Source: a virus. Taken from it: a DNA stretch of 5,731 bases. A model generated the notes under the pieces. The model was given only the letters and a program-made list of their open reading frames with translations, was not told where the DNA came from and ran no database searches. Every line of letters begins with the position of its first letter. Within the stretch, counting starts at the first letter, position 1. The position numbers and the translations under genes were made by a program. The stretch lies in IMG/VR virus record IMGVR_UViG_3300045988_001655, positions 1 through 5,731 of that record; one strand, written 5' to 3'. Below, one piece after another: positions 1 to 5,731 of the stretch.

Positions 1-99
1 ATTTTTTTTTGAAAACCTTGAATTTTTTTAGAATTATAGTACAATAGAATCACAGAAAGGAAAGGTGAATACCATGTTACACTGCTACGAAGTACGAAA
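1..99. repeat. Terminal direct repeat, left copy. Bases 1-99 are identical to 5633-5731, so the window wraps a circular genome of about 5,632 bp.
   Basis: Direct reading: a, then T9, then gaaaaccttgaatttttttagaattatagtacaatagaatcacagaaaggaaaggtgaataccatgttacactgctacgaagtacgaaa occurs at 1-99 and again at 5633-5731 (offset 5632). Confidence 0.9.
18..45 (+). promoter_or_regulatory. Sigma70-like promoter for gene 1: -35 TTGAAT (18-23), 16-nt spacer, -10 TACAAT (40-45). It is flanked by T9 and T7 runs that could act as an UP element.
   Basis: Hexamers read directly. It is followed by RBS aaggaaagg and ATG at 74. An identical copy lies at 5650-5677. Confidence 0.45.
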
Positions 100-265
100 G
101 CTTGAAGACAACGGAAAAACAACCACAATTGAAAAGTTTGTGGCAGAACCAAAAGACGCCAAAGCAAAAACAAAAGCATATGCAGAAAAACACCCGGGCT
201 TATATACGCTATACAGAGCAGAACCTGTCGAAATCTATTTTACTGAAAAAGAAAGAAGAGCTTGA
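74..265 (+). CDS. Small hypothetical protein of 63 aa. An alternative GTG start at 65 would give 66 aa. No recognised family.
   Basis: ORF track 65..265. ATG at 74 lies 9 nt after AGG of aaggaaagg, whereas GTG at 65 abuts the RBS. Same strand as all other phage genes. Confidence 0.5.
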   Translation: MLHCYEVRKLEDNGKTTTIEKFVAEPKDAKAKTKAYAEKHPGLYTLYRAEPVEIYFTEKERRA

Positions 266-290
266 CAAGCTATCCTTCCCATGATATAAC
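262..290 (+). promoter_or_regulatory. Near-consensus sigma70 promoter: -35 TTGACA (262-267), 17-nt spacer, extended -10 TGaTATAAC (282-290).
   Basis: Read directly. It overlaps the stop codon of gene 1 and is followed by a leader of about 185 nt before ATG 476. Confidence 0.55.
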
Positions 291-475
291 GCAAATAATC
301 AAACAGCACAGAAGTGTTCCTCACAAATTCATTTTTACAAAAATAACTTTAAGAAAGAGGTGAACCGCCCTGACTCTCCAAGAAATCAAAACGCTGTTTG
401 AAAACATCCAAAAAATCCTTGCCATGCTGGACAAAATCTACCATGCAGTAACAGGGAACGAACCGGAGGCTTAAC

Positions 476-703
476 ATGGAGAAAAAACTATGGAATGTAA
501 GAGACCAGACCGACGAGAACCTTATACAGGAGTTAACGAAAATCCACAGGGGAATCGACGGCGTGTACAGTATGATCAGAAAGGCCGCAACAATCGAAGA
601 CGCAAAATATTACGTTGACCTTGTGTTTCGCAAGAAGGCGGCAGCAAACGAAATTGAGATGGAAATACTCAGGAGGGACATCAACCATGGCAAAGAGGAG
701 TAA
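476..703 (+). CDS. Small hypothetical protein of 75 aa. No recognised family.
   Basis: ORF track. GGAGG (465-469) lies 6 nt upstream of ATG 476. Its 3' end overlaps the next gene by 17 nt. Confidence 0.55.
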   Translation: MEKKLWNVRDQTDENLIQELTKIHRGIDGVYSMIRKAATIEDAKYYVDLVFRKKAAANEIEMEILRRDINHGKEE

Positions 704-806
704 AGTCCGCAAATCCAAAGACGCAAAAATCTACAACAAGACAGCACGAAAAACCAAGGCCATTAACCTTGGCAGCGGCGCAATGAGAGGAGGAATCCGT
801 CTGTGA
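687..806 (+). CDS. Putative J/VP8-like small basic DNA-binding (DNA packaging) peptide, 39 aa: MAKRSKVRKSKDAKIYNKTARKTKAINLGSGAMRGGIRL.
   Basis: The internal ATG at 687 of ORF 615..806 is preceded by AGGAGGGA (671-678) with 8-nt spacing. About one-third of the residues are K/R. Microviridae encode a small basic J or ORF8 protein of about 20-40 aa that enters the capsid with the DNA. Confidence 0.5.
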   Translation: MAKRSKVRKSKDAKIYNKTARKTKAINLGSGAMRGGIRL

Positions 807-829
807 GCTCAGTATACGCAGGAGTAACA

Positions 830-901
830 ATGGCATGCCTCGCAGCAGGCTTTGTCTTCATCGTCTTCGCAATCGACATTATCAAGGAATGGTTCAAATA
901 A
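830..901 (+). CDS. Unannotated 23-aa hydrophobic mini-ORF, MACLAAGFVFIVFAIDIIKEWFK. It is a candidate single-pass membrane peptide.
   Basis: ATG 830 has AGGAG (820-824) 5 nt upstream. TAA 899-901 overlaps the SD of the next gene. The ORF fills the 105-bp gap between two genes. The hydrophobic core AAGFVFIVFAIDII is about one TM helix long. Confidence 0.3.
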   Translation: MACLAAGFVFIVFAIDIIKEWFK

Positions 902-911
902 GGAGAAAAAC

Positions 912-1148
912 ATGAACGTATACGGAATTTTCGATAACTGCGTGATGGGTTATATCGCCATCTTCACCGAACGTGACGACAAAGTGGCCGAACGTAATTT
1001 CAAAATCGCACTGACCGACGAACAAAACATCATGAGCAAGACTCCAAGCGACTATCGGCTGGAGCGACTGGCAAAATTCGACGAGAAAACGGGCCTGTTT
1101 GAAAACGAAAAGGAGAATATCTTCGATGGCGTATCGATCAGTAAGTAA
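912..1148 (+). CDS. Small hypothetical protein of 78 aa. No recognised family.
   Basis: ORF track 852..1148. The true start is probably ATG 912, which has a strong SD AAGGAG (901-906) with 5-nt spacing. The 3' end overlaps the next gene. Confidence 0.55.
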   Translation: MNVYGIFDNCVMGYIAIFTERDDKVAERNFKIALTDEQNIMSKTPSDYRLERLAKFDEKTGLFENEKENIFDGVSISK

Positions 1149-1605
1149 TTTCAGAGAGACTGCAACAGCAAAGCCCACTGAGGCCGGAGAAACCATCAGA
1201 CGGACGTATCTTTGGGAAATCAACGAAAAGGGCGAAAAGGTGCTGACGCTTGACCAGACCATTGACCAGCAGGCAGAAATCGACAGCTACCTAGAAGAGA
1301 CCAAACTGGAAAACATCCTCAGGCGGGCATCCATTGATCCTGACATTGCAGCTAGACTGGTGCCGAACATGGGTGACGGGATCCAAGACGCAACCGGGAT
1401 GCCGGAGAATCTGATGCAGCTCCAGAACATCATGCTGCGGGCCGAGCAAATCTGGGATGAAATCCCAAAGGAAATCAAGCTCAAGTTTGACAATGACGTC
1501 GATAAATTCGTGGCAAGCTTCGGAACTATCGACTGGGCAAAAAATCTGGGCATTTATCAGGAAGAGCTGCCTGAAGAGCCTAAAAAGGAGGAAGCCGCTG
1601 AATGA
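1126..1605 (+). CDS. Acidic 159-aa protein immediately upstream of the capsid gene and translationally coupled to it. Putative internal scaffolding protein (VP3-like).
   Basis: ORF track 1099..1605, where 1099 is a TTG. ATG 1126 has AAGGAG (1111-1116) 9 nt upstream. The protein is rich in E/D, consistent with gokushovirus VP3 scaffolds. The stop TGA 1603-1605 overlaps the VP1 ATG (ATGA). Assignment is by size, charge and position only. Confidence 0.4.
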   Translation: MAYRSVSNFRETATAKPTEAGETIRRTYLWEINEKGEKVLTLDQTIDQQAEIDSYLEETKLENILRRASIDPDIAARLVPNMGDGIQDATGMPENLMQLQNIMLRAEQIWDEIPKEIKLKFDNDVDKFVASFGTIDWAKNLGIYQEELPEEPKKEEAAE

Positions 1606-3269
1606 ACAGAAATAAAGACGCAGGATTCAACCAGGTGCCGCGACTGGACATCACGCGAAGCCGCTTTAAGAGGCGGCAGGACGTAAAGCTCACGCTCAAT
1701 GCTGGACAGCTCATTCCGTTCTATGTGGACGAAGTGCTACCGGGCGACACCTTCAGCATCGACCAAGCCGCAATTATCCGTATGACAACGCCTATCTTCC
1801 CAGTTATGGACAACTGCCACATGGATATCTACTACTTCAACGTACCGTGCCGTATCATCTGGGAACATTTCAAACGGTTCATGGGCGAAAACGACTCCGG
1901 GCCGTGGGCACAGACTCAGGAGTATACCATTCCGCAGGTCAAAGTAACTGGCTCAACCGACAAGCCGGCACCGTACGAGGGAAGCATCATGGACTACATG
2001 GGCATTCCTACCAAGGTGAGCAAAGGAACTGACAGTACCTTCAGCGTTAACGCACTGCCGTTCAGAGCATACGCCATGATTTGGCAAGAGTGGTTCCGCG
2101 ACCAGAACGTGGACAATCCGGCAATCAACAAAACCACAGACGAAACAGTCAACTACACTGACGATGAGACAAAGGGTATGGACGCAACAAATCCTGACCT
2201 TGAATACATCCTACAAAACGCATACACCGGCGGCAGACCGCTGCCGGTGAATAAGTACCACGACTACTTCACATCGGCTTTACCTTCCCCTCAGAAAGCG
2301 GGAGAACCTGTAAAAATCCCTCTGGGAAATACCGCAAAAATATACGGATACTACAACAGCAACCCAGGCCATAAAGCACCAATCGACGGAGACGAATTAA
2401 CCATATACAACGGAAACCGTTCGGAAATAAACAAAGCGGATAGCATCGTTGGGCAACCCTCAAACTTAACGTACGAACCACTTCAACTGAGAGCAGATCT
2501 GTCAAGTGCAACATCTACAACCATCAATCAGCTGAGACAGGCTTTCCAGGTACAAAAGTACTACGAGCAGTTAGCACGCGGTGGCAGCCGCTACCGCGAG
2601 ATGATTTACTCGCTGTTTCATACCAAAATCAGCGATAAGACGGTACAAATTCCTGAATACCTGGGCGGCACACGCATTACTATCAACATGAGTCAGGTTA
2701 TCCAGACCAGCGGCACGACCACCGATAGTCCGCAGGGCAACGCAGCAGCAATAAGTGTTACGCCGTACAACGGGAACATGTTCACCAAGAGCTTCGAAGA
2801 GCATGGCTATGTTATCGGCGTGTGCTGCATCCGGCATGACCATACCTACCAGCAGGGCTTGGAACGCATGTGGAGCCGCAAAACAAATCTGGATTTTTAC
2901 TATCCGGTCTTTGCAAACCTGGGAGAGCAGGCCATCCTGAAAAAGGAGCTGTATCTCACTGGTACGGACACCGACGAACAGGCCTTTGGTTATCAGGAAG
3001 CATGGGCAGAGTACCGAATGAAGCCAAACCGCATCAGCGGCAAGTTCCGGTCGAATGCAGAAGGAACTCTGGACAGCTGGCACTACGGCGACAACTACGA
3101 AAAGGCTCCGAGCCTGAGCCAGGCATGGATGAAAGAGGGAGATTCCGAGATTCAGAGAACTCTGGCCAAAGACAACGAACCTCAGTTTATCATGGATACC
3201 GTCATAGACAATACGTCTGTAAGACCGATGCCAATGTACAGCATTCCGGGTCTCGTAGACCATCACTAA
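1602..3269 (+). CDS. VP1: Major capsid protein (Microviridae F / gokushovirus VP1), 555 aa.
   Basis: The N-terminal region has the FNQVPRLD...[16 protein letters not shown] motif typical of microvirus capsid proteins. The size is right. The central region (about residues 190-330) is hydrophilic and variable, like the gokushovirus insertion loop. AAGGAGG lies 9 nt upstream of ATG. Confidence 0.9.
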
Positions 3270-3280
3270 GAAAGGGGGAA

Positions 3281-3309
3281 GCCCGGGGCAAAACCCCGGG
3301 CTATTTTAT
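3281..3309 (+). terminator. Rho-independent terminator/attenuator between VP1 and VP2: GCCCGGGG-caaaa-CCCCGGGC followed by tATTTTATT.
   Basis: Perfect 8-bp all-GC stem (3281-3288 and 3294-3301), 5-nt loop, then a T-rich tract. It lies immediately after the VP1 stop. Confidence 0.7.
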
Positions 3310-3310
3310 T

Positions 3311-4177
3311 ATGGCATTAGCAGCAATCGGCAGCGCACTGCTCGGAATCGGCAAACAACTACTCCCAACAATCGCCGGAGGACTCATAAACAAATTCCTG
3401 GGTGGAAACCTAATGGAAAGCAATGGAGGGAGCAGTCAGCACAACGAAAGCTCAAGCCAGGGAGGCGGCTACAGCAGCGCCGCCAGCGGCGTAAACCGAG
3501 AACAGAACCTGCAAGACTGGAACAGTATGCTAGGGGCAATTCAAAACAATATGCAAAGCCAGCAGAAGTTTAACCGTCGGAGCATGTTCGAGCAAATGGG
3601 CTATAACACCATGGCGGCAATCACTCAGGGTGTATATAACCAGATAAGCAACAACGCAGCGATGGCCTACAACAGCGCAGAAGCAGCCAAAAACAGAGCT
3701 TGGCAAGAGCAAATGAGCAATACAGCTTATCAGCGAGCTGTAGAAGACATGAAAAAAGCTGGCATCAACCCTATCTTAGCATACCAACAAGGAGGAGCAA
3801 GCACGCCAGGAGGCGCACAAGCCACTATCAGTGGGGCAAGCATGGGACTCGCAAGCAGCAGTGCAGCGAACGCAAGCGCTCTCGGAGTAAGCCAGAATCA
3901 CAACAACACATGGAGCAAAAGCGAAAGCAACTGGTACAACGCGGCACAAGCGGTTGGAGACGCTACAAGCTGGTCTCACACAAGCGCAGACAAAGCGTTT
4001 AATGCATTCAAGGACGTCTTCAATGACCTCAGCAACCTAAACGGTGGCAACGGCGGCGTTGCAAACGCCAGCCAAGGTGCCGGGAGAAAACCGAAGAAAG
4101 ATGAAATCGAATACAGACCGGGAAAAGACTTCATCGGAAGCAAAAACGTCGAATTTTGGAAAGGAAAACTTAAATAA
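3311..4177 (+). CDS. VP2: DNA pilot / minor capsid protein (microvirus H / gokushovirus VP2), 288 aa.
   Basis: Hydrophobic N-terminus [25 protein letters not shown]. It has the conserved pilot-protein block [22 protein letters not shown] and a Q/N/S/G-rich low-complexity body. The ORF-track frame 2870..4177 overlaps VP1, so the first ATG after the VP1 stop (3311) is taken as the start. Confidence 0.8.
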
Positions 4178-5197
4178 ATGGGATGCAACAAACCATTAAT
4201 CCGGTTTTATGTACCTCATGATAGAGAGGCGAGTGGGCGAGTGTACTCACTCGCCTCTTTTAACAAGATTCATGAAACCAAAATACAGTATGAAGACCTG
4301 ATGTATCGCAAAGATGTAATGATGATACCATGCGGACAATGCACAGGATGCAAACTACGCAAGCGCAAAGACTGGGCAACACGAATGGAGCTGGAAGCAT
4401 ACAGCCACGACAAGGAAAGCATCTGGTTTATCACGTTAACCTATGATGACGACCACGTACCAACACAGGACACAGAAACAGGGGAAATCTTCAAGGGAGG
4501 CGTAAACGTATGGAGAGACGCCTCAGAGCGTCCCAGAACGGTGCAAACCTTAAGCGTAGAGGATGTCCAGTTATTCATGAAAAGGCTTAGAAAGGCCGTC
4601 AGCGGGCCTCTCAGATACTTCTTGGCCGGAGAGTATGGAGACAACACCTCAAGACCACACTATCACATGATACTATACGGATGGTATCCGGACAACTTAA
4701 AGCCAATTCACAGGCTGTCAAGGTTTGGACACTACACGAGTGATAAACTGGTCAAAGTCTGGGGACAAGGGACGGTTGACATAGCCCAGGCAACGCCGGA
4801 AACGTATAACTACGTAGCTGGATATGTGACCAAGAAGCTGTACGGAAACGACAAAGACAAGTACAAGAAAATGGGACTCATACCGCCATTCTGCATAATG
4901 AGCCGAAAGCCAGGACTCGGAGACGAATGGTTCCAAAAGAACCAAGAAAGGCTATGGCAACTTGGATACATCCAGCTGACAAACGGCAAAAGAGAAGCCA
5001 TTCCAGAATATTATTGGCGAAAGCTGGAAGCTGAAAATCCTGAAAAGGCGTGGAGAATCAAGCAGTATCGACAAGAAAAAGCCATTGCATCCCTAATCGA
5101 AAGAAACATGGAAACTGACAAACGGTATGCCGAACAACTGGCCGATAAAGAAGCAATAATGAAGAAGAAGATGTCCAAAGCAAAGGGCGTTTTTTAG
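4178..5197 (+). CDS. VP4: Rolling-circle replication initiation protein (microvirus A / gokushovirus VP4), 339 aa.
   Basis: HUH-endonuclease motifs are present: motif I FITLTY, motif II HYHMILYG, motif III YNYVAGYVTKK (two catalytic tyrosines, as in the phiX174 A protein). There is an N-terminal CGQCTGCK cysteine cluster. The start abuts the VP2 stop. Confidence 0.9.
   Translation: MGCNKPLIRFYVPHDREASGRVYSLASFNKIHETKIQYEDLMYRKDVMMIPCGQCTGCKLRKRKDWATRMELEAYSHDKESIWFITLTYDDDHVPTQDTETGEIFKGGVNVWRDASERPRTVQTLSVEDVQLFMKRLRKAVSGPLRYFLAGEYGDNTSRPHYHMILYGWYPDNLKPIHRLSRFGHYTSDKLVKVWGQGTVDIAQATPETYNYVAGYVTKKLYGNDKDKYKKMGLIPPFCIMSRKPGLGDEWFQKNQERLWQLGYIQLTNGKREAIPEYYWRKLEAENPEKAWRIKQYRQEKAIASLIERNMETDKRYAEQLADKEAIMKKKMSKAKGVF
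4225..4258. other. Perfect 11-bp inverted repeat inside the 5' end of the rep gene: AGAGGCGAGTG-(12 nt)-CACTCGCCTCT. GGCGAGTG is tandemly duplicated on the left arm.
   Basis: Arms at 4225-4235 and 4248-4258 are exact reverse complements. The loop ggcgagtgtact overlaps a second GGCGAGTG copy (4236-4243), so alternative pairing is possible. Confidence 0.7.
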
Positions 5198-5206
5198 CTC
5201 TGGTGT

Positions 5207-5263
5207 CACTCAGCCAAGTAACTATCAAGTACATATACTTGGCTGAGTGTTTTTTAGTTTTTT
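5207..5263 (+). terminator. Rho-independent terminator after rep: 14-bp perfect stem CACTCAGCCAAGTA / TACTTGGCTGAGTG with a 15-nt loop, followed by TTTTTTagTTTTTT.
   Basis: Arms at 5207-5220 and 5236-5249 are exact reverse complements. T-runs at 5250-5255 and 5258-5263. Confidence 0.75.
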
Positions 5264-5267
5264 ATCA

Positions 5268-5308
5268 GCGCACGCGCACGCGCACGTAATCGCGCACGTA
5301 CACGTGCG
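5268..5308. repeat. GC-rich alternating purine-pyrimidine island. (GCGCAC)x3 is tandem (5268-5285), with a fourth copy at 5292-5297, and a palindrome CGCACGT-ac-ACGTGCG at 5293-5308.
   Basis: Read directly. Strict Pu/Py alternation over 5268-5288 (21 bp) and 5291-5308 (18 bp). The island is flanked by T-runs on both sides. Confidence 0.8.
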
Positions 5309-5331
5309 ATTTTTATTATATTATTATTTAC

Positions 5332-5352
5332 TTGTTGTAGTAGTAGTAGTAG
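5332..5352. repeat. Trinucleotide microsatellite (TTG)2(TAG)5.
   Basis: ttgttgtagtagtagtagtag read directly. TAG units at 5338-5352. Confidence 0.85.
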
Positions 5353-5356
5353 GGAG

Positions 5357-5532
5357 TGTTGAAATGTTGAAAACTATGAATATCTATCCTTGGAACGATA
5401 TTTTGTAGTCAATTTTGATGTTGATAACTTTGTGGAAAACTTGTTGAATTGTTGAAAGTGTAGCAATATGCACAAAACCATTTGTGCAACTTTTTGTGGA
5501 AAACCTGTTGAAAGTGTTGAAAGTGTTGAAAA
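5357..5532 (+). promoter_or_regulatory. Iteron array of about 10 same-orientation copies of TGTTGAAA(R) in three clusters: 5357-5373, 5419-5458 and 5495-5532. It includes two TGTGGAAAA variants (5431-5439 and 5495-5503), a 21-bp direct repeat (5428-5448 and 5492-5512, 19/21 identical), and a perfect tandem TGTTGAAAG-TGTTGAAAG-TGTTGAAAA at 5506-5532.
   Basis: Copies read directly at 5357, 5365, 5419 (TGTTGATAA), 5431, 5442 (TGTTGAAT), 5450, 5495, 5506, 5515 and 5524. Confidence 0.8.
5469..5488. repeat. Palindrome TGCACAAA-acca-TTTGTGCA centred between the two 21-bp iteron repeat units.
   Basis: 8-bp arms are exact reverse complements with a 4-nt spacer. Confidence 0.8.
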
Positions 5533-5542
5533 TGTAATTAGA

Positions 5543-5611
5543 GGCAGCTCGGCAGCTGGCCGAAAGGTTACGTCATGCTCTTCGTACGGCGCACCGCGCC
5601 TAGCGCATGAC
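5543..5611. other. GC-rich structured block: direct repeat GGCAGCT-c-GGCAGCT (5543-5557), then nested inverted repeats GTCATGC (5572-5578) / GCATGAC (5605-5611) enclosing GGCGC-acc-GCGCC (5588-5600).
   Basis: Read directly. This is the only GC-rich segment of the AT-rich intergenic region apart from the GCGCAC island. Confidence 0.6.
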
Positions 5612-5632
5612 CTTCAATGCAAAATTCGTCTA

Positions 5633-5731
5633 ATTTTTTTTTGAAAACCTTGAATTTTTTTAGAATTATAGTACAATAGAATCACAGAAAGGAAAGGTGA
5701 ATACCATGTTACACTGCTACGAAGTACGAAA
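5633..5731. repeat. Terminal direct repeat, right copy (wrap-around of the circular genome). It contains a second copy of the gene-1 promoter and the first 26 nt of gene 1 (5706..5731).
   Basis: Exact match to 1-99. ATG at 5706 corresponds to ATG at 74. Confidence 0.9.

Follow-up and report, generated by a model that had tools for sequence, protein, structure and literature searches.

Gene content and organization of the genome

The window, the whole stretch of 5,731 nt that was analysed, carries capsid, scaffolding, pilot and replication genes together with several small open reading frames. The features from its start to the end of the Rep gene are listed below.

1-99, no strand: terminal direct repeat, the same as 5633-5731, read as the assembly wrap-around of a 5,632-nt circle
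18-45 (repeated at 5650-5677), plus strand: sigma-70-type promoter-like site TTGAAT-16-TACAAT upstream of orfA, a consensus match only
74-265, plus strand: orfA, 63 aa, lysine-rich, no family match
370-474, plus strand: conserved 34-aa ORF, its stop 1 nt before the orfB start
476-703, plus strand: orfB, 75 aa, third-position bias 1.75, intact in 19 of 27 relatives
687-806, plus strand: ORF8/J-like basic 39-aa protein (phrog_10695, E=6.2e-9), substitutions 37/19/304
830-901, plus strand: conserved 23-aa hydrophobic peptide MACLAAGFVFIVFAIDIIKEWFK with an AGGAG ribosome-binding site
912-1148, plus strand: VP5 (PF20577, E=6.7e-17; phrog_1670, E=4.8e-22)
1126-1605, plus strand: VP3 internal scaffolding protein (PF09675 Chlamy_scaf, E=1.1e-19; phrog_1642)
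1602-3269, plus strand: VP1 major capsid protein (PF02305, E=2.6e-144; phrog_514, E=2e-210)
3280-3302, plus strand: GC-rich 9-bp hairpin with a T-rich tail, between VP1 and VP2
3311-4177, plus strand: VP2 DNA pilot protein (phrog_8742, E=1.6e-96), variable C-terminus
4178-5197, plus strand: VP4 rolling-circle Rep (PF23343, E=7.1e-18; phrog_942, E=6.9e-111), with HYHMILY and YVAGYVTKK

As the preliminary description had stated, every supported gene lies on the plus strand, and the capsid, pilot and Rep genes that it named from the letters are confirmed by the family matches above. The profile check that it proposed for VP1 and VP4 returned PF02305 and PF23343, respectively. The match of VP1 extends over its full length, as in F-type capsid proteins, and 3,636 phage records match it by tblastn, named mostly as microviruses or Microviridae and gokushoviruses. 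The closest DNA relatives of the window are Gokushovirus and Gokushovirinae records, and the Gokushovirinae markers are present in the form of VP3 and VP5. In VP4, HYHMILY and the two-tyrosine motif YVAGYVTKK are those of a superfamily-I HUH rolling-circle Rep. The size of 5,632 nt falls among circles of about 4.4-6.3 kb with genes on one strand, and family membership implies that the virion would contain single-stranded DNA. The absence of recognisable G spike and D external scaffold genes also held, as no Pfam or PHROGs match to them was found in the ten ORFs scanned (370-474 and 830-901 were not among these).

Two other claims held in part. A coding share of about 91% had been given; the value lies between 88%, with supported genes only, and 95%, when 5247-5408 and 5468-5644, two ORFs without support, are added. 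The cyclic gene order was given correctly and does differ from that of Chp2 and phiMH2K, but it is not unusual, being the normal order in annotated gut gokushoviruses (KT264789 and MG945657), and does not set the genome apart; Rep comes last in the coordinates of the window.

Among the small ORFs, orfA sits in a hypervariable accessory-gene slot of low conservation (about 5628-295), and its homologues, 42-73% identical, are scattered over the clades. The -35 box of the promoter-like site is better in the aligned relatives (TTGAC). The 34-aa ORF has no ATG, GTG or TTG start; a CTG lies 7 nt past a GAGGTG ribosome-binding site, codon-position substitutions are 114/70/292 in an alignment with 27 relatives, and none of the 12 translations inspected has a broken frame. 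Homologues of orfB (36-84% identical) occur in all three clades and are missing from some clade C genomes. The 39-aa J-like protein is probably a DNA-packaging protein, and a comparable small protein of phiMH2K is annotated as 'putative DNA binding protein'. The 23-aa hydrophobic peptide, missing in 7 of 27 relatives, is a candidate membrane or lysis peptide. The open frame of VP3 extends from 1099, with a probable ATG start at 1126, and the conservation profile of VP1 has a hypervariable loop at 2296-2495. The hairpin at 3280-3302, flanked by a 50-nt bin that is 94% conserved, looks like a terminator or attenuator.

Terminal repeat and completeness

Positions 1-99 and 5633-5731 are 100% identical at a spacing of 5632 nt, as had been claimed, which gives a 5,632-nt circle. 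A direct terminal repeat by itself cannot distinguish an assembly overlap from a biological repeat, such as one at the junction of a head-to-tail concatemer or one from a prophage, whether excised or integrated. The relatives, however, speak against the latter. Thirty IMG/VR relatives found via Rep are all contigs of 4.6-6.4 kb, circularly permuted and without host flanks, and their terminal overlaps of 55, 69, 71, 99, 119, 127 or 141 nt lie at differing genome positions. Since the relatives are all genome-sized and both their breakpoints and their overlap lengths vary, the repeat is read as an assembly wrap-around rather than a prophage junction. The window itself has no host flanks, no relative lies inside a longer contig, a scan of 185,579 species genomes for close relatives of VP1 yielded no prophage, and no integrase was found among the ORFs run against Pfam and PHROGs. 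The search for flanking host DNA that had been suggested was thus negative in both collections, and a biological origin of the repeat is hardly credible. The earlier view of the window as a complete circular microvirus replicon is supported by the Gokushovirinae protein families, the wrap-around and the genome-sized permuted relatives. The window almost certainly holds the whole circular genome, 5,632 nt in size, of a gut gokushovirus (Microviridae, Gokushovirinae), present as a linear contig with a 99-nt end overlap. Apart from its non-coding region this genome is routine, an ordinary new gut gokushovirus.

The non-coding region downstream of VP4

The only long non-coding region of the genome, 5198-5632 plus 1-73, lies downstream of VP4. 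The two ORFs previously placed there (5247-5408 and 5468-5644) are spurious, as they lack codon periodicity and their frames are broken in relatives. An oriC-like DnaA module, absent from the preliminary description, was found instead in this region, which has the following layout.

5207-5256, plus strand: 14-bp hairpin with a T-run, an inverted repeat with 3 different compensatory pair changes among relatives
5268-5311, no strand: GC-rich alternating purine-pyrimidine tract (GCGCACG repeats) with a second hairpin and T-run at its end
5308-5337, no strand: AT-rich tract, 87% AT, candidate DNA-unwinding element
5338-5352, plus strand: five perfect DnaA-trios, 5'-TAG-3' x5 (3'-GAT-5' on the other strand), 94% conserved (79 unique sequences)
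5353-5373, plus strand: 4-nt GC gap (GGAG) and tandem DnaA-box-like 9-mers TGTTGAAAT and TGTTGAAAA, the trio-proximal boxes
5419-5460, plus strand: second box array, TGTTGATAA (1 mismatch), TGTGGAAAA (1 mismatch), TGTTGAAT and TGTTGAAAG
5469-5488, plus strand: 8-bp hairpin TGCACAAA-ACCA-TTTGTGCA, containing a partial box
5495-5532, plus strand: third box array, TGTGGAAAA-CC-TGTTGAAAG-TGTTGAAAG-TGTTGAAAA
5540-5612, plus strand: GC-rich structured module, in which an almost invariant nested stem-loop (5572-5611) comes after a variable 5-bp hairpin

The first hairpin is a probable terminator after VP4, and the second is also terminator-like. The second and third arrays share the same polarity, each with one strong box ahead of several weak ones, and most relatives have a perfect TGTGGATAA where the second array of the window has TGTGGAAAA. 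In clade B the hairpin at 5469-5488 is lost and TTGTGCAAC is retained. The structured module at 5540-5612 is common to clades A and C, with a different sequence at this place in clade B, and may represent the region nicked by Rep or an origin for the complementary strand.

Comparison with the bacterial origin unwinding module

As published, the unwinding module of bacterial origins (BUS) is defined by a box with no more than 2 mismatches to TTATCCACA or a species-specific box, an optional second box with up to 4 mismatches, and at least 3 NAN trios (consensus 3'-GAT-5') within 16 bp of the box, with a modal spacer of 13 (PMC8287927). An AT-rich region for unwinding lies past the trios, and strand separation by DnaA-ATP depends on boxes and trios alike. 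The minus strand of the window at 5373-5357 reads TTTTCAACA (2 mismatches) and ATTTCAACA (3 mismatches), the five trios follow after a spacer of 12 nt, and the AT-rich region lies beyond them, so the window passes the sequence part of this definition. Judged by the strict E. coli consensus, the majority of close relatives break the two-mismatch rule at the trio-proximal box; with 3 mismatches at each of the two boxes, they pass only if the host-type motif is used. A chromosomal oriC stands next to dnaA or dnaN. The viral element adjoins VP4 in a phage genome and is therefore better called an origin mimic than an oriC.

Such an arrangement rarely arises by chance. Only 2 of 2000 random genomes passed even a minimal version of the published test, and none of 1000 contained a host-type module. 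Within 175 nt of the plus strand there are 9 copies of the host-type box TGTKGAWA, with one more elsewhere in the genome; in random genomes its mean is 0.86 and its maximum 5. The BUS finder detected no origin-like module in the Chp2 and phiMH2K genomes, so the module is not a general gokushovirus feature. In the literature searched, no rolling-circle ssDNA phage was described as carrying a full unwinding module with trios.

Conservation and distribution among viruses

The trios and boxes are 94-95% conserved, compared with 79% at the positions between them, in a set of relatives partly picked by an exact 20-mer of the element, which makes 5495-5514 invariant by construction. Among genomes picked by the 20-mer or by trio-plus-box motifs, the element is 84-95% identical even where Rep is about 41% and VP1 about 49% identical. 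The module is always located beside VP4, in three arrangements and in both orientations. It lies on the opposite strand in 26 of 48 new microvirus-sized contigs, where the virion strand reads CTA, not TAG, and in the inverted lineages it is situated directly upstream of VP4. That it occurs in either orientation relative to VP4 suggests that it acts on double-stranded DNA. The replication gene clusters of larger phages also contain similar modules.

Likeness to bacterial origins and the likely host

Near-identical modules exist in the dnaA-dnaN spacers of Ruminococcus, in which the same 8-mers of the TGTKGAWA type dominate and where the genes dnaA, dnaN, recF, rnpA and yidC were confirmed. Two of these host modules (L118 and L104) have the box TTTTCCACA, a spacer of 13, 4-5 trios and then an AT-rich tract, with the layout and polarity seen in the virus; the position of the viral AT-rich tract relative to the trios is likewise that of the host origins. 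A viral variant (L134, L163 and L219) is identical over 35 nt to another host module (L126). The 20-mer at 5495-5514, on whose biased search, the same as that used to pick relatives, the host link rests, gives 26 genome hits, 8 of them beside dnaA or dnaN in bacteria, and most of the 26 are coding-region coincidences. The matches between viral and host DNA are short (35-47 nt), and it is solely the abundance of TGTTGAAA in host origins that marks it as a DnaA site. DnaA boxes occur almost universally, and this makes the host assignment less specific. A Ruminococcus-like member of the Clostridia, with near-identical modules in its own origins, may be the host, a proposal to which we give equal measures of belief and doubt. 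The element downstream of VP4 suggests a way in which the virus exploits its host, and also the identity of that host.

Possible role of the element

As a whole, the data are best explained by a complete gut gokushovirus genome with a compact mimic of a bacterial origin after its Rep gene, a reading that we hold with good confidence. With similar confidence the element is predicted to bind host DnaA, and most likely it would recruit DnaA onto double-stranded viral DNA. On the replicative form, DnaA-ATP would bind the boxes and extend from them onto the trios, the AT-rich tract would open, and the helicase-loading and replisome proteins of the host would be recruited beside the Rep gene, making the element an origin or an origin-assisting element. 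A role in unwinding or initiation, rather than in titration or regulation only, is a tentative assignment to which we give slightly under even weight. In phiX174 the rolling-circle Rep is the sole phage-encoded initiator needed. The present genome retains an intact Rep of this kind, and a second initiation system is therefore not obviously required. A bolder and rather unlikely version is a dual-mode replicon, in which the replicative form would fire as a DnaA-dependent oriC-type minichromosome (theta) tied to the host initiation cycle, Rep would mainly make single strands for packaging, and the module would be a portable cassette swapped among lineages and tuned to the host origin. If this were true, plasmid-like persistence would be achieved without an integrase, the module sequence would predict the hosts of uncultured microviruses, and the strategy would extend to larger phages with trio-containing modules.

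DnaA binding could also serve no origin at all. About ten boxes of the same polarity in 175 nt, carried on a multicopy replicative form, could soak up DnaA and halt host initiation or alter DnaA-controlled transcription; alternatively, DnaA could act as a transcription factor at nearby viral promoters, and in the inverted lineages it would be placed to control Rep expression. DnaA-box clusters outside oriC do modulate initiation in B. subtilis, yet such a cluster on a multicopy plasmid failed to restore initiation control (PMC3245932). Moreover, boxes alone would suffice for a sink or regulator, whereas divergent lineages preserve the exact origin geometry of trios, short gap and AT-rich tract, and the position and orientation of the module to the nearest promoter vary. 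We consider this explanation unlikely, to about the same degree as the dual-mode replicon. Still less probable is a complementary-strand origin on the packaged strand, where DnaA would bind the TAG trios and hairpin boxes of the incoming single strand and load helicase and primase, as the ABC primosome does on M13 A-site DNA. DnaA on a box-containing hairpin can indeed prime ssDNA replication (PMC6127211), the TAG strand of the window is the coding and therefore the virion strand, and a partial box lies within the hairpin at 5469-5488. However, that hairpin is not conserved in clade B, all boxes of the module are direct repeats and unable to base-pair among themselves, and the 26 inverted contigs carry the module on the opposite strand.

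Chance likeness of AT-rich low-complexity sequence, or passive capture of a functionless host fragment, is very improbable. The shortness of the host matches and the coding-region coincidences of the 20-mer would fit it, but the random genomes, the lower conservation of the spacers between motifs, the retention of the module in many lineages and three arrangements, always beside Rep, and the 8 matches flanking dnaA or dnaN all argue against it. The stronger conservation of trios and boxes is read as a sign of selection.

Significance

Gut gokushoviruses belong to the most abundant phages associated with humans, and to our knowledge the hosts and replication origins of most of them are unknown. 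If the module is real, it offers a testable hypothesis for how these viruses engage host DnaA. It would also give a handle for host prediction by matching viral modules to bacterial dnaA-dnaN spacers, leading here to Ruminococcus-like Clostridia, and a new annotation marker for the long intergenic region that looks empty and in which ORF callers place spurious genes. Its presence in larger phages may mean that origin mimicry is a general phage strategy.

Comparison with known systems

The gut gokushoviruses in GenBank (Microviridae sp. MG945657, Gokushovirus WZ-2015a KT264788/KT264789 and Gokushovirinae sp. PV067914) are 80-83% identical in nucleotides over 54-92% of the genome, the closest at 83%. 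Their size is similar and their cyclic order, VP1-VP2-VP4-gap-VP5-VP3, is that of the window. They share the region downstream of VP4, which is unannotated, the intergenic element being annotated in no record, and differ in the accessory slot, the VP1 loop and the VP2 C-terminus. The reference Gokushovirinae, Chp2 of Chlamydia and phiMH2K of Bdellovibrio, share the protein set of VP1-VP5 and a small basic protein and likewise lack G and D genes; their VP1 is 40-41% identical, their genomes are about 1 kb smaller, and VP3 follows VP2, whereas it precedes VP1 in the window.

Among the mobile replicons of plasmids and phages, P1 oriR, pSC101, F and RK2 have their own initiator and recruit host DnaA via boxes beside the initiator gene; their origins consist of iterons with a few DnaA boxes and work in theta mode. 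The BUS (B. subtilis incC; Pelliciari et al. 2021, PMC8287927) and the virus share tandem boxes, a short GC-rich gap, at least 3 3'-GAT-5' trios and an AT-rich tract, with the same polarity and a spacer of 12-13 nt. The bacterial module lies between dnaA and dnaN, whereas the viral one lies on a 5.6-kb ssDNA phage genome beside a rolling-circle Rep gene, with all boxes in one polarity and trio-proximal boxes of the weak TGTTGAAA type. The ABC primosome A-site on M13-derived ssDNA resembles the viral proposal in that DnaA starts replication of a small ssDNA phage-type genome (PMC6127211). The A-site, however, is a single box in a hairpin on ssDNA, whereas the virus has direct-repeat box arrays with trios, in an orientation to the virion strand that is not fixed.

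Circular genome, gene content and placement

The preliminary description had read the terminal identity as a circle, with a concatemer or a prophage junction as alternatives. Bases 1-99 are indeed identical to 5633-5731, giving a non-redundant unit of 5,632 nt; apart from this, notable repeats in the window are limited to some short ones within the final 500 nt and a perfect 14-bp inverted repeat at 5207-5249. The 30 IMG/VR relatives found by a Rep search are all contigs of 4.6-6.4 kb, none embedded in a longer contig, and their terminal overlaps measure 55, 69, 71, 99, 119, 127 or 141 nt, or are absent. Most of these lengths are usual k-mer sizes of assemblers. Since the Rep coordinate differs from contig to contig, the contigs represent circular permutations of one map. 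A VP1 search for prophages in one genome per species of 185,579 bacterial and archaeal species, reaching close relatives only, revealed no close relative, and no integrase is encoded in the window. Varied overlaps, permuted maps and the lack of embedded relatives, genome matches and an integrase together indicate that the 99-nt repeat is the assembly wrap-around of a circle, and the proposed check for host flanks was negative.

In GenBank, the genome comes closest to Microviridae sp. MG945657, a record of human faecal origin (83% identity over 92% of the genome); next come Gokushovirinae and Gokushovirus WZ-2015a records, obtained from faeces of human, monkey and pig. The gene order had been described as differing from the usual gokushovirus arrangement, and the annotations of the type phages bear out the difference: the order is VP1-VP2-VP3-ORF8-VP4-VP5 in Chp2 and VP1-VP2-VP3-VP5-J-like-VP4 in phiMH2K, both unlike the window. 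The gut relatives are annotated with the cyclic order VP1-VP2-VP4-gap-VP5-VP3, as in the window. Because this order is the norm of the gut clade, the genome as such adds one more routine member to a known clade. The capsid, pilot and Rep genes (VP1, VP2 and VP4) claimed earlier were identified with Pfam and PHROGs.

Genes identified in the window
687-806, J/ORF8-like basic protein of 39 aa (phrog_10695)
912-1148, VP5 (PF20577)
1126-1605, VP3 (PF09675)
1602-3269, VP1 (PF02305, E=2.6e-144)
3311-4177, VP2 (phrog_8742, E=1.6e-96)
4178-5197, VP4/Rep (PF23343; phrog_942, E=6.9e-111; motifs HYHMILY and YVAGYVTKK)

Substitutions were counted by codon position in an alignment of 27 related genomes, all rotated to a common start. 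Third-position excess was observed in VP1, VP3, VP4, VP5 and the J/ORF8-like gene (ratios 3-11), in VP2 (1.8), and also in orfB (476-703) and a 34-aa ORF at 370-474 (LTLQEIKTLFENIQKILAMLDKIYHAVTGNEPEA). The latter, overlooked by standard ORF callers, has a strong third-position bias and a frame intact in 12 of 12 translations. It has no ATG, GTG or TTG start; a CTG lies 7 nt 3' of a GAGGTG site, and in some relatives the codon two positions upstream (364-366) encodes Ile. Its stop sits 1 nt before the orfB start, suggesting that translation of the two is coupled. About 20 of the 27 relatives keep a 23-aa hydrophobic peptide, at 830-901 in the window (MACLAAGFVFIVFAIDIIKEWFK), located between the J-like gene and VP5 behind a good AGGAG ribosome-binding site. 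It is a candidate for a membrane or lysis function; to our knowledge, no lysis gene has been assigned in the Gokushovirinae. Two further ORFs, 5247-5408 and 5468-5644, were not upheld, with third-position ratios of 1.2-1.3 and frames intact in only 7 of 27 and 11 of 25 relatives. The coding density, stated earlier as about 91%, is 88% with the supported genes. A mini-ORF at 5364-5408 (MLKTMNIYPWNDIL) was also rejected, as internal stops and loss of the stop codon occur in relatives.

Two coding segments are hypervariable, the VP1 surface-loop region (2296-2495) and the VP2 C-terminus (3996-4177), with identities of 0.20-0.58 vs about 0.85 elsewhere, which would fit diversifying selection on host-contacting parts. 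Between VP1 and VP2, a highly conserved, strong GC hairpin of 9 bp, followed by a T-rich tail (3280-3302), may be an attenuator setting the capsid:pilot expression ratio. Directly after the origin-like region lies a hypervariable slot of accessory genes (5628-5632 and 1-295), occupied in the window by orfA (74-265); unrelated inserts in the relatives expand the alignment here from 5.6 to 7.8 kb. Homologues of orfA (42-73% identity) are scattered over distant clades, suggesting gene shuffling at this slot. One relative, L044 (IMGVR_UViG_3300045988_020851), is a mosaic, with VP1, VP2 and VP4 only 50%, 40% and 43% identical to the window vs 81% for VP3, 83% for VP5 and 97% for ORF8. These identities are direct evidence that distant gokushovirus clades have exchanged modules by recombination, with breakpoints near the intergenic element.

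An origin-like element downstream of Rep

Features of the region 3' of Rep
5207-5249, hairpin with T-run after the VP4 stop
5268-5311, GC tract of alternating purines and pyrimidines, with a second hairpin at its end
5308-5337, AT-rich tract
5338-5352, five TAG DnaA-trios
5353-5373, GC gap and tandem boxes
5419-5460 and 5495-5532, two further box arrays
5540-5612, GC-rich module with nested stem-loop
5650-5677, promoter-like site after the GC-rich module

Within the close clade, 5198-5627 is conserved to the same degree as coding sequence, at 0.74-0.94 per 50-nt bin. Matches to this region are present in about 40 GenBank gokushoviruses, and no annotation lies beneath them. The hairpin at 5207-5249, with three different compensatory pair changes in relatives, is very likely a terminator. 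Near-perfect purine-pyrimidine alternation extends over 40 nt (5268-5307, GCGCACG repeats); this Z-DNA-prone tract abuts the AT-rich tract and is kept in clades A and B and part of clade C of the three protein clades of relatives. The GC-rich module following the third box array contains a nearly invariant nested stem-loop and is common to clades A and C; the clade B sequence differs. A search of the whole window against Rfam at E<=1 returned a single sub-threshold chance match (osmY, 18.9 bits vs a cut-off of 46.9), and the plasmid database contained no match to the element. An ssoA-type origin ('TAGCGC' at about 5598, like the CS-6 motif) was rejected, as its third base is G, C or A among relatives.

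The published basal unwinding system (BUS) of bacterial origins is defined by a first box that differs from TTATCCACA at <=2 positions and may be joined by a second with <=4 mismatches, a spacer of <=16 bp, most commonly 13, and >=3 NAN trios with the consensus 3'-GAT-5' (PMC8287927). The window contains such a module. Its minus strand reads, from 5373 to 5338, TTTTCAACA, TTTCAACA, CTCC and five times CTA, where TTTCAACA is the remainder of a second box, ATTTCAACA, overlapping the first by one base. The spacer is 12, and the five perfect trios are followed by a tract of 87% AT; only 2 of 2000 random genomes passed even the minimal definition. Three of the genome's 4 one-mismatch boxes fall within 5419-5503, and the host-type 8-mer TGTKGAWA is found 9 times between 5357 and 5531 on the plus strand, with a single copy elsewhere (in random genomes, the mean is 0.86 and the maximum 5). 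The bare count of TGTGNAWAA, 2 in the window, is not significant alone (23 of 200 shuffles reach 2), and the case for an origin therefore rests on the full module and the comparison with hosts.

Scanning a 20-mer from the region through IMG/VR gave 79 contigs, microvirus-sized without exception, in which 5495-5514 is invariant by construction. Across 79 unique sequences from three protein clades, conservation is 94% at the trios and 94-95% at the boxes vs 79% at positions between, a pattern by which selection is seen to act on trios and boxes. At the site of TGTGGAAAA in the window, most relatives have the perfect box TGTGGATAA; in clade B the proximal box is changed to TGTGGAAAA and one trio to GAG, its central A retained. 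By the strict E. coli consensus, most close relatives fail the two-mismatch rule at the proximal box, so that the case then requires TGTTGAAA to be a weak DnaA site of the host type, as we infer from its presence in host origins. In this 20-mer-selected set, segment 5320-5535 remains 84-95% identical in genomes whose VP1 and Rep share only 48-50% and 40-42% identity with the window; it drops to 75-79% in a clade whose Rep is 54% identical. Conservation of the element is therefore decoupled from protein divergence, suggesting a cassette recognised by a host factor rather than by Rep.

Distribution and orientation

Scanning for four TAG trios with a host-type box after them gave at least 119 loci, among them many further gokushovirus lineages with protein identities as low as 28-43%. 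Of the new contigs, 22 carry the TAG trios on the coding strand and 26 on the opposite strand. The module adjoins VP4 in every representative mapped, and all or nearly all boxes within a genome share its polarity.

Arrangements of the module
Downstream of VP4, orientation as in the window
Upstream of VP4, inverted
Downstream of VP4, inverted

In this virus family, the virion strand is the coding strand. Since the module occurs both ways, the element is independent of the packaged strand, suggesting that it acts on the replicative form, which is double-stranded. The two orientations also argue against a phiX174-like Rep nick site at the AACTTG beside the trios, a candidate weakened by its position on the non-virion strand in inverted lineages.

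About 40 matches of the scan lie in larger phage contigs (IMG/VR, 10-140 kb). Clean origin-type modules, with AT-rich tract, TAG trios, GC gap and tandem TGTGGATAA-type boxes, are present in L132, L142, L147, L195, L200, L217 and about 35 more. Neighbours in the sampled cases are a primase (L132), a clamp-like gene, an exonuclease and a methyltransferase (L200), an integrase (L195) and an endolysin (L217); neither dnaA nor dnaN was found within these loci.

Comparison with bacterial origins and possible function

Of 26 bacterial genome contigs containing the element 20-mer, 8 have it immediately next to dnaA or dnaN; most other matches are coincidences inside coding sequence. In Ruminococcus MAG contigs, the match lies within spacers of about 0.6-1.3 kb dense in the 8-mers TGTTGAAA and TGTGGAAA. 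Flanking genes, by NCBIfam, are dnaA-spacer-dnaN-recF in contig L118 and jag-yidC-rnpA...dnaA-spacer in L104. The dnaA-spacer-dnaN setting is the classical origin position of Firmicutes. In these host spacers the BUS finder identified TTTTCCACA, a spacer of 13, 4-5 trios and an AT-rich tract facing dnaN, the same layout and polarity as in the window. Over 35-37 nt, the viral module shares 89-92% identity with its counterparts in L104, L118 and a third bacterial contig, L126, and a variant module of other gokushoviruses (L134, L163, L219) matches that of L126 exactly over 35 nt. CRISPR spacers were rejected as the source of the host matches, as these fall among the densely packed boxes of dnaA-dnaN intervals rather than in repeat-spacer arrays.

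L126 (CAYWPN010000018) is labelled uncultured Alistipes sp.; its DnaA fragment is 65% identical to that of a Ruminococcus MAG and its origin boxes are TGTTGAAA, and because of this resemblance the contig probably comes from a member of the Clostridia and was mis-binned into a Bacteroidota MAG. In another Ruminococcus MAG contig (CANQJV010000069, L109), 23 TGTTGAAA/TGTGGAAA boxes are clustered at 6100-6600 of the locus, between a pepV-like gene and birA; with no match to dnaA or dnaN within the 8-kb locus, these may form a secondary cluster of DnaA boxes away from the origin.

The sequence architecture, the match to host origins, the motif-specific conservation, the adjacency to Rep and the independence of orientation are established at the sequence level, and a mechanism is proposed in which host DnaA-ATP would bind the boxes on replicative-form DNA, spread onto the trios and then open the AT-rich tract. 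The element may instead mainly sequester or sense DnaA, as its box arrays could allow, but the conserved geometry of trios and AT tract favours unwinding over pure titration. A role on single-stranded DNA like that of an ABC primosome has a precedent (PMC6127211), but the occurrence of the module in both orientations relative to the virion strand argues against it.

A full-text search, incomplete in coverage, found no literature joining Microviridae or gokushoviruses with DnaA or DnaA boxes, and in the DnaA-trio literature mentioning bacteriophage, likewise incompletely covered, no title or abstract concerned a phage element. The origin mimic appears to be an undescribed feature of this gokushovirus clade and of other phages. 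Opening by DnaA may start theta-type replication of the replicative form, or may give the rolling-circle Rep access to single-stranded DNA. In Firmicutes, origin opening leads to helicase loading dependent on DnaD/DnaB/DnaI, and the strand that DnaD recognises is the complement of the trios (PMC10201434).

What the first reader, a model, noticed from the sequence alone, without database searches (positions are those of the whole stretch)
830..901. Unannotated 23-aa hydrophobic mini-ORF with its own SD: candidate membrane or lysis peptide
MACLAAGFVFIVFAIDIIKEWFK exactly fills the gap between the J-like gene and the next ORF. It has an AGGAG at proper spacing, and its stop overlaps the downstream SD. 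It consists of one predicted transmembrane helix and a short amphipathic tail. Gokushovirus-type microviruses have no recognised homolog of the phiX174 lysis protein E, so their lysis mechanism is unresolved. A tiny TM peptide encoded here could be the missing single-gene lysis or membrane-perturbing factor. Alternatively it could act as a chaperone-like factor for VP2 insertion. It falls below typical ORF-calling thresholds.
Basis: inference. Interest (0 to 1): 0.55.

Follow-up and report, generated by a model that had tools for sequence, protein, structure and literature searches.

The report
Accessory membrane micro-protein gene in gokushovirus
A tiny gene in a gut gokushovirus-type phage genome really does encode a conserved 32-residue membrane-spanning peptide, but four in ten of the phage's closest relatives lack it, so it is an optional membrane factor (possibly helping lysis), not the family's missing lysis gene.

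Summary
The window is a complete circular gokushovirus-type genome (5632 nt plus a 99-nt terminal repeat). The reported ORF exists, but comparison with 70 related loci moves its start. The conserved gene begins at GTG 803, which overlaps the TGA stop of the J/VP8-like gene (GTGA), and ends at 901, giving 32 aa rather than 23.

42 of 71 loci carry it, as two divergent allelic types: A (32-33 aa, the window's type) and B (38-42 aa). Both share an invariant I-x-K-x-W juxtamembrane motif.

- **Coding evidence:** it is under purifying selection specific to its own reading frame (pN/pS 0.33 and 0.43; other frames about 1, mostly interrupted by stops).
- **Structure:** AlphaFold2 models one helix, and the 32-aa form has a 24-residue uncharged span.
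- **Distribution:** the family occurs only in this clade and matches no Pfam, PHROG or NCBIfam family. NCBI nr already lists 32-aa forms as "hypothetical protein".
- **Dispensability:** 29 of 71 relatives lack it cleanly, with VP5 starting at the same xTGA junction. Presence changes at least 11 times on the VP1 tree. Genomes without it carry no substitute hydrophobic ORF and no peptidase.

It is therefore a real accessory single-pass membrane micro-protein. A lysis-promoting or membrane-perturbing role is plausible but untested. It cannot be the general missing gokushovirus lysis factor.

The parts
687..806 (+). J/VP8-like basic DNA-binding protein gene (39 aa). Its TGA stop (804-806) overlaps the start of the mini-ORF.
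   Evidence: phrog_10695, E = 6e-9. 90-100% identical in all 70 related loci.
788..793 (+). AGGAGG Shine-Dalgarno sequence, inside the J-like coding sequence (R-G-G codons), 9 nt before GTG 803.
   Evidence: Sequence. An SD-like GAGG to AGGAGGT sits 8-12 nt before the xTGA start in all 42 loci. In genomes without the mini-ORF the same site precedes the VP5 start codon, which sits at that junction.
803..901 (+). Mini-ORF, conserved form: 32 aa, MSSVYAGVTMACLAAGFVFIVFAIDIIKEWFK, from GTG (GTGA overlap with the J stop) to TAA.
   Evidence: the start is conserved in 42 of 42 loci, and pN/pS is 0.33 (p = 2e-6) in this frame only.
803..874 (+). Residues 1-24: an uncharged hydrophobic stretch, the predicted transmembrane helix.
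   Evidence: Best 19-residue Wimley-White octanol sum is -6.2 kcal/mol, and maximum Kyte-Doolittle (19-residue window) is 2.41. AlphaFold2 gives a helix over residues 3-31 with pLDDT 91. No Pro in 41 of 41 homologues.
820..832 (+).
   Evidence: Sequence. Only 5 of 25 type-A copies combine a start codon at codon 10 with an SD sequence.
872..898 (+). Most constrained part: the juxtamembrane motif I24-D-I-I-K28-E-W30-F-K. I26, K28 and W30 are invariant across types A and B.
   Evidence: Alignments A1 and A3. pN/pS is 0.16 for codons 24-32.
900..905 (+). AAGGAG Shine-Dalgarno sequence for VP5, overlapping the mini-ORF stop codon (TAAGGAG).
   Evidence: Sequence. A TAAGGAG-type junction is conserved in type-A loci. 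In type B the stop overlaps the VP5 ATG (ATGA) instead.
912..1148 (+). VP5 gene (78 aa), the downstream neighbour. In relatives without the mini-ORF it starts directly at the xTGA overlap with the J stop.
   Evidence: Pfam Phage_ORF5, 6e-17. Junction sequences of the 29 loci without the ORF.

Best explanation
The feature is a real but dispensable phage gene.

**Shown**
- A 32-codon ORF (803-901) starts at a GTG that overlaps the stop codon of the J/VP8-like gene.
- It lies in the same + strand gene string as J, VP5, VP3 and VP1.
- It is kept open and under purifying selection at the amino-acid level.
- It exists as two divergent allelic types plus a null allele, and these are shuffled among closely related gut gokushoviruses.

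**Inferred**
- Ribosomes that finish J re-initiate at the GTGA overlap, using the AGGAGG inside the J coding sequence. This would make small amounts of a single-helix peptide.
- The peptide inserts into the host cytoplasmic membrane. The short N-terminus probably faces outward, and the K/R-bearing tail sits at the cytoplasmic interface. This orientation is clearer for type B (tail net charge mostly +2 or +3) than for the window's type A (0 or +1).
- It acts in the membrane through its helix and the invariant I-x-K-x-W juxtamembrane motif.

**Most likely role**
A membrane-perturbing accessory factor that promotes or times host lysis or permeabilisation, working like a holin, a single-gene lysis protein (Sgl) or a type-I toxin peptide. 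It is not an essential lysis gene, because relatives complete their gene set without it.

**How sure**
The confidence given (0.38) is for the whole statement including the lysis-promoting role. Taken separately, I put a real translated gene at about 0.9 and a membrane-inserted helix at about 0.8.
For: **It is a real gene**
- 42 of 71 loci carry it. 40 are intact and all in-frame length variants (28, 32, 33, 38, 42 aa) are multiples of three; the only other exception is one frameshifted copy.
- Independent-pair pN/pS is 0.33 for type A (binomial p = 2e-6) and 0.43 for type B (p = 9e-5). The other two frames give 0.9-1.9 and are mostly interrupted by stops.
- Synonymous divergence (pS 0.35-0.40) is only slightly below that of the neighbouring genes (0.39-0.58), so the constraint acts on the peptide rather than on the DNA.

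**Start at 803:**

**Membrane helix**
- 24 uncharged residues, hydropathy values typical of a membrane span, and no Pro.
- AlphaFold2 gives a helix over residues 3-31, pLDDT 91.
- Charges are confined to the C-terminal tail.

**Expression context**
- Promoter-like site at 5650-5677 (repeated at 18-45), and a terminator-like hairpin only after VP1 at 3280-3302.
- Start/stop overlaps or tight SD junctions lie on both sides of the ORF.

**Accessory status**
- Clean absence in 29 of 71 loci.
- At least 11 presence/absence changes on a VP1 tree of 56 genomes.

**Consistent with a lysis-related role**
- No genome of the clade encodes an M15 peptidase or any other hydrophobic ORF apart from the VP2 N-terminus and a DNA-level conserved non-coding stretch.
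- The lysis mechanism of gokushoviruses that lack a peptidase is unresolved in the literature (PMC3394797; 10.1101/743518; PMC11499846).
- A weak GTG start coupled to an upstream gene fits a toxic product made in small amounts (inference).
- An unrelated 33-aa hydrophobic ORF occupies the same slot, with the same GTGA start, in one sister-clade genome.
Against: - No experiment of any kind exists. Translation, membrane insertion and any phenotype are all inferred.
- 41% of the closest relatives lack the gene and show no replacement, so lysis in this clade does not depend on it.
- Selection is much weaker than on the neighbouring genes (pN/pS 0.33-0.43 against 0.03-0.07).
- Type A tails are nearly neutral, so the topology is uncertain.
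- The host, and therefore the envelope type, is unknown (searches were uninformative).
- The sister-clade analogue occurs in only 1 of 6 genomes, with a decayed remnant in another. This suggests that such inserts can be short-lived.
- Nothing distinguishes a lysis-related role from other membrane roles.
Confidence: 0.38

Rival explanations
1. It is the phage's essential single-gene lysis protein. In this reading it is the functional analogue of phiX174 E or ssRNA-phage LysM, blocking a membrane step of cell-wall synthesis, and it is the missing lysis gene of gokushoviruses.
For: - Its size and architecture resemble the 37-residue LysM (PMC12506998, listed).
- No other lysis candidate exists in the genome.
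- Fast evolution and orphan status are typical of de novo lysis genes in ssRNA phages (PMC7693330, listed).
Against: - It is absent from 29 of 71 closest relatives, with no substitute hydrophobic ORF in any + strand frame and no compensating accessory gene.
- It is confined to one clade.
- The six-gene enterogokushoviruses lyse E. coli without it.
- It has no Pro-containing E-like helix and matches no Pfam family.
Confidence: 0.1
2. It is a membrane peptide with a non-lytic accessory role. Examples would be superinfection exclusion (blocking entry of the VP2 DNA-pilot of incoming phage), a host-specific adaptation, or a burst-size modulator like the non-essential hydrophobic K protein of phiX174.
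For: - Presence/absence polymorphism, and two divergent alleles reshuffled across VP1 backgrounds, are what one expects of optional fitness or competition genes.
- Among the GenBank records checked, it is present in the five human or monkey records and absent from the three pig records checked directly.
- The membrane helix is well supported.
Against: - There is no direct evidence.
- No membrane-anchored exclusion peptide is known in the Microviridae (my own knowledge).
- The human/pig split rests on 8 phylogenetically non-independent records.
Confidence: 0.25
3. The peptide has no function of its own. The insert would be a translational-coupling spacer that changes how much VP5 is made relative to J: it replaces a GTG start on the J stop with an ATG that has its own SD sequence (type A) or with an ATGA overlap (type B).
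For: - The insert always changes the VP5 start context.
- The peptide evolves 5-10 times faster than its neighbours at non-synonymous sites.
Against: - Frame-specific purifying selection (p = 2e-6 and 9e-5).
- pN/pS of 0.16 on the C-terminal motif, and invariant I26, K28 and W30 across types that are otherwise only about 38% identical.
- Hydrophobicity is maintained in every copy.
Confidence: 0.07
4. It is a chaperone-like helper for membrane insertion of the VP2 pilot protein.
For: VP2 has a hydrophobic N-terminus ([14 protein letters not shown]...), so both products would be in the membrane.
Against: - Relatives with very similar VP2 genes lack the ORF.
- No co-variation with VP2 was examined, and no precedent is known to me.
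Confidence: 0.04
5. It is a chance open frame in an intergenic spacer and is not translated.
For: A 32-codon open frame has roughly a 1 in 5 chance in random sequence (my estimate). INPHARED records do not annotate it.
Against:: it is conserved, frame-specific and selected. The other two frames carry stops.
Confidence: 0.03

Closest known systems
phiX174 lysis protein E (Bullavirinae amurin; inhibits MraY and depends on SlyD)
   Same: A small microvirus-encoded protein whose active part is one N-terminal transmembrane helix, probably made in low amounts. It is the only characterised lysis factor of a microvirus (PMC3394797).
   Different: - E is 91 aa, is overprinted in the +1 frame inside scaffold gene D, and has an essential Pro in its helix (my knowledge).
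- The peptide here is 32 aa, has its own intergenic slot, has no Pro in 41 of 41 copies, and matches no Pfam family.
- It is dispensable across relatives.
LysM / Sgl-M of ssRNA coliphage M, and other single-gene lysis proteins of ssRNA phages
   Same: Very small (37 residues) single-pass membrane peptides that evolve quickly, are orphans by sequence, and arise de novo (PMC12506998 and PMC10229422; PMC7693330).
   Different: - Sgls are essential for release of their phage and are usually embedded in other genes.
- Lysis activity and a target (MurJ for LysM) are demonstrated for them. Nothing has been demonstrated here.
- There is no sequence similarity.
phiX174 K protein
   Same: A small hydrophobic, membrane-associated, non-essential microvirus protein reported to modulate burst size (my knowledge, not checked here). 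This matches the dispensability seen here.
   Different: K is 56 aa and overlaps genes A and C. It belongs to the Bullavirinae only, and there is no homology.
Holins and type-I toxin peptides (Fst, Ldr, TisB, Hok class)
   Same: A hydrophobic helix of about 30-40 aa followed by a short charged tail. These act by permeabilising or depolarising the membrane. In the window's sub-lineage, the two in-frame starts (803 and 830) recall holin dual-start motifs.
   Different: - No adjacent endolysin in any of the 63 genomes.
- No Pfam or NCBIfam holin or toxin family match.
- No antisense-RNA context was examined.
- Holins are usually 60 aa or longer (my knowledge).
'MAG TPA: hypothetical protein [Microviridae sp.]' entries DAW91177.1, DAG79969.1, DAW89936.1 and DAN02928.1
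   Same: True homologues (59-88% identical, 32 aa, same start), so the gene family is already present in NCBI nr.
   Different: These are automatic calls with no function, no membrane annotation and no comparative analysis. The exact window sequence is not in the collection.

Membership tests
phiX174 E-type amurin | Sequence homology to the E family | tested here: not met
   No Pfam family at E <= 1 for type A, type B or the sister-clade peptide. No PHROG. No credible NCBIfam match (only one chance-level hit, E = 0.1 at 12 bits against a cut-off of 162).
phiX174 E-type amurin | Gene overprinted in an alternative frame of the scaffold gene | tested here: not met
   The ORF occupies its own 99-nt slot between J and VP5 and overlaps its neighbours by 4 nt only.
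phiX174 E-type amurin | N-terminal transmembrane helix containing an essential proline | tested here: not met
   The helix is present, but there is no Pro in any of 41 homologues.
phiX174 E-type amurin | Inhibits MraY; SlyD-dependent; septal lysis | not testable with these tools
   Needs expression and genetic suppressor experiments.
Single-gene lysis proteins (Sgl) in general | Expression alone causes host lysis | not testable with these tools
Single-gene lysis proteins (Sgl) in general | Required by the phage, so present in all close relatives or replaced by another sgl | tested here: not met
   Absent in 29 of 71 loci. No alternative hydrophobic open frame or accessory gene in the genomes that lack it.
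Single-gene lysis proteins (Sgl) in general | Small protein with a single transmembrane domain | tested here: met
   32 aa, 24 uncharged residues, AlphaFold2 helix 3-31.
Holins | At least one transmembrane domain plus a charged C-terminal tail | tested here: inconclusive
   The transmembrane domain is present. Tail net charge is mostly +2 or +3 in type B but 0 or +1 in type A, the window's type.
Holins | Genetic association with an endolysin | tested here: not met
   tblastn with the sister-clade M15 peptidase found no hit in the 63 genomes of the clade. No lytic enzyme domain was found among the window's proteins.
Holins | Match to a curated holin family | tested here: not met
   No credible Pfam or NCBIfam hit.
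Type-I toxin-like membrane peptides | A hydrophobic helix of about 20-50 aa with a polar or charged tail | tested here: met
Type-I toxin-like membrane peptides | Homology to a known toxin family, or an antisense RNA antitoxin | tested here: not met
   No Pfam or NCBIfam family and no Rfam match in the window. A novel antisense RNA was not looked for.
Protein-coding gene (as opposed to a spacer) | Open frame conserved and purifying selection specific to that frame | tested here: met
   40 of 42 intact. pN/pS 0.33 and 0.43 (p = 2e-6 and 9e-5). The other frames give about 1 and are mostly interrupted by stops.

The most novel reading that the evidence does not exclude
The peptide is a true lysis effector: a 32-38 residue protein antibiotic or membrane-lesion former that sets lysis timing in this gut gokushovirus clade. 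It would be the first lysis protein identified for any gokushovirus, possibly with a new envelope target. It would coexist with a slower core-gene lysis route that suffices in relatives without it. The two in-frame starts in the window's lineage (803 and 830) might then act like a holin/antiholin pair.
Probability: 0.2. Interest if true: 0.75.

Novelty: new member of a known kind. Interest (0 to 1): 0.42.

Why it matters
How gokushoviruses that lack a peptidase leave their host cells is an open question. They are among the most abundant ssDNA phages in the gut and the environment.

This work turns a guess into a defined, testable object:
- a 32-aa peptide, with natural type-A, type-B and null alleles;
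- an invariant I-x-K-x-W motif to mutate;
- a natural template for a precise deletion.

If the peptide is lytic or depolarising, it would be one of the smallest phage membrane effectors and a lead for finding its target. If it is not, the clean presence/absence polymorphism shows that lysis in this clade must come from the shared core genes, which narrows the search.

It is also a tidy example of modular gain and loss of a micro-gene between two start/stop overlaps in a 5.6-kb genome, and of how the choice of start codon changes the biophysical reading (15 against 24 hydrophobic residues).

Tried and rejected
1. **Origin by duplication of the VP5 5' end.** Suggested by MSxVY.G resembling MS.NVYG, and by the chimeric protein P0034. 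Local DNA alignments of the mini-ORF against the VP5 5' region score no better than shuffles. P0034 is instead a 134-nt tandem duplication in one low-coverage contig.
2. **A face of small residues (glycine-zipper-like) on the helix.** Helical-wheel clustering is 0.14-0.16, so there is no face.
3. **A substitute transmembrane peptide in genomes without the ORF.** None was found among ORFs of 20 aa or more at KD >= 2.0, or among stop-free frames at KD >= 1.6. The only hits were the VP2 N-terminus and ORFs in the non-coding region.
4. **The 27-aa 'MLNTMNFYPWNDIFWLILMLILLWITC' frame as a second membrane gene.** Rejected as probably not coding. The whole 231-nt stretch is 82-96% identical at the DNA level, the conservation continues past the stop, variability is the same inside and outside the frame, and 5 genomes including the window have in-frame stops.
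5. **A compensating accessory gene.** None was found.
6. **Host identification.** No relative of VP1 was found in 185,579 species genomes. Homologues of the sister-clade peptidase are all on microvirus-size contigs. The host remains unknown. Strong SD sequences suggest, by inference only, a host that uses SD-dependent initiation.
7. **Broadening the sample through the J gene.** The protein query was too short. A degenerate DNA pattern returned the same 62 contigs.
8. **Family, structure and RNA libraries.** No PHROG, Pfam or Rfam match and no credible NCBIfam match. A fold search was not run, because a single helix is uninformative.
9. **The NJ tree of the flanking DNA** was distorted by truncated loci. 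It was replaced by a VP1 protein tree.

Full report
**What the window is.** The 5731 bases are a complete circular genome of 5632 nt with a 99-nt terminal redundancy. All recognisable genes lie on the + strand:
- a 63-aa ORF (74-265) and a 75-aa ORF (476-703);
- a 39-aa basic J/VP8-like protein (687-806, phrog_10695);
- VP5 (912-1148, Pfam Phage_ORF5);
- the VP3 scaffold (1126-1605, Chlamy_scaf);
- the VP1 capsid protein (1602-3269, Phage_F);
- the VP2 pilot protein (3311-4177);
- the VP4 replication initiator (4178-5197).

The nearest GenBank records are human, monkey and pig faecal gokushoviruses at about 76-83% nucleotide identity. A promoter-like site lies at 5650-5677. The only terminator-like hairpins on the + strand with a strong G+C-rich stem follow VP1 (3280-3302) and lie in the non-coding stretch beyond VP4. 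The finding therefore sits inside the string that runs from J to VP1.

**Checking the observation.** The ORF at 830-901, the AGGAG 5 nt before its ATG, and the TAA stop overlapping the AAGGAG of VP5 are all present. The frame is open further upstream, however, to GTG 803. This GTG overlaps the TGA stop of the J-like gene (GTGA) and is preceded at 9 nt by an AGGAGG inside the J coding sequence. The resulting product is 32 aa: MSSVYAGVTMACLAAGFVFIVFAIDIIKEWFK.

**Relatives.** I collected 8 GenBank loci and 62 IMG/VR contigs that encode a close VP5 relative. A degenerate pattern for the J gene returned the same 62 contigs, so this is the whole clade in that collection. The distance from the J stop to the VP5 start is bimodal: 85-127 nt in 42 loci, counting the window, and about zero in 29.

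In all 42, an ORF starts at the xTG of the xTGA overlap (GTG 40, ATG 1, TTG 1). It comes in two types.
- **Type A** (32-33 aa, the window's type) ends in TAAGGAG followed by 10-13 nt and the VP5 ATG.
- **Type B** (38-42 aa) has a stop that overlaps the VP5 ATG.

Only two copies are damaged: one frameshift (L013) and one in-frame 10-codon deletion (L043).

The two types are about 38% identical. They align without difficulty and share invariant I26, K28 and W30, with nearly invariant A11, F17 and I24.

**Which start.** The window's Met10 (ATG 830) is not conserved. Codon 10 is ACG in 5 of 25 type-A copies. Only 5 of 25 combine a start codon there with an SD sequence, and type B has nothing equivalent. 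Codons 2-9 show pN/pS of 0.42. The 23-aa form would have only 15 uncharged residues, against 24 for the 32-aa form. The conserved gene is therefore 803-901. ATG 830 may add a shorter isoform in the window's sub-lineage only.

**Is it a gene?** Over all pairs, the Nei-Gojobori dN/dS ratio (Jukes-Cantor corrected) is 0.33 for type A and 0.39 for type B. The neighbouring J and VP5 genes give 0.03-0.07, with broadly similar synonymous divergence. Using only phylogenetically independent closest pairs:

| Type | Pairs | pN/pS | Observed non-synonymous fraction | Neutral expectation | Binomial p |
|---|---|---|---|---|---|
| A | 11 | 0.33 | 0.55 | 0.79 | 2e-6 |
| B | 7 | 0.43 | 0.63 | 0.80 | 9e-5 |

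The same DNA read in the other two frames gives ratios of 0.9-1.9, and most sequences then carry stops. The strongest constraint falls on the C-terminal juxtamembrane motif (codons 24-32, ratio 0.16). This rules out a chance ORF and argues against a spacer whose peptide is irrelevant.

**What the product looks like.**
- The best 19-residue Wimley-White octanol sum is -6.2 kcal/mol and the Kyte-Doolittle maximum is 2.41.
- There is no proline in 41 of 41 copies.
- Only one full-length copy has a charged residue in the first 20 positions; the shortened 28-aa L043 copy also does, because its tail motif is shifted forward.
- Charges are confined to the tail.
- AlphaFold2, run on the family alignment, gives one continuous helix over residues 3-31 with pLDDT 91.
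- The tail's net charge is mostly +2 or +3 in type B but 0 or +1 in type A. An N-out/C-in orientation is therefore a reasonable inference for type B and less certain for the window's type.

**How widespread and how well known.**
- A profile search of 5.8 billion clustered proteins found 39 clusters. All are 32-45 aa, and those with a recorded contig lie on contigs no longer than one microvirus genome. The single exception is an 11.9-kb assembly concatemer of one genome.
- An exhaustive HMMER scan of 1.84 billion representative proteins found only five clusters of the same family and one spurious hit.
- There is no Pfam or PHROG match and no credible NCBIfam match.
- The 32-aa form is already in NCBI nr as 'MAG TPA: hypothetical protein [Microviridae sp.]' (DAW91177.1 and others). 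The family is therefore not literally unannotated, but nothing has been said about it.

**Dispensability.** In the 29 loci without the ORF, VP5 starts directly at the GTGA or ATGA overlap with the J stop. The cassette is thus bounded by two start/stop overlaps and can be gained or lost without disturbing either neighbour.

On a VP1 protein tree of 56 genomes, presence/absence needs at least 11 changes, against a mean of 18.7 for shuffled tips. The three states A, B and none need at least 14. Sister genomes often differ in state, which indicates recombination or repeated loss.

Among 35 complete genomes with terminal repeats, those lacking the ORF have:
- no compensating accessory ORF cluster;
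- no hydrophobic stretch (KD >= 1.6 over 19 residues) in any stop-free + strand frame, apart from the VP2 N-terminus and the non-coding region;
- no M15 peptidase, a result that holds for all 63 genomes of the clade.

The outgroup part of the clade and most of a sister clade also lack the ORF, so absence is probably the ancestral state (inference). In that sister clade, one genome (MG945382) carries an apparently unrelated 33-aa hydrophobic ORF, MIEMASAITVICCGVAIIMMAVRMMMDKNKEDK. It sits in exactly the same slot and again starts at the GTGA. A close relative of that genome has only a 6-codon remnant.

**Literature.**
- Roux et al. 2012 state that phiX174 is the only microvirus whose lysis mechanism is known, and they propose M15 peptidases for some gokushoviruses (PMC3394797).
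- Kirchberger and Ochman note the absence of a peptidoglycan-synthesis inhibitor from most metagenomic microviruses. They describe enterogokushoviruses with a conserved six-gene arrangement that still give confluent lysis on plates (10.1101/743518).
- Lysis-associated accessory genes in other microvirus families are peptidases located between VP1 and VP4 (PMC9239249).
- I found no paper describing a small membrane peptide between VP8 and VP5.

**Interpretation.**
- *Shown:* this is a real, selected, clade-restricted accessory micro-gene that encodes a hydrophobic helix with a conserved interfacial motif.
- *Inferred:* it is translated by coupling to J at a weak GTG start, inserts into the membrane, and acts there.

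The lysis idea fits the architecture, the orphan and fast-evolving character, and the lack of any other lysis candidate. But the gene cannot be essential for lysis, and it cannot be the general gokushovirus lysis factor, because 41% of its closest relatives, and all gokushoviruses outside the clade, do without it.

I therefore favour a dispensable membrane-perturbing factor that promotes or times lysis (about 0.35-0.4). Next come a non-lytic membrane role such as superinfection exclusion or burst-size modulation like phiX174 K (about 0.25) and an essential Sgl (about 0.1). Minor rivals are a coupling spacer, a VP2 helper and a chance ORF.

It fails the tested defining features of the E family: no homology, not overprinted, and no helix proline. 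It also fails the holin criterion of association with an endolysin. It 'works like' these proteins only in the architectural sense.

**Verdict.** I class it as a new member of a known kind (small phage-encoded single-pass membrane peptides) and score interest at about 0.4. It provides a clean, cheap experimental handle on an open question. The presence/absence polymorphism lowers the odds of the exciting outcome.

Noticed in passing
window 5330-5560 (non-coding stretch after VP4): This 231-nt stretch contains repeated (T)GTTGAAA(A) motifs and a small hairpin (5469-5488). It is 82-96% identical in 59 of 63 genomes of the clade, more conserved than the coding DNA. Part of it (about 5418-5532) is the only part of the window that several distant gokushoviruses match at 85-89% (H13-H18). 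It is probably an origin or regulatory element. Within it, most relatives have an open 27-codon hydrophobic frame (MLNTMNFYPWNDIFWLILMLILLWITC), which a TAG breaks in the window. Variability is the same inside and outside that frame, so it is probably not a gene.
   Followed up: partly
L160 (MG945382.1) 987-1088; L161: In a sister clade, an apparently unrelated 33-aa hydrophobic ORF (MIEMASAITVICCGVAIIMMAVRMMMDKNKEDK) sits in the same slot between J and VP5. It starts at the GTGA overlap and ends 1 nt before the VP5 ATG. The closest relative, L161, has a 54-nt gap with only a 6-codon remnant, and four other members lack the ORF. The slot seems prone to acquiring and losing micro-ORFs.
   Followed up: partly
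L165 (ENA ERZ19243459 NODE_27452) 350-839: A tandem duplication of about 134 nt produces three ORFs in a row: an intact type-B mini-ORF; a 45-aa chimera of the first 18 residues of VP5 fused to the last 27 residues of the mini-ORF (P0034); and then a normal VP5. The join is at a G(V/Y)IT microhomology. Contig coverage is only 3.7x, so this may be a rare variant or an assembly artefact.
   Followed up: partly
window 364-475: A small open frame (..LTLQEIKTLFENIQKILAMLDKIYHAVTGNEPEA) is conserved in relatives, where it starts with GTG (for example MFALTLKEINALFNNIRKILAMLDKIYHAVEDNNKPGE in L004, L006 and L007). In the window there is no ATG, GTG or TTG before the Met at 424, so a CTG at 370 after AAGAGG, or the truncated start, would have to be used. 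The function is unknown.
   Followed up: no
window 5336-5352 and 5265-5310: A (GTA/TAG)n trinucleotide run gives a spurious poly-Val 'hydrophobic ORF' (5247-5408). It lies next to CGCGCAC/CGCACG repeats that form a terminator-like hairpin (5293-5308).
   Followed up: no
INPHARED relatives L001-L008: Among the GenBank relatives checked, the mini-ORF is present in the five human or monkey records (MG945657, PV067914, KT264788, KT264789, KT264790). It is absent from the three pig records checked directly (MG945138, MG945381, MG945423). A fourth pig record, MG945780, gave the same two-piece BLAST match as MG945138 but was not fetched. The sample is too small and not phylogenetically independent, but the pattern hints at an association with host or ecosystem.
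   Followed up: no
L159 (MG945388.1) 352-750: A sister-clade genome carries an M15_3-type peptidase gene (Pfam PF08291), and more than 1000 related sequences were found. The best matches lie on contigs no longer than a microvirus genome, which shows how common this putative lysis enzyme is in gut microviruses. The window's whole clade lacks it.
   Followed up: partly
window 3270-3311: VP2 (ATG 3311) has no Shine-Dalgarno sequence within 15 nt. It starts 9 nt after the terminator-like hairpin that follows VP1 (3280-3302). Every other gene has a strong AGGAG-type SD. This suggests that VP2 expression is attenuated or regulated differently.
   Followed up: no
L164 (ENA ERZ1305919 NODE_2963): An 11,966-nt contig is a roughly 2.2-fold head-to-tail concatemer of one gokushovirus genome. 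It is an assembly or rolling-circle artefact, not a prophage.
   Followed up: yes

Follow-up and report, generated by a model that had tools for sequence, protein, structure and literature searches.

Considering that the VP4 (Rep) gene of this virus opens with a perfect inverted repeat placed wholly within its codons, this locus raises the question of whether the repeat is a functional nucleic-acid element and, if so, whether it serves replication or the expression of Rep. The window, that is, the whole stretch of 5,731 nt analysed, represents the circular genome of a gokushovirus, 5,632 nt in length, with bases 1-99 recurring exactly at 5633-5731. All of its genes have the plus strand as their coding strand, and its nearest database relatives are uncultured gokushoviruses from the faeces of human, pig and monkey. 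A host search among bacterial genomes returned distant prophages and a phage contig that is probably mis-binned, and nothing else. The genes and junctions relevant here are the following.

Plus strand: VP5-like ORF
1099-1605, plus strand: VP3, scaffold
1602-3269, plus strand: VP1, major capsid protein (Phage_F, E = 3e-144)
3280-3302, plus strand: canonical intrinsic terminator between VP1 and VP2, from a consensus terminator scan; the reference terminator for the lineage
About 3296-4177, plus strand: VP2, pilot protein
4175-4180, plus strand: TAAATG, the VP2 stop/VP4 start junction, where the two codons abut
4178-5197, plus strand: VP4 (Rep) gene (Pfam REP_ORF2-G2P, PF23343, E = 7e-18; homologs found), with the hairpin in codons 16-28

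Because the VP2 stop abuts the VP4 start and leaves no intergenic space, any terminator acting after VP2 must lie inside VP4. The canonical terminator between VP1 and VP2 is kept in about 40 relatives and, together with the relatives compared, indicates that the lineage uses hairpin-plus-U terminators. Rfam gave no match at the hairpin site, its sole match in the window being a sub-threshold osmY at 4044-4112.

A stable hairpin in the first codons of VP4

The repeat, hereafter H2, proved to be as the initial annotation had described it: a perfect 11-bp inverted repeat at 4225-4258 with a 12-nt loop, whose arms AGAGGCGAGTG and CACTCGCCTCT are 100% complementary, beginning 48 nt into the VP4 ORF and containing a tandem duplication of GGCGAGTG with copies at 4228-4235 and 4236-4243. 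The elements at this site, including a weaker hairpin (H1) that lies immediately 5' of H2, are listed below.

4179-4218 (+2 to +41), plus strand: H1, pairing the UG of the VP4 start codon, from the RNAalifold consensus
4225-4235, plus strand: 5' arm of H2, AGAGGCGAGTG (VP4 nt 48-58; 4223-4237 in the RNA form), with its pairing kept in 58 relatives
4228-4243, plus strand: direct repeat, two copies of GGCGAGTG, copy 1 in the primary 5' arm and copy 2 in the loop, where it is the alternative 5' arm
4236-4255, plus strand: alternative hairpin of 8 bp with loop TACT (stem 4236-4243/4248-4255)
4248-4258, plus strand: 3' arm of H2, CACTCGCCTCT (VP4 nt 71-81; 4246-4260 in the RNA form), common to the primary and alternative stems
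4258-4261, plus strand: TTTT run, the candidate U-tract, directly 3' of the last G-C pair of the H2 stem

Among 3,000 genomes generated by shuffling or from Markov models, only 1.0-1.1% contained a perfect inverted repeat of at least 11 bp with a loop of 3-15 nt; two are present in the real one. No other 50-nt segment of the genome is as stable as H2 (-25.6 kcal/mol; genome mean -7.9, sd 4.2), which has a folding z-score of -4.9 for DNA of either strand and for RNA; none of 200 shuffles folded as well. In its RNA form the hairpin has 15 bp (4223-4237/4246-4260) and an 8-nt loop, and seven of the 11 pairs of the primary stem are G-C, giving the G+C-rich stem and short loop that are typical of a terminator.

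The encoded peptide, DREASGRVYSLAS, corresponds to VP4 codons 15-27, as had been described. It had been taken for an insertion, a view that the alignments contradict: no gap interrupts codons 1-29 even at 43% Rep identity, and the VP4 N-termini share the conserved motif [ST]G.[VI][YM][ST]L. Protein and nucleic-acid constraints thus overlie each other in the codons of H2. A frameshift stimulator was rejected by inspection of the sequence, which has no in-frame slippery heptamer 5-9 nt upstream.

Selection on the stem and migration of its register

Selection on H2 was assessed within the window's clade, at 85-97% Rep identity, for which GenBank and IMG/VR supplied 58 distinct sequences. Across them 98.3% of the cells of the 13-pair stem are paired, while controls in which the register was slid are paired in just 41-67%. 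Three pairs, given here in VP4 nt, have changed on both sides.

51/78: G-C 32, A-U 14, G.U 8; A.C never
54/75: G-C 51, A-U 2, other 1
57/72: U-A 36, C-G 7, C.A 11; U.G never

All three join a third-codon position with another third-codon position, and the changes are therefore synonymous. The covariation score was matched by none of 500 shuffles, a type of test that ignores relatedness. When the remainder of VP4 was used to build an NJ tree, each of the two major subclades contained the alternative pair states, and at 51/78 the window, with G-C, fell among A-T relatives, a pattern that recombination could blur. Constraint is also visible at four-fold sites, where transversion polymorphism is present at 0/5 sites in the hairpin codons and at 43/63 elsewhere (Fisher p = 0.005), and where diversity in the hairpin codons is one third of that found elsewhere (0.133 vs 0.396). 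Overall third-position diversity over H2 is only mildly low (17th percentile), so that blanket synonymous conservation was rejected and the signal is confined to four-fold sites and covariation. S27 is invariantly TCT, a codon that accounts for 5 of the 92 Ser codons in the genes of this genome.

Two equally strong hairpins within VP1 (2225-2262 and 2570-2606) served as controls. Both are unconserved in 50 relatives, where synonymous changes break them, and this free decay led us to reject pervasive genome structure as an explanation. Given that these coding hairpins are unconserved and the VP1/VP2 terminator is conserved, the VP4 hairpin is special and not part of a genome-wide pattern. Taken from sequence comparison, the nucleic-acid structure of H2 is under purifying and compensatory selection. 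The initial annotation had suspected that the DNA structure was the selected feature and had suggested looking among relatives for synonymous-site conservation and compensatory changes in the stem; four-fold constraint and stem covariation were both seen, together with rare codons and a hairpin that diverged clades keep over these codons.

Clades at 49-55% Rep identity carry a strong hairpin over the same codons, with stems that differ. In the sister clade, at about 55% Rep identity (25 distinct sequences aligned, 59 genes in all), the stem has 12 bp and a 4-nt loop at VP4 nt 55-66/71-82, and 98.4% of its cells are paired. Two of its pairs are changed on both sides, and the coupled changes join CGG>AGG (synonymous, Arg21) with GCC>TCC (Ala26Ser), and AGC>ACC (Ser19Thr) with CGC>CGG. 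A third register, VP4 nt 47-61/72-86, is used by the clade of L043. The column sums of the paired positions in the three clades are 129, 133 and 137, and the hairpin centre, ranging between VP4 nt 64.5 and 68.5, shifts by just about 4 nt. The alignments indicate that the position of the hairpin is held while its pairing register has migrated. Over eight N-terminal sequence groups, the hairpin segment is the most stable of the whole VP4 (-19 to -29 vs about -5.5 kcal/mol). The hairpin is absent from the L046-like clade (about 43% Rep identity, 41 unique sequences), where the corresponding energy is -8.5 vs -23 to -29 kcal/mol. A search for further relatives among viral contigs with the Rep of L045 found none.

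The register of the sister clade is exactly that of the alternative stem of the window, which bears on the suggestion that the duplicated arm allows two stems. The second stem can form, and to that extent the suggestion stands, but nothing points to a function for it. It is weaker than the primary stem by 10.7 kcal/mol as RNA (-14.9 vs -25.6) and by 3.1 kcal/mol as DNA (-10.1 vs -13.2 for the MFE form), and its pair probability of at most 0.02 leaves it essentially unpopulated at equilibrium. Copy 2 of GGCGAGTG diverges freely in relatives (L004, L026, L065, L079 and L084, for example). In L004, L021, L026, L030, L065, L079 and L084 the alternative stem is broken and the primary stem is repaired by compensation, and no covariation supports the alternative stem among members of the window's clade. 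A switch between the two stems in this clade was rejected on these grounds.

Folding strand, tail and the start-codon hairpin

Non-Watson-Crick cells in the window and sister clades, read on the plus strand, are mostly G.T (79 + 32 = 111), with few A.C or C.A (12 + 4 = 16), and folding is stronger for the plus than for the minus strand in 49/51, 18/18 and 24/25 sequences. This wobble bias and the better folding of the plus strand exclude a minus-strand element or a cruciform, and leave mRNA or plus-strand ssDNA, which share the same sequence. Two neighbouring G.U pairs prevail in the sister clade even though a single synonymous change would give the Watson-Crick state, and such a prevalent tandem G.U appears more typical of RNA. 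We conclude that the gene-sense strand is the one in which H2 folds, and that the folded molecule is most likely the mRNA.

H2 begins 48 nt 3' of the VP2 stop on the sense strand, a placement expected of a terminator, and its 3' flank was evaluated with a T-tail score with decaying weights (after d'Aubenton-Carafa). The score is 3.13, compared with 3.03 for the VP1 terminator, and falls in the top 0.16% of coding positions; within the VP4 of each clade, the tail ranks in the top 0.1-1.2%. The tail of the sister clade is UUUUCU, with S29 encoded by TCT in 58/59 genes, although TCT makes up about 2-4% of Ser codons elsewhere. On the other hand, a consensus terminator scan, which requires 5 or more T within 8 nt, passed over H2 both in the window and in two genomes of the sister clade. 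Just 3-4 T are left after the maximal stem, and the stem can take up part of the T-run by pairing. Some members of the sister clade break the T-tract with TAT at codon 28, and in the window's clade TTT at F28 is unexceptional for VP4.

H1 and H2 co-occur in the window, sister and L043-like clades and are both absent from the L046-like clade. The variation in H1 is nearly all wobble-compatible, and two of its pairs switch between sister subclades. VP4 codons 1-12 show low synonymous diversity.

Readings of the hairpin and the question of the origin

Given these results, we regard H2 as a stem-loop under selection that is carried within a coding sequence and most probably plays a terminator-like role. 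The specific proposal that it is a leaky terminator, or attenuator, at the VP2/VP4 boundary that limits the expression of Rep has, in our estimation, a little less than an even chance of being right. According to this proposal, H2 would be a cis-acting stem-loop working as a leaky intrinsic terminator between VP2 and VP4, written into the first 28 VP4 codons by means of synonymous and rare codons. Transcripts of the structural genes would mostly stop at the U-run after the stem, at about 4259-4266, and full-length Rep would be encoded by read-through transcripts only, yielding little Rep relative to the capsid proteins; H1, over the start codon, would probably lower VP4 translation further. 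We infer that termination by RNA polymerase at H2 may in this way tune the dosage of Rep. The attenuator proposal is in agreement with the selection on the stem, with a position held despite register drift, with the four-fold constraint and with the folding bias towards the plus strand. It also fits a T-rich tail on a par with that of the VP1 terminator, the retention of TCT at S29 in the sister clade, and the fact that the lineage employs hairpin-plus-U terminators while equally strong coding hairpins in VP1 are unconserved. What speaks against it is that the consensus scan missed H2, that the U-tract is short and partly pairable into the stem, that TAT interrupts it at codon 28 in sister-clade members, and that the TTT of F28 is an ordinary codon in the window's clade. 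Moreover, one related clade does without H1 and H2, and termination within the ORF would yield non-stop stub messages.

A precedent is available in phiX174, where the terminator T_H is about 90% efficient and was mapped to 3871-4007, across the start of gene A at 3981 (PMC11527146). T_H lies less than 100 bp downstream of the promoter pA, at the H/A boundary, and removes most of the transcription into gene A (PMC11527146). Like H2, it follows the gene of the pilot protein and sits where the Rep gene begins. As a terminator of the hairpin type, T_H passes a minority of transcription into rep (PMC11527146), a behaviour that for H2 is predicted. The two also differ: H2 is wholly within coding sequence, is dual-coded with a conserved peptide and has a short U-tract that fails the consensus scan, and no counterpart of pA was identified 5' of it. 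If the attenuator proposal is true, gokushoviruses repeat the logic of T_H without intergenic space. The initial annotation had alternatively suggested a Rep autoregulatory site at H2; control of Rep expression remains likely, with RNA structure rather than Rep binding as the probable route.

The same RNA structures could act on translation or message stability without any termination, which we consider unlikely, though next in likelihood. In that case H1 would hide the VP4 start, so that VP4 is translated mainly by ribosomes finishing VP2, and H2, 46 nt downstream, would slow the first ribosome or lock H1; H2 might also shield the upstream VP2 message from 3' exonucleases. Hairpins that sequester start codons enforce translational coupling in small phages, as in the lysis and replicase genes of MS2. 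H1 resembles these in pairing the VP4 start directly after the VP2 stop, but it has no evident binding protein or operator, and H2 lies far downstream of the initiation footprint. The co-occurrence of H1 and H2 in three clades and their joint loss in the L046-like clade would be accounted for, as would the wobble-compatible variation of H1, its two switched pairs and the low synonymous diversity of codons 1-12; GTG starts and the abutting stop and start point to low, coupled translation of VP4, and the wobble bias of the plus strand fits RNA. Nevertheless, H2 starts at +46, beyond the footprint of an initiating ribosome, the T-rich tail and the rare TCT at S29 are left unexplained, and the covariation in H1 may stem from a single split between subclades. 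Less probable again is a replication signal inside the rep frame, either a start for complementary-strand synthesis or a second Rep-dependent cis element, in both cases with a migrating register. One version of it, to which we give somewhat lower credence still, is a signal on plus-strand ssDNA, serving as an entry site of primase, primosome or RNA polymerase for complementary-strand synthesis or as a structure that excludes SSB. With DNA parameters H2 is indeed the strongest local fold, at about -12 to -15 kcal/mol in the different clades and with a slight advantage for the plus strand; every microvirus needs a start for its complementary strand, and a need for the stem alone, with a free loop, fits structural recognition. 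Known microvirus complementary-strand origins, however, are intergenic and structurally more complex, and the hairpin is missing in a related clade whose ssDNA likewise has to be converted. Furthermore, the tandem G.T pairs of the sister clade look more RNA-like, the T-rich tail is again unexplained, and the packaged strand of the lineage could be either one, given an origin-like motif on the minus strand. Conserved hairpins near Rep with compensatory substitutions and of uncertain function were reported in reekeekee- and roodoodoo-microviruses, and such a role was proposed for them (PMC9865509). H2 is, like these and like the phiX174 n'/PriA and G4 primase sites, a stable hairpin in a microvirus genome; those hairpins, unlike H2, are intergenic and often have conserved loops, while H2 is coding, with a free loop, RNA-like wobble and a terminator-like tail.

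That H2 has no function at all, being a palindromic by-product of the peptide, the result of a slipped 8-nt duplication or an effect of linked haplotypes, is hardly credible. Slippage could create the repeat, covarying columns within 30 nt could travel together as haplotypes, and the shuffle tests are blind to relatedness. Against this, three clades hold a hairpin at the same place by means of non-homologous pairings, A.C at 51/78 and T.G at 57/72 are the very combinations never seen, and the pair states flip in both NJ subclades. The four-fold constraint and the decay of equally strong VP1 hairpins in the same genomes are also at odds with it, and an 8-nt duplication would shift the frame, so that the repeat is no recent insertion. 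Only slightly more credible, and very improbable, is the original proposal that H2 is the (+)-strand origin or nick site of Rep, or an operator bound by Rep for its own regulation. H2 lies within rep, as the viral-strand origin of phiX174 lies within gene A, HUH enzymes often use hairpins, a site linked to its cognate Rep would survive recombination, and in the window CATGATA adjoins the stem. Nonetheless, the loops (TACT, TATT, ATGT and others of 6 nt, 8-12 nt and 10 nt) are constrained only by their V-Y-S codons, and the adjacent CATGATA varies in relatives (CACGACA, CATAACA). The phiX/pC194 nick motif CTTGATA, with at most one mismatch allowed, is overall about as frequent as chance predicts. 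The iteron-like repeat is unconserved, and the L046-like clade, which has a homologous Rep, lacks the hairpin. The phiX174 origin has a nick motif and H2 has no conserved one; a phiX-like motif is found instead in another hairpin, directly after VP4, on the complementary strand.

5202-5249, no strand assigned: competing origin candidate, GGTGTCAC followed by a 14-bp hairpin (stem 5207-5220/5236-5249)

The loop of this hairpin includes TATCAAG (5223-5229), or CTTGATA when read on the minus strand. In 143/150 distinct sequences, from all clades, GGTGTCA(C/G) precedes a hairpin whose loop is (C)TATCAAG(T/A)A and whose stems are clade-specific and covary. The complement of the loop (CTTGATAGG; GTACTTGATAGTTACTTGGCTGAGTGACACC in the window) shares ACTTGATA with the phiX174 origin CAACTTG|ATATTAATAACACTATAGACCAC, whose sequence was verified, and a GAC(A)CC box stands beside the motif at a spacing similar to that of phiX174. 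The hairpin folds slightly better on the minus strand. With a conserved loop that matches the phiX174 nick site, the post-VP4 hairpin appears a much better candidate for the replication origin than H2. Neither hairpin was found described for gokushoviruses in the searchable literature, whose coverage is incomplete.

Gokushoviruses are among the most abundant ssDNA phages of the gut virome, and their cis-acting signals are almost uncharted. H2, dual-coded with the Rep N-terminus, probably sets the dosage of Rep and is a clear case of a held position with a drifting register, and its companion H1, over the start codon, is a second testable element. For annotation and engineering, synonymous recoding of rep would be expected to break a functional element. 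The family-wide hairpin after rep looks like the long-missing gokushovirus origin, inverted with respect to cultured relatives: Chp2, SpV4 and phiMH2K each have a top-ranked hairpin with TACTTG in its loop on the coding strand, while the lineage of the window carries its nick-like motif on the strand opposite the genes. A connected possibility is that this lineage may package the antisense strand, in which case H2 would be purely an RNA-level element. A base-skew test for the packaged strand was uninformative, as phiMH2K, with the motif on its coding strand, still has A>T there.

Conserved hairpin directly downstream of VP4

Considering the region immediately after the Rep gene VP4, the element GGTGTCA(C/G) followed by a hairpin lies directly 3' of the VP4 stop codon in 143 of 150 distinct sequences, covering all sampled clades (homologous sites, L001-L211). 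The stems of this post-VP4 hairpin are clade-specific and covarying, and its loop, (C)TATCAAG(T/A)A, is conserved. Hairpins with TACTTG in the loop were located in three cultured gokushoviruses, where they rank among the five most stable hairpins of each genome.

Window 5202-5249, directly 3' of the VP4 stop codon: post-VP4 hairpin (loop 5221-5235; TATCAAG 5223-5229)
Chp2 (L213) ~2902-2940, coding strand: hairpin with TACTTG loop, TCTACTTGATC
SpV4 (L215) ~507-548, coding strand: hairpin with TACTTG loop, TTACTTGTTAT
phiMH2K (L214) ~3296-3335, coding strand: hairpin with TACTTG loop, CCTACTTGTTGT

The complement of the post-VP4 loop, CTTGATAGG, agrees with the phiX174 nick site (ACTTG|ATA); 3' of it on the same complement, at a phiX-like spacing, lies a GAC(A)CC box. 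The post-VP4 hairpin is likely the gokushovirus origin, but situated on the strand that does not carry the genes. In Chp2, SpV4 and phiMH2K the nick-like motif is on the coding strand, whereas in the gut lineage of the window it is on the opposite one, implying that its orientation relative to the genes is inverted in this lineage. Given this inversion, either strand might be the one that is nicked and packaged in the window's lineage; a base-skew test gave no informative signal.

Repeats downstream of the post-VP4 hairpin

Two families of short repeats are found in this region.

Window 5268-5310, downstream of the post-VP4 hairpin (also in L039, L040, L042 and L045): CGCGCACG-type repeats
Window 5358-5372, 5443-5460 and 5506-5532: TGTTGAAAGTG and variants (GTTGAAA-type repeats)

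The former produce GC-rich hairpins just 3' of the post-VP4 hairpin in several clades. The latter are abundant in the non-coding segment 5418-5532, which shows 85-89% DNA identity to gokushoviruses whose Rep is only ~55% identical; the segment is conserved far more than the genes. It could hold promoter or iteron-like elements.

Hairpins around the start of VP4

Two hairpins, H1 over the VP4 start codon and the stronger H2 (4225-4258) within VP4, are located at the beginning of the gene, and a third one was observed inside the VP2 coding region of L133, L136, L139 and their relatives, which belong to the clade devoid of both H1 and H2.

Window 4179-4218: H1, weaker hairpin in which the UG of the VP4 start codon is paired (RNAalifold)
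L133, L136, L139 and relatives, from ~300 to 255 nt before VP4 begins: strong nested VP2 hairpin, GTGTCGGA..GTCGGCAAGTATGCCGAC..TCCGGCAC, about -25 kcal/mol

RNAalifold predicted H1 in three clades. Its variation is compatible with wobble pairing, and two of its pairs switch from one sister subclade to the other; the clade without H2 lacks H1 as well. Regarding H2, a single relative (L034/L095, IMGVR_UViG_3300022758_000056) carries TTT in place of TTTT directly 3' of the hairpin (VP4 nt ~82-85), which produces a VP4 frameshift; either an error in sequencing or assembly or slippage where the hairpin meets the T-run could account for it. L008 (MG945138) displays the same G>A change at VP4 nt 54 and 62, in both GGCGAGTG copies (giving GGCAAGTG GGCAAGTA), with the 3' arm unchanged, leaving an A.C mismatch in both registers; slippage or conversion could have altered both copies in concert, or the two changes could be coincidental.

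VP1-VP2 terminator and genome form

A textbook intrinsic terminator separates the VP1 and VP2 genes.

Window 3280-3302: GCCCGGGGC, loop, GCCCCGGGC, then TATTTTTAT

It is kept in ~40 relatives (loci L216-L268 covered), with a few compensatory stem variants, and is replaced by an AT-rich hairpin in a minority (L220, L224, L261). Finally, positions 1-99 are identical to 5633-5731, and this exact 99-nt terminal redundancy shows the window to hold a whole circular genome, 5,632 nt in length.

What the first reader, a model, noticed from the sequence alone, without database searches (positions are those of the whole stretch)
5357..5532. Dense iteron array with a central palindrome: candidate origin or operator
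Ten same-orientation 8-9-mers (consensus TGTTGAAAR) lie within 176 bp. Two near-identical 21-bp units (TTTGTGGAAAAC[T/C]TGTTGAA) flank a perfect palindrome, TGCACAAAaccaTTTGTGCA. Iterons flanking a dyad are the classic architecture of replicon origins and of autoregulated operators. Known microviruses such as phiX174 place the (+) origin inside the rep gene and have short intergenic regions. A 500-bp repeat-laden non-coding module is therefore atypical. It may be a complementary-strand origin, a Rep or host-factor binding array, or a lysogeny/dormancy control region.
Basis: seen in the sequence. Interest (0 to 1): 0.75.

Follow-up and report, generated by a model that had tools for sequence, protein, structure and literature searches.

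The report
Host-origin mimic in a gut microvirus
The repeat array in this small single-stranded-DNA gut phage appears to be a miniature copy of the chromosome replication origin of Ruminococcus-type bacteria, so the phage probably uses the host initiator protein DnaA on its own DNA, something not described for this virus family in the literature I could search.

Summary
Six exact and four one-mismatch TGTTGAAA copies, all on the + strand, lie in 5357-5532 and nowhere else. The palindrome is at 5469-5488.

The array is the right-hand part of a larger module, about 5309-5532. Its order is: AT-rich tract, (TAG)5, a 4-nt gap, an 8-nt box, a 9-nt box, a 45-nt spacer, then eight more boxes. Order, orientation and spacing match the bacterial oriC "basal unwinding system" (DnaA boxes, DnaA-trios, unwinding element).

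Nine dnaA-dnaN intergenic regions from Ruminococcus/Oscillospiraceae show a similar layout. Eight have TGTTGA- or TGTTTA-type boxes at the box-proximal position. All nine align collinearly with the module.

The module is the most conserved stretch of the genome. It is 91-95% identical in genomes whose capsid and Rep proteins are only about 50% and 42% identical. At least 152 distinct versions exist.

One large clade carries it inverted and at another position, and it has no excess single-strand structure. Both points favour action on the double-stranded replicative form.

Best reading: a host-DnaA-driven origin or unwinding cassette. Rep-specific iterons, a folded complementary-strand origin, a Spo0A array, coding sequence and structured RNA are all disfavoured. 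No DnaA binding or unwinding has been shown.

The parts
5207..5249 (+). Perfect 14-bp-arm hairpin followed by a T run, just after the VP4 stop. It looks like a terminator and lies outside the cassette.
   Evidence: I2; present in both the MFE and the centroid fold.
5268..5308 (+). GC-rich alternating purine-pyrimidine tract, (GCGCAC)3 and following, forming an inverted repeat followed by a T run. It borders the AT-rich tract and is conserved in the module-bearing clades.
   Evidence: D3, I3; terminator-like 5288-5311.
5309..5337 (.). AT-rich tract (ATTTTTATTATATTATTATTTA) plus the conserved CTTGTTG. Candidate DNA unwinding element.
   Evidence: The least stable 30-mer duplexes of the whole genome start at 5307-5316 (dG -28 against a genome mean of -40.3, sd 3.4). 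The window 5301-5500 has the lowest GC in the genome. ACTTGTTG is near-invariant.
5338..5352 (+). (TAG)5, equivalent to five DnaA-trio motifs (3'-GAT-5').
   Evidence: In all 65 distinct versions retrieved (the search pattern itself required three TAG here), the three box-proximal TAG are followed by a 4-nt gap and boxes at fixed spacing. The fourth trio varies freely. Trio definition.
5353..5356 (+). 4-nt gap (GGAG) between the trios and the first box.
   Evidence: In the 65 versions (the search pattern required a 4-nt gap) the gap sequence varies freely: GGAG, AGGT, GCAC, GGCC and others. With a looser pattern, some inverted-clade versions have a 3-nt gap. The B. subtilis gap is GGCC.
5357..5373 (+). 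Tandem box pair next to the trios: an 8-nt proximal box TGTTGAAA and a 9-nt distal box TGTTGAAAA.
   Evidence: Same 8 + 9 geometry and orientation as B. subtilis TGTGGATT-TGTGGATAA. This is the only BUS-like hit in the window, and 0 of 2000 shuffles gave one.
5374..5418 (+). 45-nt spacer, almost constant in length and variable in sequence, with a small hairpin at 5379-5402.
   Evidence: (centroid hairpin).
5419..5458 (+). First distal box cluster: TGTTGATAA (5419), TGTGGAAAA (5431), TGTTGAATT (5442), TGTTGAAAG (5450).
   Evidence: The box at 5431 reads TGTGGATAA (perfect DnaA box) in L024, L083, L117, L062 and L004, and TGTTGAAAA in other relatives.
5466..5488 (.). Palindrome TGCACAAA-ACCA-TTTGTGCA (5469-5488). 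Its left flank plus left arm reads ATATGCACA (5466-5474), which is one mismatch from a reverse-oriented DnaA box.
   Evidence: I12; 5466-5474, minus strand, 1 mismatch. Replaced by TTCGTCA-AAA-TGACGAA in clade B.
5495..5532 (+). Second distal box cluster: TGTGGAAAA (5495), TGTTGAAAG (5506), TGTTGAAAG (5515), TGTTGAAAA (5524).
   Evidence: Resembles the dnaA-proximal cluster of Ruminococcus oriC, TGTTGAAAAACC-TGTTGAAAA-TGTTGATAAC.
5539..5611 (+). GC-rich hairpins downstream of the array. Not part of the cassette. Candidate separate ssDNA or terminator element.
   Evidence: (I10). Absent next to the inverted cassette in L202.
5641..5677 (+). Sigma-70-like promoter candidates upstream of the first ORF (ATG at 5706, equivalent to position 74).
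   Evidence: TTGAC and TA..AT elements are partly conserved.

Best explanation
The 'iterons' are DnaA boxes of the type used by Ruminococcus/Oscillospiraceae. Together with the adjacent (TAG)5 DnaA-trios, the 4-nt gap and the AT-rich tract (about 5309-5532), they form a compact copy or mimic of the host chromosome's dnaA-dnaN origin (incC/oriC2, the 'basal unwinding system').

**Proposed mechanism, acting on the double-stranded replicative form:**
1. Host DnaA-ATP binds the ten same-oriented boxes through its domain IV.
2. The pair next to the trios (5357-5373) directs a DnaA oligomer onto the TAG-repeat strand.
3. This stretches and opens the duplex at the trios and at the least stable AT-rich tract (5309-5337).
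4. The host helicase loader, helicase and primase can then enter.

The phage would thereby gain DnaA-dependent initiation of replicative-form replication, either theta-type or as a priming/opening step that feeds Rep-driven rolling-circle replication.

**Shown here:** the sequence architecture, its conservation, its independence from orientation, and its collinear similarity to real Ruminococcus-type oriC regions.

**Inferred, not shown:** DnaA binding, unwinding, helicase loading, and what this does to the phage life cycle.
For: **1. Architecture.** Read 5'->3' on the + strand, the module is: AT-rich tract, (TAG)5, GGAG, TGTTGAAA (8 nt), TGTTGAAAA (9 nt).
- The published BUS of B. subtilis, read on the same strand, is: AT-rich, TAGTAGAAGTAATAGTAG, GGCC, TGTGGATT (8), TGTGGATAA (9). 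S. aureus is the same kind.
- Order, box orientation, the 4-nt gap, the 8-nt proximal box and the spacer of 12 are identical.
- The published search criteria are met: boxes with <=2 and <=4 mismatches, spacer <=16, at least 3 trios with a central A.
- 0 of 2000 dinucleotide shuffles of the genome give any such arrangement.

**2. Unwinding element.** The least stable 30-mer duplex of the whole genome abuts the trios.

**3. Real host-type origins look the same.**
- L359 is a dnaA-dnaN-recF-gyrB locus. Its DnaA is 93% identical to a 'Ruminococcus sp.' DnaA.
- Its dnaA-dnaN spacer reads: TTG, (TAG)5, TGTG, TGTTGATT, TTGTTGGAA ... TGTTGAATTGTT ... CAACTTTTTG ... TGTTGAAAAACCTGTTGAAAATGTTGATAAC.
- Eight more Ruminococcus, Hominimerdicola or Oscillospiraceae oriC regions show TAG/TAT trios and a 4-nt gap. 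Seven of them follow this with a TGTTGA- or TGTTTA-type box; L392 (Ruminococcus sp. Marseille-P6503) has no clear proximal box.
- Local alignments of the module to these spacers score z = 4.2-8.2 above dinucleotide shuffles for L386-L389. L359 and L390-L393 also scored well above simple base-order shuffles. Scores on the opposite strand, and against the upstream spacer where tested, were at background.
- Pelliciari's table lists AAAAGTTGT-CCA-AAAAGTTGT (equivalent to TGTTGAAAA x2) for R. albus 7.

**4. Box identity.**
- At one and the same position, relatives carry TGTGGATAA (perfect consensus), TGTGGAAAA or TGTTGAAAA.
- Of 1410 boxes in 152 distinct modules, 168 are perfect TGTGNAWAA.
- In unrelated viral contigs, TGTTGAAAA sits in same-orientation arrays with perfect TGTGGATAA/TTATCCACA.
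- Ruminococcus DnaA has NKNHSTMTIHY where the canonical proteins have GGRDHTTVIHA (the canonical motif is from my own knowledge).

**5. Constraint.**
- The module is the nucleotide-identity peak of the genome: 0.79-0.99 against 0.48-0.54 overall.
- It is 91-95% identical in genomes with VP1 about 50% and VP4 about 42% identical.
- The gap sequence varies freely while its length stays at 3-4 nt and the distance from the last TAG to the distal box stays at 12-13 nt.

**6. Action on dsDNA.** A large clade carries the cassette inverted and moved to between VP2 and VP4. The module has no excess ssDNA structure.

**7. Host.** Gut gokushoviruses are predicted to infect Clostridiales (PMC10159846).
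Against: - No experiment shows DnaA binding or unwinding. No host is known for this virus, and that TGTTGAWAA is the Ruminococcus DnaA box is itself an inference from oriC context.
- TGTTGAAAA departs from the classical consensus at a normally conserved position (C6 of TTATCCACA). With the generic consensus and up to 1 mismatch, the genome as a whole is not enriched (13 found against 10.8 expected). Only the clustering is striking.
- Box periods of 8-9 bp are tighter than in most characterised DnaA-box arrays.
- The fourth trio often loses its central A (TCG, CCG, ACG).
- In clade B the AT-rich tract is short, about 12-14 nt.
- Microviruses are thought to need only Rep-driven rolling-circle replication plus host priming, so why a theta-type origin would be needed is unexplained.
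- About 50 of 51 more distant relatives lack the module, so it is not essential to the family.
- The similarity to bacterial oriC could be inherited from a capture event without the unwinding function being retained.
Confidence: 0.65

Rival explanations
1. DnaA sink or regulatory array. The boxes bind host DnaA not to fire an origin but to titrate it, shutting down host chromosome initiation as multicopy DnaA-box 'inc' regions do in B. subtilis. Alternatively they couple the nearby phage promoter to the host's DnaA-ATP level.
For: There are ten boxes per genome copy, so a high-copy replicative form would be a strong sink. The array lies 110-350 nt upstream of the main promoter candidates. Box identity rests on the same evidence as the main explanation. 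The inc/datA titration phenomenon is from my own knowledge.
Against: A sink needs only boxes. Yet the trios, the 3-4-nt gap, the 12-13-nt trio-to-distal-box spacing and the adjoining least-stable AT tract are conserved. The cassette keeps its internal order when inverted and moved away from that promoter.
Confidence: 0.15
2. Rep (VP4)-binding iterons of the viral (+)-strand origin, with the nick site in or beside the AT-rich/ACTTGTTG segment.
For: Same-orientation iterons beside an AT-rich tract are typical of Rep-dependent origins. ACTTG recalls the phiX174/pC194 nick motif CTTG^ATA (own knowledge), and ACTTGTTG is near-invariant in the module. No other origin candidate was identified, and there is no phiX-like origin in the window.
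Against: - The module is 91-95% identical where VP4 is about 42% identical, which is unlike co-evolving Rep-iteron pairs.
- ACTTGTTG is absent from module-lacking relatives that have related VP4 (3 of 51).
- Inversion of the cassette in a whole clade would flip the strand that is nicked and packaged.
- The same boxes and layout occur in bacterial dnaA-dnaN spacers that have no VP4.
Confidence: 0.08
3. Complementary-strand (SS->RF) origin read on the packaged single strand. For example, DnaA assembling on the single-stranded TAG trios, or an 'A-site'-type DnaA-dependent primosome at the palindrome hairpin.
For: In the window's clade the packaged (+) strand is the trio strand (93 of 94 contigs). 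DnaA-trios are ssDNA-binding motifs. The palindrome can form a hairpin. DnaA-dependent priming at a hairpin carrying a DnaA box is known from plasmid R6K (own knowledge).
Against: - The module folds no better than shuffles (z = -0.03).
- The boxes would be single-stranded in the virion, whereas DnaA domain IV needs duplex boxes.
- A large clade has the complementary strand packaged relative to the module.
- The palindrome sequence is not conserved.
- Separate structured hairpins flank the module and are better candidates for that role.
Confidence: 0.07
4. Binding array for a different factor (Spo0A '0A boxes', another response regulator, or an unidentified phage protein), with the resemblance to oriC being coincidental.
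For: TGTTGAA is one mismatch from the 0A box TGTCGAA (own knowledge). The small ORF 476-703 is more frequent in module-bearing contigs (77/96 against 12/71).
Against: - C never occurs at box position 4 in 1410 boxes, although the search would have admitted it.
- The trio/gap/box geometry and the collinearity with nine bacterial oriC regions are not explained by this reading.
- No ORF co-occurs strictly with the module.
Confidence: 0.04
5. Not a DNA signal at all: a small protein gene (ORF 5468-5644 or 5247-5408), a structured RNA, or a chance or assembly artefact.
For: ORFs of 58 and 53 aa overlap the region. One GenBank relative annotates a 'hypothetical protein' there.
Against: - The conserved iterons fall in different reading frames in different clades, and indels are not multiples of three.
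- There are no Pfam hits and no Rfam hit, and no excess structure.
Confidence: 0.01

Closest known systems
Bacterial chromosomal origin 'basal unwinding system' (BUS): DnaA-box pair, DnaA-trios and AT-rich DUE, as in B. subtilis incC (Richardson 2016/2019; Pelliciari 2021, PMC8287927; PMC6669920; PMC10721633)
   Same: Same elements, in the same order and relative orientation. The gap is 4 nt and the proximal box 8 nt, giving a spacer of 12 (12-13 across the viral versions). There are at least 3 TAG trios, an AT-rich tract beyond the trios, and additional distal boxes.
   Different: It sits in a 5.6-kb ssDNA-phage genome, not next to dnaA. The boxes are mostly TGTTGAAAA rather than TGTGGATAA. 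The module is compact, about 225 bp. DnaA binding and unwinding are untested.
dnaA-dnaN intergenic oriC of Ruminococcus/Oscillospiraceae
   Same: TGTTGA-type boxes, TAG/TAT trios and a 4-nt gap. The blocks are collinear: TGTTGAATTGTT, CAACTTTTTG and a terminal triple box cluster. Alignment z = 4.2-8.2, on the trio strand only.
   Different: The bacterial regions are 386-634 bp with more degenerate boxes. The viral version is shorter, with more regular boxes and a palindrome. L392 has no clear proximal box. Whether the similarity reflects capture or convergence is not resolved.
Theta-type plasmid and phage origins that combine element-specific iterons with DnaA boxes and an AT-rich region (pSC101, F, P1 oriR, RK2; own knowledge; review PMC4980987)
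   Same: Direct repeats plus DnaA boxes plus an AT-rich opening region on a small mobile replicon.
   Different: Those origins depend on an element-encoded Rep that binds the iterons. Here the repeats themselves are DnaA-box-like, chromosome-type trios are present, and there is no theta-type initiator gene. The only Rep is an HUH rolling-circle protein.
Microvirus origins: the phiX174 (+) origin inside gene A, the phiX174 n'/PriA assembly hairpin, and the G4 primase origin (own knowledge; PMC9865509 section 3.8)
   Same: Non-coding cis-elements through which a microvirus recruits host replication factors.
   Different: There is no phiX-like origin sequence in the window. The known complementary-strand origins are folded ssDNA hairpins, whereas this module is unstructured, works in either orientation, and resembles a duplex origin.
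DnaA-titrating box clusters (E. coli datA; B. subtilis 'inc' DnaA-box regions; own knowledge)
   Same: A dense cluster of DnaA boxes outside the functional chromosomal origin.
   Different: Those clusters lack the trio/gap/DUE arrangement that is conserved here.

Membership tests
oriC basal unwinding system (BUS) | A DnaA box (<=2 mismatches), optionally paired with a second box (<=4 mismatches), next to the trios | tested here: met
   TGTTGAAAA has 2 mismatches and TGTTGAAAT has 3 mismatches to TGTGGATAA. Criteria. Relatives carry TGTGGAAA or AGTGGAAA at the same place.
oriC basal unwinding system (BUS) | Box orientation relative to the trio strand: 5'-(TAG)n-gap-TGTGGATAA-type box | tested here: met
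   Same as B. subtilis, S. aureus, Listeria and others in Table S1 when read 5'->3' on the trio strand. Reversing the boxes inactivates B. subtilis incC.
oriC basal unwinding system (BUS) | At least 3 consecutive trios with a central A (consensus 3'-GAT-5') | tested here: met
   (TAG)5 at 5338-5352. Three box-proximal TAG precede the gap and boxes in all 65 versions retrieved, though the search pattern required them. L145 has TAG GAG AAG TAG TAG.
oriC basal unwinding system (BUS) | Spacer of <=16 bp between the better box and the first trio (modal 13; 12 in Bacillales), with a gap of about 4 bp | tested here: met
   The spacer is 12 in the window (4 + 8) and 12-13 in the versions examined, including the inverted clade.
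oriC basal unwinding system (BUS) | AT-rich unwinding element on the far side of the trios | tested here: met
   The least stable 30-mers of the genome start at 5307-5316. The tract is shorter in clade B.
oriC basal unwinding system (BUS) | DnaA-ATP binds the boxes, oligomerises on the trios and separates the strands | not testable with these tools
   Needs EMSA or footprinting and strand-separation assays with the host's DnaA.
oriC basal unwinding system (BUS) | It is the chromosomal origin, usually beside dnaA | tested here: not met
   The window is a microvirus genome with VP1-VP5 genes and no dnaA. It is therefore a BUS-like module on a virus, not an oriC.
Rep-iteron origins of plasmids and CRESS/RCR elements | Iterons are bound by the element's own initiator and co-vary with it | tested here: not met
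   The module is 91-95% identical with VP4 at about 42% identity. No ORF co-occurs strictly with it. The same repeats occur in bacterial oriC.
Single-strand origins (sso of RCR plasmids; phiX n' site; G4/M13 minus-strand origins) | Extensive, conserved intrastrand structure on the displaced or packaged strand, with strict strand specificity | tested here: not met
   z = -0.03 for 5309-5535. The cassette occurs in both orientations relative to the genes.
phiX174-type (+) origin | The conserved 30-nt origin core CAACTTG^ATATTAATAAC | tested here: not met
   No match with up to 3 mismatches.
Spo0A 0A-box arrays | TGTCGAA (TGNCGAA) boxes | tested here: not met
   Position 4 is T in 86%, G in 14% and C in 0% of 1410 boxes.
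Rfam RNA families | A match to a curated covariance model | tested here: not met
   The only hit in the window is a sub-threshold osmY match at 4044-4112.

The most novel reading that the evidence does not exclude
Two large clades of gut gokushoviruses have captured, and keep under strong selection, a miniature chromosomal origin of their Oscillospiraceae (Ruminococcus-type) hosts. Their double-stranded replicative form is then fired by host DnaA like a minichromosome. This would give an ssDNA rolling-circle phage a second, theta-type, cell-cycle-coupled replication mode, and so a plasmid-like carrier state without integration. The box type would also serve as a sequence signature for predicting the host.
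Probability: 0.35. Interest if true: 0.92.

Novelty: new variant of a known kind. Interest (0 to 1): 0.85.

Why it matters
**For microvirus biology.** Microviruses are among the most abundant gut viruses (52% mean relative abundance in infant viromes, PMC10159846), yet almost none has a cultured host and their replication signals outside phiX-like phages are unknown. If this module works as the sequence suggests:
- It identifies a cis-acting replication element for a large group of gut gokushoviruses.
- It shows an ssDNA rolling-circle phage using the host's chromosomal initiator through a chromosome-type unwinding module. I found no description of this in full-text searches.
- It offers a mechanism for long-term, non-integrative persistence, or for shutting down host initiation.
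- It gives a direct, testable host prediction (Ruminococcus/Oscillospiraceae) from non-coding sequence.

**For origin biology.** It is a natural, minimised BUS, about 225 bp and with at least 152 sequence variants. These variants show which positions tolerate change: the gap sequence and the fourth trio do, while the gap length and trio-to-box spacing stay within one nucleotide. It also points to a DnaA-box variant (TGTTGAWAA) in bacteria whose DnaA has an unusual DNA-binding motif.

Tried and rejected
- **Prophage or host search with VP4 in GTDB genomes.** No relative found. The DNA-pattern scan found only two microvirus-sized contigs, binned into a Prevotella MAG and a Ruminococcus MAG. These conflict, so they are weak host evidence.
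- **Rfam, whole window, permissive thresholds.** Nothing in the region.
- **Coding hypothesis.** No Pfam hits for ORFs 5247-5408 or 5468-5644, and reading frames are not conserved.
- **ssDNA or RNA structure of the module.** No excess stability. Only the flanks are structured.
- **Spo0A 0A-box idea.** Rejected: C never occurs at position 4.
- **phiX-like origin.** Absent.
- **ACTTGTTG as a family-wide Rep nick site.** Not shared by module-lacking relatives. The widely shared 10-mers there are coding motifs.
- **A strictly co-occurring phage protein as iteron binder.** None found. ORF 476-703 is only enriched.
- **dif/Xer site.** I considered whether the region holds a dif/Xer site, as in enterobacterial gokushovirus prophages. 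Reading the sequence by eye, I saw no dif-like 28-mer. This was not tested formally.
- **A BUS-like module with canonical boxes in 51 more distant VP1 relatives.** Only a diverged copy in L145 and one spurious hit.
- **Regex search for canonical DnaA motifs in the metagenome loci.** It failed because Ruminococcus DnaA lacks the RDHTTV motif. Pfam then identified dnaA.
- **Neighbours of the box clusters in dsDNA-phage-like contigs L046, L090 and L100.** No dnaA or replication gene recognised.
- **Literature searches** for iterons, DnaA boxes or trios in microviruses or gokushoviruses returned nothing relevant.
Full report
**1. What the window is**

The window is a circular gokushovirus-type microvirus genome of 5632 nt. 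Positions 1-99 are repeated at 5633-5731. All genes are on the + strand:
- small ORFs at 74-265, 476-703 and 687-806;
- VP5 at 912-1148, VP3 at 1129-1605, VP1 at 1602-3269, VP2 at 3311-4177;
- the HUH Rep, VP4, at 4178-5197.

The finding lies in the one long non-coding region, 5198-5705 (508 nt).

**2.

- TGTTGAAA occurs exactly six times, and four one-mismatch copies lie beside them. All ten are on the + strand within 5357-5532, and there is no exact copy elsewhere.
- The relaxed form TGTKGAWA occurs nine times in one cluster. Shuffles gave a mean of 0.4 and never more than two in a cluster.
- The palindrome TGCACAAA-ACCA-TTTGTGCA is at 5469-5488, and the two TTTGTGGAAAAC[T/C]TGTTGAA units start at 5429 and 5493.
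- The units are 20 nt long as written, not 21.

**3. The region is conserved far beyond its surroundings**

- 47 GenBank microviruses from human, pig, monkey and other faeces match the non-coding region. In several of them it is the only part of the genome that megablast detects.
- An IMG/VR pattern scan and protein-anchored searches brought the total to 165 module-bearing contigs with 152 distinct sequences.
- Contigs whose VP1 is about 50% and VP4 about 42% identical in protein to the window carry a 216-nt core that is 91-95% identical in nucleotides.
- In whole-genome pairwise alignments the 100-nt windows with the highest identity are always inside 5312-5512: 0.79-0.99, against 0.48-0.54 genome-wide.
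Box number, spacing and orientation are kept across clades.

**4.

Immediately to the left of the first two repeats the + strand reads:

ATTTTTATTATATTATTATTTA-CTTGTTG-(TAG)5-GGAG-TGTTGAAA-TGTTGAAAA (5309-5373)

This is the layout of the bacterial oriC 'basal unwinding system' (BUS). In a BUS, a pair of DnaA boxes guides DnaA onto adjacent single-strand-binding DnaA-trios (3'-GAT-5', which is 5'-TAG-3'), next to an AT-rich unwinding element.

Pelliciari's Table S1 writes BUS sequences 3'->5' on the trio strand. Reversed to 5'->3':
- B. subtilis: AT-rich, TAGTAGAAGTAATAGTAG, GGCC, TGTGGATT, TGTGGATAA.
- S. aureus: TAGTAATAGTAGTAG, GTGC, TGTGGATT, GGTGGATAA.

The window has the same order and the same box orientation. 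It also has the same 4-nt gap, the same 8-nt proximal box followed by a 9-nt box, and the same spacer of 12.

It passes the published search criteria. My implementation of those criteria finds exactly one hit in the window, and none in 2000 dinucleotide shuffles. The least stable 30-mer duplex of the whole genome starts at 5307-5316, directly beyond the trios.

**5. The pattern of variation fits a spacing-dependent protein-DNA machine**

- In the 65 distinct versions of this segment from the first set, the pattern used to find them required three box-proximal TAG and a 4-nt gap. Within those, the gap sequence varies freely (GGAG, AGGT, GCAC, GGCC and others) and the fourth trio varies freely.
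- The proximal box alternates among TGTTGAAA, TGTGGAAA and AGTGGAAA.
- In the inverted clade the gap-plus-box arithmetic changes (3 + 9 or 4 + 9), but the distance from the last TAG to the distal box stays at 12-13.
- A diverged relative, L145, keeps TAG GAG AAG TAG TAG - AGAC - AGTTTAAA - AGTTGAAAA, retaining the central A of every trio.

**6. Are the repeats DnaA boxes?**

Four lines of evidence say probably yes.

(a) At one aligned position (5431) relatives carry TGTGGATAA (the perfect consensus), TGTGGAAAA or TGTTGAAAA. At 5419 they carry TGTTGATAA or TGTTGAAAA. Among 1410 boxes, 168 are perfect matches to TGTGNAWAA, including 42 TGTGGATAA.

(b) In unrelated, larger viral contigs (L090, L100), TGTTGAAAA sits in same-orientation arrays together with perfect TGTGGATAA/TTATCCACA boxes.

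(c) Real chromosomal origins use these boxes.
- Table S1 lists TGTTGAAAA-ACC-TGTTGAAAA for Ruminococcus albus 7, and a TGTTGAAA box next to the trios for Butyrivibrio.
- A metagenome scan with the R. albus motif recovered L359, a dnaA-dnaN-recF-gyrB locus. Its DnaA is 93% identical to a 'Ruminococcus sp.' protein.
- Its dnaA-dnaN spacer, read on the trio strand, is: AT-rich, TTG, (TAG)5, TGTG, TGTTGATT, TTGTTGGAA ... TGTTGAATTGTT ... CAACTTTTTG ... TGTTGAAAAACCTGTTGAAAATGTTGATAAC.
- Eight further origins were fetched through DnaA homologues: Ruminococcus spp., Hominimerdicola, and an Oscillospiraceae MAG. All show TAG/TAT trios and a 4-nt gap. Seven follow this with a TGTTGA- or TGTTTA-type box, while L392 has no clear proximal box. 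L393 reads (TAG)5-AGGG-TGTTGAAAA.

(d) These bacteria's DnaA reads ...NKNHSTMTIHY... where E. coli and B. subtilis have ...GGRDHTTV(L/I)HA..., the segment that makes base contacts (the canonical motif and its role are from my own knowledge). This offers a rationale for a shifted box preference.

**7. The whole module is collinear with those origins**

- Local alignment of 5309-5535 to the bacterial spacers gave scores of 56-91, against shuffle means of 26-42.
- Scores for L386-L389 were z = 4.2-8.2 above dinucleotide shuffles. L359 and L390-L393 scored 4.4-8.9 sd above simple base-order shuffles.
- Scores were at background for the opposite strand, and for the upstream rnpA/rpmH-dnaA spacer where that was tested.
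- The shared blocks, in order, are: the trio/box unit, TGTTGAATTGTT, CAACTTTTTG, and the terminal cluster ...GAAAACC-TGTTGAAA(A/G)-TGTTGA...
- The viral module therefore looks like a shortened, regularised version (about 225 bp against 386-634 bp) of an Oscillospiraceae-type incC/oriC2.
- Whether this reflects capture or convergence is not resolved.
- Gut gokushoviruses are independently predicted to infect Clostridiales (PMC10159846). The strong Shine-Dalgarno sequences in the window also fit a Firmicute host.

**8. On which form of the DNA does it act?**

- In the window's clade the trio strand is the coding, packaged strand in 93 of 94 contigs.
- A second large clade (L202 and about 65 relatives, found through L202's VP2) carries the cassette inverted and relocated between VP2 and VP4. 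There, 5-12 boxes lie on the strand opposite the genes, against 0-5 on the gene strand.
- The module has no more single-strand structure than shuffled sequence (z = -0.03). Only the flanks are structured: hairpins at 5207-5249, 5268-5308 and 5539-5611.
- Together these points argue for action on the duplex replicative form. They argue against a folded complementary-strand origin read on virion DNA.

**9. Against Rep-specific iterons and other rivals**

- The module is nearly identical across VP4 proteins that share about 42% identity.
- No phage ORF co-occurs strictly with it.
- ACTTGTTG is not found in module-lacking relatives.
- The same repeats and layout occur in bacterial chromosomes.
- A Spo0A array is excluded by the complete absence of C at box position 4.
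- Coding and RNA explanations fail on frame inconsistency, indels, and the absence of Pfam or Rfam matches.
- A pure DnaA sink remains possible, but it does not explain the conserved trio/gap/DUE geometry.

**10. Mechanism, with its status**

*Shown:* the architecture, the conservation, the orientation independence, and the similarity to real origins.

*Inferred:* host DnaA-ATP occupies the ten boxes. The 5357-5373 pair nucleates an oligomer on the TAG strand. The duplex opens at 5309-5352. Host helicase and primase are then loaded, giving DnaA-dependent initiation on the replicative form. This could be theta-type amplification or maintenance, or an opening or priming step that assists VP4-driven rolling-circle replication.

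Confidence: about 0.85 that this is a DnaA-targeted oriC-like module, and about 0.5-0.6 that it actually fires as an origin or unwinding element.

**11. Limits**

- About 50 of 51 more distant VP1 relatives (43-47% identity) lack the module. It is therefore a clade-specific cassette, not a family-wide requirement.
- The boxes differ from the classical consensus at a normally conserved position, and the genome is not globally enriched for the generic consensus.
- Box periods of 8-9 bp are unusually tight.
- The role of the palindrome is unknown. Its sequence differs between clades, and it was not apparent by eye in L202.
- No host, no binding data and no replication data exist.

**12. Novelty**

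Full-text searches returned nothing relevant for iterons, DnaA boxes, DnaA-trios or oriC-like elements in microviruses or gokushoviruses. The element type, BUS/oriC, is well known. Its presence as a conserved, mobile cassette in an ssDNA rolling-circle phage appears to be undescribed, so I rate it a new variant of a known kind, of high interest.

Noticed in passing
window 1-99 and 5633-5731: The two ends of the window are identical over 99 nt. The window is therefore a circular 5632-nt genome, and the non-coding region continues to the ATG at 74 (equivalent to 5706).
   Followed up: yes
window 5268-5308: A perfectly alternating purine-pyrimidine GC tract, (GCGCAC)3 and following, forms an inverted repeat followed by a T run. 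A similar tract sits just outside the AT-rich end of the module in the other clades (for example L145 and L245). It could be a terminator or insulator, a GC clamp limiting unwinding, or a Z-DNA/cruciform-prone element.
   Followed up: partly
window 5539-5611: GC-rich hairpins with a conserved core (TACGGCGCACCGCGCCTAGCGCATGAC). They are conserved in two clades and partly in a third, but are not carried along with the inverted cassette. They are a better candidate than the array for a folded ssDNA signal such as a complementary-strand origin or a terminator.
   Followed up: partly
L202, L204-L273 (IMG/VR): A large gokushovirus clade has the whole cassette inverted relative to the genes and placed between VP2 and VP4, with the AT-rich end facing the VP4 start. 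L228 and L241 carry partial internal duplications of the cassette.
   Followed up: partly
L090 ~3810-3950; L100 ~9700-9850; L046/L114; L056: Larger, unrelated viral contigs have intergenic same-orientation arrays that mix TGTTGAAAA, TGTGGAAAA and perfect TGTGGATAA/TTATCCACA boxes. No dnaA or recognisable replication gene was found next to those examined (L046, L090, L100).
   Followed up: partly
L284, L293, L328, L331, L333, L353, L377 (metagenome contigs): Tandem arrays of TGTTGAAAAACC-type units, up to 16 box-like 9-mers with a 12- or 24-nt period, occur in marine, freshwater and gut contigs of unknown nature.
   Followed up: no
P0001, P0004, P0009, P0023, P0114 (Ruminococcus DnaA), C-terminal domain: The DNA-binding domain reads ...NKNHSTMTIHY... 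in place of the canonical ...GGRDHTTV(L/I)HA... of E. coli and B. subtilis. This may underlie a shifted DnaA-box preference (TGTTGAWAA) in these bacteria.
   Followed up: partly
window 476-703: A 75-aa ORF with a weak, sub-threshold DUF7777 match is detectable in 77 of 96 module-bearing contigs but only 12 of 71 module-lacking ones. This is probably a phylogenetic effect, though a link to the module is not excluded.
   Followed up: partly
window 5374-5418: The spacer between the trio-proximal box pair and the distal boxes keeps its length (45 nt) in nearly all versions, while its sequence differs between clades. It usually contains an A(A/T)CG motif and a small hairpin (5379-5402 in the window).
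   Followed up: partly
L122 (Prevotella MAG) and L123 (Ruminococcus MAG), GTDB genome contigs: The only two GTDB hits to the module are short contigs (5.8 kb and 3.2 kb), at most microvirus-sized, binned into MAGs of two unrelated genera. This looks like a binning artefact rather than host evidence.
   Followed up: no
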